Made by a program: the position numbers and the translations under genes. From Lama guanicoe (lineage: Eukaryota), in contig MU053594.1 in NCBI GenBank assembly GCA_013239625.1, positions 2,484,127 to 2,548,126 of the forward strand: a stretch of DNA of 64,000 bases, written 5' to 3'. A model generated the notes under the pieces. That model was given only the letters and a program-made list of their open reading frames with translations. It was not told the DNA's origin and did no database searches. Positions within the stretch are counted from its first letter, which is position 1; each line of letters starts with the position of its first letter. Below are positions 1-64,000 of the stretch, piece after piece.

Positions 1-1454
1 AGTATACTCTGGAAGCGGGTTCTGGGACGGGACCAGAGACAGATTCTAGAAGGAAATGAGAAATTTCTGTGTCTAGGTTCTTCTAAGGTGTCTGGGTATC
101 ACAGGAGGAGAAGATCCTGGCTCTGATTTGGGCTGGATGTGGCATCATCTGAGCCGTCTACGGAATCACTGCAGGGACAGGCAGGGAGACAGACGGTGGC
201 TGAGAGGGAGTGAATTCATGATGGGGTCCAGCACCACGTGGGGTGAGCAGAGCACTGAGCAGAGGACCTGAAGCAAAGTGGGTATTCCGAAGCTCATCCT
301 TCCTTGGACCAGAAATGAAAATATAAGAAGACAATACATTGGGTAAAATAAAAACTGAGGAGTCCAGCGAACGTGGGTCCAAGTCTAAGCTGCACCGATT
401 TCTACCTGATTCTTAGTTTCTTCATCTGAAAAGTAGGTAATGAGCGTCACCCTCTTAAGGCTATGGAGGGAACGCCAAAGACAGCCGGGGTGACGGAAGG
501 GGACTCAGGCCTAGAAGTCACCTCACTGCCCGACTCATGCCCGTCTTTGGCCGGATGTCAAAGGCCATTTTCACTGCACGCAATTGTTCTTCTGCTTCAC
601 GTAATTTGTTTCCTGTTGCCTATTTCCCTTGCAGACTCCACCTGCAAAATTCTAGTTGAACTAGAAGAAAGGAGATTTCTCTTTCTCAGAATAAAAAAGA
701 GGTTACAGTGTGGTCTTGAGTGGACCCCTCAGGATGAGGGTGGAGTGGAACCCGTTCTGGGGTCTGGAAGACCAGCAAGTCAGAAAGGTAGACAGCGGAG
801 CCCAGAGGGCAGAAGGGGGCCATGGAAACGCTGTGCAGGCTGGTGCCCTCCCATCTTACCACTCATAATATTATATGATCCTTTGTAATTGAGGAAACAT
901 AGGCTTAAAAAAGGAACTCGTTAGGTCAGTAAATTGGTGGCAAATCCTGATCAAAAGGTTCAGACTTTTATTTCCTTCTTCCTGCCATTTGAAGTTGGTG
1001 TTTTCATAAAACAGCCGTCCAAAGAGGGAACTATAACACCCGGTTTGCTATCCAGGACTGCTTATGTCTTTGGATATTTGTGACCGCAGAATGGGAGCAC
1101 TTGAATCTATTTTAATGAAGCGCGACAAGTTGGAGCTGTGACTGTAGCTAGCCTGTCCTGAAGAATGAAGGAGGAAGGCATTGTTGAGTCAGAGTGAAAA
1201 TAAGGTTGCTCACTGTAGCTTCTGCTGTCTTGCTTCATTTGCTCAGAGTGAACCAACTCTTCAAATCTACAAAAGTCACCCAGTGGCTTTATATCTATCA
1301 CATTAGAGCGGGTAGTAATGGAGACAGAAGCATCTAGTTCCCAAGGCTGCTGTTCAGCACTCACCACCACCTGGGGTTACCTGCCTTTGCACAACCCACG
1401 TACATGGTAACAATTATCAAAGGCTACCGTGCTCCGAGGACTGTCGAAACCACC

Positions 1455-1670
1455 AAAGCTGCCATCTGCTGAACACTTACAACTGTGCCAAAGGCTTCTT
1501 ATACCTTATCTAATTTAATTTTCATGACACGTCTCTGGTGGGTATCACTCTCCCCACGTACATGGAAGGAAAGCGAAGTCCAGAGAAGTCCAACCACTTT
1601 CACACAATAGAGTCAGATTCTCAGTCTGTCAGGCTCCAGAACCCAGGTTCTTAACCGTTCTATCACACTG
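1455..1670 (-). mobile_element. MIR SINE remnant
   Basis: Typical MIR segments (gaacacttac...tgtgcca; ttatctaatttaattttcatgaca; gaaggaaagcgaagtccagagaagt). Confidence 0.6.
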
Positions 1671-3572
1671 CTGTTCCGCCCGGGCTGGAGGCTCCAAACG
1701 GAACAAACGGAAATAGCAAGAATTTATTAGCCAGTTGGGAGAGAGATTTAAGACAACAAGCAGTGATAGTGCATACACAGTATTAAATAGCAATTATACT
1801 GACTGAGTACAGACCACGTGCAAAGCCCTTGACAAGCCCTAACCCTAATGATCACCTTGCAAGGCAGGTAGTAATACCCCCTTTTGGCAGCAACAGTAAA
1901 AGACCTTTACGGTCACCATGTAGTTGGCAAACAGAAGAGCTGGGATCAGAGTGCAGACTCTTCCCCACGCCATGCTGCTTGTGTGTTAGATGAGAAATGT
2001 CTGTGAATTAAGTCCTGCAGGTTCCCAGACGGCAGAGTGATCTGACACCTCAGCTCAAGGATGCTGCAGCTTGAGCATGAGCTAGTTCTCAGAGATCCAG
2101 GGCTACTTTACATCGTAAACAATCAGATGGGAACATTTGAAATCCGAATAATAAAGAAGATAAGGGAAGAGGATAAACTCTTAAAAGTTTGAGTATTAAA
2201 ATCCAATACTGAAATGGGCAGGATCGAGCTCTCTACTTTTATTGACAAGGACACTGAGGCCCAGAGAGGAGAAAGGAGTTGCCAGAGACCCCTGACAGTC
2301 AGAAGGAGGGGGCTCAAACAGATGGAGGAAGGAGCCATTTCCCTTTCAGTGTAGAAGAGAAGTCTTAGATGTGTTTTTCAAAGTCTCAGGGAAATCAAAG
2401 AAGCTTTGGGATGCTGTACCGTACAATTTCCAATTGCCTATTCTCTTTGCTTAATACTTCACAAGAAATCCAAATGCAAATCACAGATATGGACGTCATA
2501 ATGTTTACACTTGGTGGTAACTGAAGCGTGCACATAATTGGTGCCACAAAACAGCAGCTGGATATAGAACAAAACAAATCTCTAACTAGCAGTGCTGATG
2601 GAAAGACAGGCAGTTGTTACAGATGGAACTACGCAATGCGCATCTGTTGTGCAGTTAGAGGCCGCTGACCTCTCCAGGAAGATCAAACACTTTCATTTAA
2701 TCTGTGCCATAAACGCACTATGTGGCTCCCATTCACCTTCTGTTCTTCCAGTTTTTTCCATCAGTATGTACTCTTGACATGCTTCTTACAAAGCTTTCCT
2801 TCCAAAAATAATTAAGAAAGATTATTAACCATGACACCCTGGCTGACAATCTGACCTTATCCTGTAGATTCTTGATGTAGAGATTTTAGTATAGGTGCTG
2901 CCGAAGCGAGAACCTTGACACAGAGATTTTAGCAGCTAATTTAAGTGCAAGGATTTAGGGAAATATAGAAAAATCAAATAACCATAAGTAATTATGATTT
3001 GAAAAGCAGACACTGGAGGTTGATGTAAGAAGAATCAGGCCACGTGGAAAGAGTTAGACTTCGGTCTGTATATGTATATTACATATAATTCAAGGCTGAG
3101 ATGATCTAGATAAAGTTCTCACTTGGAATATATCTCCTTAACATTTCCCTCGGTTCAGATCATCTGAAAACAACCAGAAATCACCCCTCATTTTTCCTCA
3201 TGTTTATGTAGGCCAGTGACTCAAAGTTACTTTCACGTCTATTTCCTTAGTGTTCCTCACTACAGCATTTTGATGAATGAGCAGAACAGGATAGTTGTTA
3301 GTGTGTCCAAAAGTCAGTAAATACATTAAACAACAGACCCTGATGACCAGGCTCATTCTTAATTTCCCCCACACTTCATTCCGCTGCACGGTTTTAACTC
3401 CAAACTCAGCTCCATTTCCTACTTAGTAAGTTTAGAATTTTTTTTCCCTCATGCAGCTGTCGCATATTCAGTGATTTTAAATGAATCTTTATGATAGCTC
3501 GAGAAAAACTTGTTTAGAAAGTTCAGTAGCCTGCAAATCGTTCATTGAATGTCAAAATGAAAAACTGCAGCA

Positions 3573-3962
3573 GAAAGATACCACTTGATATCACTTACAT
3601 GTAGAATCAAAAAAAAAAAAAAGAGAGCGAACACAAATGAACTCACTTACAAAACAGAGACAGACTCACAGACACAGAAAACAAACTTGGTTACCAAGGG
3701 GAGAAGGGAGTGGAAAAGGATACATTGGGAGTTCGGGATTTGTAGATACTAACTACTGTATACAAAATACATAAACAACAAGGACCTACTGTACAGCACA
3801 AGGGACTATATTCAATACCTTGTAATGGCCTATCATGAAAAAGAATAGGAAAAGGAATATACATATGTATAAATGAATCACTATGCTGTACACTGGAAAT
3901 TAACAGAACATCATCCACTATACTTCAATAAAAAAAACAGATCGACTATACGTCAATAAAAA
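3573..3962 (+). mobile_element. L1 3' end, lineage-specific
   Basis: cagaaagataccacttgatatcacttacatgtagaatc...gtacagcacaagggactatattcaatacc...actatacttcaataaaa. Confidence 0.9.
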
Positions 3963-4647
3963 TTTGTGGCTATTACGCCTACTGCTTTTTCTTCTTTTTA
4001 ATTTTACTATAGATAACTGACAGTTCACCGAATTTTGTGATGTTATTAAAAATTTTCAATCATTAGTTTTTACGGAATGTTGTTGAAATAGTGTAATTGA
4101 AAACAATGCAGCATAGACTGATGTCAAAAGCCTGACTATATATCTTTTGGTACTAAATGTTGGTGAGTGTCTCAAATTTTAAATGTTCTGGTAGAAGATG
4201 TAGTAGTCTGGTAAAGAATAACACAGAAAAATTTGAAAAAGAAAGAGAAAAATGATTTAAAAACAGATATCCATGTTAATAGTTGTGAAACCACAGGATT
4301 ATGGCTAAAATGTGCATAATTAAAAAAATTAAAAAAAAATTTTTTTTAATTAAAAAAAAACTTAATTAAAAAAAATTTTTAGAAGTGGTTTTAAGTCCAG
4401 TCTTTGGTGAAAGTCTCTTTGGATGCAGGAGATTTTTGTCTTTTACTTTCTACTGCACAAATGTGAAAAACATTTCATAGCATCAAAAACAGATGTTCAC
4501 GTGGGAAATTGTGGTAAAGATGGATCAATATAACCTGGGTAAACTTATGGATGTGCTGTCACAAAGGGCAGAGCAGCAACCTGGGCATCAGACAGGTGCT
4601 TCCTAAAGAAAGCTTCTCCAGGGGCGTGCAGTTTTCATAACATCTCT

Positions 4648-5115
4648 GTATTACTTTCTCAGGGCAGCTGGAACAAATTACCACAACCTGGGTGGCTTAA
4701 AAGACCAAAATTTATTCTTTCATAGTTCTAGAGGCCAGAAGTCCAAATCGAGGTCTTGGCAAGTCCATGGCCCAATGGAGCCTTGAGGGGAAAGTCCACT
4801 TTTTGCCTCTTCCAGCTTTTGGTGGCTGGCTGCCTGCCTGCCTGCCTTGATTTGCGGTCACATGGCCCCAACTCTGCCTCCGTGGTCACATGGCCTCTTC
4901 CTCTCTTGTATGCCCTCTCACTTGTCTGTGTGTCTCTCTCAAAACTCCCTCTTTTAAGGACACGTGTGATTGCATTTAGGGCTCACCTCTTCCAGGGTCA
5001 GCGCCTCCTCTCAAGATCCTTAACATAACCGATACTTTGCCTGTAAGTCAGCATACACAGGTTCCAGGGCTTTGACGTGGGACCTTTGGGGGTCCATTTT
5101 TTTTCCCCTAGCACA
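4648..5115 (-). mobile_element. MaLR LTR (MLT1 family)
   Basis: aacaaattaccacaacctgggtggcttaaa...ttctagaggccagaagtccaaatcgagg, MLT1 hallmarks. Confidence 0.8.
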
Positions 5116-5753
5116 CTATGTGTAGTAAAACCGTGTGGAGGGGCCTCCAATCTCCTCAAGTTAGCCTTTGACTGGTTCTCCCCCATGTTGTCAGTAGCCA
5201 GTTTTGCATGTGTCTAAGGATGGCTTTCCTAGCAGAACTTCTCCAAGAGATCAGACTCATGGTCACATAGTGAAGTGATATTAAAAAGAGGTCATGTCAG
5301 TGTCACCCATGCAATTAGAACCTCATCAATGTGGCCAGTCATGTGAGTATCTGCGATTCCTGCTCTTTAGGGGCTGGCGTTTGCAGCAGGGACAGAAAAA
5401 GTCCTCAAGAGTCAAAGGCTAATTAATACGGTACGTTTCTTGGGATATTATATCCCATAATAGTGGTTGAGATGAAACATCAGCAAGTAGATAGTAAAAC
5501 CGATTCATGGAGAATACCTACAGTCCAAATAACCACATTTGGTTGGGGACTATATGCATTTAATCACCCAAATGTAGAAGGTCTTTGAAATGAGGATACT
5601 GGCAGTGAGACATTGAGTAATACATGAGATCATGACATTAAAGCTTTTCATACTGCCTGTGTACCATATGGCTGAAAGCAGCTCCTAGTTAGAGCTGGTT
5701 TGCACCTTTCCAGATCTTTCTATATGATATGTTTTGTTATACTTTGGTTTACA

Positions 5754-5846
5754 TTTTTTTTTCTTTTTAGTGGAGGCACTGGGGATTGAACCTAGGACCT
5801 CATGCATGCTAAGCATACACTCTACCACTGAGCTATACCCTCCCCC
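5754..5846 (-). mobile_element. tRNA-Ala-derived SINE (vic-1 type)
   Basis: Reverse complement GGGGAGGGTATAGCTCAGTGGTAGAGTGTATGCTTAGCATGCATGAGGTCCTAGGTTCAATCCCCAGTGCCTCCA plus A tail; Pol III A/B boxes, AGC anticodon loop. Confidence 0.9.
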
Positions 5847-5868
5847 GTTGATTGCCTTTGTTTGCATG

Positions 5869-6213
5869 TGCTGTGGTCTTAATGTTTTGTCCTCCCAAAA
5901 ATACATGTCAAAATCCTAAGGCCCAGTGTGATTGTATTACGGGCCTTTGGGAGATGATTAGGTTATAAGGGTGGAGCCCTCATGAATGGGATTATGTTTT
6001 TATAAAAGGGCCCAGAGAGCTCCCTAGGCCCTCCCACCACGTGAGGATACAGGGAGACGTCTGCAACCTGGAAAAGGGCCTTCAGAACCTGACCATGCTG
6101 GCAACTTGAACTTGGACCTTTAGCCTCCGGAACTGTGAGAAATTAATGTTTGCTGTTTATAAGCTACCCAGTCCACAGTACTTTGTGACGGCAGTCCAAA
6201 TGAATGAAGGCAG
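5869..6213 (+). mobile_element. MaLR LTR (MLT1A/B-like)
   Basis: tgctgtggtcttaatgtt...gggcctttgggagatgattagg...ggtggagccctcatgaatgggatt...aactgtgagaaat. Confidence 0.85.
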
Positions 6214-7495
6214 CCCAAATCAGTCTGCTTTCCTCCAGTGCACATCCGTCTTTCCCTTTAGAAGGGGTAATGGAATTAGGAGTCAGAGGACCTGCCACTG
6301 CTGACTACCACTTGCCAACAATCACTTCTCTCCTTTTGTTCTCAACTTCTTCATCTGTAAAATGGAAAGCCATGTAAATATCGATCTCACAGGGCTAGCG
6401 TTTCAATCAAATGAGGCAACACATAAGGAAGTCCACTTTAAACTGCACTTGTGTAAGTAGTCTTCCCATCACACCATCACAGGGGCTGTGTTGCCTGGAC
6501 TTCTGTCTTCAGCACTCAGTGGAGCGCTTGGTTACATGGTCTTGTGTTTTTCAAATGTGTAAGTGTGTTTCCTTTCCACCAGTTTATTCAGTGTTTAATG
6601 GCACAGACCATGGATCACACGTTACCCACTTTTGTATAGTATTTGCAGTGCCACTGGGCCAGCAGCAATGCTCAGCAAATTCTTAACTGGGTAGAGATAA
6701 GAATCTTGGCTAGTGTGGGGTTTTGACAGTTGCTCTTTGCTCCACGGTAAAGAGCTCATACTAAGATGTGCAAAGAAATCACCCAAAGAGCTTGCTAAAA
6801 ATGACCGTTCCCTGACCCCAGCACAATAACTCCATGTTAGCAGGGACGGGAATCTGCATTTGAAAATAAATCAACTAATATGACTTATTATTAGTTATGT
6901 TTATATTGTTATATCTTTTAAAAAGTAAAAGCATTAAAAACTGAGAAAACATATTCTTTGATAGTCACAGATCTTAAGCAAGAAATCATGTTAGGTGTTA
7001 CAAATATATTTACATATATTTACATCCACTTTTTGTCTTGTTATGTAATTCCATCTGGCAGAGGGCCTTATCATTATGCATGTGTGTTGATGGAGATGCC
7101 AAGGAGACAGTTATATTGTCACTCACAGGGGGAAGGTGCACTGTCTGCTCCTTGCCTGTGGCATTATCCTCATTGTCTTTTGTCTTCCCAGCTAGCAGTG
7201 TGTCTGAAACTTCTGTCAACTTCCACAGTTCTAGCTGCAGTTGTGGACAAGCAATCCACGTTACATCTATGCCGCTGTGGTTCATGGAGAGCAGATTCTG
7301 AATTCTCTCTGTTTCTCCGTGTCTATCTCTCTCCCTTTCTCTCAAGATCCAGATTGGTATAGATGTTGTAGCTCACACCCCAGATGCTTTTGAGCAGGCA
7401 CTAGGGGAAACACTGCACTAGGAACGGACAAGGAGCCAGTCACTCTGATTTTTATCAGCTGAGCTCTTTTTGGTGAACTGGAAGAGAGGAGGTGG

Positions 7496-7623
7496 CTATA
7501 TATAAAAATAGATAAAAAGCAAATTTCCTCTGTATAGCACAGGGAACTATATTCAATATCTTGTAATAATATTTAATGAAAGAGAATATGAAAACAAATA
7601 TATATACATACATTCAGAATGCA

Positions 7624-7656
<33 letters not shown>

Positions 7657-7736
7657 ATATATGCATGACTGGGACATTATGATGCACACCAGAAATTGAC
7701 ACATTGTAACTGACCATATTTCAATTGAAAAAAAAA
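7496..7736 (+). mobile_element. L1 3' tail with internal (TG)n
   Basis: ctgtatagcacagggaactatattcaatatcttg...cagaaattgacacattgtaactgac plus A tail. Confidence 0.9.
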
Positions 7737-8635
7737 GACAGAAGAGGTGGTTTAAAAGATAGGAAGACAACAAAAATATGCAAATGATAGGTGTTCTTGG
7801 AGGAAATTGAATCTGGAGTTGGTTCACCTGACACACGTCCCAGGAGTTTTATTTTGGAGCGGTGCTGAACATGATGCTGACAATCTGAGCAGAACACACT
7901 GGGACAGTCAGATCCCACTGTGTATGAGCCCCTGTGCTAAGTGCTGGATGTGGTCACCTCACTTATTCCCGGTCATCTGCTCTGCGGTCCTGTCCCCAGC
8001 AATGTCCAGCAGATGCCTGACATTCCTGCCGTTCTGTTGTACCTACTGCGGTAAGTGATTATATACCTATCTTGCTAGTCTACTGCTATTTCTATTCAAG
8101 AATCATTTTTGGAAATCTGGCTGTCACTACTTACACATTTTCGGCATGGAGTGGAACTATTTGTGAAGAAAAGGATGGCAGATAGCGATTTCAGACTTAA
8201 GACATATCCTACTAGGATTTTTAAAATCTGATTTTGCATGTTATAGAAACATTTTTCCAAGTTGTCTCTCTTAGATTTAGAATAACATGTGGACGAAGGT
8301 CGGCATTATTCCCACCAACCGAGCACTTGTTAATTCACGACTGGAAGAAATGAAAAAGTCAGGGATGCGTCAATCTTTCATGACCTCTAGCTGAAGCTGC
8401 CAGCCAGTAAATTCACAGAGCTCTTGAATTCCGTGCTTGCAGATTGACAGGTGTGCCAAACATTAGTAACAGTGGTTATACAGTGTGTGGCAGTTAAAGG
8501 GGGGCTTTGCTATGGAGAATATCAGACTCAAGAGGTGAGAGATCGGTGGGAGGATAAATGGAAAGGAGAGACGACTAAGTATAATAGAGGACTTAAATCC
8601 CCAAAGACTTCAGAATGCACTCAACTGAGACTTAC

Positions 8636-8745
8636 ATTAAATCTTGAGTTACTTGTCTGCCTGGATCGTTTTTCTGCCAGTAGATCTTTGACTGTGTGCT
8701 TCACTCTCACGCCTTGATACACTCGTTTGCTGTAGTCTCCTGGGA
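8636..8745 (-). CDS. POU2AF2: POU2AF2 exon 2, encoding the OCA-B-like POU-binding peptide
   Basis: Acceptor tttcatttgcttaag|, 110 nt, donor |GTAAGT (8635-8630). Translates (V)PGDYSKRVYQGVRVKHTVKDLLAEKRSRQTSNSRFN. The YQGVRVK..VK.LL motif is diagnostic of POU2AF1/2/3, and the flanking residues match POU2AF2 as I recall it. Confidence 0.95.
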
Positions 8746-10219
8746 CTTAAGCAAATGAAATGGTAACAATCAAATGTGGATGGCGTAATTAGGTTAATCT
8801 CTCCAGGGACTGATGCAAGGGCTAATCACAATGATGATATTTTCTTGTTAGAATGACAGACTTGAATTTGAAGTGGCTTCAGCAGAGGTCATTTAGTCTT
8901 ATCTCCTGGTCTTTGAGGGAGACTGATCCAAGTTTGGCTTAAGAGAAAGAAACACTTTTTCATCTTTTACACAACAGCTCCTCAAAGTGTCCTCTTTTTT
9001 GCACTCTTGATTTGCTAAGATTTACTCCAGAAACATTTATAATTTATGCTTTAATTGCAAGATCAGGAATTGACTGCAACTTGAAATAATCCTTAGGCCA
9101 CGTTGCAAAAGTTAGATTTGCATGATTCATGTTACAGAGTGACATATTCCTGCTGCATCATATTCAACCTGATGTTGGGTGAGCAGGTCAACTGTACTGT
9201 TTTAAGAAGGTACTGTCCTAAAGGAGAAAGTTGTTACCTATTCATAGCACTAAATTAAGTATTTTTTAATTTTTGAAAATCCATTGATTCAACATGAGTT
9301 ACTGATGTGAAACTAGGCTAAGGATAAGGGAAGAGTTATTCCTTCATTTTAACAAACATTTGTTGAGCACTTACTACATGTACTTACTGAAGATATTATC
9401 GTGCTTGGTAACTTACATGAATTACTCCATGTGATCCATTTTACAGATGAAGAAACTGAGGTCTGAGGCTAAGTTATTCGTCTCATAGCTGTTAATAAGC
9501 AATTGAACTGGGATCCAGATTTAGGTCAGATTGTAGCTCTAATAACCATAGAAATCTACTCTTTTCACCATGAGGAAATTACAGAAATAATGGACTATAG
9601 AGAAATATATTTCCCCAAGGTTCTGAAATTGGCAACACTGCCTCTAAGGATTGTGAATCTAGGATTGACTAATGAGTCAAATCTCATTACAAAAAGAATA
9701 AAAGGAAGAAAGGAAGAAACCCAAACCAAAATCAGAGGTAGAGAGTTGCACGGGATGACAGAAGCTGCTGGATTAGCCACTGACTTGGGAAAATCACAGT
9801 CTCTTGGCCCTGCTTTCTTCATCTGTGAAGTGGGTATAATAATCTCTCTGAACCTGACGGCAGGATTTTATAAAATATGCATATGAAAATGCTTTGAAAA
9901 CTATCAAGTTAAATACAAAATGCCTGTACAAAATGAAGGGGAAAAAAAATCTAGGTTTCAAGACAATTTATTATTTAATTCAAATAAAGCTACATGTAAC
10001 CTGAAAGTTATTTGACTGGTCCTTTGGGTCTAGTTTTGACGAGATTTTGTCCATCTATTTTTTTAATTAAAGCATGAAGAATTTCTTTCAAATCAGCCTC
10101 AAATTTAAAGCTTAATGATCTTATGTTTGTTCCAAAGGAATCCAAGCATTGCTCTTAGAATTGTGTGTGATGCTTTATTGTTTTGGGAAAAGTCTAAGGC
10201 TACATTTATTCCTCAATAA

Positions 10220-11960
10220 TTTAGTGAGTATTTTTTTTTTTTATGTGTCAGGCATGGTGTCAGAGCTGAGGATACAAAAGAACATGCTATTTGGTGGGAG
10301 GAGAGAAATACTTAAAATAATCATAATGCAAAAGTGCTAAGTCCAATCACAGAAATATGCCTGAACAGAGTATCTGGAAAAACACAGAATGTGTCAATTC
10401 CTTGTGAGGGTTGAGAGGGAGTTAGGGAAGGCAAGGTGATAGTGGAGGTAAGAGGTACGTGTGATGGTAAATAGGCAAGAACATTCCAGATATAGAGGCA
10501 GCATGGGCAAAGAGCTGGAGTTAAGAACAGAAAGAGACAGAAAATGAGGCTGGGAAGGAAATTAATAGGACTCAGTCAGGAAGCTTCTTGTGGGTCAAGG
10601 AGTCTGGACTTCATCTGTTGGCAGTAAGCCAGGAGGCTTCTAAGCATGGGAGTAGTGTAGTTGTATTTGTATTTTAGAGAGACTTTTCTGGCAGCTGTGT
10701 GAAGGATGGATTTAAGAATCACGAAAGAAAGAGAGAGAAAAATACCATATGATGTCACTCATACGTGGAATCTAAAAAAAGAAAAAAGAAGATGCTAATG
10801 AACTCATCTACAGAACAGGAGCAGGCTTACAGACACAGTAAACAAGCTTATGGTTACTGGGGCAAAAGGGATTGGGAATTGATAAATTGGGCGTTTGAGA
10901 TTTTGCAAATATTAACTACTATATATAAAATAGATAAACAACAAATTTCTTCTGTATAGCACAGGGAACTATATTCAATACCTTGTAGTGACCTATACTG
11001 AAAAAGAATATGAAAATGAATCTATGTATGAAACATTATGCTGTACACCAGAAATTGTAACTGACTATACTTCAATTAAAAAAAATCAAGAAGCCACAGG
11101 GAGAACGGTAAGGAGGATTCTAGGATAATCCAGGCAAGAGGTCTTAGTGGTCGATCAGACGGCAAGGAGACAGTAGATCTGGAAATTATTTAGATGTAGG
11201 AGGGAAAGGAGAAGGAAGATTCAAGGGTGATTCTTGGGCTTCCATCATTGGTCTGTATACATAAGTTTCATATATAAGTTGCATACATAAGTTTCAGAGC
11301 CATTGTAATTAAAAAAAGAAATATTGATTGATTGATTGATTGATTGATTGAGTTATAGTCGTAATATTGATGTTAATGAAACCAGGAAAGAGAATGAGCT
11401 CTCTTGGCGGAGTGTTTGAAATGCAGAGTCGTAAAATGGTGCACAGAGAAACCATACGTATCTGGCACATTGGAATCAATGGGCCAGGCGACTCCCAATG
11501 GCTGAGAGGGTCAATATCTTGGGAACTCCAACAATGCTGGTTCCTGACACACTGGATGGGAAGTTCTGGGCTAAACGGCTAAAGATGCAAGCCTGGGGAA
11601 TATCCACATTTGAAGGGTTGTCAGAGGAGGAGAATCCTAATGAAGAAGAAATGGTTGGAGAAAAAACAGAATAAGACAGGGGAATAAAGCATCACAGAAT
11701 TTGGGTGAAGGGATTTCAAGAAAGAAGGAGAAAGTATGAGGTCCAGTAGAATTGTCCAGGAAGATAAGGAAGCAGAGCATCCATTGCTTTCAGTTCAGTG
11801 ATTGGTGCCGACTTAGCAAGGGCAAGTTTGGAAGCAGGGGGTAGCTGGAAGCCAGGTAATAATGTCAAGGGTGAGGGTAGAAACAAGGAGGGGGACTACT
11901 TCCTAATGAAGTCCGAATGAGAAAGGGAAGCTGAAGACTGGAATGATAATTGGAGAAAAC
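10220..11960 (-). mobile_element. L2 fragments, interrupted by a younger L1 at 10722-11085
   Basis: L2-type text (ttttagagagacttttctggcagctgtgtgaaggatggattt; ggataatccaggcaagagg). Confidence 0.6.
10722..11085 (+). mobile_element. L1 3' end
   Basis: gaaagaaagagagagaaaaataccatatgatgtcactcatacgtggaatct...gactatacttcaattaaaaaaa; approximate TSD aatca(c/a)gaa. Confidence 0.9.
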
Positions 11961-12207
11961 AGCAGGGTCAAGGAGGGTTTGCTTATGTTTTTATGTCTAC
12001 TTAATGAATTCATGGGTAGGGGATACTTGAGGGCATCTGAACCCCAAGAGGGAGGGGCTAAAGAACTAGGAAAGAGGGAGAAAATGATGGAAGGAGATCT
12101 TGAAGAGGAAGTGAGAAATTGGGGTCAAAGTCACAAGTTGGCTCTGAGACCCTCAGCCTGGAATAAAGAAGGGCAGGGAAGGGGTGGTGCCCAGGTGGCA
12201 TGGTCAG

Positions 12208-12292
12208 TGACTCAGACGTCTTTAGTGCCCATCCAGTGGCCCGGAGTAGGAGAATGACTCAAGCACTAAAAGTCAGAACAAGGCATGAGTCA
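12208..12292. promoter_or_regulatory. AP-1 motif cluster in POU2AF2 intron 1
   Basis: TGACTCA 12208-12214, TGACTCA 12255-12261, TGAGTCA 12286-12292. Confidence 0.45.
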
Positions 12293-12325
12293 AAGCCAGA
12301 TAGAAGTCAGAGTGAGACTATGCAC

Positions 12326-12515
12326 CAGCATCCTCAGTGTGTGAACTCCAGACCAGGAGCAACAGCATTGGCTGGAAACATGTTTAAACAATGCAGATTC
12401 TTGTGTCCTGCTTCAGATGTACTGAATCAGAAACTCAGGGTGGGTAGGCGCAGCAGTCATGTTTTGACAGACCCTTCAGTTGATTCTGACAGTCTCTGAA
12501 GTTTGAGAACCACAG
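12326..12515. mobile_element. MER5A-like hAT MITE
   Basis: aatgcagattcttg...tactgaatcagaaactc...gattctga...aagtttgagaaccac. Confidence 0.8.
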
Positions 12516-13239
12516 ATATTCATAAGAGTAAGGATTTTATAAATTTCCTCATGGAGGTGGAGGTCAGCTCTAACCTAGGCATTCCTAGCTGAGCAAAATG
12601 GGGAACATCTGACTTAGGTCTGAGGAGTTCGGGGGCAAGTTGAAGAGGTCCAGGTTGATCCTTTGTGTGTTTGCAGACAGTCTTGGTTTCAGTTTTCCCA
12701 AGGGCTTTTTAATTGATGATTTCAGTCTGAATTATCTATTTATGCTTTACGTGTATGCCAAAAAGCCTAGAGGAAATACACTTATTCTACATAAGTTTAA
12801 CAAATAACCATGTGTGATTAATAGAGGAATAAAGTTCATGGGATAGCAAACAGGTAGGTCAAAACTTCTGAAGTTTTGCCATAAAACCATCAGTCTTATG
12901 TACATTGGCATTGACTTTAGTGCAAAGTCTGGGGTTCTATGCCACAGGGATGCAAAATAAGTTTAGAACATGTAACAGATGTCCTCAAAGACAGCCTGTT
13001 TTAGTGAGAGAACCAAGACATTCACATGTGAAGGAGTAGGGGCTGGGGGAAGAGTATACTTGGTTTGTTGATGAAAACTTTGTGGGAAAGGTTGGGACTT
13101 AGGCTGAATTTAAATGGATGTGGAGGTTAGGAGGAGGGAGAAAGGCCTTGTAGGCATTAGGCATGGCAGAAGACAAAGTAGAGGTGGGAAAGAACAAGGT
13201 GTGTGTAGAAGGGGTAAGGAATGGAGGGTAATTGGAGTT

Positions 13240-14200
13240 AATGGATTTAAATGCCATCGATATATAGATGATGTTCAAATGGATATCCTGAGCCCGACCT
13301 GTCCTGGACTTTAAGCTTGGATGTCCATCTATGTGAAGACACTTGGATGTCTAGTAGACATTTCGACTCCACATGTCCAAATCTGGACTCCATTCTTCTC
13401 TTCCATATTTGTTTATCTGAAGCATTCTTATCTCAGTCGATGGCAACTCCATCCTTCTAGCTGTCCAGTCTCAAAGCTATAAGTCATCCTTGGTTCCTCC
13501 CTTTCTCTCATACTTCAGTCTATCCTTTAGGACTTTCCAACCATGCTACCTACAAAATACACTCAGAATCTGCTGACTTTAGACCAGTCTATATCCACAC
13601 AGCAGCCAAAGTTATCCTTTAAAAAAAGAAAGTCTAATTGCTTCACTTCTCTTCTCAGAATTGTACGATGGCTCCCCAGTTTACCCAGAGTAAAAGCCAA
13701 GGTCTTTACAATGGATCCCACATAACCTTGCTCCACCAGACCTCTGATCTCATCTCGTAAGACACTCTTGTACTCCAGCCAGTTTCTGAAATACATCAAC
13801 CAACCGACTCCTGCCTTAGAACCTTCACATTGGCTGTCCACTCTACCTGGAATATTCTTCCCCCAGCTATCCACATGACTAAATGCCTTCATCTCCTTCA
13901 AGATTTGGCTCAAATGTCATTTCCTCAATGAGAGCATATTTAAACTTGCACCTTCCCCATAAAAAATTCCCAATCCCCTTTGCTCTATTTTACTTTTCTG
14001 TTCTATGTAGCCCTTGTCACTTTATAATGTCTTACATAATTTTTCCAAGTTTATTGCTTATTGTCTCTCTTTCCCTTACTAGACTGTAAGTTCCACGAGG
14101 GTAGGGACCTTTGCTTGGTTTTACTCATTGAAACATCTTTAGTGTCAATGCCTATAACAGTGTCTGGCACCTAGTAGGCCTTCAGTAGATATTTGTTGAA
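13240..14200 (+). mobile_element. L2 (L2a-like) 3' portion
   Basis: cacttggatgtcta...catgtccaaa...agagtaaaagccaagg...tagactgtaagttccacgagggtaggg...tctggcacctagtagg...atatttgttgaa. Confidence 0.85.
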
Positions 14201-14234
14201 AGCCTCTTTTTTTTTTTGGTTAAGAATAATGAAA

Positions 14235-14505
14235 ATGTTGAAGGTCTTGAAAATCAGGCTGTAAAAATGGATACTTTATGTTGTAAGTTATGGAAACCAT
14301 TAATATTTTTGAGCAGGAGTGTAGCATGAGTTTATCATATTTTTAGGAAGATTTGGAATCCTTTTTTTGAAGATTAATCTGAGGGCAGATTGCAGGATGG
14401 GTTGAGGATGAGGAAGCAGAGAGGATGGGAAGTGACAAAACAGAGGCAAATCAGAAACATTGGAAGTGACAAGGAAAAAGGCAGATTTCAGAGAACTTTC
14501 AAAAG

Positions 14506-14538
<33 letters not shown>

Positions 14539-15030
14539 CTACCATGATCAAGAAGAGAAATCAAGAAGGCAGGGAAGAGGGTTGGTTTGGATGTGGAAAG
14601 AAGAGCTGTTTTGAATATGTTGACTTCGAGGCTGTGGTGGCTTAATCGAGTAGAAATACCGTATAGATAGGGCGAGAACTTTGACCAGGTTAGACCTGTA
14701 CATCTAAGAAGCATCTTTACAGCTATGGTAACTAAAACTACGGAAATCAACGTCTCCAAGGAAGGTTTTGTAGCAAAACAGAGTAGAAATCCAAGCACCA
14801 AGCCTTAGGAAAAGGCTAGTTTTGATGCCTAGGGGAAGGCAGGGGCTGCGGATGGCAGGGGCAGGAGAAGTGGGAAGGAGTGGACAAAAATGTAGACATG
14901 TGATGTGATGTAGCAGAGTGGTAGCAACTGGGAAATGAACGGAAGAGGGGCTGTAGAGAAACGGGAATAATCAGCCGTGTCAATCATCTGGTACCTAGTA
15001 GCTGCTCAATAAAGACTTGTGGAGTGAATA
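14235..15030 (-). mobile_element. L2 fragments with (CA)n at 14507-14536
   Basis: tttttgagcaggagtg...tttttgaagattaatctg...gttttgaatatgttgacttcgagg. Confidence 0.6.
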
Positions 15031-17536
15031 AAATGCCTGAGAGAAATTGAGGAAAATGAAGGCAGAGAAAGACCATAAGGTTGGAAAGGTGGAGATCTTT
15101 AGAATGTGGGAGAGAGCAGTTTCAGAAGAGGTGGGGATGAGCCCTTTCTCTGGGGCTTCATGGGAGCATGAGACGTAAACAAAATAGAAACAATAGGGAT
15201 AAACCGTGCTCTGAAGCAAATACAAAAAAGCAAATACATTTTACACAGTACGTAAGGTGTGTTAAAATAAATTTTAAATGAGAGATGGAACCTAGTAAAA
15301 ATTCTTTGAACTATCACCTGGATTATTCTTCAGGCTTTTGAGAATTCTCAAAAGTTCCTTAACCTACCCTACCCTCCTTTTGTTTTTTTTTAAAAAGAGG
15401 AGTGATATTTAGAGTTTAAAAATGTTGCCAGTATTCCTACTCTCAAACATTTCTCCCCCACCCTGTGCATTGTGTCTATTTAAAGAATCCACACCTGCAT
15501 AAACCAGGAGCACTTAAGAGTTTTTATTCAAATACTCTAGATACAAACTTGCATTCAGATCAGTTGTTGAGAAAACAAGATGTGTGTTTCCAGAGAAAAA
15601 GCTCAAGCAAATTTACTGCTAAGAATCAACTTACCTTTTATAGAATTTGGGAAAAAAAATTCGTGCTTTTGTCTATTACAACCCTGTATATGCAGCAAAT
15701 TGTCTCAGTCCCGCCCTCTCCTCATTCCTGACCCCTCTGATGAATTTCACCCTCCTTAGATTTAATGATGCTGTTGCTTTAATAGTGGTTCTGAAAATTA
15801 AATATTTTCTCCATCAAATCAACTCATATATTTGGAAACTGGCAATTTGAAATGTGAGCGATTCCTAAACTGTTTTCAGTCATTAAATATCAAATACATT
15901 TATGATATCTGATACACCTTATTTTACTACTTTTGATGACATTCTCTGGGATGCATTGTTTTGCCTTTACATTCTTTAGTCTCCAAGCAGGTTTGGAGGG
16001 AATAAAGAGACAGTTTGAAACAAAAAGAGGATAAAAAAAAAATCCCATAGCTTTAGAAAACAATTTAAATTTTGAATTACAGCATTAGACAATGGTAAAA
16101 TTAAGATAATAGATGATGTCTCTCTGAGTTGTAGTCTCTCAGGGCATGAAATACAGGCACACTCTCACTCCAGACAGAGCAGAGGAACAATCTTGAATGC
16201 TGGACTACTGGTGGACTGCATCTGTGTTTGTTCTACTTCTCTGCCCGTCAGGGAATTGCCAAGAATGAGGTCCCGGATGGGCCAGTGGGGATACAGTGAG
16301 TTGGCCCACTGTCTGGCTTAGGTGCTGGCCCTGGGGCTGTGGGTACCCCTCTCCTTACCCCACTAACATAGCTCAGCCTGTCTTGCTGAGGGCCAGAGTT
16401 CTCTCCCCAAGGAGAGGCAGATGCCCACGTAGTGCTAGCTCTACACCCACTGGAGGCTCAGCGTTGGTGGTTCTCCTTCTAATCTGGGGAGAGGATACCA
16501 CACTAATGTTATGATGGGAAACCTCTAGGAGAATACAAGGGAAAATGAGTCCAGCAATTAACCTTGAAATATTCAAAACATTCATTAATACATATTACTT
16601 ATGAAATGTTACATTAGAAGTAATGACTGAAATTTTTAAAGTGGAGCCAAATTAGCTGCTGGGTTAGGATTTTGTAGAAGTTTGGTTTGCCCATCCCTTA
16701 GGCACCCACAATTCCCTCCTGATAGCCACCCCGCCCCCCACCCCTTCAGCCTCAGAGCTGGATCCCAAAACTTAGCACTTCTGTCAATAACCAATTCCAT
16801 ATTGCAGAAGGGAGATGCTCTCTTGGCTCCATTTATCTTTTGGGATCAGACTTTGAGGAGCTGTGGTGTATTAAAAATACTAATTTTTCTTTCAAGCCAC
16901 TTTACAAAGCATTTCATCATTTACTAACATTTAAAATGCAAAGTTTTTAGTCTCAGAATTGTTCCTGAAAGGGTTTACTCTGTCTTGACACTAACATTTG
17001 TATCCTTAGAGTGGACAAACCAGGAAAGATCTATATACAGTTTGAATTCATGAAATAAAAGCACTTTCTTACCATGTGTATGTAGAAAGTCCTTCATTCT
17101 TAATCTTAAGAGCAAGATGCATGAATAAAAGATATTTCAAGTTCTATATAAATGTGGATTCCTCTCCAGCACTTTCCTTATAACTGAAGGCTTTTAAGTT
17201 GTTACATTTAATATGAAAAGAATGCTTTAATATCCAAGTTTTCATTTGATAAAAATAATCTTCAATAGAATTGATCTTTCAGAAAACATATCTCCGTAAA
17301 CTCTACACCACAAAATAAATCTAACAATTAGTCATCAAATGTAACTAGAATTATGAAACTCTTACCACAAGTTCTAAATTGTTGGTCTCTGGTCTATGTT
17401 TTCATACTTTTATGTATTCTAGCCTGAGTTAGGGCTATTTCTTTTTGTCCTTTGTTTATGTATGACTTTGTGATGTCAAAGTAAACGTTAGGATTATTAA
17501 AGTTAAAAAAATTTTAAATAATTGACATTGACTCAC

Positions 17537-17546
17537 CACTTTCCAT
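17537..17546 (-). CDS. POU2AF2: POU2AF2 (C11orf53/OCA-T1) exon 1, coding part (M-E-S plus first base of V)
   Basis: Minus strand reads ccagcATGGAAAGTG|GTGAGT: strong Kozak (A at -3, G at +4) and a consensus donor at 17536-17531. The phase-1 end joins exon 8745-8636 in frame to give MESVPGDYSKR, the N-terminus I recall for the long isoform. No upstream ATG in 17547-17700 on this strand. Confidence 0.85.
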
Positions 17547-17780
17547 GCTGGATGGTTCTGGTGAATTTCCTTCTTAACAGCAATGTAGGATTTTTGGTGA
17601 ATGGTGTATTTTCCTTGATAAGGGCTCCTGGTTAGCCTGATTCTGATGGGAAAGGCTTCTGTACACGGTAGTGATGCTTCTGAAATGACTTGCTTTTGAT
17701 TTGATTAAATGCAAATCCTTTGGTGTCTGTTTCTCTACAATTTGCATCACCAGTGTAGATTATAGATGAAGATACTTTTT
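17547..17780 (-). promoter_or_regulatory. Putative POU2AF2 5'UTR and proximal promoter with two octamer motifs
   Basis: ATGCAAAT at 17709-17716 and ATTTGCAT at 17740-17747, 160-200 bp upstream of the ATG; GATA site TGATAAG near 17616; unique non-repeat sequence. TSS cannot be fixed from sequence. Confidence 0.6.
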
Positions 17781-18162
17781 TTTTTTCTGTCTCCAAGAGG
17801 ATTTTTATTCCGTAGCAATGACTTTCCATTGGGAACAAACACTCTTAAAGGTTTATTATGGAAACAAGGAATCCATTCTTTGTTTTACAAATAGCAGTGG
17901 CATCTTCTATCCCTTTAATACAGTTAGGTTTTTAAAAATATTATGTATGAAAAAGCCATTATTTCCCAGTAGGAAATATTGGTACTATGCCATTAATGCT
18001 GAGTTATGGGTACATGGTTTTTAAAAGCTAGAGTTTTTTCAGATATGGATGGAATTCTAGGAAGATATTTTTATTTAGGAATAAAAATCAAAATGTATAT
18101 CACTTTAATACAGTAAGATAGCCTTTTTATTATATATAAAACAAAAACATATGATCTGCAGC

Positions 18163-18780
18163 AGAGGTTCCTAAATTTGGCAGTATATCAGAATCACCAG
18201 TGAGCTTGTTGAAAATAACATTTGCCTTGCCCCCATCCAATTCTAATTCAGAATCTTTTGAACTAGGGGCCAGACAGCTATATTTTAAAACAAACTTTCT
18301 GATTTTTAAAGTGAGTATTCCCCCCTCCAGTTTTATTATGTAGAATTATTACAGCTCAACTGCACGTACACATTATATTGCATGTAAATACATATAAACA
18401 ATATACTGCACATTTTTAAATTTTTCATATATTACTAATTATTGTTTCTAAGAACAGATTAGGTCTTTAGCCTTTTAAACTTACATAGTTATCAAAGGAA
18501 TAAAGCCAACTACAAAATAAGAAACAACAGAACGCGGTAATCCAATCATAAAGGGCAGTCAGGTGTGCTTACACATATTCAAAAAATCAAAATCAAAATT
18601 AGTTCATTTGTGTCCTTATTAATATTGTAATTATTTTTTAGACTCTTCACATAAATGATGTCATATGGAATTTTTCCTTCTCTTTCTGGCCCACTTCACT
18701 TTGAATGACAGTCTTCAGATCCATCCATATTGCTGCAAATGGCATCTTTTTTGATGCAACATCAGTGTGAACTCCTCTAG
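18163..18780. mobile_element. MER5-like MITE, apparently split by a composite insertion at 18303-18746
   Basis: Left part cagaggttcctaaa...tatcagaatcacc...aattcagaatct; probable right remnant tgatgcaacatcagtgtgaactcctctag. Confidence 0.55.
18596..18746 (-). mobile_element. L1 3' region fragment
   Basis: agttcatttgtgtcc...ccttctctttctggcccacttcactttgaatgaca...ccatccatattgctgcaaatggcat. Confidence 0.85.
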
Positions 18781-19039
18781 AGCAAAATTTAAGGAAACCA
18801 AATTTGGGGTACTCTCTGACATTTCCCTCATTTATTTTTACCTACAATTGCTGCTTAAGCTAATTTTAGTTTTGTCTCTCAGTGCTGAGCTGAGTTAGTC
18901 CCTGGACACCTCCCAGGTTGTTCTGGATTTGTGTAACACCTGGTATTTCAGGTCTTCAAATGGATGGCTCATCTAGTGGTCCTCCAGCCCAGCTTCGTTA
19001 CGCTGTTACTCCATGTCAGACAAATGGAATCCAGACAAC

Positions 19040-19730
19040 AGTGGTTGTGTTCTGCTCAAAATATGTTCTGGAGATCCTCAGAGGTCCCAGAGACCGGTCT
19101 GGGAGATCTACAAAGTTCAAATTGATTTCATAATAAAACTAATAAGTTATTTGCCTTTTGCACAGGGAACTATGTTCAATATCTTGTAGTAACCTATAGG
19201 TTACTATAATGAAAAAGAATATATAAATGAATACATATGTATAGGGATGACTGAAAAAAATTGCACTGTACACCAGAAATGGACACATTGTAACTGACTA
19301 TACTTAAGTTAAAAATAAGTTATTTGCCTTTTCCTCTCTCGGGAATGTCCAGAAGAGTTTTCTAGAAGCTACAGGACGTGTGATATTGTAACAGATTCAG
19401 TGGAGAAGCAGATACGAGATACCAGCTGTTTTTTCGAAGCCAGATGTTCAGGAGATTTGTAAAATTATAAAGCAGTGTCCTCCTTCTCAATAAATTTGTT
19501 TGGGGTTTGGAAAGCATAGTTATTTTTTATTAAAAAGTTATTTATGTTGACCTGTTATGGTTTATTGCTGTATTTTAAGTGAATAATAAATATTTTAAAT
19601 AGTACTAGTTTTAATTTACAATGTAATAAGTATATGTGAATATAAGTCCTATAAAAAAGCTGTTTGATGTCCTCAATAATGTATAAGAGAGTAAAGGGGT
19701 TCTGAGACCAAATAGCTGAAAACACTCATT
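19040..19730 (+). mobile_element. hAT-Charlie DNA transposon remnant
   Basis: agaagcagatacgagataccagctg...aagccagatgttcaggagatttgtaaaa...gtaaaggggttctgagaccaaa. Confidence 0.7.
19160..19313 (+). mobile_element. Short L1 tail with 19-bp TSD, inside the Charlie element
   Basis: TSD aataagttatttgcctttt at 19141-19159 and 19314-19332. Confidence 0.9.
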
Positions 19731-21941
19731 TAGAAGAACATCAGTAGTTTAAATGGGTTTCTAGAGTGTTCTAAGAAATTTGTGTCTGTGTTTCTCTTAC
19801 TAGGAGAATACACCTTTTATGATTTCTACTTTTCTAAAAGAAAACCCAGAAGACAAAATTTGTCTCAATTGCCCAGTTTTCAGCACCTATTTTCTTTACC
19901 CCGTTAAGCAAATAAGAAGAAAGAGGACAAGCAAAACCACACGGATCCCATAGCCCCTGATTTGTATCCTTTTCCAAGCAGCTATGTCTTCCTGGGCATC
20001 CCAGTTCATTCCTGCTTACTCTTTGGACCAGTAGCTCTATATTAAAATAAAATATAAAAATTTTAAGTGACAGTAAATTCTCCAAGCATGTAGATTCTTC
20101 TCAACACTGTAGTTTTAAAAGAGTTGGAACATTATAAACCTTTCAAGCAGAATGGAACTACTTTAAAACAGAGATACAGTATGTGTTGCTGATAGAATGA
20201 AGTCCAACCTCCTTAGCATAGTGTCTGAGGTTCTCTATGATCTGCGTTCATCCCACTTTCCCTCTTGTCTGTCATTTCTTCCTTCCACACAGCCTCTATC
20301 CCAATGCACAGTGTGGTCCTGGATCACCTGCCTCAAGAATTACCTGCCACACTTAAAAAATGCAGTCTATTCTAGATTTACTGACTCAGAATATCTGGCC
20401 ATCATGCTGGATAATTTGCATCATAAACAAGACCCCCCTCACGTTATGATTCTTGTTAAATCCTGAAGGCTGAGGGTCCACGCTCTAGCTATAACTGATA
20501 ACTCGGGAGTTTTCAAGATTCAGCACAAATGCTCCTTTCTCAAGGTAGTTTGCTTGCTGATTCACCAGAATGGATTCAATGACCCATCTCATGGTGCTTC
20601 CTGGTTGAGTCTCTGTAATAACATTGATTTCCCTTCTGGTCAGTGGTTTGCATAGCCATCCTCCAACCCCAACCAGATTGTGTCCCTCTTCTTCTCTGTA
20701 TTCCCACGGCTCTTGACTGTTCCTGGTGCTGTGCACATGGCAGGTCCCCAGAGCATCGGCCATGCTGGACTCCGCTATAGAATTCATCAGAGGTGACGGT
20801 TTTGGTGTACGAGCAGCAATAAGAGATAGAGCATAGAGGAGGGGATTCCATTATTTTTCATGGTAGAGAAACGTTACACAAGTATAGCCTTTCTCTTTCC
20901 ACAAACTGAACACAACACTGAAGAGTCTATAACTATCTCCCGTAGGCTGATCCTGCATCCAAAACTAAAGGACGTACTGATTTCCTAGAAGAAGTTTAAT
21001 GTAGAAATGGTATCCTGTAGAAGCATTTCATAGATTAGACATCATTGGAAGAGCTGAAATGCATTGAAATTGATTTGCAATAGTGACAGCCTTGGGCTTT
21101 AAAATACCTTCTCGTACAGCTGCTGTATTTGCATAGAACTTCAGAGTTGTTTACCTAGAATTAAATACATTTAAAAAGAAATCCCAGAAAGGTTGCTTTC
21201 TTACCCCAAGGAAACAAGACTTCTGCAGATTTGAGTGGATGGCTGTTGCTGGAAAGATGTGGGCTGGCATTAGGTTTTGCCTGTGTTTGCTTCCGTTGCT
21301 CAGACACACAGCACATGCACAGTCAGGCAGGTCGCTGGGTCAGAAAGTAAGGTCTGATGAAGGTCTGGAGCAGCCTATTAAGAAGGAGGGGGGAAAACAA
21401 GGGTAAGTTTAGGTAGAATAAACAGGAATTTAGACAATGCAGGCAGGATTTGTATTTGTCCCCTTTATCTTGTATCAGAACACCCCTCAGATTCTTCCAA
21501 ATACAGCGTTTCTGTATCAGCTTCCCTATTCATTCTATGGCTGGGCACCTGCTGTTTGGATTGGATGGCTCTTGACAACTTGGCTGGGGGCTTCACTGAA
21601 AAATCTTCTATAAGGCAGTCACGGTGGATGTAAGGGTGTGGGGGGCAGGTGAGAAGGACCCCACAGCAGGCAGGTCAAGGTGGGGAGCATGGGCCCTCTA
21701 TTTCTTGTATGCTGCTTTTGTTCCAAGCTTTTCTTATTTCCAAGCCCTGTTTATGAGGGAGGGTTGAAGGGAGCAGTTAAAGCCACTCAGTATTTTGGGC
21801 TCCAATGCATGGTGCATAGGGGCTCAGGGACACCCTCACTACAGGGTGCACGAGCAGAAAAGAGAGGATTCCATGGGGAGGCAGAGGTGAAATGTGCTAA
21901 TAACATGTGAGATGCCTCTTATGTGGAGAAAAGAATGGGCA

Positions 21942-22430
21942 TTGTGACATAATCAATATACATTTGGTCTCTGCCCTTGGTTCTTGACACAGAGTTTCAA
22001 AAACCCTTAGAATTTCCTGGATGATAGGAGTGTCTTTTGTTCTAATGAGGCGGCACTTGGTGGGCTCCTGGGTAACTTCAGAATAGGGGCTTGTCCCCAG
22101 AAAGACCAAGTATGACTAAAAGTTTGGAACTTTCAGCTCTACTGCTTATCCTCCTGGGGCAGGGAAAGGGGCTGCAGGTTGTTCATGCCTGCATGATGAA
22201 GCCTCCATAAAAAGCCCTAAACTAAAGGGTCCAGAGAGCTTAAGGGGTGGCGAACACATCAAGGTGCTGGGAGGGTGGCACCCCACCCCTTGCACTGTGC
22301 ATCTCTTCCATTTGACTGTTTCTGAGTTGCATCCCTTATAATAAACGTGTAAGAGCAAGTAAACTGTTTCCCTGGGTTCTATGAAAGATTCTAACAAATT
22401 ATTGAACCTGAGGAAGGAGATTTGGAGATT
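21942..22430 (+). mobile_element. MER21-like LTR
   Basis: tgtgacataatcaatatacatttggtctctgcccttggttcttgacacagag...ccagaaagaccaag...ctgagttgcatcccttataataaac. Confidence 0.75.
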
Positions 22431-22569
22431 ATTATCCCTGCCCTCAAAGTGCTTACTGTGCACTTTAAATGGTTTCTCAACCATTTAAAAAGTCATGTTT
22501 CTTTTGGTTAAACATTAAAAATCTCATCCTAAAGATTCAGAAAGTGGCAACTTCCTCTTTATTTTTTCT

Positions 22570-22670
22570 ACCCCCACTTCCTCTCTTCTTCCTCTCCTCC
22601 TTCTCTTCCTACTCTTCTTCCTCTTCCTCCTTCTCTTCCTACTCTTCCTCCTCTTCCTCTTCCTCCTTCT
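22570..22670. repeat. Polypyrimidine (CTT/CCT) low-complexity tract
   Basis: ttcctctcttcttcctctcctccttctcttcctactcttcttcc... Confidence 0.9.
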
Positions 22671-22827
22671 CAGTGGGAAAAAAGTAATTCTATTCAAATT
22701 AAGGTAATTCAAAGAAGAGTATAGTGCTCTAATATTGGCACAAAATGTCTATGAGTTGCCTGGAGAAGGTGTTCAGAAGGCAGTAAGGGCTCTTAGAGAA
22801 GGAAGCATTTCAACCAAGTCTTAAAAA

Positions 22828-22828
<1 letters not shown>

Positions 22829-22867
<39 letters not shown>
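22829..22867. repeat. (TG)n microsatellite
   Basis: Direct reading. Confidence 0.95.
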
Positions 22868-22869
<2 letters not shown>

Positions 22870-22870
<1 letters not shown>

Positions 22871-25140
22871 TAAGGAAAAGTTTCCTATTTACCCATCCCT
22901 TCTACCCTATAGATAATCATCATTATTAGTTTCTTGAGTATTTTTCCAGTGGTTCTTTATTCATTTACTCGTAAATACAAATATAAATTCTTATCTGGCT
23001 CCCAGCTTCTATGCGAAAGTGAGCCCACTTTTCTTCCACCTTTCAATTTTTGCTTCTTAACTTAATTGTCTTGGAGATTAGCCTTTTAAATTTCTATGTA
23101 GTGCTCCTTTGTATGAGCGTACCATCATGAATTGAATCATTTTCCTACTAATGAACATTTGAGTTGTTTCCAATCTTCTAACACAAACATTGCTACCATA
23201 GATAATCTTGGACATCCAACATGTCATCTGTAGTCAATTGTACATAATAGAATAGATCCTCAAAGTGGAATTGCTGGATCAAAGGTAATGTACATTTATT
23301 TATTTAAGTTTTAATGTTTATTAAATTTTTTCCTAGTTTTATTGAAATAGAATTGGCATATTACATCGTATAACTTCAAGATGTGCAACATAATGACTTG
23401 ATATGCATATACATTGGAAGGTTATATGCATTTTAAATCTTGAGACATACTGTCAAATAACAGTGTCCTTGTAACCAATTTCCCTCCTGCCAGTAATGGT
23501 AGGAGTGTTTCCTACATCCTCACTGGTAGTATGTGTGGTAGGGGGAATGGTCCCCTCACCCCCACCACCCCAAGATGTCCGAGTCCTAATCTCTGGAAAC
23601 TGTGACCATGTTTAAATTACAGGACAAAGAGGAATTAAGGTTATTCATCAGAAGACCTCAAGATGGGGAGATTTTTCTGAATTATCTGTGTGGACACAAT
23701 GTAATCACAAAGGTCCTTGAAAGTGGAAGAGAGAATTAGAGTGAGTCAATTAGAGGAAGGTGTGACTGTGGAACAAACATATAAAGTGATGCAATGTTGC
23801 TGGTTTTGCAGATGCAGGACTAAGACCACCAACAAAGGAATGTGGGCAGCTCTTCCAGAAGCTGGAAAAGAGCAAGGCTTGGATACTGTGCTAGAGTCTC
23901 CAGAAGGGAACACAGCCCTGCTGACACCTTGATTTTAGCCCAGCGAGACCCATGTTGGACTCTAACCTATACAACTGTAAGATGATTAATTTGTGTTGCT
24001 TAAACCTTTAAATTTGTGTGATTTGTCACAGTAGCAATAGAAAACTAATACATTGCATCGTCAGATGTATAGATCTTTGCCAATCTAAGTGATAAATGTT
24101 ATTTCAGCATGGTTTTAATGTACATTTCCCTTATTATGAGTGAAATTGAGCATCTTTTTACATATTTATTTCCTTCTCTGTGACCTGCCTCCTTTCTTCA
24201 TTGGGTTGATTATTCCTCATTTTATCAAAAGCTAGGGATATTCTATAAATTGAGATCAGTTCTTTCTGTGATATGAATTGCAAATAATTTCCCCCAGGTG
24301 GTCATTATCCTTTGAGTCTGTAATGGCTTTACTTTCTATATTTTTTTTTTTGCATAGAATTTTTATTTTTATTTAGAAAGATTTATCAATCTTTTCTCCA
24401 AGTTTTTGAGTGAAAAAGGCCTTTTTTTTCTTCTAGTTTTTGAGTGAAAAAGGCCTTTTCTTGTACTAGGTTTATAAAGGAATTCTCCCATATTTTTCTT
24501 TAGTATTTTTTATTATTTACTTTAAAACACTTAAATCTTGAATCCAATTGGAATCCAGATGGCAAAACTATTTTTAAAATAGTTAATCTTTCCTACACTG
24601 ACTAGAGGTGATTTTTTTTATCATAATCCAAATTGATTTCTACATATTAATTTGACACCTTTCTGTTAACAAATTTCTTATTGCTTCTAGTTTTGGAGTG
24701 AGTTGTGTTTTTCAAATATTTGATCATATCATCTGGGGATGTTTTAGGTAAATTAAATGTCCATAGAAAATTATTTTCAAATTTACTTGTGCAGAGTCAG
24801 ATGGAGTAGATTATTATGACTCTTTTCATTTCTTCTTTATGTGGGGCTGGTTTCTCACATTCTTTTTACGTAGATTGGTGCTTTACCTTTTTCTTTACTA
24901 GTTTGGCTGGTAGTTTATTCATTTTTAAAGAACTTTTTTTGCATTTATTCATTAGTTCTATTTTCTATCTTGTTACTTTCTGCTTTATCAGTTTTTACCT
25001 CCACTTTCCTTTGGTGAATTATGTTCCTTTCCTAACATCCTGTGTCCTCTTCCTGACTTTCCTAACTCGCTGATTAGTACATTTGTTTTAATCCTTCTCC
25101 ACTTCCTGAGCTACTATCCTGATAGTTATGACTTAAACAT
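22870..25140 (-). mobile_element. Old L1M fragments, interrupted by an MLT1 LTR
   Basis: gaacatttgagttgtttccaat...aagtggaattgctggatcaaagg; ggttttaatgtacatttcccttattatgagtgaaattgagcatcttttt. Confidence 0.7.
23534..24051 (+). mobile_element. MaLR LTR (MLT1D-like)
   Basis: aagatgtccgagtcctaatctctggaaactgtga...agaagctggaaaagagcaagg...cagccctgctgacaccttgattttagccc...gcaatagaaaactaataca. Confidence 0.85.
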
Positions 25141-25284
25141 TAACTGTCAAATTCGATGGCTTTCCTCCATCTGCATTATCCTGGGGTTCTCTTTGTCTCT
25201 GGCATAGTTGCCCCTTGTTAAGAATCCTTTCTTTTTTCTCCCAGGACACTGAGCACTTCTGATTTTGCAGCTTTTCAGATAAGT

Positions 25285-25413
25285 TTTCTTTTTCTTTCTT
25301 TCTTTTCTTTCTTCCTTTCTTCCTTTCTTCCTTCCTTCCTTCCTTCCTTCCTTCCTTCCTTCCTTCCTTCCTTCCTTCCTCTCTTTCTTTTCTTTCTTTT
25401 CTTTCTTTCTTTT
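25285..25413. repeat. (CCTT)n/(CTTT)n microsatellite
   Basis: Direct reading; explains the KEGR-repeat ORF 25147-25488. Confidence 0.95.
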
Positions 25414-25947
25414 CCTGGAGATTCTTCTTTGTACTATTACCATGTGCAGATTTTCTAAAGTCTCACCAACACTCGTGTTTAAGCCCAAGTTGGCCGTCCT
25501 CTGGTCTCTTAACTTTCTGGGTTTCTTTCCCTATAAACTACTTTAAATCCATTTCTTACACGAGAAGTAACTTTATCTTCTCAGCTTCCGACTTCCATTT
25601 TGAACTGCTTTTAGAGAGCTCTATCTGGGTCTTCTAGGAATTCAAACTTCATATTTCAAACCGGACTCTTCTCCCCACCGTCCTTGCCCGATCTCGTGAA
25701 CGTCGACTTCCACATCTCAGCGGATCATCACTTTTTCAGTAGCTAAACCTTGATGACTCTGAGTTGTGTTCTATTTCACCTCCAACGTTCCGCCAGTTGT
25801 CAAATCCTGTCAGTCCTGCCTCCGTCGTGGGCTTTCTTTCAGGCTCCTGTCTCTCCCTGCAACTTGACTCCAGCTTGTGCTCTCTCCTCCTTGACAGTGG
25901 CAGTGGTTTCCTATTAGTTTCTTTGTCTCCAACCTCCCCCTTCAGTC

Positions 25948-26427
25948 TGCTGCCAGCGATTAGGCTCTTGTCTCATCACAGAAAGAACTCAGAGATGAAA
26001 CACGGAGGTCAAGAAGGTAAAGTGGGGATTTATTAAGGGATGGATGGTACACTCTCAAGGGGAGAGCCGGCAGGCTCAGGTGAGCAGCTGCCCTGAGTTT
26101 CTTTGTCAACTTGGTTACATAGAGTGTGAAAATGAATGGGAGGAATATTCACTGGGGAGGGAAGGATTTGGGGTCATATTCCCTGATCTCCATCCAAGCT
26201 CTACCTTCCTGTAGGGAGGAAGGATTTTTGTCCTTATTTAGTCTGGACTGGAAGTATCATGGCCTTGGTGCATGATGGGTATTTCTAATCTGCAAGGCTA
26301 ATTTTATTGAAATGAGGGCATAATGAGCAAAAGGTTACATTTGGACACTGGAGATTCCTTCCTTTTCCCACCTTTCTTTGTTGGCCTCCAGGTCACTTGT
26401 CACCCCAAAATGTGTGATTTCTTATCA
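25948..26427 (-). mobile_element. Solo ERV LTR, probably lineage-specific
   Basis: TG...CA ends, tttatt poly(A) signal near 26028, cagtc repeated at both junctions. Confidence 0.6.
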
Positions 26428-27087
26428 GTCCCAAGGTTCCTGCTTTGCTCAAAGACCCCTGTTGTTTACATGATGGATGATTTCCTGCATTTGGAGCAGA
26501 GAAAGGGGGACACACACCAAATGGCAGAAATTGGGCAGAAAGGAGGGACACAGGCCCAATGCAGGGAACCATGTAAACCCCAGGGGTCCCTGGGCAGAGA
26601 AAGAAAAGTAGGAAACTCTGGGCTGATAAGTGGTCACACCTTTGGGCATGATAAATGGCCCAGAAGGTGATGGAGTGGGATGCAGGGCCAGTCCAAATGT
26701 GCCTGAATGGGCAGGGATTCTTGAGACTCAAGTAGGAGAGGTGCCATTCTCTGCCTTGGTCAGGATACCAGGGTGCTTGCAAAGTAGATATAATTAAGCC
26801 TGGGGCAAAGAGGAACACAAGAGGCTCATTCTTAGAAAGTGTACCAGAACCCTGGTTCCAACAGGGCAAGGGTCCATCACATCTGGCATGATGCTAACCT
26901 AAACTGACCTGGGACCAAGACTGTGTAGATTGAAAAACACGTGCCCTGACATTGGTTGACACTCCATTTGGCTGCTTCCTGAATCTACTTTTGTCTGTTC
27001 AGATCTCTCCTGTCTGGTCCTTTTGTAGTTGAACAAGACCCTATGGGGACTTTCCGGGACAGACCCCACTTCAAATGTTGGTGTTGA

Positions 27088-28025
27088 CTGAAACAAAAAG
27101 GACAACACGAGAGCTGAAAGTTCAGTTTTATTGGGGGACTCATGGAGGACTATAGCTGGGGTATAACCTCACAGCTAGCTCTGGGGAGCTGCCCTGAAGA
27201 GGTAGGGGGAGGTCAGTATGTACATGATTTGGGAGAAGGGGTAAGTGCAGTCAAGCACACATCTCGGTAGCAGGTTGCTGCTAGTCACGAGGAGCAGATA
27301 TCTCAGTGATTGTAGTGCTTTTCTAGGTATGAGAAGATGTAAGAAGTTGGGTTCATAATTTCTTCTGAAGATACCTAACTATCTGAAGGTCTGTTCTGCC
27401 AGTTTTTCCCAAGGTGTATGTGGGGCCAGGTGGCACTCTCTGGAGTCATAAAACCCCCATCCCTGGGCTCTCTGTGTGCCTGGAACCTATTGATAGCTTA
27501 ACCCCCACTCCTACTGCAGGTCCCTCCACACACCTGCATTTCTGCAGGATATAAAACATCTTCTCTTGAGGTGTGTTTACCGTAACAAAACTCATCACCC
27601 TGGAGACAGCCCGGTTCACAACACCCTGGGTGGACAGGCCTCACACCCTGCCCTTATCAGAGTCATAAAGCCTATTGCTCAGAGAAGTCCCTGACAGATC
27701 GTACAACCAATCAGGTACCTGTGCACAAGCTGATCACTCAGCACCCTCCCCTCAAATAAAAGACCCTGGACGCCCCTCCCCGATGCTCACGCAGGCTCCC
27801 CTCGCCTGTGTGGCCCGCTGCTGCCGAGAGCGGTGCACCTGTTAAACTTTCCTAAACTTTCCTTGGTCTCTGGTAATTCTTTACTGTCACTGTCCCCATG
27901 TTGTGTGCCCACAGCAGTACAGAGTGCCTCATTCTTGAGCTCCACCCTGGACTCCTTTCAGGATGTGTTGAAGGTCATGGCTTCATTATTCTAGAATCAG
28001 ATGACGAGTGACATTCCTGTTTGCA
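27088..28025 (-). mobile_element. ERV1-type solo LTR split by a second LTR
   Basis: tgttgactgaaac...agttttattgggg...gccagtttttcccaaggtgta [insert] cagagtgcctcattcttgagctccaccctggactcctttcagg. Confidence 0.65.
27419..27916 (+). mobile_element. Nested solo LTR
   Basis: TG start, CCAAT near 27707, aaataaaag TATA-like near 27755, CpG-retaining R region, CA end; gta on both flanks. Confidence 0.65.
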
Positions 28026-28953
28026 CTTGGAATTTTTTCATCTCCCCAGGTTTCTAGAGGTGGGTGGGGGAGCCCAGCCAGCTGCCTGGTTGACTGAGCT
28101 GGATCTTATCACAGACCCCTCTTACCGATCACCCTTAATTGACCGCACTTGATCCCACAGCATGACCATTGCTCAGAATTCTAGAAGCCGTGCTTACATC
28201 TTGTTCCCTCAGCCTGCACCTCTTAGCTGTGCCCAGCTCCTGTACCTTTCCATTGTCACGTGTCCCAGCTAGCTGAGAGTCCCACTGGGGGCACTGTCTC
28301 TCCCATAGAATTGGCTGACTCTTCCCTCGTAGGTGGACTGCCTCGCTGTGGCTTGGTCTGGTCCTCCTGGGCTTCTCCTTAACATGTGCCAAGTAAGGGA
28401 CAGGGATGGAGATCCACTGACAGCCCCTGAAACCACAAGGAAGGTGGGGGACAGCCTGCATTCGGCGTTTCTTCCCTCCACTATTCTGAGGTTTCTGCAT
28501 AAGATCAGGGGAAACTTCTTTGAGAAGAAAGAACCATTCCTTTCCCATTTTCTCTTTCCTGCTCCTTCGTGACCACGTCCTCCTCTATTGAGTTTCCCTA
28601 GATGTTGAGTAAGGTCCACAGATATCCAGGGTGGTTCCCAGTCCTGGGGAGAGACTTCAGGAGACACATTTTTTCAGTCTGTTGTAGAGTAAGGGACTGG
28701 GGTCTGGGGTTTAGGTCTCCTGGATTCTAGCCTTTGGTTTTTCCTGATACACTGGGTACATCTTTGAGCAGCCTGGCATAAAAAAAGACATTTTAATATG
28801 ATGTGTGGATACAGGCTACAGGGGGTTCAGAAAGCCTTTGAGTGTGGGTAGTTTTTGCTTTTGGTTCCCTTTTCCTGCCTTGGACAGATCTCTCTGCTTC
28901 TTTCCTTGCCTCTGTGAGTCTCCAGGGACATCCTCTGGGACAATTTTCAGTTT

Positions 28954-28972
28954 GAGCCACTAGGTGGTGCCA
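28954..28972 (+). promoter_or_regulatory. CTCF-binding motif
   Basis: GAGCCACTAGGTGGTGCCA closely matches the CCASYAGRKGGCRS core. Confidence 0.6.
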
Positions 28973-29274
28973 CAAACCTATCAGTCACTCACCAAAAAGG
29001 TCACTGCCAGCTGGGATAAGAGCAAGGATTTCTTGGGAACTGCAGTGATGTGGTAGAAGGAATGCACTGTTTTCTTCCTCCAGACTCTGGAAGTCAACCT
29101 CAATGTTCTTTCCATGGCTGCCTGAGGAGAAGGAGGCCATTTCCCCAACTTCACTGAGCATTCCTCTGACCCTTTCCCCCTGCCCTTTGCTGCTGACTGG
29201 AGTAGGTAGCTGCACACAGAGGAGAGGCATCCTTCTTTGTGATCCTGGCGTGGGAACGCCTCTCTTGTTCACGA

Positions 29275-29450
29275 GAGGCAGCAGAGACCAGTGGTTAAGT
29301 GTACAGACTCTATATCTATCGGATCACATTTGAACCTGGCTCCATTTATAAACTATGTAAATGTGAGCAAGTCACTCAACTTCCCCGTGCCTCAGTTTTT
29401 TTCATCTATAAAATGGGGAGAAGGAAAGTGACCTGCTTTAGGATGGTTAC
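29275..29450 (+). mobile_element. MIR SINE
   Basis: gtggttaag...tttgaacctggctcca...gagcaagtcactcaacttccccgtgcctcagtttttttcatctataaaatgggg. Confidence 0.85.
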
Positions 29451-30995
29451 ACTGTGGCGGTGTAGCTATCACTTATTAGACTATCCAGTTTAGATACTAG
29501 ATCAAACCAAACAAACTTCAGTCCCCGGTGGGGTCGATCTGCCATCTCAGTGGCCCTGGAGAGACACTATCAGTCCATGTCTTTTCTAGTCTTTTTTCCA
29601 AAAAGAAACCTTGGTGTGCCTCCTGCTCCCAGAAGTGGGAGAGCTCTACCTCTGGCCACAAAGCTGGTAGAAGACCGTGAGGCTGCTCTTCTGGTCTTGA
29701 ACTTCTTCCCATGACCATCTCCTTGAAGGTAGAGCCTCCAGACCATACACCAGTGTCCCAACTGGTGGCTGCCTCCCACCAGCTGTCTGCTGTTGGCAAT
29801 TCTTCCCTTTGAAACCACAGTGTATCTAACTTGGCATTTTTTTCTTTACATTTCTGGGTCCTCAGTTATGAAATCATTTTGGTTGTTCAAAAATATTGAT
29901 TCCAGGAGCTCTTAGGGCTGGACACTCTGTTGGCATGTTGTGAATCTGCTGTGGCATTGTCACTGGAGTGTGTGTTGTCAATTCCAGCAGCCTAGGGAAA
30001 GGAACTGGCTCTCTTCTCACAGCAAACAGGAGGAACTGCCAAGCCATCAGTTCACTGAGTGACTCCTGGGGATGCCAGGCTGTGAAAGGAGAGAGCAGAG
30101 TCCTCTGGACATACCAGCCCTCTGCTCTCAACATCAGGTTATAAAATGCAATTCACATCCCCTCGGGGCTCTCTGAAGATCAATATATGCTATTGATAAT
30201 AACTCTCTTTACCGCTTAGGTTTTCCTGAATTATCTGTATTTCCTGTTCTTCAGATTTGTCCTCCAGTTAGTGGCTTATTGACTCACGTTGGGGGTGAAG
30301 TGGAGGTTAGAAGACGAGACAAAACTGAATCCCTTATGGGCTCAGGGATTTCGAGCACAGTCATCTTCAGGCAACAGAGGCGGCCCTGGAGGGTCCTAAA
30401 GACTCCTTATCACCAAGCAGCTGATTGGCTTCCTCAGCTAGAGAAACAGTCCTTCCTTTTTTCGACTGGCTTCTGGGAGAGATGAACATTTTGAATAGGA
30501 GAAGATTTCTGTGCCTACACAAAAAAGGCACACAGCCTCACTCATTCCTGACAAACAGATTTGTGCCTTGGATTCTGTGGTGAAAATATTGTCTTTTTTT
30601 TTAAGTTGTGCATTTTTCTGTTGAAACCTGCTAAAGGATGTTGAGTGATCTTTTCTCCTAACACCCCAGAATGGGCACTAGGGACCGCAGCTGAAGACAA
30701 CAAGTGGGGACAACCTGCCACTGTGGAGACAGCCACCTGCGCTCATGGGGCCCTGGAAGCCACCTCCTCCAGGTTTATTAGGAAGTAATGAACAGTCCTT
30801 CTACCAACAGCCACCGCTCCCCGCCTCCCCCCACCCCACCCAAGTCTGTACAAGGAAACTAAGGAGAAAGAAGGGTAAGAAAGGAAAAAAGCCACTGATG
30901 GGCAGTGTTTGTTTTGAGAAGTGAATTCTTGCCCATCTTCTGGGCAAGGAGTAAGTCATATGTCACTGCCCCTCCACAGCTCCGTGATGGGGAGG

Positions 30996-31198
30996 CTTAT
31001 CTACCAAGCAGACTCATAGACATAGGGAACAAACTTATGGCTACCAGGGGGTAAAGGCGGTGGGATGAACTGGGAATTCGAGACTTGCACCTCTTGGGGA
31101 ATGATGGAAATGTTAGCTGTCTTGACTGTGGTGATGGTTTCATTGGTGTATATATCTGTTAGAATTCATCCAATTGTATATCTGGGGAAAAAAAGAAA
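30996..31198 (+). mobile_element. L1 3' end with atypical L1M-like tail
   Basis: cagactcatagacatagggaacaaacttatggctacc...gagacttgca|cctcttggggaatgatggaaatgttagctgtcttgactgtgg. Confidence 0.75.
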
Positions 31199-31707
31199 TT
31201 GGGGAAGGGGAGCTAGGCATCTTGATGTCTGGTTGGGTGACTTGCTACCTTGTGCAGATGACATTGTGGCATGGTCCTCTGCAGGTGGAAGCTTGGAGGA
31301 AGGAGGTGGCTGGAACCAGAGTTAGAGCTCCTGAATCAAGAAGTATGCTGAGCAGGGGCCCTGGGAGCCCCATCAAGAGGTCCCACATGGGCTTTTTGAA
31401 GAGCAAATATTTGAACAGCAACCACCTGCGGGGTGTCTATAGCTAGTTAATGTTACCTTGAGAAGCAAAGAGACTAATGGGGAGAGGAAACACAGGGGCC
31501 AGTTAAATAGGAGACACCTCTCTCTGCCTCCTTCCTGCCAACATACTGGAGAGACTAAGCATTAAAGGGAGGTAGAGGGAAGGCCGCTCAGAGCTTCCCC
31601 TATTGCCTTCCCCTCTGGCACAAAGGTCTGGGTCAGAACTATGCTAGTGGGAGGAGATGGTATGATATGCATATCAAGTTTGAGATTAAAATCTCAATTG
31701 GACTAAG

Positions 31708-31765
31708 TTTTTTTTTTTAATGAAATATAGTCAGTTTACAAGGTTGTGTTAATTTCTGGTGTATG
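31708..31765 (-). mobile_element. Very short L1 tail with TSD
   Basis: T-run then aatgaaatatagtcagtttacaaggttgtgttaatttctggtgta; ctaagtttt on both flanks. Confidence 0.8.
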
Positions 31766-32234
31766 GGCTAAGTTTTAACAATAGAAAATAACCAGAAAAA
31801 TTTTGAAATCTGCCTAGGATGTCACTAAGGAATGCAAAAGTCAGATTTGATTGCGCTTCATTGAAGGCAGTGATTAGAGAAAAAACTACACCATGTTCAT
31901 ACCACACTTATTTGGCTCAGAGCAATACACTCGTTACAAGCCTTTTAAAAATGATTTGTCCCAAAAGGGACACAGCCATCTTTAAAAGAGGTGTGTGTAG
32001 TATAAATTGGAGATGGCTTTATTAGCAGATATATTTTCTGTAGCAGGAAGTCATAAACTTTTCTGGTATAAAACACAGGTTTTTCCTAACTCTAATATCT
32101 TAACTAAAAGCAAATCATAAAAAGCCACTTGGTGTTAAATTTTAATAGATTTCTATGCAGTTCAAGGTGAGCGTTGGGGATTAAGATGAAGGATTATTGC
32201 TAGCCTACTTAAAGTAGACTCAAATCCACCAAGA

Positions 32235-32797
32235 ATGCTAACAGTCATGTCCACTTGCATTTCTCTAGTAGTGATGCTGAGCATTTTGTTCATGTGCTTT
32301 TTAGCCATCTTTTTGTCTTCTCTGGAAAAATGTCTATTTAGGTCTTCGGCCCATTTATTGATTGGGTTATTTGGCATTTTTTTGATATTGAGATGTAGGA
32401 GCTGTTTATGGATTTTGGATAGTAACCCCTTGTCAGTCATATCATTTGCATATCTTCTATTCCATAGGTTGTCGTTTCATTTTATTGATGGTTTCCTTTG
32501 TTGTGCAAAAGCTTCTGAGTTTAATGAGGTCCAATTTGTTTAGTTTTGCTTTTCTTTTGCCTTGGAAGACAGATTAAAAAAATATATTGCTTCGATTTAT
32601 GTCAAAGAGTGCTCTGCCTACATTCTCTTATATGAGTTTTATGGTTTCAGGTCTTAACATTTAGGTCTTTAATCCATTTTTGAGTTGATTTTTTTGTATA
32701 TGGCATGAGGAAATGTTCTAATCGCATTGTTTGACATGTAGCTGTCCAGTTTTCCCAGCACCACTTACTGAAGAGATTGTCTTTTCTCCATTGTATT
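32235..32797 (-). mobile_element. L1 ORF2 C-terminal fragment, decayed
   Basis: ORF 32162-32440 translates [17 protein letters not shown]...[19 protein letters not shown], an L1 ORF2p motif. Confidence 0.9.
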
Positions 32798-34572
32798 AAA
32801 AAGTTCTCTGAGCAGGCTTATATATTGGAACATCTTGGGGGCTCTTCTAGATTCTACATTCATTTTGACTGGTTCTGTTCAAATATTCAGCCACTAGGAG
32901 TTCCAATTCATTCTCTGAGGACTAATGGATCCCTACAGCGGTTTAGTAGCCCCTCCCTGCTCCCCACCTCCACCGCCAAGTCAACAAAAATGGGCCTGCC
33001 TGGTGTGGCCCACTAGGCATGGCTTCTCTTGGCCTTTGATGACTTTCCTTATCTGACCATTGGCCATTGATTGTGACCTCTGCAGAAGGTTCTCTTCTCA
33101 TTGCCCCTGTCTATGACCTCAGCTTAGCCTAACTTATAAAATTCTCTTGTTTGGCCATGACATTTGCTCTGCTTGTTAAGCTCCGCTGTCTGTCTTGGTT
33201 AAACATTTTCCAAGTGTTGATTCTTGTTTTTAAACCATTTTGCTTTTAAAAATCGCAACATGGGAGGTGAATAGGATAGCAGTGTTTGCAAAGAGGAAAG
33301 GATATTGGTCGGAGAGCATTTATGGTGGGGCTATATGGCGTAGCATTAAATCTGAGTTTTCTGATACGTGTTCAGTATATTTTGCCCCTCTGCTCTCTCA
33401 CTGGTACCCTGGGGCTGTTTTCCCCTTTCCAGCCCACACAGAAACAAAGACTTTAAAGGAGCTGCCAGGCCTAACCCGGGAAGAGAAAACGGATGCATGC
33501 TCGCGTTTAGCAGTTTTCCATCCCCCATGGTGAGGTAACCTGGAGCTGGGGAAAAGAGAAGAGGAGGAGGATGGACAACAGACCAGAGTGGTTGGAGTGG
33601 GGAGGGGGAGAACCCCAGGCTTAGTGAGGATTAGGGATGGAGTGATGGTCCTTGGTACCCAACAATCCATCCACTGCTTGTGTGCAACCTGCTGTCCCCC
33701 AGTCCTGGAACCCTACAAGCCCCTGAGCAGAGGGTGAGGAATTTGGGGCACCTTGTGTGAGAAGGGGGTATAAAATGAAAACTTCATCCCTGATCAAGGA
33801 GGAGCAGTTCAGAGCCAGTCAGATTCCCACTGTTACATACTTCAGTACGAACTGAGCTGGTTCGCCAGCTTGTGGGTAAAAATGATGCATTTCACCTGGA
33901 TTTTAAGTTCTGCGATCTGGTCATTCCAGAGGGTCTAATGTCTCAATGGAAAATGTTGTTAATTTTATGGATTCAAATGAATTACAAGGTACAAGGCACA
34001 AGACTACAAGAGTGCAAGATATGAACACCTTACACTCATGTGTAAGACTGAGTGGTGATTGAAGCGTTCATTAGTGTCCTGAACTGGATGCTTAATTTTT
34101 TAAATGAAACTGTATTTTGTTACTTAAAGTGACTTAAAATGAACAGAAAACTCATGAGGCCTGCTAAGTTTTTATCTAGAGCAGGGGCAAAGCTTCATTC
34201 ACTGAACAGCTTCAAAGGGCATTGAGGAGACAAAAATAAAGTTGTTTTAATGAAATCCCACTCAGTGGGCCTATTTCAACATATGTGTCCTACATATAAG
34301 TATATTAGGACTTATTGAGCATTTAAATAGTTATTTCATAGATTTGGTATAACATGAGTCCAATCATTTGCCTTCAAACATTATAATTATATCTAGCAAG
34401 CAAATACTTGATATGCATCATAAGATATGACAGGTAAATTATAAGTATAAATCCTATTTTCTGACATCACATTTCAGTTGTATTTTTTTAATATTATATT
34501 GATATCACCCGGATAAAATGTAAGTAGGTCCATGTAATGTGTATGTTTTGTTTTACTAAAAAGTATAAACTT

Positions 34573-34677
34573 AGGGAAGGATATAGCTTAAGTGGTAGAG
34601 CACATGCTTAGCATACATGAGGTCCTGGGTTTAATCCCCAGTACCTACCCTAAAAATAAATGAATGAATAATAAAAA
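34573..34677 (+). mobile_element. tRNA-Ala-derived SINE (vic-1 type) with 15-bp TSD
   Basis: gggaaggatatagcttaagtggtagagcacatgcttagcatacatgaggtcctgggtttaatccccag; TSD aaaaagtataaactt at 34558-34572 and 34678-34692. Confidence 0.9.
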
Positions 34678-35168
34678 AAAAAGTATAAACTTTAGGTTGT
34701 CTTAATACCTCTAGAGTTTATCAATTACCAGCCCTTTCTCAGGGTTTATAATTTTTCCAAACTGTGGGTCTAAAACCGCATCAATTATGCATTACATTTT
34801 TAGCACAATTATCATTTACGGTATCTTCTATCTCTTATGTCATTTTATGTCTGAGAAAAAATTAAGATGTGTACTTTCCTATGTACCTTTGTGACAGTTA
34901 GAGGATGTCATCATTGGTAGTCTTGTGAGGTGCTGATAAAAACTCCACTGTTGCAAATAACTGCTTTGGTCCAGTGGAGACAGTATCAGCCATTAAAACT
35001 TGACCAATACATTAAAGCAGCTCAGAAACCACTAAGCAGTTTCTCAGTAATCCGTCTGATTATTTTACATTTTTTCCATGTTTGCATTTTGAAAAAGAAA
35101 GATACTGCTGGAACTCACTTCTTCGAGGAAGTAACCTGCTTAGGTAAGAGCGACTAGTTAGTGTAAAT

Positions 35169-35346
35169 CAGGGGTAAGCTAACGTCATCTATAAATATTT
35201 TAAGGCTTTCTGGGCCATTAGTCTCTGTCTTAGCCACTCGACTCTGCCATTGTAGCATGAAAGCCATCACAGAAAATATGTAAACTGATGAGCTGACTCC
35301 TTCTAAAACGTTATTTATAAAAATTGCTAGCATTTGGCCTGCAGGC
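35169..35346. mobile_element. MER58A-like hAT MITE
   Basis: aaatattttaaggctttctgggcca...actcgactctgccattgtagcatgaaagc...ttggcctgcaggct. Confidence 0.8.
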
Positions 35347-36643
35347 TCTAGTATGCTCATCACTGGCTTAGAGGATAGAATGTTCACTTCAAACTTTTTC
35401 TTTGTTTGGAAGTAAGTGGAATTAAATAAATGCTGGCAACTTATAAAGTCTTGCACGGAGCAATGGTGGAACAATGGAAGTTTTGCTCTCTGTGTGTTTG
35501 TCAGGAGTCCTTTTAAGAAAACATCCCAAGTACTGGAACTTTATCTGAAAAATTTCAAGCCTAAGAACTAGTATCAGATGCCACCATGTCTGTCCAGAGG
35601 AGGAATCAAAAGGAGGGCAGATTCTATAATGTTGCAAATGAGCCACTGGCATGGACTCACCTCTGACTTGCATCAGTGGTCCCAGGCTGACAAGGGCTCA
35701 CCATTCCAGAGGGAGCCTCTGGCCATTCAATTATCCAGGGCACTGCAGAAGAGCAGGAAACAGACATACACACAGAGAGCTTTAAAAATGGCTCATGGAC
35801 CCATCTACACACTTCCCTCACAGAAGAGACTCTAGTCTGTCAGTAACAACACATTCATCCTTACTTTAGAGTCAGGTACCTGATTTCCTAGCCCCAAATG
35901 GGTCATAATCAGCACATTAGTAAGGGGGGATAAGAAGGCTGCTGCTGGAGGCTGACAATCTGAGAGTAAGGAGAATGTGGGCTTGGAAAAGACACAACAG
36001 TTCAAACCCTCCAGCCTTCTAGTCCATTTGCTACTGGGATAAACAGTCCTTATGTACTGCTATTGATTTTGGTGAAGATAATTATGAAATATGAGCCAGA
36101 TCAATCAGATGCATTGTGAAAATAACTAAGTATTGACAGGTGTGTGTTTATGAATAGATGTGACTCAAGCTCAGTGAAATTGACTGAAGAAATGGCTTAA
36201 ATGAACACGAAAAAGAGCAGTTTTCTGGAGACATATTCACCAATTTTTTAGCAGCCCAAAGTATGCAGGCAATGACTACTATGTATATTTCCTGGAGACA
36301 AAGGTGGACAAAGGTCTCTTGGAATTAAAAGACAGTGTGAAATTAGGAGCCTACTTGATCTTGACTCCAGGTCAACATGAAAACCTTAACCATATTCTGT
36401 CTACTGTCTTAAGAATGGGGAGAAAAACTTCCAAAATATGCAATGACTTTCTAAAAATGATTCCAATACAAGTGGTTAAAATTATTAACAAAATAGTTTT
36501 GGCTACTTAAAGGTGTAAAATTATTTGAAACACTTCATTTCACATAAATAAAGCATTACTCTTCTTAAGTAAGGCCAGATGTGGAAACAAATTATTATTT
36601 TTTTTTTTTGCTGAAGTTTTGGGGATTTATACTTACAGAAGGT

Positions 36644-36681
36644 TATATATATGTATATATGTGTGTGTATATATATACATG

Positions 36682-36730
<49 letters not shown>
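36644..36730. repeat. (TA)n microsatellite
   Basis: Direct reading. Confidence 0.95.
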
Positions 36731-36735
<5 letters not shown>

Positions 36736-39700
36736 GAAAAGAATATAGGATCTTGGAAAGATGTGAATAAATTTTTGGCTTCTTAAAAATTTTCAGAAAC
36801 AAGTAACTGAACCACAGTTTTAGTAAAAATCAGAAGAAATGAAAGTTTGGCTGGGCAGCGCTGTGGGTCACCCGCACATTGTGGTGGCTCTAATTTGCAC
36901 AGATATGTAATTTTTCTCTAGCAGTGAGCTGCAGCTCCGGGAGAAGAATCTGCATAGAATTTAAAGGTATTCACAGCCCCCTGCAGTTCATCTCTGAGGG
37001 GGGGTCAAGGACTGCAGGTGAATAGCCCCTCCTACTGAGACGTCTCCATGAAGATGATGGACAGGCTTAGCTGGAAGAAGACGATGGGAGAAAATAAGTG
37101 ATTCCACTTAAAGGATAAGGTTATGCATTTTGTAGGTGGAGCAGCCATCTCCAGGTTTGAACTTGGGAGCAGCTGGCTAAAGAGAAAAGGATGAGAAGGT
37201 TATTGAAGGGGAGGAACCCCGGTGCCCAGGATGCAAACGTTGAAGATACCCAAGCTCCTTCTACCCAATTCTTTCCTTTTGTAGAAATTATTTATGTATA
37301 AATGCTGAACAGGAAGTGTGATGACTGACGAAAATAGCTATTTTTTTACCTAAGTCAGAAAGCTATTCCCTGTAGAATTACTATTGGCAAGAAAAATGAA
37401 CTTTTCTCCTGAGATATCACTGACAAGGTGAATTCGTGCTCTTGCACGTCTCCTGAGCCAGCACGGACGGTTCTGCTTGAAAAAGGGAACAGAGGTCTGT
37501 CTATCAGGTTTAAAGCCCATTGACAGTAGATGATTCAACCTTAAATCTTTCAACCTTAAGTAACAAATTAGTGAAAAAAATTGTAATGATATAACTACAA
37601 AATAGAAGCTACCACATTTGATAGCGTGAGAAATATGGCAATTGGCTTCTCATTTGAAGGCAACTTTGTCTTGGTGTTTTGTGACATCAGATCTGTCTTT
37701 ATTATGTATGATGTTCCAAATGTACTACCCTTCACCAAGGAGAGAGTCAGTTACCATCTGCTTGTTGCATTATAAACTGGCTGTGCATTACAAACGAAGG
37801 CCATTGGAAAAAAAGGTAAAACAAATCAAATGAAATGACAGTAGTGTTTTGGTTTATACTGGGGAATGTTTGCCAGCATGAATTTGGGAAGAGTTTCAGG
37901 TCTATCAGCGAACTTTCTTCTGTTCCTCCAATAACATTTGTCTGTCCAACTACTAGGGTGGTACATTCTCTGTTTTTTTTTTTCTTTGAAAGATTGTACT
38001 CAGTACCCAAACGCTGGGTGTTTCCTTTTGCTGAGTGAATGCAATCCACAGAGCTGCAGTCTATTTATGTTTACAAAAAAGAATTAAGCCTAAGATCAGA
38101 GGGAAAACACGGGTCTTCTCTACCCCTCAGGGCTGAATGCAGATACCCTTGTCTCTGTAGGAAGAGTGGGGTCCACAGCCTGCCCAGGAAGCCTTGAGGT
38201 GCTTCAGGGGCTGAAACAGCTGGAGCTGTTTGTCCATCAAAGGAAAGAGTAACCAAAACAGAAGAGAAGAGGTATTTTTCAAGATGGGGATGACTCTGGC
38301 TGAGAACGACCGCTCATCTTCAGTTTAAACTTCTATGGATTCCTGTTGAGGGGCAGACTTTTGAATAATAAAATAACTGATCTAAACCATCTGTCTTACA
38401 CCCTGCTTGCCAGAAGAGACTACATTATGTTTTATTAAGAAGGTGGAGGCTGTACCCGAAGCCAGATTTGTGGCTAGTCACAAACCTATCTGAAAACTTT
38501 AGAATTTCCCCCAAGATACCCTATTTTTGGAGGAATTGCCTTAAATGAGCAGACTATATAATATTAGGAATAGCAGTTACTTACAGAGTGCTCACTGTGT
38601 GCCAGGCACAACACAAAGTGCTTTATGTTGGTCTGTCTTCCTGCGCTCCGTTCAATTCTTTACCTCTTAGTAAAATTCCAGCCACCACCACTTCCTTCTA
38701 ACATGCTCTTTGTTTCCACACACGCTTTTCTTTTGGGACAATCCTTAGCTTCTTTAGTTCAGGGACTATGTATAGGGTTCTGTCCTTGGGATACTGAGGT
38801 AGGTAACCCAGACATCTCTTGTGACCTCACCAAACTCACAATCTGACCTACAGCTCCATTTGGCTGAATGGATGAGTATGTATTTATAAAGGTGACACAC
38901 ATGCAGGTGACACACATGTGCCTGATGGTGAGTTGATGAAACAGGTATATTCCTAGTGCCTCTGAGTCACAGTCCTCTCCGGAAAAAGCACTTGTTTCTC
39001 ATTTCACAGTCCATCAGGGGGCATCTAACAGGTTTACGGGAGACGGTCAGAGGTCTTCTGCATCTGGTGTATCACGGTCACTCTGTTATGACTTACTTTC
39101 TAGTCTCATGCTGAACACTGACCTTCTCCTGTGACTTTTACTCTCACTGATTTGGGAGATTCTAGATGTGTTTTTCTTCCCATCGTTGCCACCACGATGT
39201 GGAGACTAAGTCCCTTGCCCACTGATGTCAGGGGCATTTTTACTGGTGCCATGCACATCAATTTCTTATTAGTTGCTCGGTTGTCAAAGGTTTTGACTTG
39301 ACTTGTTTTTGGTGTATTCCAGCTCCAGGTCTCAGTTTTGTGCATGTAACTCTGTTTCATACTAAAAAATGCACACTTTTCTTGCTATGACACTCCAATT
39401 TTTCTCCTCTCAGAGTGACTTCCTTTCCATGTGGTATGCCCAGAGTCTTTATTTTTTAAGAGGTAGCCATAGTTCCTCATTATTTGGATGTTTGACCATA
39501 TGTCAACACCAATGCATTTAATCACTGACTATACCCTGAGCTCACTGGACTCCTGGGCGGAGACCTTCTTGGCATCACACCAGCCGTGCACTGGTCACTC
39601 TGTGACATTCTCCACACATATATACACACACTGTTACCACATATCTTCAGCGACAAACTAATATTGAAGCCTACTCTGACAACTGTTTGAGAATCCAGAC

Positions 39701-39934
39701 CCTCCTCCTGCCCCCTACTTTGAGAAGGATCATTAAACTATGAGTCACTACGCTAATGTTTCTAATTTCCTTACCTAACTGCCAAATCTAATGAGCATTC
39801 CCCCCTCCCCAGCCCTTCAGAGTTTCACCAATAAGCAAAGCAGTTTCAACCTGAAATTGAGGGGTGGGTCTGGGATTCAGAGAAAGAAGAAATTCTTTTT
39901 CTGGTAACTAAGGGGTATGACTCTTAACAGTAAC

Positions 39935-40140
39935 ACAGAATTTTTGAGTGTTTGTTCTGTCCTAAGCATGGTTCTAAGTTTTATATCTCCCCATTTAATC
40001 TTTATAAAATTATGAACTAGTGTATTATATATAATATCTTTACACAGATGAGAAAACTGAAGCACAGAAAAGTTAAAGCATTTGCCTCAAGTCACATCCC
40101 TGGACAGTAGAGCCAGGATTAGAGCCCAGCATTCTGCCCT
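39935..40140 (-). mobile_element. MIR SINE
   Basis: ttttgagtgtttgttctgtcctaagcatggttctaag...cagatgagaaaactgaagcacagaaaagttaa...gccaggattagagcccag. Confidence 0.8.
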
Positions 40141-40949
40141 GGAGCTCTTCTTTTAAGTATCTTGAAACAGGGATGCAGGTGGGAGGAAGAGTTTGAAGCA
40201 GAAAATGTACCTGTGAGCAGAGAGGATTCGTGATCACTCACTTATAAGTTGCAGGATGCACGCACACACGCATATGTATATACAAACTCACACATACATG
40301 CTCATGGACATGTACACACGCCCCCATGCCGTACACATGTACTCGCATGTGTCCACACTCACCTGGAGATGGTAAAGGGAATACCTGGGTTTTACCTTTG
40401 AAGAAATTCTCATTTCTAGTAACAGCCTGTGAATGCTACCCTAGGAAACCAAAATAGGAACAATGTGTCATCACGGTTGCTTTTATGTTTTTTCTCATTT
40501 ATGGACAATTTTTTTTAGCTTAAAGCTAAATACGGGTTCAAAATGAAACCTCTCTGAAATATGGTAATTTTTTGTCATAGCTATAACACAGTTATAAACA
40601 TATATATAACACAGTTTTAAACAGATAATTACAAGATAACTTTAAAATACAAAACAGATGGGAGCATTTAATAGATCGTTTGGTCTGAAGATGCACAGAG
40701 TCACATCAAAGAAAGTACAGTCTTTTCAGCCTGAAGTGGAGGACATCATTTCTACCTACTCCCTCTGTGGCGATCTGGACCCCAAAACCTCATACTGTAT
40801 CAAAAGCCACAACTGTGTAGAAGTTGGGACAATCTGGGGTCTGGCCTCTGGGTTTTGTCTAAGGCCACATCGCGTGTGAGGATGACTCTTGGAAGAGGTG
40901 CTCACCTCCCTAAACCCCTGTGGGGAGCCGTTGTTTTAGCTGGGATTGT

Positions 40950-41286
40950 TCGGTGCTAAATGCTTGTATCTTTCTAAAATTTATGTGTTGAAATTGTAAT
41001 CCCCAATGTAATAGTATTAGGGGGTGGAGCATTTGGGAGGTAATTAGGTTATACCCATGGAGCCCTCATGAAGGGGATTAGTGGCCTCATGAAAGAGACC
41101 TGAGAGAGGTCCCTCACCTCTTCATCCGTGAGGACACAGGGAGAAGACAGTCATCTATGAACCTGAAATGAGGCCCTCACCAGACACTGAATTTGCCAAC
41201 ACCTTGATCTTGGACTTCTCGGTCTCATTGTTTAAGCCACCTGAGCTATGATATTCTTGTTATCACAGCCCAAACAAATTAAGATA
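40950..41286 (+). mobile_element. MaLR LTR (MLT1A/B-like)
   Basis: atgtgttgaaattgtaatccccaatg...tttgggaggtaattagg...ccctcaccagacactgaa...accttgatcttggacttc. Confidence 0.85.
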
Positions 41287-44197
41287 GGTGCCAAGAGTTA
41301 GAATGTCACTCAGGTAAGCTCAAGCACACGTGGACATCACTGAAAAGATACAGAAGGACCTCCCTTAACCAAAGGTAAGAGGTGCAACCACCTTCCTCTT
41401 CCATTGCCTTCTCCCGGGCTGTGTTCCCACGTCTCCGCTCCTCTCTTTGCCTGCATCATTGTCCTCTGTTTTTGCAAGATAGCTCTTTCTGCTTTGCATG
41501 TACTTGACCTGACTCAAGCTTTATATCCCTTTATGTGCACATCACAGTCTGACCTGACTTTGAGTTGCATTTCAGACTCATGGAAGAGAATCTGGCACTT
41601 GGGTTAGGTGTCCACTCTTGGTTCAATCAGCTGTGGTGAAACAGGGGGATGTGACTGTCCAGCTGCTGGCTCAGGAGGGTTGTTGGTGCAGACTCTCCCA
41701 CTCTCCAAGAAAAACGGGACATGGGCAGAGAAGGGGATGGGAGTTTTAACTACCAGAGAAAATGGTTTCTGCATCAGCAGCACAGCAGAGATCACTTTTC
41801 CTTGCATACAGTAATTGAATGCTGTGAAGTCTTAAGAGCAAGTTTGTGTAAATAAGGTCATACAAACATTAATACCTGAATACTGAGGCACAGAAAGGTT
41901 AACACGGTTGCCTGAAGCCACAGCCCTACGTGGTAGAGTCAGGATTAGAGCCCAGTACTCTGTTCTTGAGCTTGTTCTGTTAAGCATCTCAGACTAGGAT
42001 GCAGGCGAGAATGAAACCAGGAGGAAGATTTTGGACCAGAGACAGAAAGTTGAAGCAGGGAGGATTGAGGATAATCTGCACAAGTACACACGTACACACA
42101 CACACACACAGATGTACACACTCTTGGACACACACACAGTCTCAATCTGAGCCCTTGCAGGTGTTAAGACCCTTCCCTCAAGCATTTCTGCGCATCCCCA
42201 AGGGGTGTCTTACCTATTCCTGGGGGCCTGAGCTACTCTTATTTTGAATTCTGCACCAATTTGTGCCACTGTGGCTCCAGCTGGTCTTGCTCTATGGGTC
42301 ACACGTGCTGCCCGGTCAGCTGGGGCCAGAAAGGTTGAAGAATCAGCCACCATCTGAGACCACCTCTCTTTGTGACCTGCTAGGCTTTGCTGCTGATCTG
42401 CTCTGTGGGGCACGTTTTCTTTTTGACTCCTTTCTGCACTGTGGTTTCCACTGTATTTTCAGCTCTGTTCCATCATGAAGAGCTGAGAGGTCTGAACCTC
42501 AGGACTGAACACTTCCAAGCTTTTATTCCAACAAGGCTCCTTGTTTCTGTGTAAACTAGTGATTGCAACTGGATATTTGGGATTTGGGGTATGTGCTATT
42601 CATTACTAACTCCATATGCTCCTTGAGACCCCGAGACACACACAACTTGCCAGATTTTTGTCTCAGGGACTCGTGGGACTTCCAGCTTTCCTACACACTG
42701 TGAGCAGGTCCTTCACACACATCACAGTCCTTTCCTGGTGGTTGATCGTGTACCAATATCCTTTAGACATGGAGTTCTTTACCTGGATTCATGGACCCCT
42801 AGAATATATTTAATTGTAATATTGTTCACAAAATATAATTTTGATCAAAGGTCCAGGATATTTCCAAGTTTTGAACACAAATTTTCATTGGTGTCTATCA
42901 TTCTTTCATCATGGTGATGGCTGTTATTAATAAATACAAGATACAGGCTACTTACTTTTAACTTCTTATCCGATTTTAAAGGCATAAATGGGACTGCCTA
43001 CAGTGGTCATCAGGATTTCTTTCCTTTTGCTGATAGGCAAAGTGAAGCAGTAGACTAAGAAATTCCTCCTCCTAATTAACTAATTGTGTAATCACGGATT
43101 ATTTAATTTGTCTGAGCCCCATCTTCCTTCATTACAAAATGAGATTGGAGTAGACTATCTTTAAGTTGTTGAGATACCAATATCATACAACTTCAGAACT
43201 CTTTTTCCTTTGGGGAGAAATAAATACTACATAAATCATATCAGGGAAATTTTAAAAAGAGAAATTAATTCTAATCCATTCTTCAATGTAGCTTTGAATC
43301 CATGGTTTATTTCCCAGGGGCTTGTTCAATGTAGTGTAAATCTATTCAACTAATTTGGCCTTACAGTGTATAAATAGCATTTAAAAAAAAAGCACATTGG
43401 ATACTAGTGGCTTCTTAAAGCTGTGTAATATCAACCAATAGAAGCAGGAATTTAAAATTCTTCCCTTTTGTTATTTTAGAGTTCTATATAATTGATTAAG
43501 TCACAGATCACTAGTAGATTCTAAATCAATTTTGAACAAATTACTTTCTTCCTATCTGTTTACTGAAGTGTAAGTACAGAAAATATTTAATATTTCTGCT
43601 GTAGAATTAGCAGTTGGAGTTCATGTCAACTACTCATAGATTTATGAAAGTTGGATTTAAAAAATAATTATACACTAATGAGTTTGTCTTTAGAGTTTAG
43701 AAAGCACAAAACTTATTTCAAATTAATATGGTCCATTGTCTCTGCTTTTTAATGAAATTCCTTTCTGAGGCTGATTTATTCATGAAACCACTACCAGGCA
43801 CAGGGCAGTGGGCTCTGAGGTAGTTCACACATGTGCTTCTTTCGAAAGGTTCAGACACTTGCTTGAAAAAACAAGCTACCATAGCAAAGCCTGGAGCTCA
43901 GGTTCCAGTCTCTGTCCCACATATGTCCTTGGGGACACGAGATCTAGGATTGGAGGGGTCTGGAGCTGTTGACCACACCCCGGCTACCTGGAGCAGAGAG
44001 CTGTTCTCAAGACGATGTTTCCCAAACTTCCTTAATGGAAAGAATAATCGACATTGTTTGGAAGATAGAGGCTCCCCAGTCCCCCATCCTGAGGTTTTGA
44101 TTCCCCAGGGAAGGGTTGGGACCTGAAAATTTGTATTATTAATGAGTACCTTGGGTCATTTTTTTTTCATCAAGCAGTTTGGGAAAACATTTCACTA

Positions 44198-45672
44198 AAT
44201 TTTTTTAAAAAATTGAAGTATAGTCAGTTTACAATGTTGTGTTAACTTCTGGTGTACAGCATAGTGATTCAGTTATACACACAGACATATATATATTCCA
44301 TTTTATATTCTTTTTTTTGATGAGGGTAGATAATTAGGTTTATTTATTTATTCCTAGAGAAGATACTTGGGATTGAACCCAGGACATTATGCATGCTAAG
44401 CATGCACTCTACAAATTGAATTATACCCTGCCCTCTCCTTTTCATATTCTTTTTTTTTATAAGCTATTACAGTGTATTGAATATGGTTCCCTGTGCTATA
44501 AAGTAGGACTTTGCTGTTTATCTATTTTATATATAGTAGTTAGAAACTGCACATGTTGAATTCTCAATTTATCCCTCACCAACCCCTTTCCCCCAGTAAC
44601 CATAAGTTTGTTTGTTTTCTGTCTGTGAGTCTGTCTCTTTTCTGTAAATAATTTCACTTGTGTCATTTTTTAAGATTCTGCATATAAATCATATCATATG
44701 GCATTTTTCTTTCTCTTTCTGGCTTATTTCATTTAGTATAACAATCTCTAGATCTATCCATGTTGTTGCAAATGATGCTATTTCATTTTTTATGGCTGAG
44801 TAGTATTCCATTGTGTATATGTACCACAGCTTCTTTATCCAATCTCCTGTTGATGGACATTTAGGTTGCTTCTGTGTCTTGGATACTGTAAATTGTGCTG
44901 CTATGAACATTGGGATGCATGTATCTTTTCTTTTTTTTTAACATTTTTTATTGATTTATAATCATTTTACAATGTTGTGTCAAATTCCAGTGTTCAGCAC
45001 AATTTTTCAGTCATACATGGACATATACACACTCATTGTCACATCTTTTTCTCTGGGAGTCACCATAACATTCTGTGTATATTTCCCTGTGCTACACAGT
45101 ATAATCCTGTTCATCTATTCTACAATTTTGAAATCCCGGTCTATCACTTCCCACCCTCCACCCCCCTGGCAACCACAAGTCTGCACTCTCCATCTATGAG
45201 TCTATCTCTGTCCCATATTTACGCTTTGTTTTTGTTTGTTTGTTTGTTTTTGTTTTTGTTTTTTAGACTCCACATATGAGCGATCTCATATGGTATTTTT
45301 CTTTCTCTTTCTGGTTTACTTCACTTAGAATGACATTCTCCAGGAGCATCCATGTTGCTGCAAATGGCATTATGTTGTCGGTTTTTATGGCTGAGCAGTA
45401 TTCCATTGTATAAATATACCACATCTTCTTTATCCAGTCACCTGTTGATGGACATTTAGGCTGTTTCCATGTTTTGGCTATTGTAAATAGTGCTGCTATG
45501 AACATTGGGGTGCAGGTATCTTTTCAAATTAGAATTTCCTCCAGATATTTGCCCAGGAGTGGAATTGCTGGATCTTAGGGTAAGCCTATTTTTAATTTTT
45601 TGAGGAATCTCCATACTGTTTTCCATAATGGCTGCACCAAATTACATTCCCAGCAACAACATAGGAGGGTTT
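44198..45672 (-). mobile_element. Composite L1: older 3' copy carrying a SINE and a younger L1 (44931-45515)
   Basis: Two successive ORF2-end ORFs, both starting MFIAA and containing [14 protein letters not shown] (44689-44910, 45263-45505); gtatcttttc at 44921-44930 and 45516-45525. Confidence 0.9.
44319..44436 (-). mobile_element. tRNA-Ala-derived SINE (vic-1 type, long tail)
   Basis: gggattgaacccaggacattatgcatgctaagcatgcactctac; TSD atattctttttttt on both sides. Confidence 0.85.
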
Positions 45673-46156
45673 AGGGAGATTTTTCAACCAGAAATTATTT
45701 TTTTGTGTGTATTTCAAGGCTGATTATTTTTCATTTGACCCTGTAAAAATACCTGTTGGGTTTTAAGAAAATAAACCACCTAATTTCACATCCCAGGGGT
45801 TTACACACTGTGTCCACATTGAGCAGACTTTCAAAAAATAATATGGTGTTTCATCATTTACTGACACAGAAGAAGTGTAATGAAAAATCTCCCTGATTTT
45901 TGATGTCCTAAGACTAGACTCTTAAAAGATGGAGGAGGGCTTGGTGTTCAGAATGCTTGTCCACTTTCCCTGCCTTTGGCCTCTGTGGAAAAGAGGTAGG
46001 ATTCACATAATCTTTCAAAAATATTTTCCTATATTTCATGCTTTCTATGCTCAAAGCTTCTCATTATTCTCTTCAAGGGTTTCTGTGACCTGTCAATTAC
46101 CTAAAGGCTTTTCCTACGCTGTAGAAATTCTCCATTTCCCTTTGTGTATGTATGTA

Positions 46157-46194
<38 letters not shown>

Positions 46195-46394
46195 TTCTGC
46201 TCTGACTTTTAACCTATTTAGCAGCACCGCATAAAAGTATGGACAAGTCAGATGAAAATTAAAGCATTTTGGTATATTTTTCACAGTTGTAATGAAAGGT
46301 TTGGTGAAGAAAGGAATTAAAATGACAGCTTTCCATGACATGTTTGCTATTGGTGATTTGAAAAAGCATATGAATTGTACATCTTATTCTCTAA

Positions 46395-46848
46395 TTTTTT
46401 TAAACATTTTTTATTGATTTATAATCATTTTACAATGTTGTGTCATATTCCAGTGTTCAGCACAATTTTTCAGTCATTCATGGACATATACACACTCATT
46501 GTCACATTTTTTTCTCTGTGATTTATCATAACATTTTTTGTATATTTCCCTGTGCTATACAGCGTAATCTTGTTTATCTATTCTACAATTTTGAAATCCC
46601 AGTCTATCCCTTCCCACCCTCTACCCCCCTGGTAACCACAAGTCTGTATTCTCTGTCCATGAGTCTATTTCTGTCCTGTATTTATGCTTTGTTTTTGTTT
46701 GTTTGTTTTTGTTTTTGTTTTTTAGATTCCACATATGAGCGATCTCATATGGTATTTTTCTTTCTCTTTCTGGCTTACTTCACTTAGAATGACATTCTCT
46801 AGGAGCATCCATGTTGCTGCAAATGGCATTATGTTGTCGGTTTTTATG
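46395..46848 (-). mobile_element. Young L1 3' end, same subfamily as 44931-45515
   Basis: Near-identical to 44940-45390 (aacattttttattgatttataatcattttacaatgttgtgtc...ggcattatgttgtcggtttttatg). Confidence 0.92.
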
Positions 46849-47892
46849 AAAAATTTCTTTTGTGTGTGAGCCTTAATTTGTTTTCTGTGAATAGGATTTC
46901 TTAATAGAATATAAGATTGGTCATTATCCACACTTTGTATATTTCTCTATTATTGGATTCCCTTCTCAACTCAACTGTGATACCTTTTTCAGTTTCTCTC
47001 CTTAAGCTAATTCTCTCATGTAAAAACTGCCTAGGATTTCCTAAAACATAGTGTTTAGAAATTTGTAAAGTTTTGCTGTTTTACAGAAGATGCTACTGAC
47101 TATAAATCCGATGTAACAGTGTTGTGAAGATATCTCATAAAATGCATCTCTCATAGAAAAACTTATGACTCAATTCTTTGTATCTGGAGGACTTTCCAGG
47201 AATTTGTGTGGTCTTATGGGCCAGAAGTGGGCACTGATTACCTGTGTGAACAGTCCCTGTGAGCAATGTTGTCCCATGAAATCAATGCCATGCTTAGGTT
47301 GTTGTTTTAACTTCTGATATGGTTTCAAAAGAAACACAAGAAGCAAGCCATGCTCCAAATGAAGCATTTTACTAATGCTGCACCACAGTTAATTCTTAAA
47401 AACAAGATTTGCAATTCAAAGAATTTTGAACTTTTAAAAAAGATTTACATCTTTTGAACACAAAGCAGAGTCAGCTTTCTCTGGGCTCATTATAAAAACC
47501 AAATCATGGTCACCATCACAGAAAATAGTTTTGTTATTTCTTCTTGTTCCTTAGTAGATAATGAGAGGTCAGGTCAGGTTGATGTAATTCAGAGGAGGAT
47601 CTGCTCAAGATAAAGACAGATGATGCAGAGAAGAAGTAGCCTGTGCCGATGTTGTCTCGGGTAAGCCTTGTTGGCATATGCTTTCTTTTGCCATTTTAAC
47701 GTGACAGGTTCAAAGCTCAAAATCACAAGCAGACTATGGGATTTATAGCATATGAGATATTATCTCTAATGACTTAATAAAGAAGCACTGGATTTCAATC
47801 CAGTGATTCTTTTGAACACTTCCATGACATAATTACCTATTTTCTTGTTCTGTATATTTGCAATCCATTGAAAAGTCAGCGTAAAAGTATTT

Positions 47893-47960
47893 GTATACTT
47901 TACACTGGAAATTGACACAACATTGTAAACTGACTATAACCCATTAAAATATAATTTAAA
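47893..47960 (+). mobile_element. Very short L1 tail with 10-bp TSD
   Basis: acactggaaattgacacaacattgtaaactgactataac; aaaagtattt at 47883-47892 and 47961-47970. Confidence 0.8.
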
Positions 47961-48036
47961 AAAAGTATTTAGAGTACTCAGATGTTCAAGAGTCAGAATG
48001 TTGAGCCATTTTGTCAGGGTTAGTTATTTGAACTAG

Positions 48037-51000
48037 TAACAAAGAATTTGCTGTATGATTCTTGCCTTTTCTCCCCTTTCCTCCCATATAGTTCATCCTT
48101 GTAACAAACAACTGGTTGTGCTCAGCCAGTGTGATGTATCCATAACCACCTTTCCCTTCCCTCACTTTTGTGGTTTGCTATTGTATGAAAGGAGGACGCA
48201 GTGATGACTGCCTCAGAAACAATAAACACTGGTTTTTACCAAAATGGGAAAACAATGCTCTCCATCAGGGGCCATGCCTCTGTGCCCCATTTTAGAGAAG
48301 AGGAAACACAGTAACATTATACCTTGGGAGGATGTAAGTTTCCAAAGAGAGTGCTGATTTGGGGAACAAGGTGTGCTCGAAGTTGAGTTAGCATGGAGGA
48401 GGTCGTGTACAGCAGTGTCTGGCTGTCTTCTCCTAACAGTTACGCTACAGGACTATCAACAGGAGACCCCTCTCTTGTTCCTTTCAGACAGCTGTTTAAT
48501 TAGCCCAGTCTTCCCTGGTACTCTTGGAGGTGTTCAAATAATATCCTGGATGCTGGCGAAGCAAAACATTCTTTCAGCACCACTGGTGAATTTTCCATTC
48601 AAACCCAGTCTCAGCTCAGCTGAAGTGGAGAACTACTCACGTATCCAAGCTATCAGACTCAAGGCTGGCTGGGAAGCTGCTTCTCTGTGTGGGTCAAATG
48701 CATCTAGTCAGGGTAGATATGCAACAGCAGGGAGAATGAGATAGTAGCAAGGAGAGAGGGTTGGGTGCTGCAGGCAGTGTGGCCACATGTACATACAGGG
48801 TGGCTGGTGGGTTAGTGCAGTCATGTGCTCCTGGCCAGAAAGAAGAGGCAGGGTAGAAGGTTCAGCTTTAACTCCACCAACATAAGGCAGACTTATGGCA
48901 ACTAACATCATCCCTCCCAGGTCTGAAAAGTCGGATTCTATGTGCTTTATGAATATGCCTTGGCAAATCCCATTTAACTTATTTTACTCCTTTGCCACTT
49001 ATTTAACATGCAAAGGAAAAGAAACAGTAAAAATATAAACAGTAGTTGCTATAAAGCACTTTAAAAGGAAAGAAGCTATCCCCTAGACGTTTTAATGAGG
49101 AACATAAAAAAGCAACAAAATTTTTATAGTATATATTTTACTCAAAAGTTTTACTTGAAGTTGTCTAATGAATATGTCAAGCTAAAGCAATGATTATTTG
49201 ATTTTAAATTAAAATTAATTTGTCTATTTACTCAAACTTCTAAATTATGGGGGAAGAAAAGTGTAGAGATTAAATCATCCTCTTATTTTGCAGTAAATTT
49301 TTCTTACTGTTTATTCATAAAGTACTTTCAGCAAGGCTCCCACAGCCTTTTCAATGATTGAAATAAAGTAAAGCTCAAGATAAAGCAGAGTAGAAACTCA
49401 GAGCTTAAGTTCTGGTTCAGGTCTCTTGTTTTTGTCTTCTTGGGTTTAGATACTGACTTAGTACAACAGAGAGTCTAGTGATGGAGAAAATTGACATGAG
49501 TAGCATGATAAAACATTTGTAGGGTCAAAATCCTTAAACNNNNNNNNNNNNNNNNNNNNNNNNNNNNNNNNNNNNNNNNNNNNNNNNNNNNNNNNNNNNN
49601 NNNNNNNNNNNNNNNNNNNNNNNNNNNNNNNNNNNNNNNNNNNNNNNNNNNNNNNNNNNNNNNNNNNNNNNNNNNNNNNNNNNNNNNNNNNNNNNNNNNN
49701 NNNNNNNNNNNNNNNNNNNNNNNNNNNNNNNNNTAACAAAGAATTTGCTGTATGATTCTTGCCTTTTCTCCCCTTTCCTCCCATATAGTTCATCCTTGTA
49801 ACAAACAACTGGTTGTGCTCAGCCAGTGTGATGTATCCATAACCACCTTTCCCTTCCCTCACTTTTGTGGTTTGCTATTGTATGAAAGGAGGACGCAGTG
49901 ATGACTGCCTCAGAAACAATAAACACTGGTTTTTACCAAAATGGGAAAACAATGCTCTCCATCAGGGGCCATGCCTCTGTGCCCCATTTTAGAGAAGAGG
50001 AAACACAGTAACATTATACCTTGGGAGGATGTAAGTTTCCAAAGAGAGTGCTGATTTGGGGAACAAGGTGTGCTCGGAGTTGAGTTAGCATGAAGGACGT
50101 TGTGTACAGCAGTGTCTGGCTGTCTTCTCCTAACAGTCACGCTACAGGACTATCAACAAGAGACCCCTCTCTTGTTCCTTTCAGACAGCTGTTTAATTAG
50201 CCCAGTCTTCCCTGGTACTCTTGGAGGTGTTCAAAGAATATCCTGGGTGCTGGCGAAGCAAAACATTCTTTCAGCACCACTGGTGAATTTTCCATTCAAA
50301 CCCAGTCTCAGCTCAGCTGAAGTGGAGAACTACTCACGTATCCAAGCTATCAGACTCAAGGCTGGCTGGGAAGCTGCTTCTCTGTGTGGGTCAAATGCAT
50401 CTAGTCAGGGTAGATATGCAACAGCAGGGAGAATGAGATAGTACCAAGGAGAGAGGGTTGGGTGCTGCAGGCAGTGTGGCCACATGTACATACAGGGTGG
50501 CTGGTGGGTTAGTGCAGTCATGTGCTCCTGGCCAGAAAGAAGAGGCAGGGTAGAAGGTTCAGCTTTAACTCCACCAACATAAGGCAGACTTATGGCAACT
50601 AACATCATCCCTCCCAGGTCTGAAAAGTCGGATTCTATGTGCTTTATGAATATGCCTTGGCAAATCCCATTTAACTTATTTTACTCCTTTGCCACTTATT
50701 TAACATGCAAAGGAAAAGAAACAGTAAAAATATAAACAGTAGGTGCTATAAAGCACTTTAAAAGGAAAGAAGCTATCCCCTAGACGTTTTAATGAGGAAC
50801 ATAAAAAAGCAACAAAATTTTTATAGTATATATTTTACTCAAAAGTTTTACTTGAAGTTGTCTAATGAATATGTCAAGCTAAAGCAATGATTATTTGATT
50901 TTAAATTAAAATTAATTTGTCTATTTACTCAAACTTCTAAATTATGGGGGAAGAAAAGTGTAGAGATTAAATCATCCTCTTATTTTGCAGTAAATTTTTC

Positions 51001-51236
51001 TTACTGTTTATTCATAAAGTACTTTCAGCAAGGCTCCCACAGCCTTTTCAATGATTGAAATAAAGTAAAGCTCAAGATAAAGCAGAGTAGAAACTCAGAG
51101 CTTAAGTTCTGGTTCAGGTCTCTTGTTTTTGTCTTCTTGGGTTTAGATACTGACTTAGTACAACAGAGAGTCTAGTGATGGAGAAAATTGACATGAGTAG
51201 CATGATAAAACATTTGTAGGGTCAAAATCCTTAAAC
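48037..51236 (+). repeat. 1503-bp direct duplication flanking the assembly gap (48037-49539 and 49734-51236)
   Basis: Copies are co-linear at offset 1697 with about ten substitutions seen by eye; each copy abuts the N run. Confidence 0.95.
49540..49733. other. Assembly gap (194 N)
   Basis: Direct reading. Confidence 1.
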
Positions 51237-51735
51237 CATTTACAACAGCCAAGACACAGAATCAACTCAAATGTCCATTGGCAGATGACTGGATAAAGAA
51301 GATGTGGTGTACATATACGATGGAATACTATTCAGCCATAAAAAAGAATAAAATAATGCCATTTGCAACAACATGGGTGGACCTGGAGATTGTCATTCTA
51401 AGTGAAGTAAGTCAGAAAGAGAAAGATATCATATGATAATGCTTATATGTGGAATTTTTTTTAAAAGACACAAATAAACTTACATACAAAACAGAAGTGG
51501 ACTCACAGACATAGAGAACAAATTTATGGTTACCAGAGTGTAAAGGGGGTGGGAAGGACAAATGGGGATTAAAATTTGTACCTTTTGTGGGAGTGATGGA
51601 AATGTTAGCTATCTTGATTGCGGTAGTGATTTCATTGGTGTATACATCTATCAAAATTCATCAAAATGTAGTTTACTGTACAAGAATCATACCACAGTAA
51701 AGCTGTTAAATAAAAATAAAACCCTAAAAAACCCC
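51237..51735 (+). mobile_element. 5'-truncated L1 with atypical tail and 12-bp TSD
   Basis: ORF2 end and 3'UTR, then ccttttgtgggagtgatggaaatgttagctatc...; TSD aaatccttaaac at 51225-51236 and 51736-51747. Confidence 0.88.
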
Positions 51736-52601
51736 AAATCCTTAAACTATAAAATATTTCAGAATGTGGAAGATCAGGAAGAGAATGGATTACAATGACT
51801 TGGAAACTCTGATGAGATAATGATGATAAAGGTTTTAGAACTACATTTTTTCTTTTCAGAGTACGGATTATAAAGTTGCTAGGAATAACTATGAGATTTC
51901 GTTTTCTACAATACTTTAGCGTAAAATTTTTCTGGGTAAGTCATTGTTATTCTTATAAAATTTTGATTTTTATCTTGGCTTGATTGGCAGCTTTCTCAAT
52001 ACTGTTGACATGATCTTTATTGTGTGTGTGTGTGTGTGTGTATGTGTTTGTGTAATGTATACATGTGTATATATCTTTTTATATAGAAGTGTATGTACGT
52101 AAATTACATAGCAGATATAGAAGCAATGAAATCCTCATTTATAAATAAGAAATCACCCTGGAATCTGGAAGACTGAAAGGACAATTGTGAAGGAGAAGCA
52201 GGAATGTCTGTGCATAGTAGGTCAGTACTGGGTAATAGATGGTTGTTGAATGAGTGAATAAGAGAAACTCCTTCTTCATTAGAAGCCCTTTATAATTAGT
52301 AGTGAAAAGACATGATGACATATGGTAGCCACTGTTTTCTACATGTCATTCTTAAAATATCCTTGGGAAGTGAGTGGGTCAGGTGTCATTGCTATCTTGT
52401 TTTGCTGATGAGGAAATTGCAATTTGGAGTTTGAAAAGACTTGTTCAGAATTGGTAAGTGACCAGGCTGAGACTTGGCCTCAGTCAGATGATTCTAAATT
52501 CTATGCATTTTTGCCCCTTCTGATTTCTGCACCCCTACCCCCGTGCACGCGTGTGTGTGTGTGTACAGCGAACTCGTCCAGTTTTCAGTGATTGCTGCTG
52601 T

Positions 52602-52915
52602 TGTGATCTGAATGTTTTGTGTTCTCCCAAAATTCGTATGTTGAAAATCTAATGTCCAAGGTGGTGGTATTGAGAAGTGGGGTACTGGGAGATTTGGGAA
52701 GTGATTAATAGGATTAGTGCCTTATAAAAGAGGCCCCAGAGAGCTCCCTCACCCTTTTGCCATGTGAGGACATGAGGAGAAGTGTGTGAGTTGGAAGAAA
52801 GCTCTCACCAGAACATGCTGGCATCCTGATCTCTGACTTACAGTCTCCATAACTGTGAGAAATAAAAATTTGCGGTTTCGATGTTTTGGCATAGCAGCCT
52901 GCATGGATAGATACA
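52602..52915 (+). mobile_element. MaLR LTR (MLT1A-like)
   Basis: tgtgatctgaatgtt...ccaaaattcgtatgttgaaa...taggattagtgccttataaaagaggccccagagagctccc...aactgtgagaaataaa. Confidence 0.85.
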
Positions 52916-54029
52916 GCTATTTAACCATAGTACAACTCTTTGTTGTCAGGCCATGTGATTATCTGATTTATATTTGATCACATTTTCCCGCTCCATCTTT
53001 TTCCCCTCCATCTTTTGTAATGTCTGTCCTGCATCACGTTAGTGGCTCTGGAACAGTCACTGAGAAAGACACTCACTGAAATGAGAAGAGGGAAGAGGGG
53101 ATGACAAAAGAGAAACAACAGGCTTTACTACAAAGGCAGGTCCAAGGCCTTGGTGTTGGAGACATTTCTTAAGCTAGAGCATCCATCTCCTGTGTCTGTT
53201 CTTCTACGCACGTGCACCGCAGTTCAGAAGGACATGAAAGAGTTCAACAATAATAAACATTCTAGCATCTGCTCCTCCCTTCTGCTGGATGATGGGCTCT
53301 TCATTCTTTATGGGGAAATGGCTAGTGGAGCAACAAGCAGGGCAAAGAGGCAGCAAGGAGTTTCTTGGCAGAAGCAGCAGCTCAGAGAACTAAAACAAAT
53401 TCACACACCAGGGTTATGTTGTTCCTGGACATTGGAGAGAATATCTGAAATGGAGAGGTCTGTGTTCTACCAGGAGGAGCCCTTGCCTGGTCTCTTCTTT
53501 CTGAGTGTGACGTTTTCCTATGGCATACAACCTTTGGAGACAATAGAGGGTGATCTAATTTTGCAAATGATGATTCCCCTTTCCCCTTTGTTGTGACACA
53601 TTTGTATAAGACTGAAGATCTGCAGATCTATTATACTCTTACCCATTTCTGCTGTCCAGGTTTTGACCACAGGGAGAATACGATAACGCTTTCTGTTTGT
53701 GTAATGTATTGTGCCTAAGAACCATTTGTGCTTTGGAGATGGCTCAGCAAAGTGTCAGTCTCTGCCTGCTGTTCTTTTCCAGCAGCAAAAGCTGAAGTGC
53801 TCAGTGTCTTGGGAGCTCCTGCTTCTAGGAAGATCTAGAAGGAGTTACTAAGCCCATTTCAGGAACCTGATACACTGAAGGGTTGCCTGAGCTCCTGGAG
53901 GCCCATGTAAATAGGAAAATGTGGACTTCTTACTTGTACCAGCAAAGCAGAGTATTATTTGAACATTGTCTTCCTAAGTTAAAGGATTATAAACCCCAGA
54001 ATAATCTTTAGACATGGATACAAGTAAAC

Positions 54030-54722
54030 AGATAAGCACAATAATCCATTAGAAGAGGTAAAATGGAACACTAAGCATTTTTAGTTAATGTTAAAGAATG
54101 CAGGAATAGAAGAAAAAATGAGCAGAGAGCACATATCAAAAACAGACAGCAAGATAATAGATTTAATCCATCATATCAGTAATTACATTATATGCAAATA
54201 CAGCAATTACTCAAAGCAAAAAGCAAAGATGGTCAGATTGAAAAAATAAAGACCTAGTTATATGCTATTCACACTGGTGGATTGAAAGCAAAAGTACAGA
54301 AAAAAGTTTATCATGCAAACACTAGTCATAAGAAAGCTGGTTTGTCTCTATTAACGTCGGATGAAGTAGATTTCAAGATAAAGTGAATTATTAGAGGAAA
54401 GGGGCATTTCATCATGATAAAGAGGCCAATTAACCAAGAAGACTAGCAACCTTAAATATGCATGCGCCTAATAGCAGGACTACAAAACACATGAAGGTAA
54501 AGGTGACAGAACTTAAGGGGAAAATAGGCAAATCCACAACTATTATTGGAGATTTCAATACTCCTCTTTCAGTAATTGACCAAAAAAGTAGATAAAAACT
54601 CAGAGAATATAAAAGAGAACATACAGATATATATTTAAACAACTTGACCTAATTAAACTTTATAGAATGCTATATGCAAAAATTACAGAGTACTCATTAT
54701 TTATTCTCAAGTGCATATGGAA
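54030..54722 (+). mobile_element. Old L1M, ORF2 endonuclease region
   Basis: aagtagatttcaag...gggcatttcatcatgataaagagg...ttggagatttcaatactcctctttcagtaattgac (GDFNTPLS motif). Confidence 0.85.
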
Positions 54723-55012
54723 CATATATATATATATGTACATATGTATATATATATTCCTTTTCATATTCTTTTCCATTATAGGCCATTGCAAGGTATT
54801 GAATATAGTTCCCTGTGCTATATAGTAGAAATCTGTTGTTTATCTATTTTATATATAGTAGTGTGTATCTGCAGATCCCAGACTCTCAATTTATCCCTCC
54901 CTATCTCCTTTCCCCCTGGTAACCATAAGTTTGTTTTATGTCTGTGAGTCTGTCTCTGTTTTGTTAATAAGTTCATTTGTGCCTTTTCATTTAGATTCCA
55001 CATATAAGTGAT
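54723..55012 (-). mobile_element. L1 3'UTR fragment lacking its tail
   Basis: gaatatagttccctgtgctata...ggtaaccataagtttg...ttagattccacatataagtga. Confidence 0.85.
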
Positions 55013-55448
55013 AGGAATACTACTGAGCCATAAAAAGAAGGAAATTCTGCTATTTGTAACAACATGGATGGATCTAAAGAGTATTATACTTAGTGAGGTA
55101 AGTCAGATAGGAACAGACAAATACTCTGTTATCGTTTATATGTAGAATCTAAAATATAAAACAAACAAATATATATCACAAAACAGAAACAGACTGACAG
55201 ATATAGAGAACTAGTGGTTACCAGTGGAGAGAGGGAAGGAGGAAGGGGCAAGATAGGGGTATGAGATTAAGAGATACAAACTACTATGTATGAAATAGAT
55301 AAGCAACAAAGATATATTGTGCAGCACAGGGAAATATAGCCATTGTTTTGTAATAACTTTAAGTGAAGTATAATCTATAAAATATTGAATCAATATGTTA
55401 AACACCTGAAACTAATATTGTAAATCAAATATGCTTTAATGAAATAAA
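55013..55448 (+). mobile_element. L1 3' end (L1MA9-like)
   Basis: ggaatactactgagccataaaaagaaggaaattctgc...gcacagggaaatatagccattgttttgtaataac...acacctgaaactaatattgtaaatcaa. Confidence 0.85.
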
Positions 55449-55449
55449 A

Positions 55450-56040
55450 GGACTGATGACACCAAATGTTGTCCAGGATATGGAGCAAGAGGGAGTGTAA
55501 AATGGTGCAACTCTTGTAAAACAGCCTGTCATTTTCTCATAAAGTTAAGCATATATTTACCCTATGTCCTGGCAGTTCCACTTCTATGTGTCTACCAATG
55601 AGAAATAAAAACAGATGCCTACAAAAGACCAGCAAACAAGTATTAATAGCCCCAAATTGGAAGCAACCCAATAGATTGTGATGCGTGCTGAGCAACTGTA
55701 AGGAAAAACGATGGATAGTTTCAACAAGATAGCTGGATATTGAAAACATGCTGGGTGACAGAACCACACACAAATATTTACACACTATCCTCTTCCATTT
55801 ATACAAAATGCTGGAACAGAAAAAAATATGAACAAGCTATACACATAGACATCAGATCAGTGGATGCTTGGAGAGAGAGTTGAGGAGGATTTACTTCAAA
55901 GGAGCCCAAGGGAACTTTCTAAAGTGATGGGACAATTCCACACCCCAACAGTAGTGTAGGTTACATGTGTGTACACACTGTTAAAACTCATCCAACTAAT
56001 AAAGTATTTGATATCTATGCATGTTACTGTATATAAGTTC
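55450..56040 (+). mobile_element. Old L1M (L1ME-like) ORF2 end and 3'UTR
   Basis: caccaaatgttgtccaggatatggagcaa...aatagccccaaattggaagcaaccc...ttaaaactcatccaact. Confidence 0.7.
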
Positions 56041-59000
56041 TCTCTCTCTCTCCCTCTCAACGGACAGACACACATGAGTCTGCTAGAAGTTTACAGCAGT
56101 TGCCTAAGCACTGCATATAGTTTGCTCACAAGTTTTGTCACCTCCTTGTTTCTTTTGGACCCCAGTTTTCTTCCACAAAGTGAGGAAATTGGACTTCTCC
56201 AAGCTTCAGAACGGTAGTTCACCTGGGTATTGGGTTCCTTTCCAAATCTAACATTGTGTGTGGATTACTGTTTGTACTGCTTCACTTCATTAGACCATCT
56301 GTTTGAAAACTCCTGGAATCCAGTTGCACCCTGAATGAAATAGGATAGAGGTTGAAGAGCCTGTTTCCTGTTCCACTCAGCTGGGAACAGAATAAAAGAA
56401 TTTTCACCAACGTAGCTGAGTCAGAGAGGAGGAACCCATTCAGGTGAGTGGATACTTAAATTGAGCGAGCATTGAAACTCCCCAGTGGGACCCTGTTTGC
56501 ATTCTGCAAGCTGTATGTTTACAGGGACAACTGTCGTGCCAGGACGTGGGGATTGACTGTGGAAATGTAAAGCATGTGTTCTCCAACGGCCAGGACCACC
56601 TTCCCAGGAGCCTGAACTCTTTGACACACCTGGTTGATGTATAGGTAAATCACAGGAAGCAAATTATGAGCCTAGGTAAAGAAAGTCAATTCATATGTTG
56701 GCAAGCCTTAATAAAAGAAATATTGGAAGTCCAGGGTCTAGAAACGCCTACATTTTTACAAGAAAGTCGACAGTATTGAAACACTTTCTATAAGGCCCCC
56801 TAAAGTTCCTCCTCAAAAGTCTGTATTTGGCGTGATGATTACATTTGTTTTCTTCCTAGTTCTTGTTCAGAACGATTTTCCTAAGGGAAGTGGCAACCTA
56901 CTCTCTCTGGCCCACCCTGCTTCCCTTTTATCTTTTACACAAAGGGTACTTTACTTTCTAATTCCTTTTATATAGCTGATTTTGATTAATAGTGATGACT
57001 AGAGTTGTCCTCTCCAGCACAAAGACCTGGTTGGAGTAAAGCCACAGCCAGGAACTAACAGGAACACATTGTTATGACTCAGAGTCAACATTGCAGGGAA
57101 CGAACTGAGCTGTGAGCTTACGATAAAATCCCACTTATGCTTTTTACCCTATTTCAACAGCATTTCAAAAGCAGTGTATTTCATTGGCAGGTGGTATGAT
57201 TTGGATTATTTAACATTTCTTTGTTAGTGCTTTAAAGACTTGAATCAATTCCTTTATTGTTCCTCAGTGGTTAGAACTGCATTACATCCAGAAACCAGCA
57301 CTGGAAATAATATATATATATATATTATATATATATGTATCTGTTAAGTTGTTCTTACAATGAGGTGACATATGTTTCTCTGGGAGCAAACTCTCCCCCC
57401 TCCAGAGTTCCACAGCATATTGTACCATCCATATGGCCTGGAATTAGAGCTGGTAAGCGTTCAGAAGGGGAAGGTTACATCGCACAAACCTGCTAGTGTT
57501 ATACAGCCAGTCCCCCCTTCCCCTCACTCAAGGGTCACTTCTCCCCTGGGAGGTTATGACAGTCATTTTGCTGGGGTCTCAGAGGGAGAGGAGATATATT
57601 CCTCTGGTGAGCATATTGTGTGGTCCATCTGTGGTCCTGTGGCTGCCTTTGACTGATTTCTATTGTGGGGGTCTCTTGTATCTTCTGTTGACTGTAACTC
57701 CTTCTCTTTCCCAGCTTCTTATCAGAACGCCCCTCAGTGTAGGCACAGGGTAGGCACGCTGAGTTTGATGAATAATGAATGCTTCCTGGTTTTGTACTGT
57801 TTCTCTTCTTCCAAGGAATTTATAGAGTCCTCTCCTAGGAGGCACTGAGTTTGATACAATGTTCTGTTCTTTTTGCTGGATCACCCAAACTTAGCTTATA
57901 TGCCTGTATTTACTCTCAAGGCTTTATAGATCTGTTCTCTTCTTACTGTTGGCCAGACTATCCTGGTTACTGTAAGAATAATCATAATCTTTACAAATAT
58001 ACCCTCAGGTGTGTACTATGGGAATCTTCTCAAATCTTTTTTCCAGGAAATTAACATTTATTGGTCAATATGCTCTACATACATTATCTAGGTGCTCAAC
58101 ACTCATTATGTAATTCAATACAAACAATGAAATAATACCCATTTTATAGGTTAGGAAACTGAGGACTGAGGAGGCTAAGTAACTGATTGAAGCATTCAGG
58201 ATAGACAGTGTGCTACCACCGCTCTCTTCCACTACTGCTTATGCCACAGGTTTCTCTCACAAGGGTTATTTGAGGATGGTGGAAAGCTTATTAAATGTTA
58301 AGCACCCGGTACTCATGGACTTGAATGATCCAAATCCGTTCTCTAGGCTTTATAGGGGTGATGTGTTAGACTAGTCAGGCCGGGGTGCCCTGACATCTTG
58401 GGAGGACAATGTGACCCATCACTCCCCATGCCTTTTCACAGCCCTCAAAGTCACATTCTGTTCATCATTTTCCTTTCTAACCATGCGTAGATGTTTTTCT
58501 CTTTAAGTGCCTGCAATCTGTCTTTGGTTTCCAAATTAAGAAGCAGGCTGCACATTTTCTATGGTCTCAATTACAGACTGTTGTGTGATGCCCTTACCTG
58601 CCTGCCAGTCATTATTTCCGTATTTCTGTGAAATCCTGTTATTTTGGTCTCGGGCTCAGGGTAGAGATGCATTGCCATCCCAGCAATGTCATCTGGTGAG
58701 ATATATTTTTTCTAGTAGCCAGTTCCAACTCTCAGGAGGCCACAGGGACCACAGGATTCACATAGGAGGAAATGATAAGCAAAGTTCTTTAAGAAAAGGA
58801 ACCGTGTCATATGTCTTTCCTTCCTACGTATCATTGGTGCCTGGCATATACTTATTCAGAAGTGTTGGCTTCATAAAGATATTAGATATCATTGTTTGAC
58901 ACACTAGAAAGCAGTTGTCAAACTCTAGTATCCAAGTAAGAGAAGCATCTGTTTCTAGAAACCAAATTTACTCCCTAGTTCCCACTCCCACGTATTCAAG

Positions 59001-60121
59001 ATAGAGCCGAGGTAATAAAATTGGCATTAAAAAGGCCGTTTTCCCCTTCTGCTATTCCACTTTCCTTACGTGTTTCAGAGATGGCCAGTTGCTTTTCTGA
59101 ATGCATCTAATGTTTTCATTTTATACCAGACAGTACATTTAGAGGAGTTATAGAAATTTAAAACTATGAAAATTCATGTGAATTCTGGAAACCTAAGCCT
59201 GGACAGAACTACAGACCTAGAATATGCAGCTAGACTGGAAAGTTAAATAAACAAGCCTGCTTAGAAGGGTAGGGGTGTTGCAAAAATCCTTGGTGTGCAG
59301 ACGCGTCTTTCTGTCTCGTCTCACCCCAGAGTTGGCTAATGAGCAGTGCTTCCCCAGGGCAGGGCCAGGGTTCATTGATTGTTGTTTCTCCAGCTCTTCT
59401 CCAGTAATTTGAACATAGTAGGTGCCTAATGAGCACTTAATTCTAAGTTTAAAAGTAATCAGGATCAAGAAGCCTGGGAATGTAAAAGATCTATTTCTTG
59501 AATCTATATCTTTTTACAGGATGAAGAGAATAGCTGATGTATTTGGTCAAGGTTTCTGTCCTCTGAAGGCAAGGGCAGAAATGCCCTTCAGAGGGTTAGT
59601 GTGCACAGTCCTGCCATCTGTTTACCCTCACCCGGATGTGCTTAAGGAATGTGCTATGTGTTAGGGGATGATGGATTCCATTTGACTGCCTAGAGAATAC
59701 CCAGTTTCACTTATTTAGACCAATGGTTCAGAAATTCCAGACTCATGGAAAAGCTTAAGTATAGAACATTAAAAGCAAACAGAAGACAAAGAGCATCTCT
59801 GGCATCCTCAGCCGTTCACAGTTGTCACATCCTAGCTTTGGCAGCGGCCAATCTACTGCTTAGAATTACACTCTAAGAAATACCATAAAGGCAGACGTTA
59901 AAGCGAGGCTCCCAGAGGCGTGATGCAGGAGTGGCTTGGTGTTAACAGAAAACCACCTGGGCTGAATGCATCAAACCCTCAGTTAAGGCAGTGATGATTT
60001 TTGATAATACTTCAAAAGCAAAACTGAGGGCATGCCAGGAGGAATGTGGTCCAAAGTTCATGTTCCTTTTCTCTCTGAGTTATGGGTGGTTGCTTTTTTT
60101 TCTTTCTCCTCCCTCCTTTGT

Positions 60122-60197
60122 TATCATCTATCATCAATTTACATTATCTATCTATCTATCTATCTATCATCTGTCTACCTACCCATCTGTCTACCTA
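60122..60197. repeat. (TATC)n-type microsatellite
   Basis: tatctatctatctatctatctatc core at 60145-60168. Confidence 0.85.
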
Positions 60198-63100
60198 CTA
60201 AGTGAAATCGGATGAAATAATTTACAAAGTTATATCAGTGTAAAAACATCATATTTAGGAACCAGGCCAACTTTGACCTCTCCTCTCTTGTCTCAAACAC
60301 TCCCATTTGTTTAGTTTCTATTGCTTTGGACAGTTAGTTTCTTACAGTGAGTAGTGCCCATCTAAACCAGCCCCTCCTCATTTTTCGTTTGCCTAAACAT
60401 CCTAATGTTTTTACAGTCTATAATGCACTCATGGTTAGGTAGGTATTCATAAAGATTTACTAAATGTAAGATTATAGGAACCAAAGAATGAAACAGATAA
60501 ATGAATTTGGTAACCATGGTTACATACAGTCAAGGAGTGTAGGTGTGATAGAGATGGTGTGGGTTTTGGAACCAGACAGGAGTATATGTGGATTCTACTG
60601 CTTACTAGCTGTGGGAATGCGGACAAATGACAGGTTTTCTCAAAGCTGATTTCTCCATCAGTGAAACGTTTTGAAACGAAGCATTTTGATCATCTGGCCT
60701 CTCCTAACTATCTGCCTTCATTGCCTGCCAGTTCTATTTCTGTTCACCATTATGAGTGTTCAAAGTCAATACAGTCCCAGGGAGGTTCCACTATCGGTTA
60801 AAACGATATGTTTAAGAAAGTATTCTGATTAAGAAGCTACCCCTGAGTAATCATTCCGCTTTGAGTTTTGTGGGAATTAGCTGATAGGCTAAGGATTTAA
60901 CATTTTAAGAAAGCAGTGCAGATCTTAATCTGAGCAAAATATGATCCCAGTAAACTTAATTCCCAAGACCAATGCATTAGATCTGTTGAATTGAAATCAA
61001 AGTTAAGCATACCCATGTCCTGGAGCCTCCCGTGGGGCTTGGTTCCAGGATGGGGGATGTGTGATCTGGGGCATTCAGCTTGGACTGCACATTTGCCAAG
61101 ACCCACCCATTGACAGTTTTACGTATTGTCTTACATGCATGCAATCATTGTCGTCATGTGTTAAAAGTGCTGATTTGTTAAATAAAACATTGAAGAACAC
61201 ATTCCACAAATTTTGTGACTCTTTTTTGGCATTCACATTTAAAAAATATTTTTAGCACCTCAAGAAATATACATAGCTTGCTTTCTTTCAGGTTTTGAAA
61301 GCTCAGTCTGCTATGTGAGGCCACCTTTGTGCTTATGTGACCAACTTTTCCACCAGAAGATATGCTGTGGCTCATGCCATAGAATTGCTTGGATTCTTTT
61401 TATCTCTCAGAAAACTATGGCAAAGATCTCTTTGCCACATTGCCTTTTAACCAGCCAATCACTACCCAGTGGTAGCGTGAGTGATGGTTAAATCTGATGC
61501 AAAATTAAGTGCTCTAAACATGCTGCCTGGCTGTACCTAGTCCCTGAATTGCAGAGACTGGATTTCCCTGGAACTACCCACTGACTGGGTCTTGACATGC
61601 AAAAGCCTCAGCTCTTAAGAAATTTCATGTGAAATATTTGTCTTCTGGCAATGGTGGCTTGGACCAAATTGACATATTTTGGGAAGAAGATGTTTTTAAG
61701 TGTGTGGATTTGTCTATTTTTCTGTGTGCCATTTTTGCTTTATGTATTTGACGCCGAATTAGTAGGTATATATATGAATTTAGAATCTTTATATCATCCT
61801 GATGAAGAAAACCTTTTGCCATCAGACCCTAAAACTGTACCAATGCTTTCTGTCTTTAAGTAATTTATTACTTTTCTCTATGGCTTTTTATTGATCTTTT
61901 GGATTTTTCTTGAGTTGAACTAAAAATATTTTGTGATATTCCAGAAGCAGAGACAAGAAAGCTCATAGAAGTTTAGATTAACCTTATTTTATTCCAATAT
62001 ACTCACTATTGATGCTCTGTGAAGTGATCAACCATGATATTTCCTGCTCTGTGCCCTAGTCTATATGGCTGTTGCAAGAGCTGCCTTCTTCTTTCATGAC
62101 CTTACCCCTCTGAGTGGGCATTCCACCCAAAGTGAACCAGTACCATTCCTCCCCCGCCCCCCAGATTTTTGACAAGAACTGATAGTACCAGTCCTTATTT
62201 TGTGTTAGAAGTTGTAAGAATTAAAATCTGAGAGATTTTCCATGATGTGAAAGAGACCTGTCTTTAGTGAGAGAATAAAATTTTACTGTAGAAAGAAACA
62301 GATGAGGGGTAATGAGAAGGGGCAGGCGGGATACCATTTGGGTTGCTGGTTCCAATAGTCCCTTAAGCCAACTGTGTATCCAATATTTCATCTTCTTTTG
62401 TCTCAGTCTTTCCTGGATTCTGAGACAATAACTCCAATCTCTAGCTCAAACTGGATTTCTATTATTTGCAACCAAAAATACTTTATTAGTATTTTAAGCT
62501 ATGAATTAGCCATTTTGGCTCTAGGAGGATATTAGGTCATGGTTTTCAGAAAAAGAATTTCAACTGAAGACCCTGTGGTACCGGTTACAGCTCTGATCTG
62601 GGATTTTAAGAAACAAGATGGCAGGCAGTGCCACAGAGGAATGGGCACAGTCAGTGTAACTTCATTTAAACAACAATGCTGGAAAAAGTGTTTTATTCCA
62701 TAGGGTGCACACACAAAGCCTTCCTTTGACTTATGACCAAAGCCACTATGTGCAGAATCTGAAATCGGCGAGCACCAGTTGTGAAAAATCACCCTCAGAA
62801 CAGTCAAAGGGATAAGAACTGAAAAGAATGTGCATGATTAGGGCATGACTAAATGAGTTTGAATTAGTCTTACTATAGCAATATTTGGGGGTTATTTATC
62901 CAATTCCATTTCTTCCTCTTTGAATAAATGAAAATTCGTTTCAGGGGTTGAAATCTGCTTTGCTCTGTGAAGACCTCGTCTGTGACTCTTGCTTCTCTCT
63001 GGATTGACAGATGGCTGCCCAGTCCCTACATCACTACCGAAAGCATAGCCTGCCAAGGGCTTGGTACCACTCTCTGTGACAGCAAAAACAAAAAAAGCAC

Positions 63101-64000
63101 AAGCAATAAATTAGAAACCTTCCAAACTGTTTCCGAGTCCAATATTTGTTTGTATTTATTTAATTGTAAGAATATTATGTTTTTCTTTTTTGTCATGAAG
63201 AAGACAGAACTGTCTTAGGAGCTGGTGAAATCACAAGAATTGAGATCAAGACACAATTCAATCGTCTTATTTCTATCTTTTATTCTTGCCTGTCATATTA
63301 ACAGAAATTAAGAACTCAGATTATATAATATAATTGGACTTCAGAAATTTATTTCAGTAATCGCTTATGAAACTGTATTTGCAAACTTTAACTCACTTTA
63401 ACTATGGGTATAAATCCCATCCCTCAAGCTGACTGAAAACTGACCCATGTACCACAAAACATACTAAGTGATAGTAACGATGGAGTAGTTCCTTATTTAG
63501 CTACAATAATTAGGGAATGAGGTATTCTGCAGAAAGTACATTTTATCAATAATTGAATATTATCTTTAAACTACTGGACCTTAAACATTTAAAGATACTT
63601 GTATAAAAATATTTCTAAGACAGATTACATATGTCCTTGTCTTACCATGTAGAACGGGAACTAAAATAGCATGTATTTATTCAGTAAATATCTATTAAGC
63701 ACCTACTATGTGCCAGGCACTGGGAGACGTCTTCAAGTTAAGAAGAACAAGGCACACATTGTACTTGATCCCGTAGAAGTACATCTTAGTCATTACTTAA
63801 TGATTCAGTTGTTATTATAAATATGCAGTATAAATGAGGTTTTCAAGTGCTTTTGACTTAGAACTGGACACCTTAACAGTTAATTTTGTTGAAGCAAAAT
63901 TCAAAAACTTTTTCATCTCATGACTTCAAATTTGGAATTTTGTTTTGTAAGACTTTCTATACTATTAGGTCACAACAAGTGTTTTGGGGTTTTTTTTTGG

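Follow-up and report, generated by a model that had tools for sequence, protein, structure and literature searches.

The 5' end of POU2AF2 (OCA-T1) in the guanaco genome: a predicted coding exon of ten nucleotides ahead of the exon for the POU-binding peptide

OCA-T1 and its long and short isoforms

POU2AF2 (OCA-T1), its N-terminal POU-binding peptide, a solved structure of the complex and a switch between a long and a short isoform have all been published. As described in the available parts of the human and mouse work, residues about 6-46 run along octamer DNA and, folded as a helix, dock on the POU-specific domain of POU2F3; the C-terminal activation region is thereby recruited. The crystallised human construct comprises residues 6-46 and starts GDYSK, the G being residue 6 in the human numbering (available text of PMC12755459). 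In mouse Pou2af2, the POU-binding motif of ~20 residues is encoded solely by the transcript extending to the upstream start; the short form lacks function, and tuft-cell number is set by the ratio of long to total transcript (accessible portion of 10.1101/2022.10.19.512785). The same isoform logic has been noted for human transcripts (accessible portion of 10.1101/2023.08.24.554659).

A stretch of 64,000 nt of Lama guanicoe DNA, referred to here as the window, was analysed for the corresponding 5' end. The interval 8636-17546 very probably represents the start of POU2AF2 (formerly C11orf53) on the minus strand, with a 10-nt coding exon 1, an exon 2 carrying the OCA peptide and an intact protein of 287 residues. 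The features are collected in Table 1.

Table 1. Features of the POU2AF2 locus (window positions unless prefixed by contig C1244 of the same assembly)
Feature	Position	Strand	Remarks
Putative P0006 first coding exon (rival)	29140-28993	minus	ATG at 29140, 49 codons + G, donor gtgagt
Two perfect octamers ATGCAAAT, inverted	17709-17716 (+), 17740-17747 (-)		163-201 nt 5' of exon 1 ATG
Part of exon 1 5' UTR (predicted)	17602-17547	minus	hedgehog/opossum model matches
POU2AF2 exon 1, coding end	17546-17537	minus	ATGGAAAGTG = M-E-S + G, base 1 of codon 4; ATG at 17546-17544
Intron 1 donor gtgagt	17536-17531	minus	directly after ATGGAAAGTG
Intron 1	17536-8746	minus	8791 nt
Intron 1 block with third ATGCAAAT (9116-9123)	9101-9145	minus	about 360 nt 5' of exon 2
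POU2AF2 exon 2, OCA peptide	8745-8636	minus	110 nt; 9pfp_B, PF09310 (below cut-off), 361 homologues
Second possible acceptor TCCCAG (CAG/G)	8745-8740	minus	6 nt inside exon 2
Intron 2 donor gtaagt	8635-8630	minus	directly after exon 2
Intron 2, first 8.6 kb	8635-1	minus	21,092 nt in all, continues left of window
Exon 3	C1244:2471669-2471627	minus	43 nt, left of window
Exon 4	C1244:2469183-2468885	minus	299 nt, left of window
Exon 5, coding part	C1244:2467673-2467272	minus	402 nt, left of window

The ten-nucleotide exon and the joined peptide

Exon 1, read as 5' UTR followed by ATG GAA AGT G, would provide the start for the peptide of exon 2. Its ATG stands in a context with A at -3 and G at +4, an in-frame stop sits 10 codons 5' of it, and no further ATG was found in the 154 nt upstream. 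Ten bases by themselves hold little information, and the stretch could be read as a chance ATG and donor, with exon 2 a relic of a gene broken in this species. Against such a reading, the pattern ATGGARNNNGGTRAGT, made up of M-E-x and a consensus donor with the split-codon G between them, has one occurrence on the two strands of the 64 kb, at 17531-17546, and is expected 0.01 times in shuffled windows (occurrence in 1/100 shuffles), a figure that is indicative only since the pattern was composed with the site already in view. The flanking 5' UTR is also recognisable in models of other mammals: a hedgehog model (P0047) matches 17602-17537 in another frame and with the same donor end (50% identity, E 0.004), and an opossum model (P0032) gives a weak match to 17595-17560 (75%, E 0.09). 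A search for orthologous exon 1 DNA on metagenome contigs with a 21-nt pattern gave three loci, whose flanks are unlike the window and which were judged chance matches. A conserved block at 17109-17005 that is a coding exon in a bat model (P0020; 67.6% identity) was also set aside, as no GT donor follows it in the present genome.

Exon 2 is preceded by an AG acceptor (upstream letters ...catttgcttaag). When the two exons were joined by coordinates with a script, 120 nt and 40 codons were obtained, and the translation proved identical to the 40-residue peptide that the preliminary description had derived from two in-phase minus-strand exons, an observation accurate to the base. Its further statement that exon 2 lacks an ATG was borne out in all frames; moreover, the in-frame codon immediately 5' of the acceptor is TAA, and thus exon 2 is unable to provide its own start. 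The splice from 17537 to 8745 would be expected in this species as in its orthologues.

The peptide of exon 2 was compared with sequences of known structure using phmmer, and POU2AF2 ranked first, in agreement with the identity proposed beforehand: 9pfp_B (POU2AF2) matched at 33/35 residues (E 5e-17, 62.1 bits), 9pfn_B (POU2AF3) at E 2.4e-5 and 27.1 bits, and 1cqt_I (POU2AF1) at E 1e-3 and 22.3 bits. Exon 2 by itself scored 22.6 bits (E 7e-5, profile positions 9-35) against PF09310, the PD-C2-AF1 family of OCA-B, which is below the curated cut-off of 25.7 bits; the gene carries an OCA-B-type peptide yet is not classed as POU2AF1. We take this OCA peptide to be the part that binds octamer DNA and the POU domain. 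The positions that the available text of PMC12755459 names as contacts (Y13, V16, R17, V22 and K23) are occupied by Y, V, R, V and K in the joined peptide when five residues are counted before GDY. On the strength of its 94% identity to the crystallised human peptide, the protein encoded here would be expected to bind POU2F3 and to act as its coactivator.

Homologues were collected with a 41-aa in-frame reference that extends a few bases into both flanking introns, and 361/364 candidates passed E 0.001. Wherever the sources supplied a family name among the 120 homologues listed, it was C11orf53, POU2AF2 or OCA domain. In 41 of these 120, spanning mammals to a coelacanth, the protein opens with M-[E/D]-x-[V/I] and reaches the YQGVRVK motif at residue 13. 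Two of them (P0022 and P0008) are encoded on contigs of just 1161 and 1268 nt, and so must derive from spliced mRNA.

The acceptor itself, ttaag/TCCCAG/GAGAC, offers two sites, and a CAG/G is closer to the acceptor consensus than an AAG/T. A splice from 17537 to 8739 would keep the frame and produce MESGDY, so that exon 1 could be used with 8739 as the main acceptor in place of 8745, yielding a protein shorter by two residues with an otherwise identical OCA peptide. This start is seen in three mammalian models, from pig (P0029), bat (P0044) and squirrel monkey (P0055). Set against these three, the longer register is that of the 41 homologues among the 120 listed, MESVPGDY is read in the closest relatives that are full length and start cleanly, from sheep (P0012) and whales (P0011 and P0016), and the G stands at residue 6 in human (available text of PMC12755459). 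Preferential use of the inner site is therefore considered unlikely, and 8745 is retained as the predicted acceptor of exon 2.

The complete gene and its public models

The preliminary description had expected exon 3 onward, as well as POU2AF3 and POU2AF1, to the left of the window, and all were located there on the same contig of the window's own assembly. Exons 3-5 lie 12-17 kb from the window's left edge, POU2AF3 at C1244:2448763-2456310 (-) and POU2AF1 further left at C1244:2403050-2406833 (+), the three genes falling within about 100 kb. A four-exon gene model without exon 3 gave no open frame, and the 43-nt exon 3 was subsequently located. The five coding exons of 10, 110, 43, 299 and 402 nt are separated by GT-AG introns throughout and encode a 287-aa frame to TGA, upholding the earlier claim that the long isoform is intact. 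The protein shares 86.4% identity with one of equal length from sheep, and exons 4 and 5 match the POU2AF2 family PF17721 with 153.2 bits (E 1.8e-44) and 204 bits (E 5.5e-60), respectively, at a cut-off of 25, together covering positions 2-233 of 233. Five intact coding exons and an open frame of this length argue strongly against a relic, and a chance ATG beside a broken gene is thus a reading to which we give almost no credence.

In the long isoform, the OCA peptide of exon 2 would depend on the start in exon 1, and three further exons would complete the 287 residues. The next ATG in the absence of exon 1 is M53, in exon 3, which leads to a protein of 235 aa devoid of the POU-binding peptide; transcripts lacking exon 1 would be predicted to begin there and to produce a protein unable to bind POU2F3. 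Since M53 is the next available start, it is reasonable to suppose that the use of exon 1 decides whether the active coactivator is made.

The only public model identical to the present genome is P0006, an uncharacterized protein C11orf53 homolog of 287 aa from Vicugna pacos (nr), and the comparison with a current gene model that had been proposed shows that it does not use the 10-nt exon. P0006 is 100% identical over exon 5, exons 2-3 and the greater part of exon 4. It differs in that 49 residues from 29140-28994 replace the M-E-S of the present model, and in that 46 residues of exon 4 are missing. On the present assembly its join of exons 4 and 5 is possible solely with intron ends GG..CA or GC..AT, and the missing residues together with this non-GT-AG join mark it as a poor prediction.

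P0006 nevertheless offers a rival in which the coding sequence begins in 29140-28993, be it the genuine first exon or an alternative one, placing 49 unrelated residues before VPGDY and leaving the 10-nt exon unused. Residues 1-49 of P0006 match the window at 100%, the ATG at 29140 stands in a good Kozak context with G at both -3 and +4, and the stretch, present as a single copy in the genome, ends on G in phase 1 at a donor TTG/gtgagt and is hence phase-compatible with exon 2. Against this, the 49-aa peptide matches P0006 alone (1 match; a cluster of one sequence), no Pfam family was found in it, the frame at 29140 stays open upstream with two more in-frame ATGs, and 0 of the other 61 divergent N-termini match 29140-28993. 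Coming from a model of this quality, such a start is regarded as very improbable, and the 10-nt exon is kept as exon 1. An origin of the 29140 exon as an ancient duplicate of exon 1 was also considered, as both contain ATGGAAAG, but the two regions showed no similarity to each other.

Models of this kind are frequent. Some other N-terminus appears in 62 of the 120 homologues listed, and the POU-binding peptide is missing from 25/61 mammalian models, among them P0126, of 236 aa, a shorter annotated isoform of the sort that had been anticipated. These counts, and the fact that the sole model identical to the genome skips the 10-nt exon, agree with the suggestion that the gene is easy to misannotate. 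The value of the present analysis lies in annotation: a first exon whose 10 coding bases include the start codon is often missed by gene predictors, and comparative scoring of the presence or absence of functional OCA-T1 from such faulty models would mislead. For the present genome, the five-exon model corrects the annotation of POU2AF2.

Octamers and comparison with described OCA systems

The octamer pair 5' of exon 1 provides candidate promoter sites for POU2F3/OCA-T1. Each octamer of the pair has adenine at position 5, and OCA binding needs an adenine there. The intron 1 block that holds a third ATGCAAAT is matched by residues 7-21 of a manatee model (P0034; 80% identity, E 3.5e-6), in which it is translated as the N-terminus. 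We put forward only tentatively, and with more doubt than confidence, that POU2F3/OCA-T1 may act directly on the promoter from which the long isoform is transcribed. If the octamers are bound, the use of exon 1 would become a positive-feedback switch in which the coactivator drives its own promoter, while transcripts starting elsewhere would give the inert short form. No statement on octamers or autoregulation at the POU2AF2 promoter was found in the available main texts of the literature; in the accessible part of one preprint, autoregulation is mentioned for POU2F3 itself.

The closest described system is human POU2AF2/OCA-T1 (UniProt Q8IXP5; PDB 9PFP, a complex with octamer DNA and the POU domain of POU2F3; PMC12755459, available text), with which the guanaco gene shares 33 of 35 peptide residues, the numbering of the contact residues, the C-terminal PF17721 region and the neighbours POU2AF3 and POU2AF1. 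The two peptide substitutions (R for G and F for L) fall just past the helix, and the protein as a whole shares about 79% identity with P0023, a 288-aa protein from gibbon.

The mouse gene follows the same start-codon logic, with M53 as the next ATG here. In contrast to the situation described above, the mouse short form is transcribed from a start site that lies 26 bp into exon 2 (accessible portion of 10.1101/2022.10.19.512785). Rodent models P0028 and P0036 furthermore have an in-frame ATG just 5' of exon 2 (MVTFPFASVSGDY), a route that is closed in the window, where ATT replaces ATG and a TAA is present.

The OCA peptides of POU2AF3/OCA-T2 and POU2AF1/OCA-B (PDB 9PFN, 9PFO and 1CQT) are paralogous, sharing the core YQGVRVK...VKELL, and their genes lie clustered with POU2AF2 on one contig, but the peptides are much weaker matches, as seen in the bit scores above. 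In POU2AF1, profile positions 1-47 lie within one open frame, and it is therefore probable that this paralogue has no split start exon of the kind predicted here for POU2AF2.

Exons 1 and 2 and the peptide they encode

Exons 1 and 2 of POU2AF2 were joined by script from their coordinates to give 120 nt, or 40 codons, the translation of which matched exactly the 40-aa peptide of the preliminary description, and the two-exon in-phase structure it proposed was present in the sequence at the same positions. Exon 2 indeed carries no ATG in any of its frames, and the in-frame codon immediately 5' of its acceptor is TAA. In-frame translation of this exon would require an upstream exon bringing an ATG and one G, as is seen directly in the sequence. 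A rodent-type start directly 5' of exon 2 (MVTFPFASVSGDY) was considered and is impossible in the window, where ATT replaces the ATG, in addition to the TAA.

Coding exons of POU2AF2, neighbouring genes and octamers near exon 1 (window coordinates, or those of C1244, the contig carrying the window at 2484127-2548126)
Feature	Location	Strand	Length or remarks
POU2AF2 coding exon 1	window 17546-17537	-	10 nt; reads ...ccagcATGGAAAGTG, then donor gtgagt
POU2AF2 coding exon 2	window 8745-8636	-	110 nt; ...catttgcttaag before, TCCCAGGAGAC...AGATTTAAT within, donor gtaagt after
POU2AF2 coding exon 3	C1244:2471669-2471627		43 nt
POU2AF2 coding exon 4	C1244:2469183-2468885		299 nt
POU2AF2 coding exon 5, coding part	C1244:2467673-2467272		402 nt
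POU2AF3	C1244:2448763-2456310	-	left of window
POU2AF1	C1244:2403050-2406833	+	left of window
Perfect octamer ATGCAAAT	window 17709-17716	+	
Perfect octamer ATGCAAAT	window 17740-17747	-	

Exon 1 occurs once in the genome; positions -3 and +4 of its ATG are A and G, an in-frame stop lies 10 codons 5', and the 154 nt upstream hold no further ATG. The pattern ATGGARNNNGGTRAGT matched the window once, at the exon-1 site (shuffle expectation 0.01, with a match in one of 100 shuffles), a figure that is only indicative as the pattern was composed after the site was seen. The acceptor at 8745 is AAG, and CAG|G sits 6 nt downstream; an alternative 17537-to-8739 join would be in frame and give the N-terminus MESGDY, as found in pig, one bat and squirrel-monkey models.

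When exon 2 alone (36 aa) was compared with solved structures, its assignment to POU2AF2 was upheld, the best match being 9pfp_B (POU2AF2; E 5e-17, 62.1 bits, 33/35 identical) against 27.1 bits for 9pfn_B (POU2AF3; E 2.4e-5) and 22.3 bits for 1cqt_I (POU2AF1; E 1e-3). Profile PF09310 aligned over its positions 9-35 at 22.6 bits, under the cut-off of 25.7. A search among longer proteins returned 361 homologues at E <= 0.001 from 364 candidates, and every family name occurring among the 120 listed was C11orf53 homologue, POU2AF2 or OCA domain-containing.

The remainder of the gene and its neighbours

Exon 2 was the sole coding match in the window in tblastn of full-length homologues, and a homologue search of the window's assembly placed two further coding blocks to its left. 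A four-exon model had no open frame because the block after exon 2 begins in phase 1, and a scan of the intervening 23 kb yielded a 43-nt exon 3 encoding GSVSSSQSPFVPMP. The resulting five-exon model has introns of 8791, 21092, 2443 and 1211 nt, all GT-AG, and encodes 287 aa ending at TGA, so that the reading frame of the long isoform is intact as had been proposed. Identity of the translation was 86.4% with a protein from sheep, also of 287 aa, 85.7% with one from pig and 85.4% with one from sperm whale. PF17721 (POU2AF2) matched exon 4 (E 1.8e-44) and exon 5 (E 5.5e-60), jointly covering 2-233 of its 233 positions. The predicted placement of exon 3 onward, POU2AF3 and POU2AF1 to the left of the window was borne out for all of them.

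In a public sea lion model (P0001, 315 aa, 'isoform X2'), exons 1-2 of POU2AF2 are fused to the entire POU2AF3, which implies read-through or chimeric models between these neighbours. Elsewhere in the window, a 194-N gap (49540-49733) lies between 1503-bp copies (48037-49539 and 49734-51236; 48037-51236 overall) that are 99.3% identical, probably an assembly duplication around the gap. An interspersed repeat of ~300 bp occurs in both orientations, with copies including 10726-11056, 3572-3901, 44436-44930 and 54748-55007 that are mutually 76-83% identical; one copy lies within POU2AF2 intron 1.

N-termini of public models

The 120 homologues listed for exon 2 were surveyed for their N-termini. 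An M-[E/D]-x-[V/I] start with YQGVRVK at residue 13 was found in 41, from mammals, reptiles, birds, amphibians and a coelacanth; four had a different Met start with the motif at 13, seven had the motif at 11 (three of them MESGDY), four were of a fish type with the motif at 10, two were partial, and 62 had a longer or unrelated N-terminus. Among the 62 listed homologues of 260-300 aa, 37 were of the M-[E/D]-x-[V/I] type and 16 longer or unrelated. Two public models with the canonical start, P0008 and P0022, are encoded on contigs of just 1268 and 1161 nt, which must be spliced mRNA, and therefore the exon 1-exon 2 junction is used in some mammals. The motif was entirely lacking from 25 of 61 mammalian proteins matching exon 5, which together with the 62 longer or unrelated N-termini confirms that the gene is easily misannotated. 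Among these 25 is the shorter annotated isoform without the peptide, P0126 (236 aa), with a human RefSeq entry among the names given by its sources. The PF17721 profile begins at the same point as this short form, suggesting that the family model was first built from short models.

The one public protein 100% identical to exon 5 is P0006 (Vicugna pacos, 287 aa, labelled C11orf53 homologue). Comparison with this existing gene model showed that it does not start with M-E-S, its residues 1-49 instead matching window 29140-28994 (-) at 100%. This stretch is single copy in the genome; its ATG has G at -3 and +4, and its end, ...TTG|gtgagt, leaves a G in phase 1 and therefore also fits exon 2. However, in a collection of 5.8 billion clusters the 49-aa peptide matched only P0006 itself, it belongs to no Pfam family, and none of the other divergent homologue N-termini mapped to 29140-28994. 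P0006 also skips 46 residues of exon 4 by a join that needs GG..CA or GC..AT intron ends on the window's assembly. We read the P0006 N-terminus as a prediction artefact, an alternative first coding exon at this place being less probable.

Octamers, isoforms and comparison with known OCA-T1

The two octamers near exon 1 (17709-17747) are inverted, with 23 nt between them, and lie 163-201 nt 5' of its ATG. Judged from sequence, they may be candidate POU2F3/OCA-T1 sites in the promoter of POU2AF2 itself, on which no statement was found in the literature searched. The window-wide octamer count alone is unremarkable (nine against 4.6 expected; 5/100 shuffles reach nine), while the placement near exon 1 is suggestive. 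A third ATGCAAAT lies in an intron 1 block (9101-9145, -), ~360 nt upstream of exon 2, that aligns with the N-terminal part of a POU2AF2 model from manatee (80% identity, E 3.5e-6); 8920-9520 is also matched by aardvark, hare and one further transcript model. This block may be a conserved enhancer or alternative promoter. Another intron 1 block (17005-17109, -) aligns with an internal exon in the POU2AF2 model of a fruit bat, 406 aa long (67.6% identity, E 2.7e-10), and no GT donor follows it in the window's genome.

Were exon 1 bypassed in transcription or splicing, the first ATG encountered, whatever the frame, would be M53 in exon 3, from which in-frame initiation would give a 235-aa protein devoid of the OCA peptide. 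As described in PMC12755459, this peptide runs along octamer DNA and docks on the POU-specific domain of POU2F3. In mouse, the motif-less short isoform is reported to have no function, tuft-cell numbers being set by the ratio of long to total isoforms (10.1101/2022.10.19.512785). Human colon is reported to express two POU2AF2 transcripts, only one of which encodes the interaction domain (10.1101/2023.08.24.554659). The proposal that exon-1 use decides whether the active coactivator is made is therefore sound yet already published. The 9PFP structure contains OCA-T1 residues 6-46 of UniProt Q8IXP5, the crystallised construct beginning at the G of GDYSK (PMC12755459). Residues 1-5 fall outside it, and exon 1 thus appears to supply promoter, UTR and start codon, not contact residues.

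The value of analysing this locus lies in a corrected POU2AF2 gene model for the Lama guanicoe genome. The locus is an orthologue of the well-studied POU2AF2, with a published isoform logic, and the finding of the preliminary description is real, precisely placed and correctly read. The key contact residues of OCA-T1 are given as Y13, V16, R17, V22 and K23 (PMC12755459); with the five residues from exon 1 and the split codon counted, positions 13, 16, 17, 22 and 23 of the joined peptide are Y, V, R, V and K, the same numbering as in human OCA-T1 (Q8IXP5).
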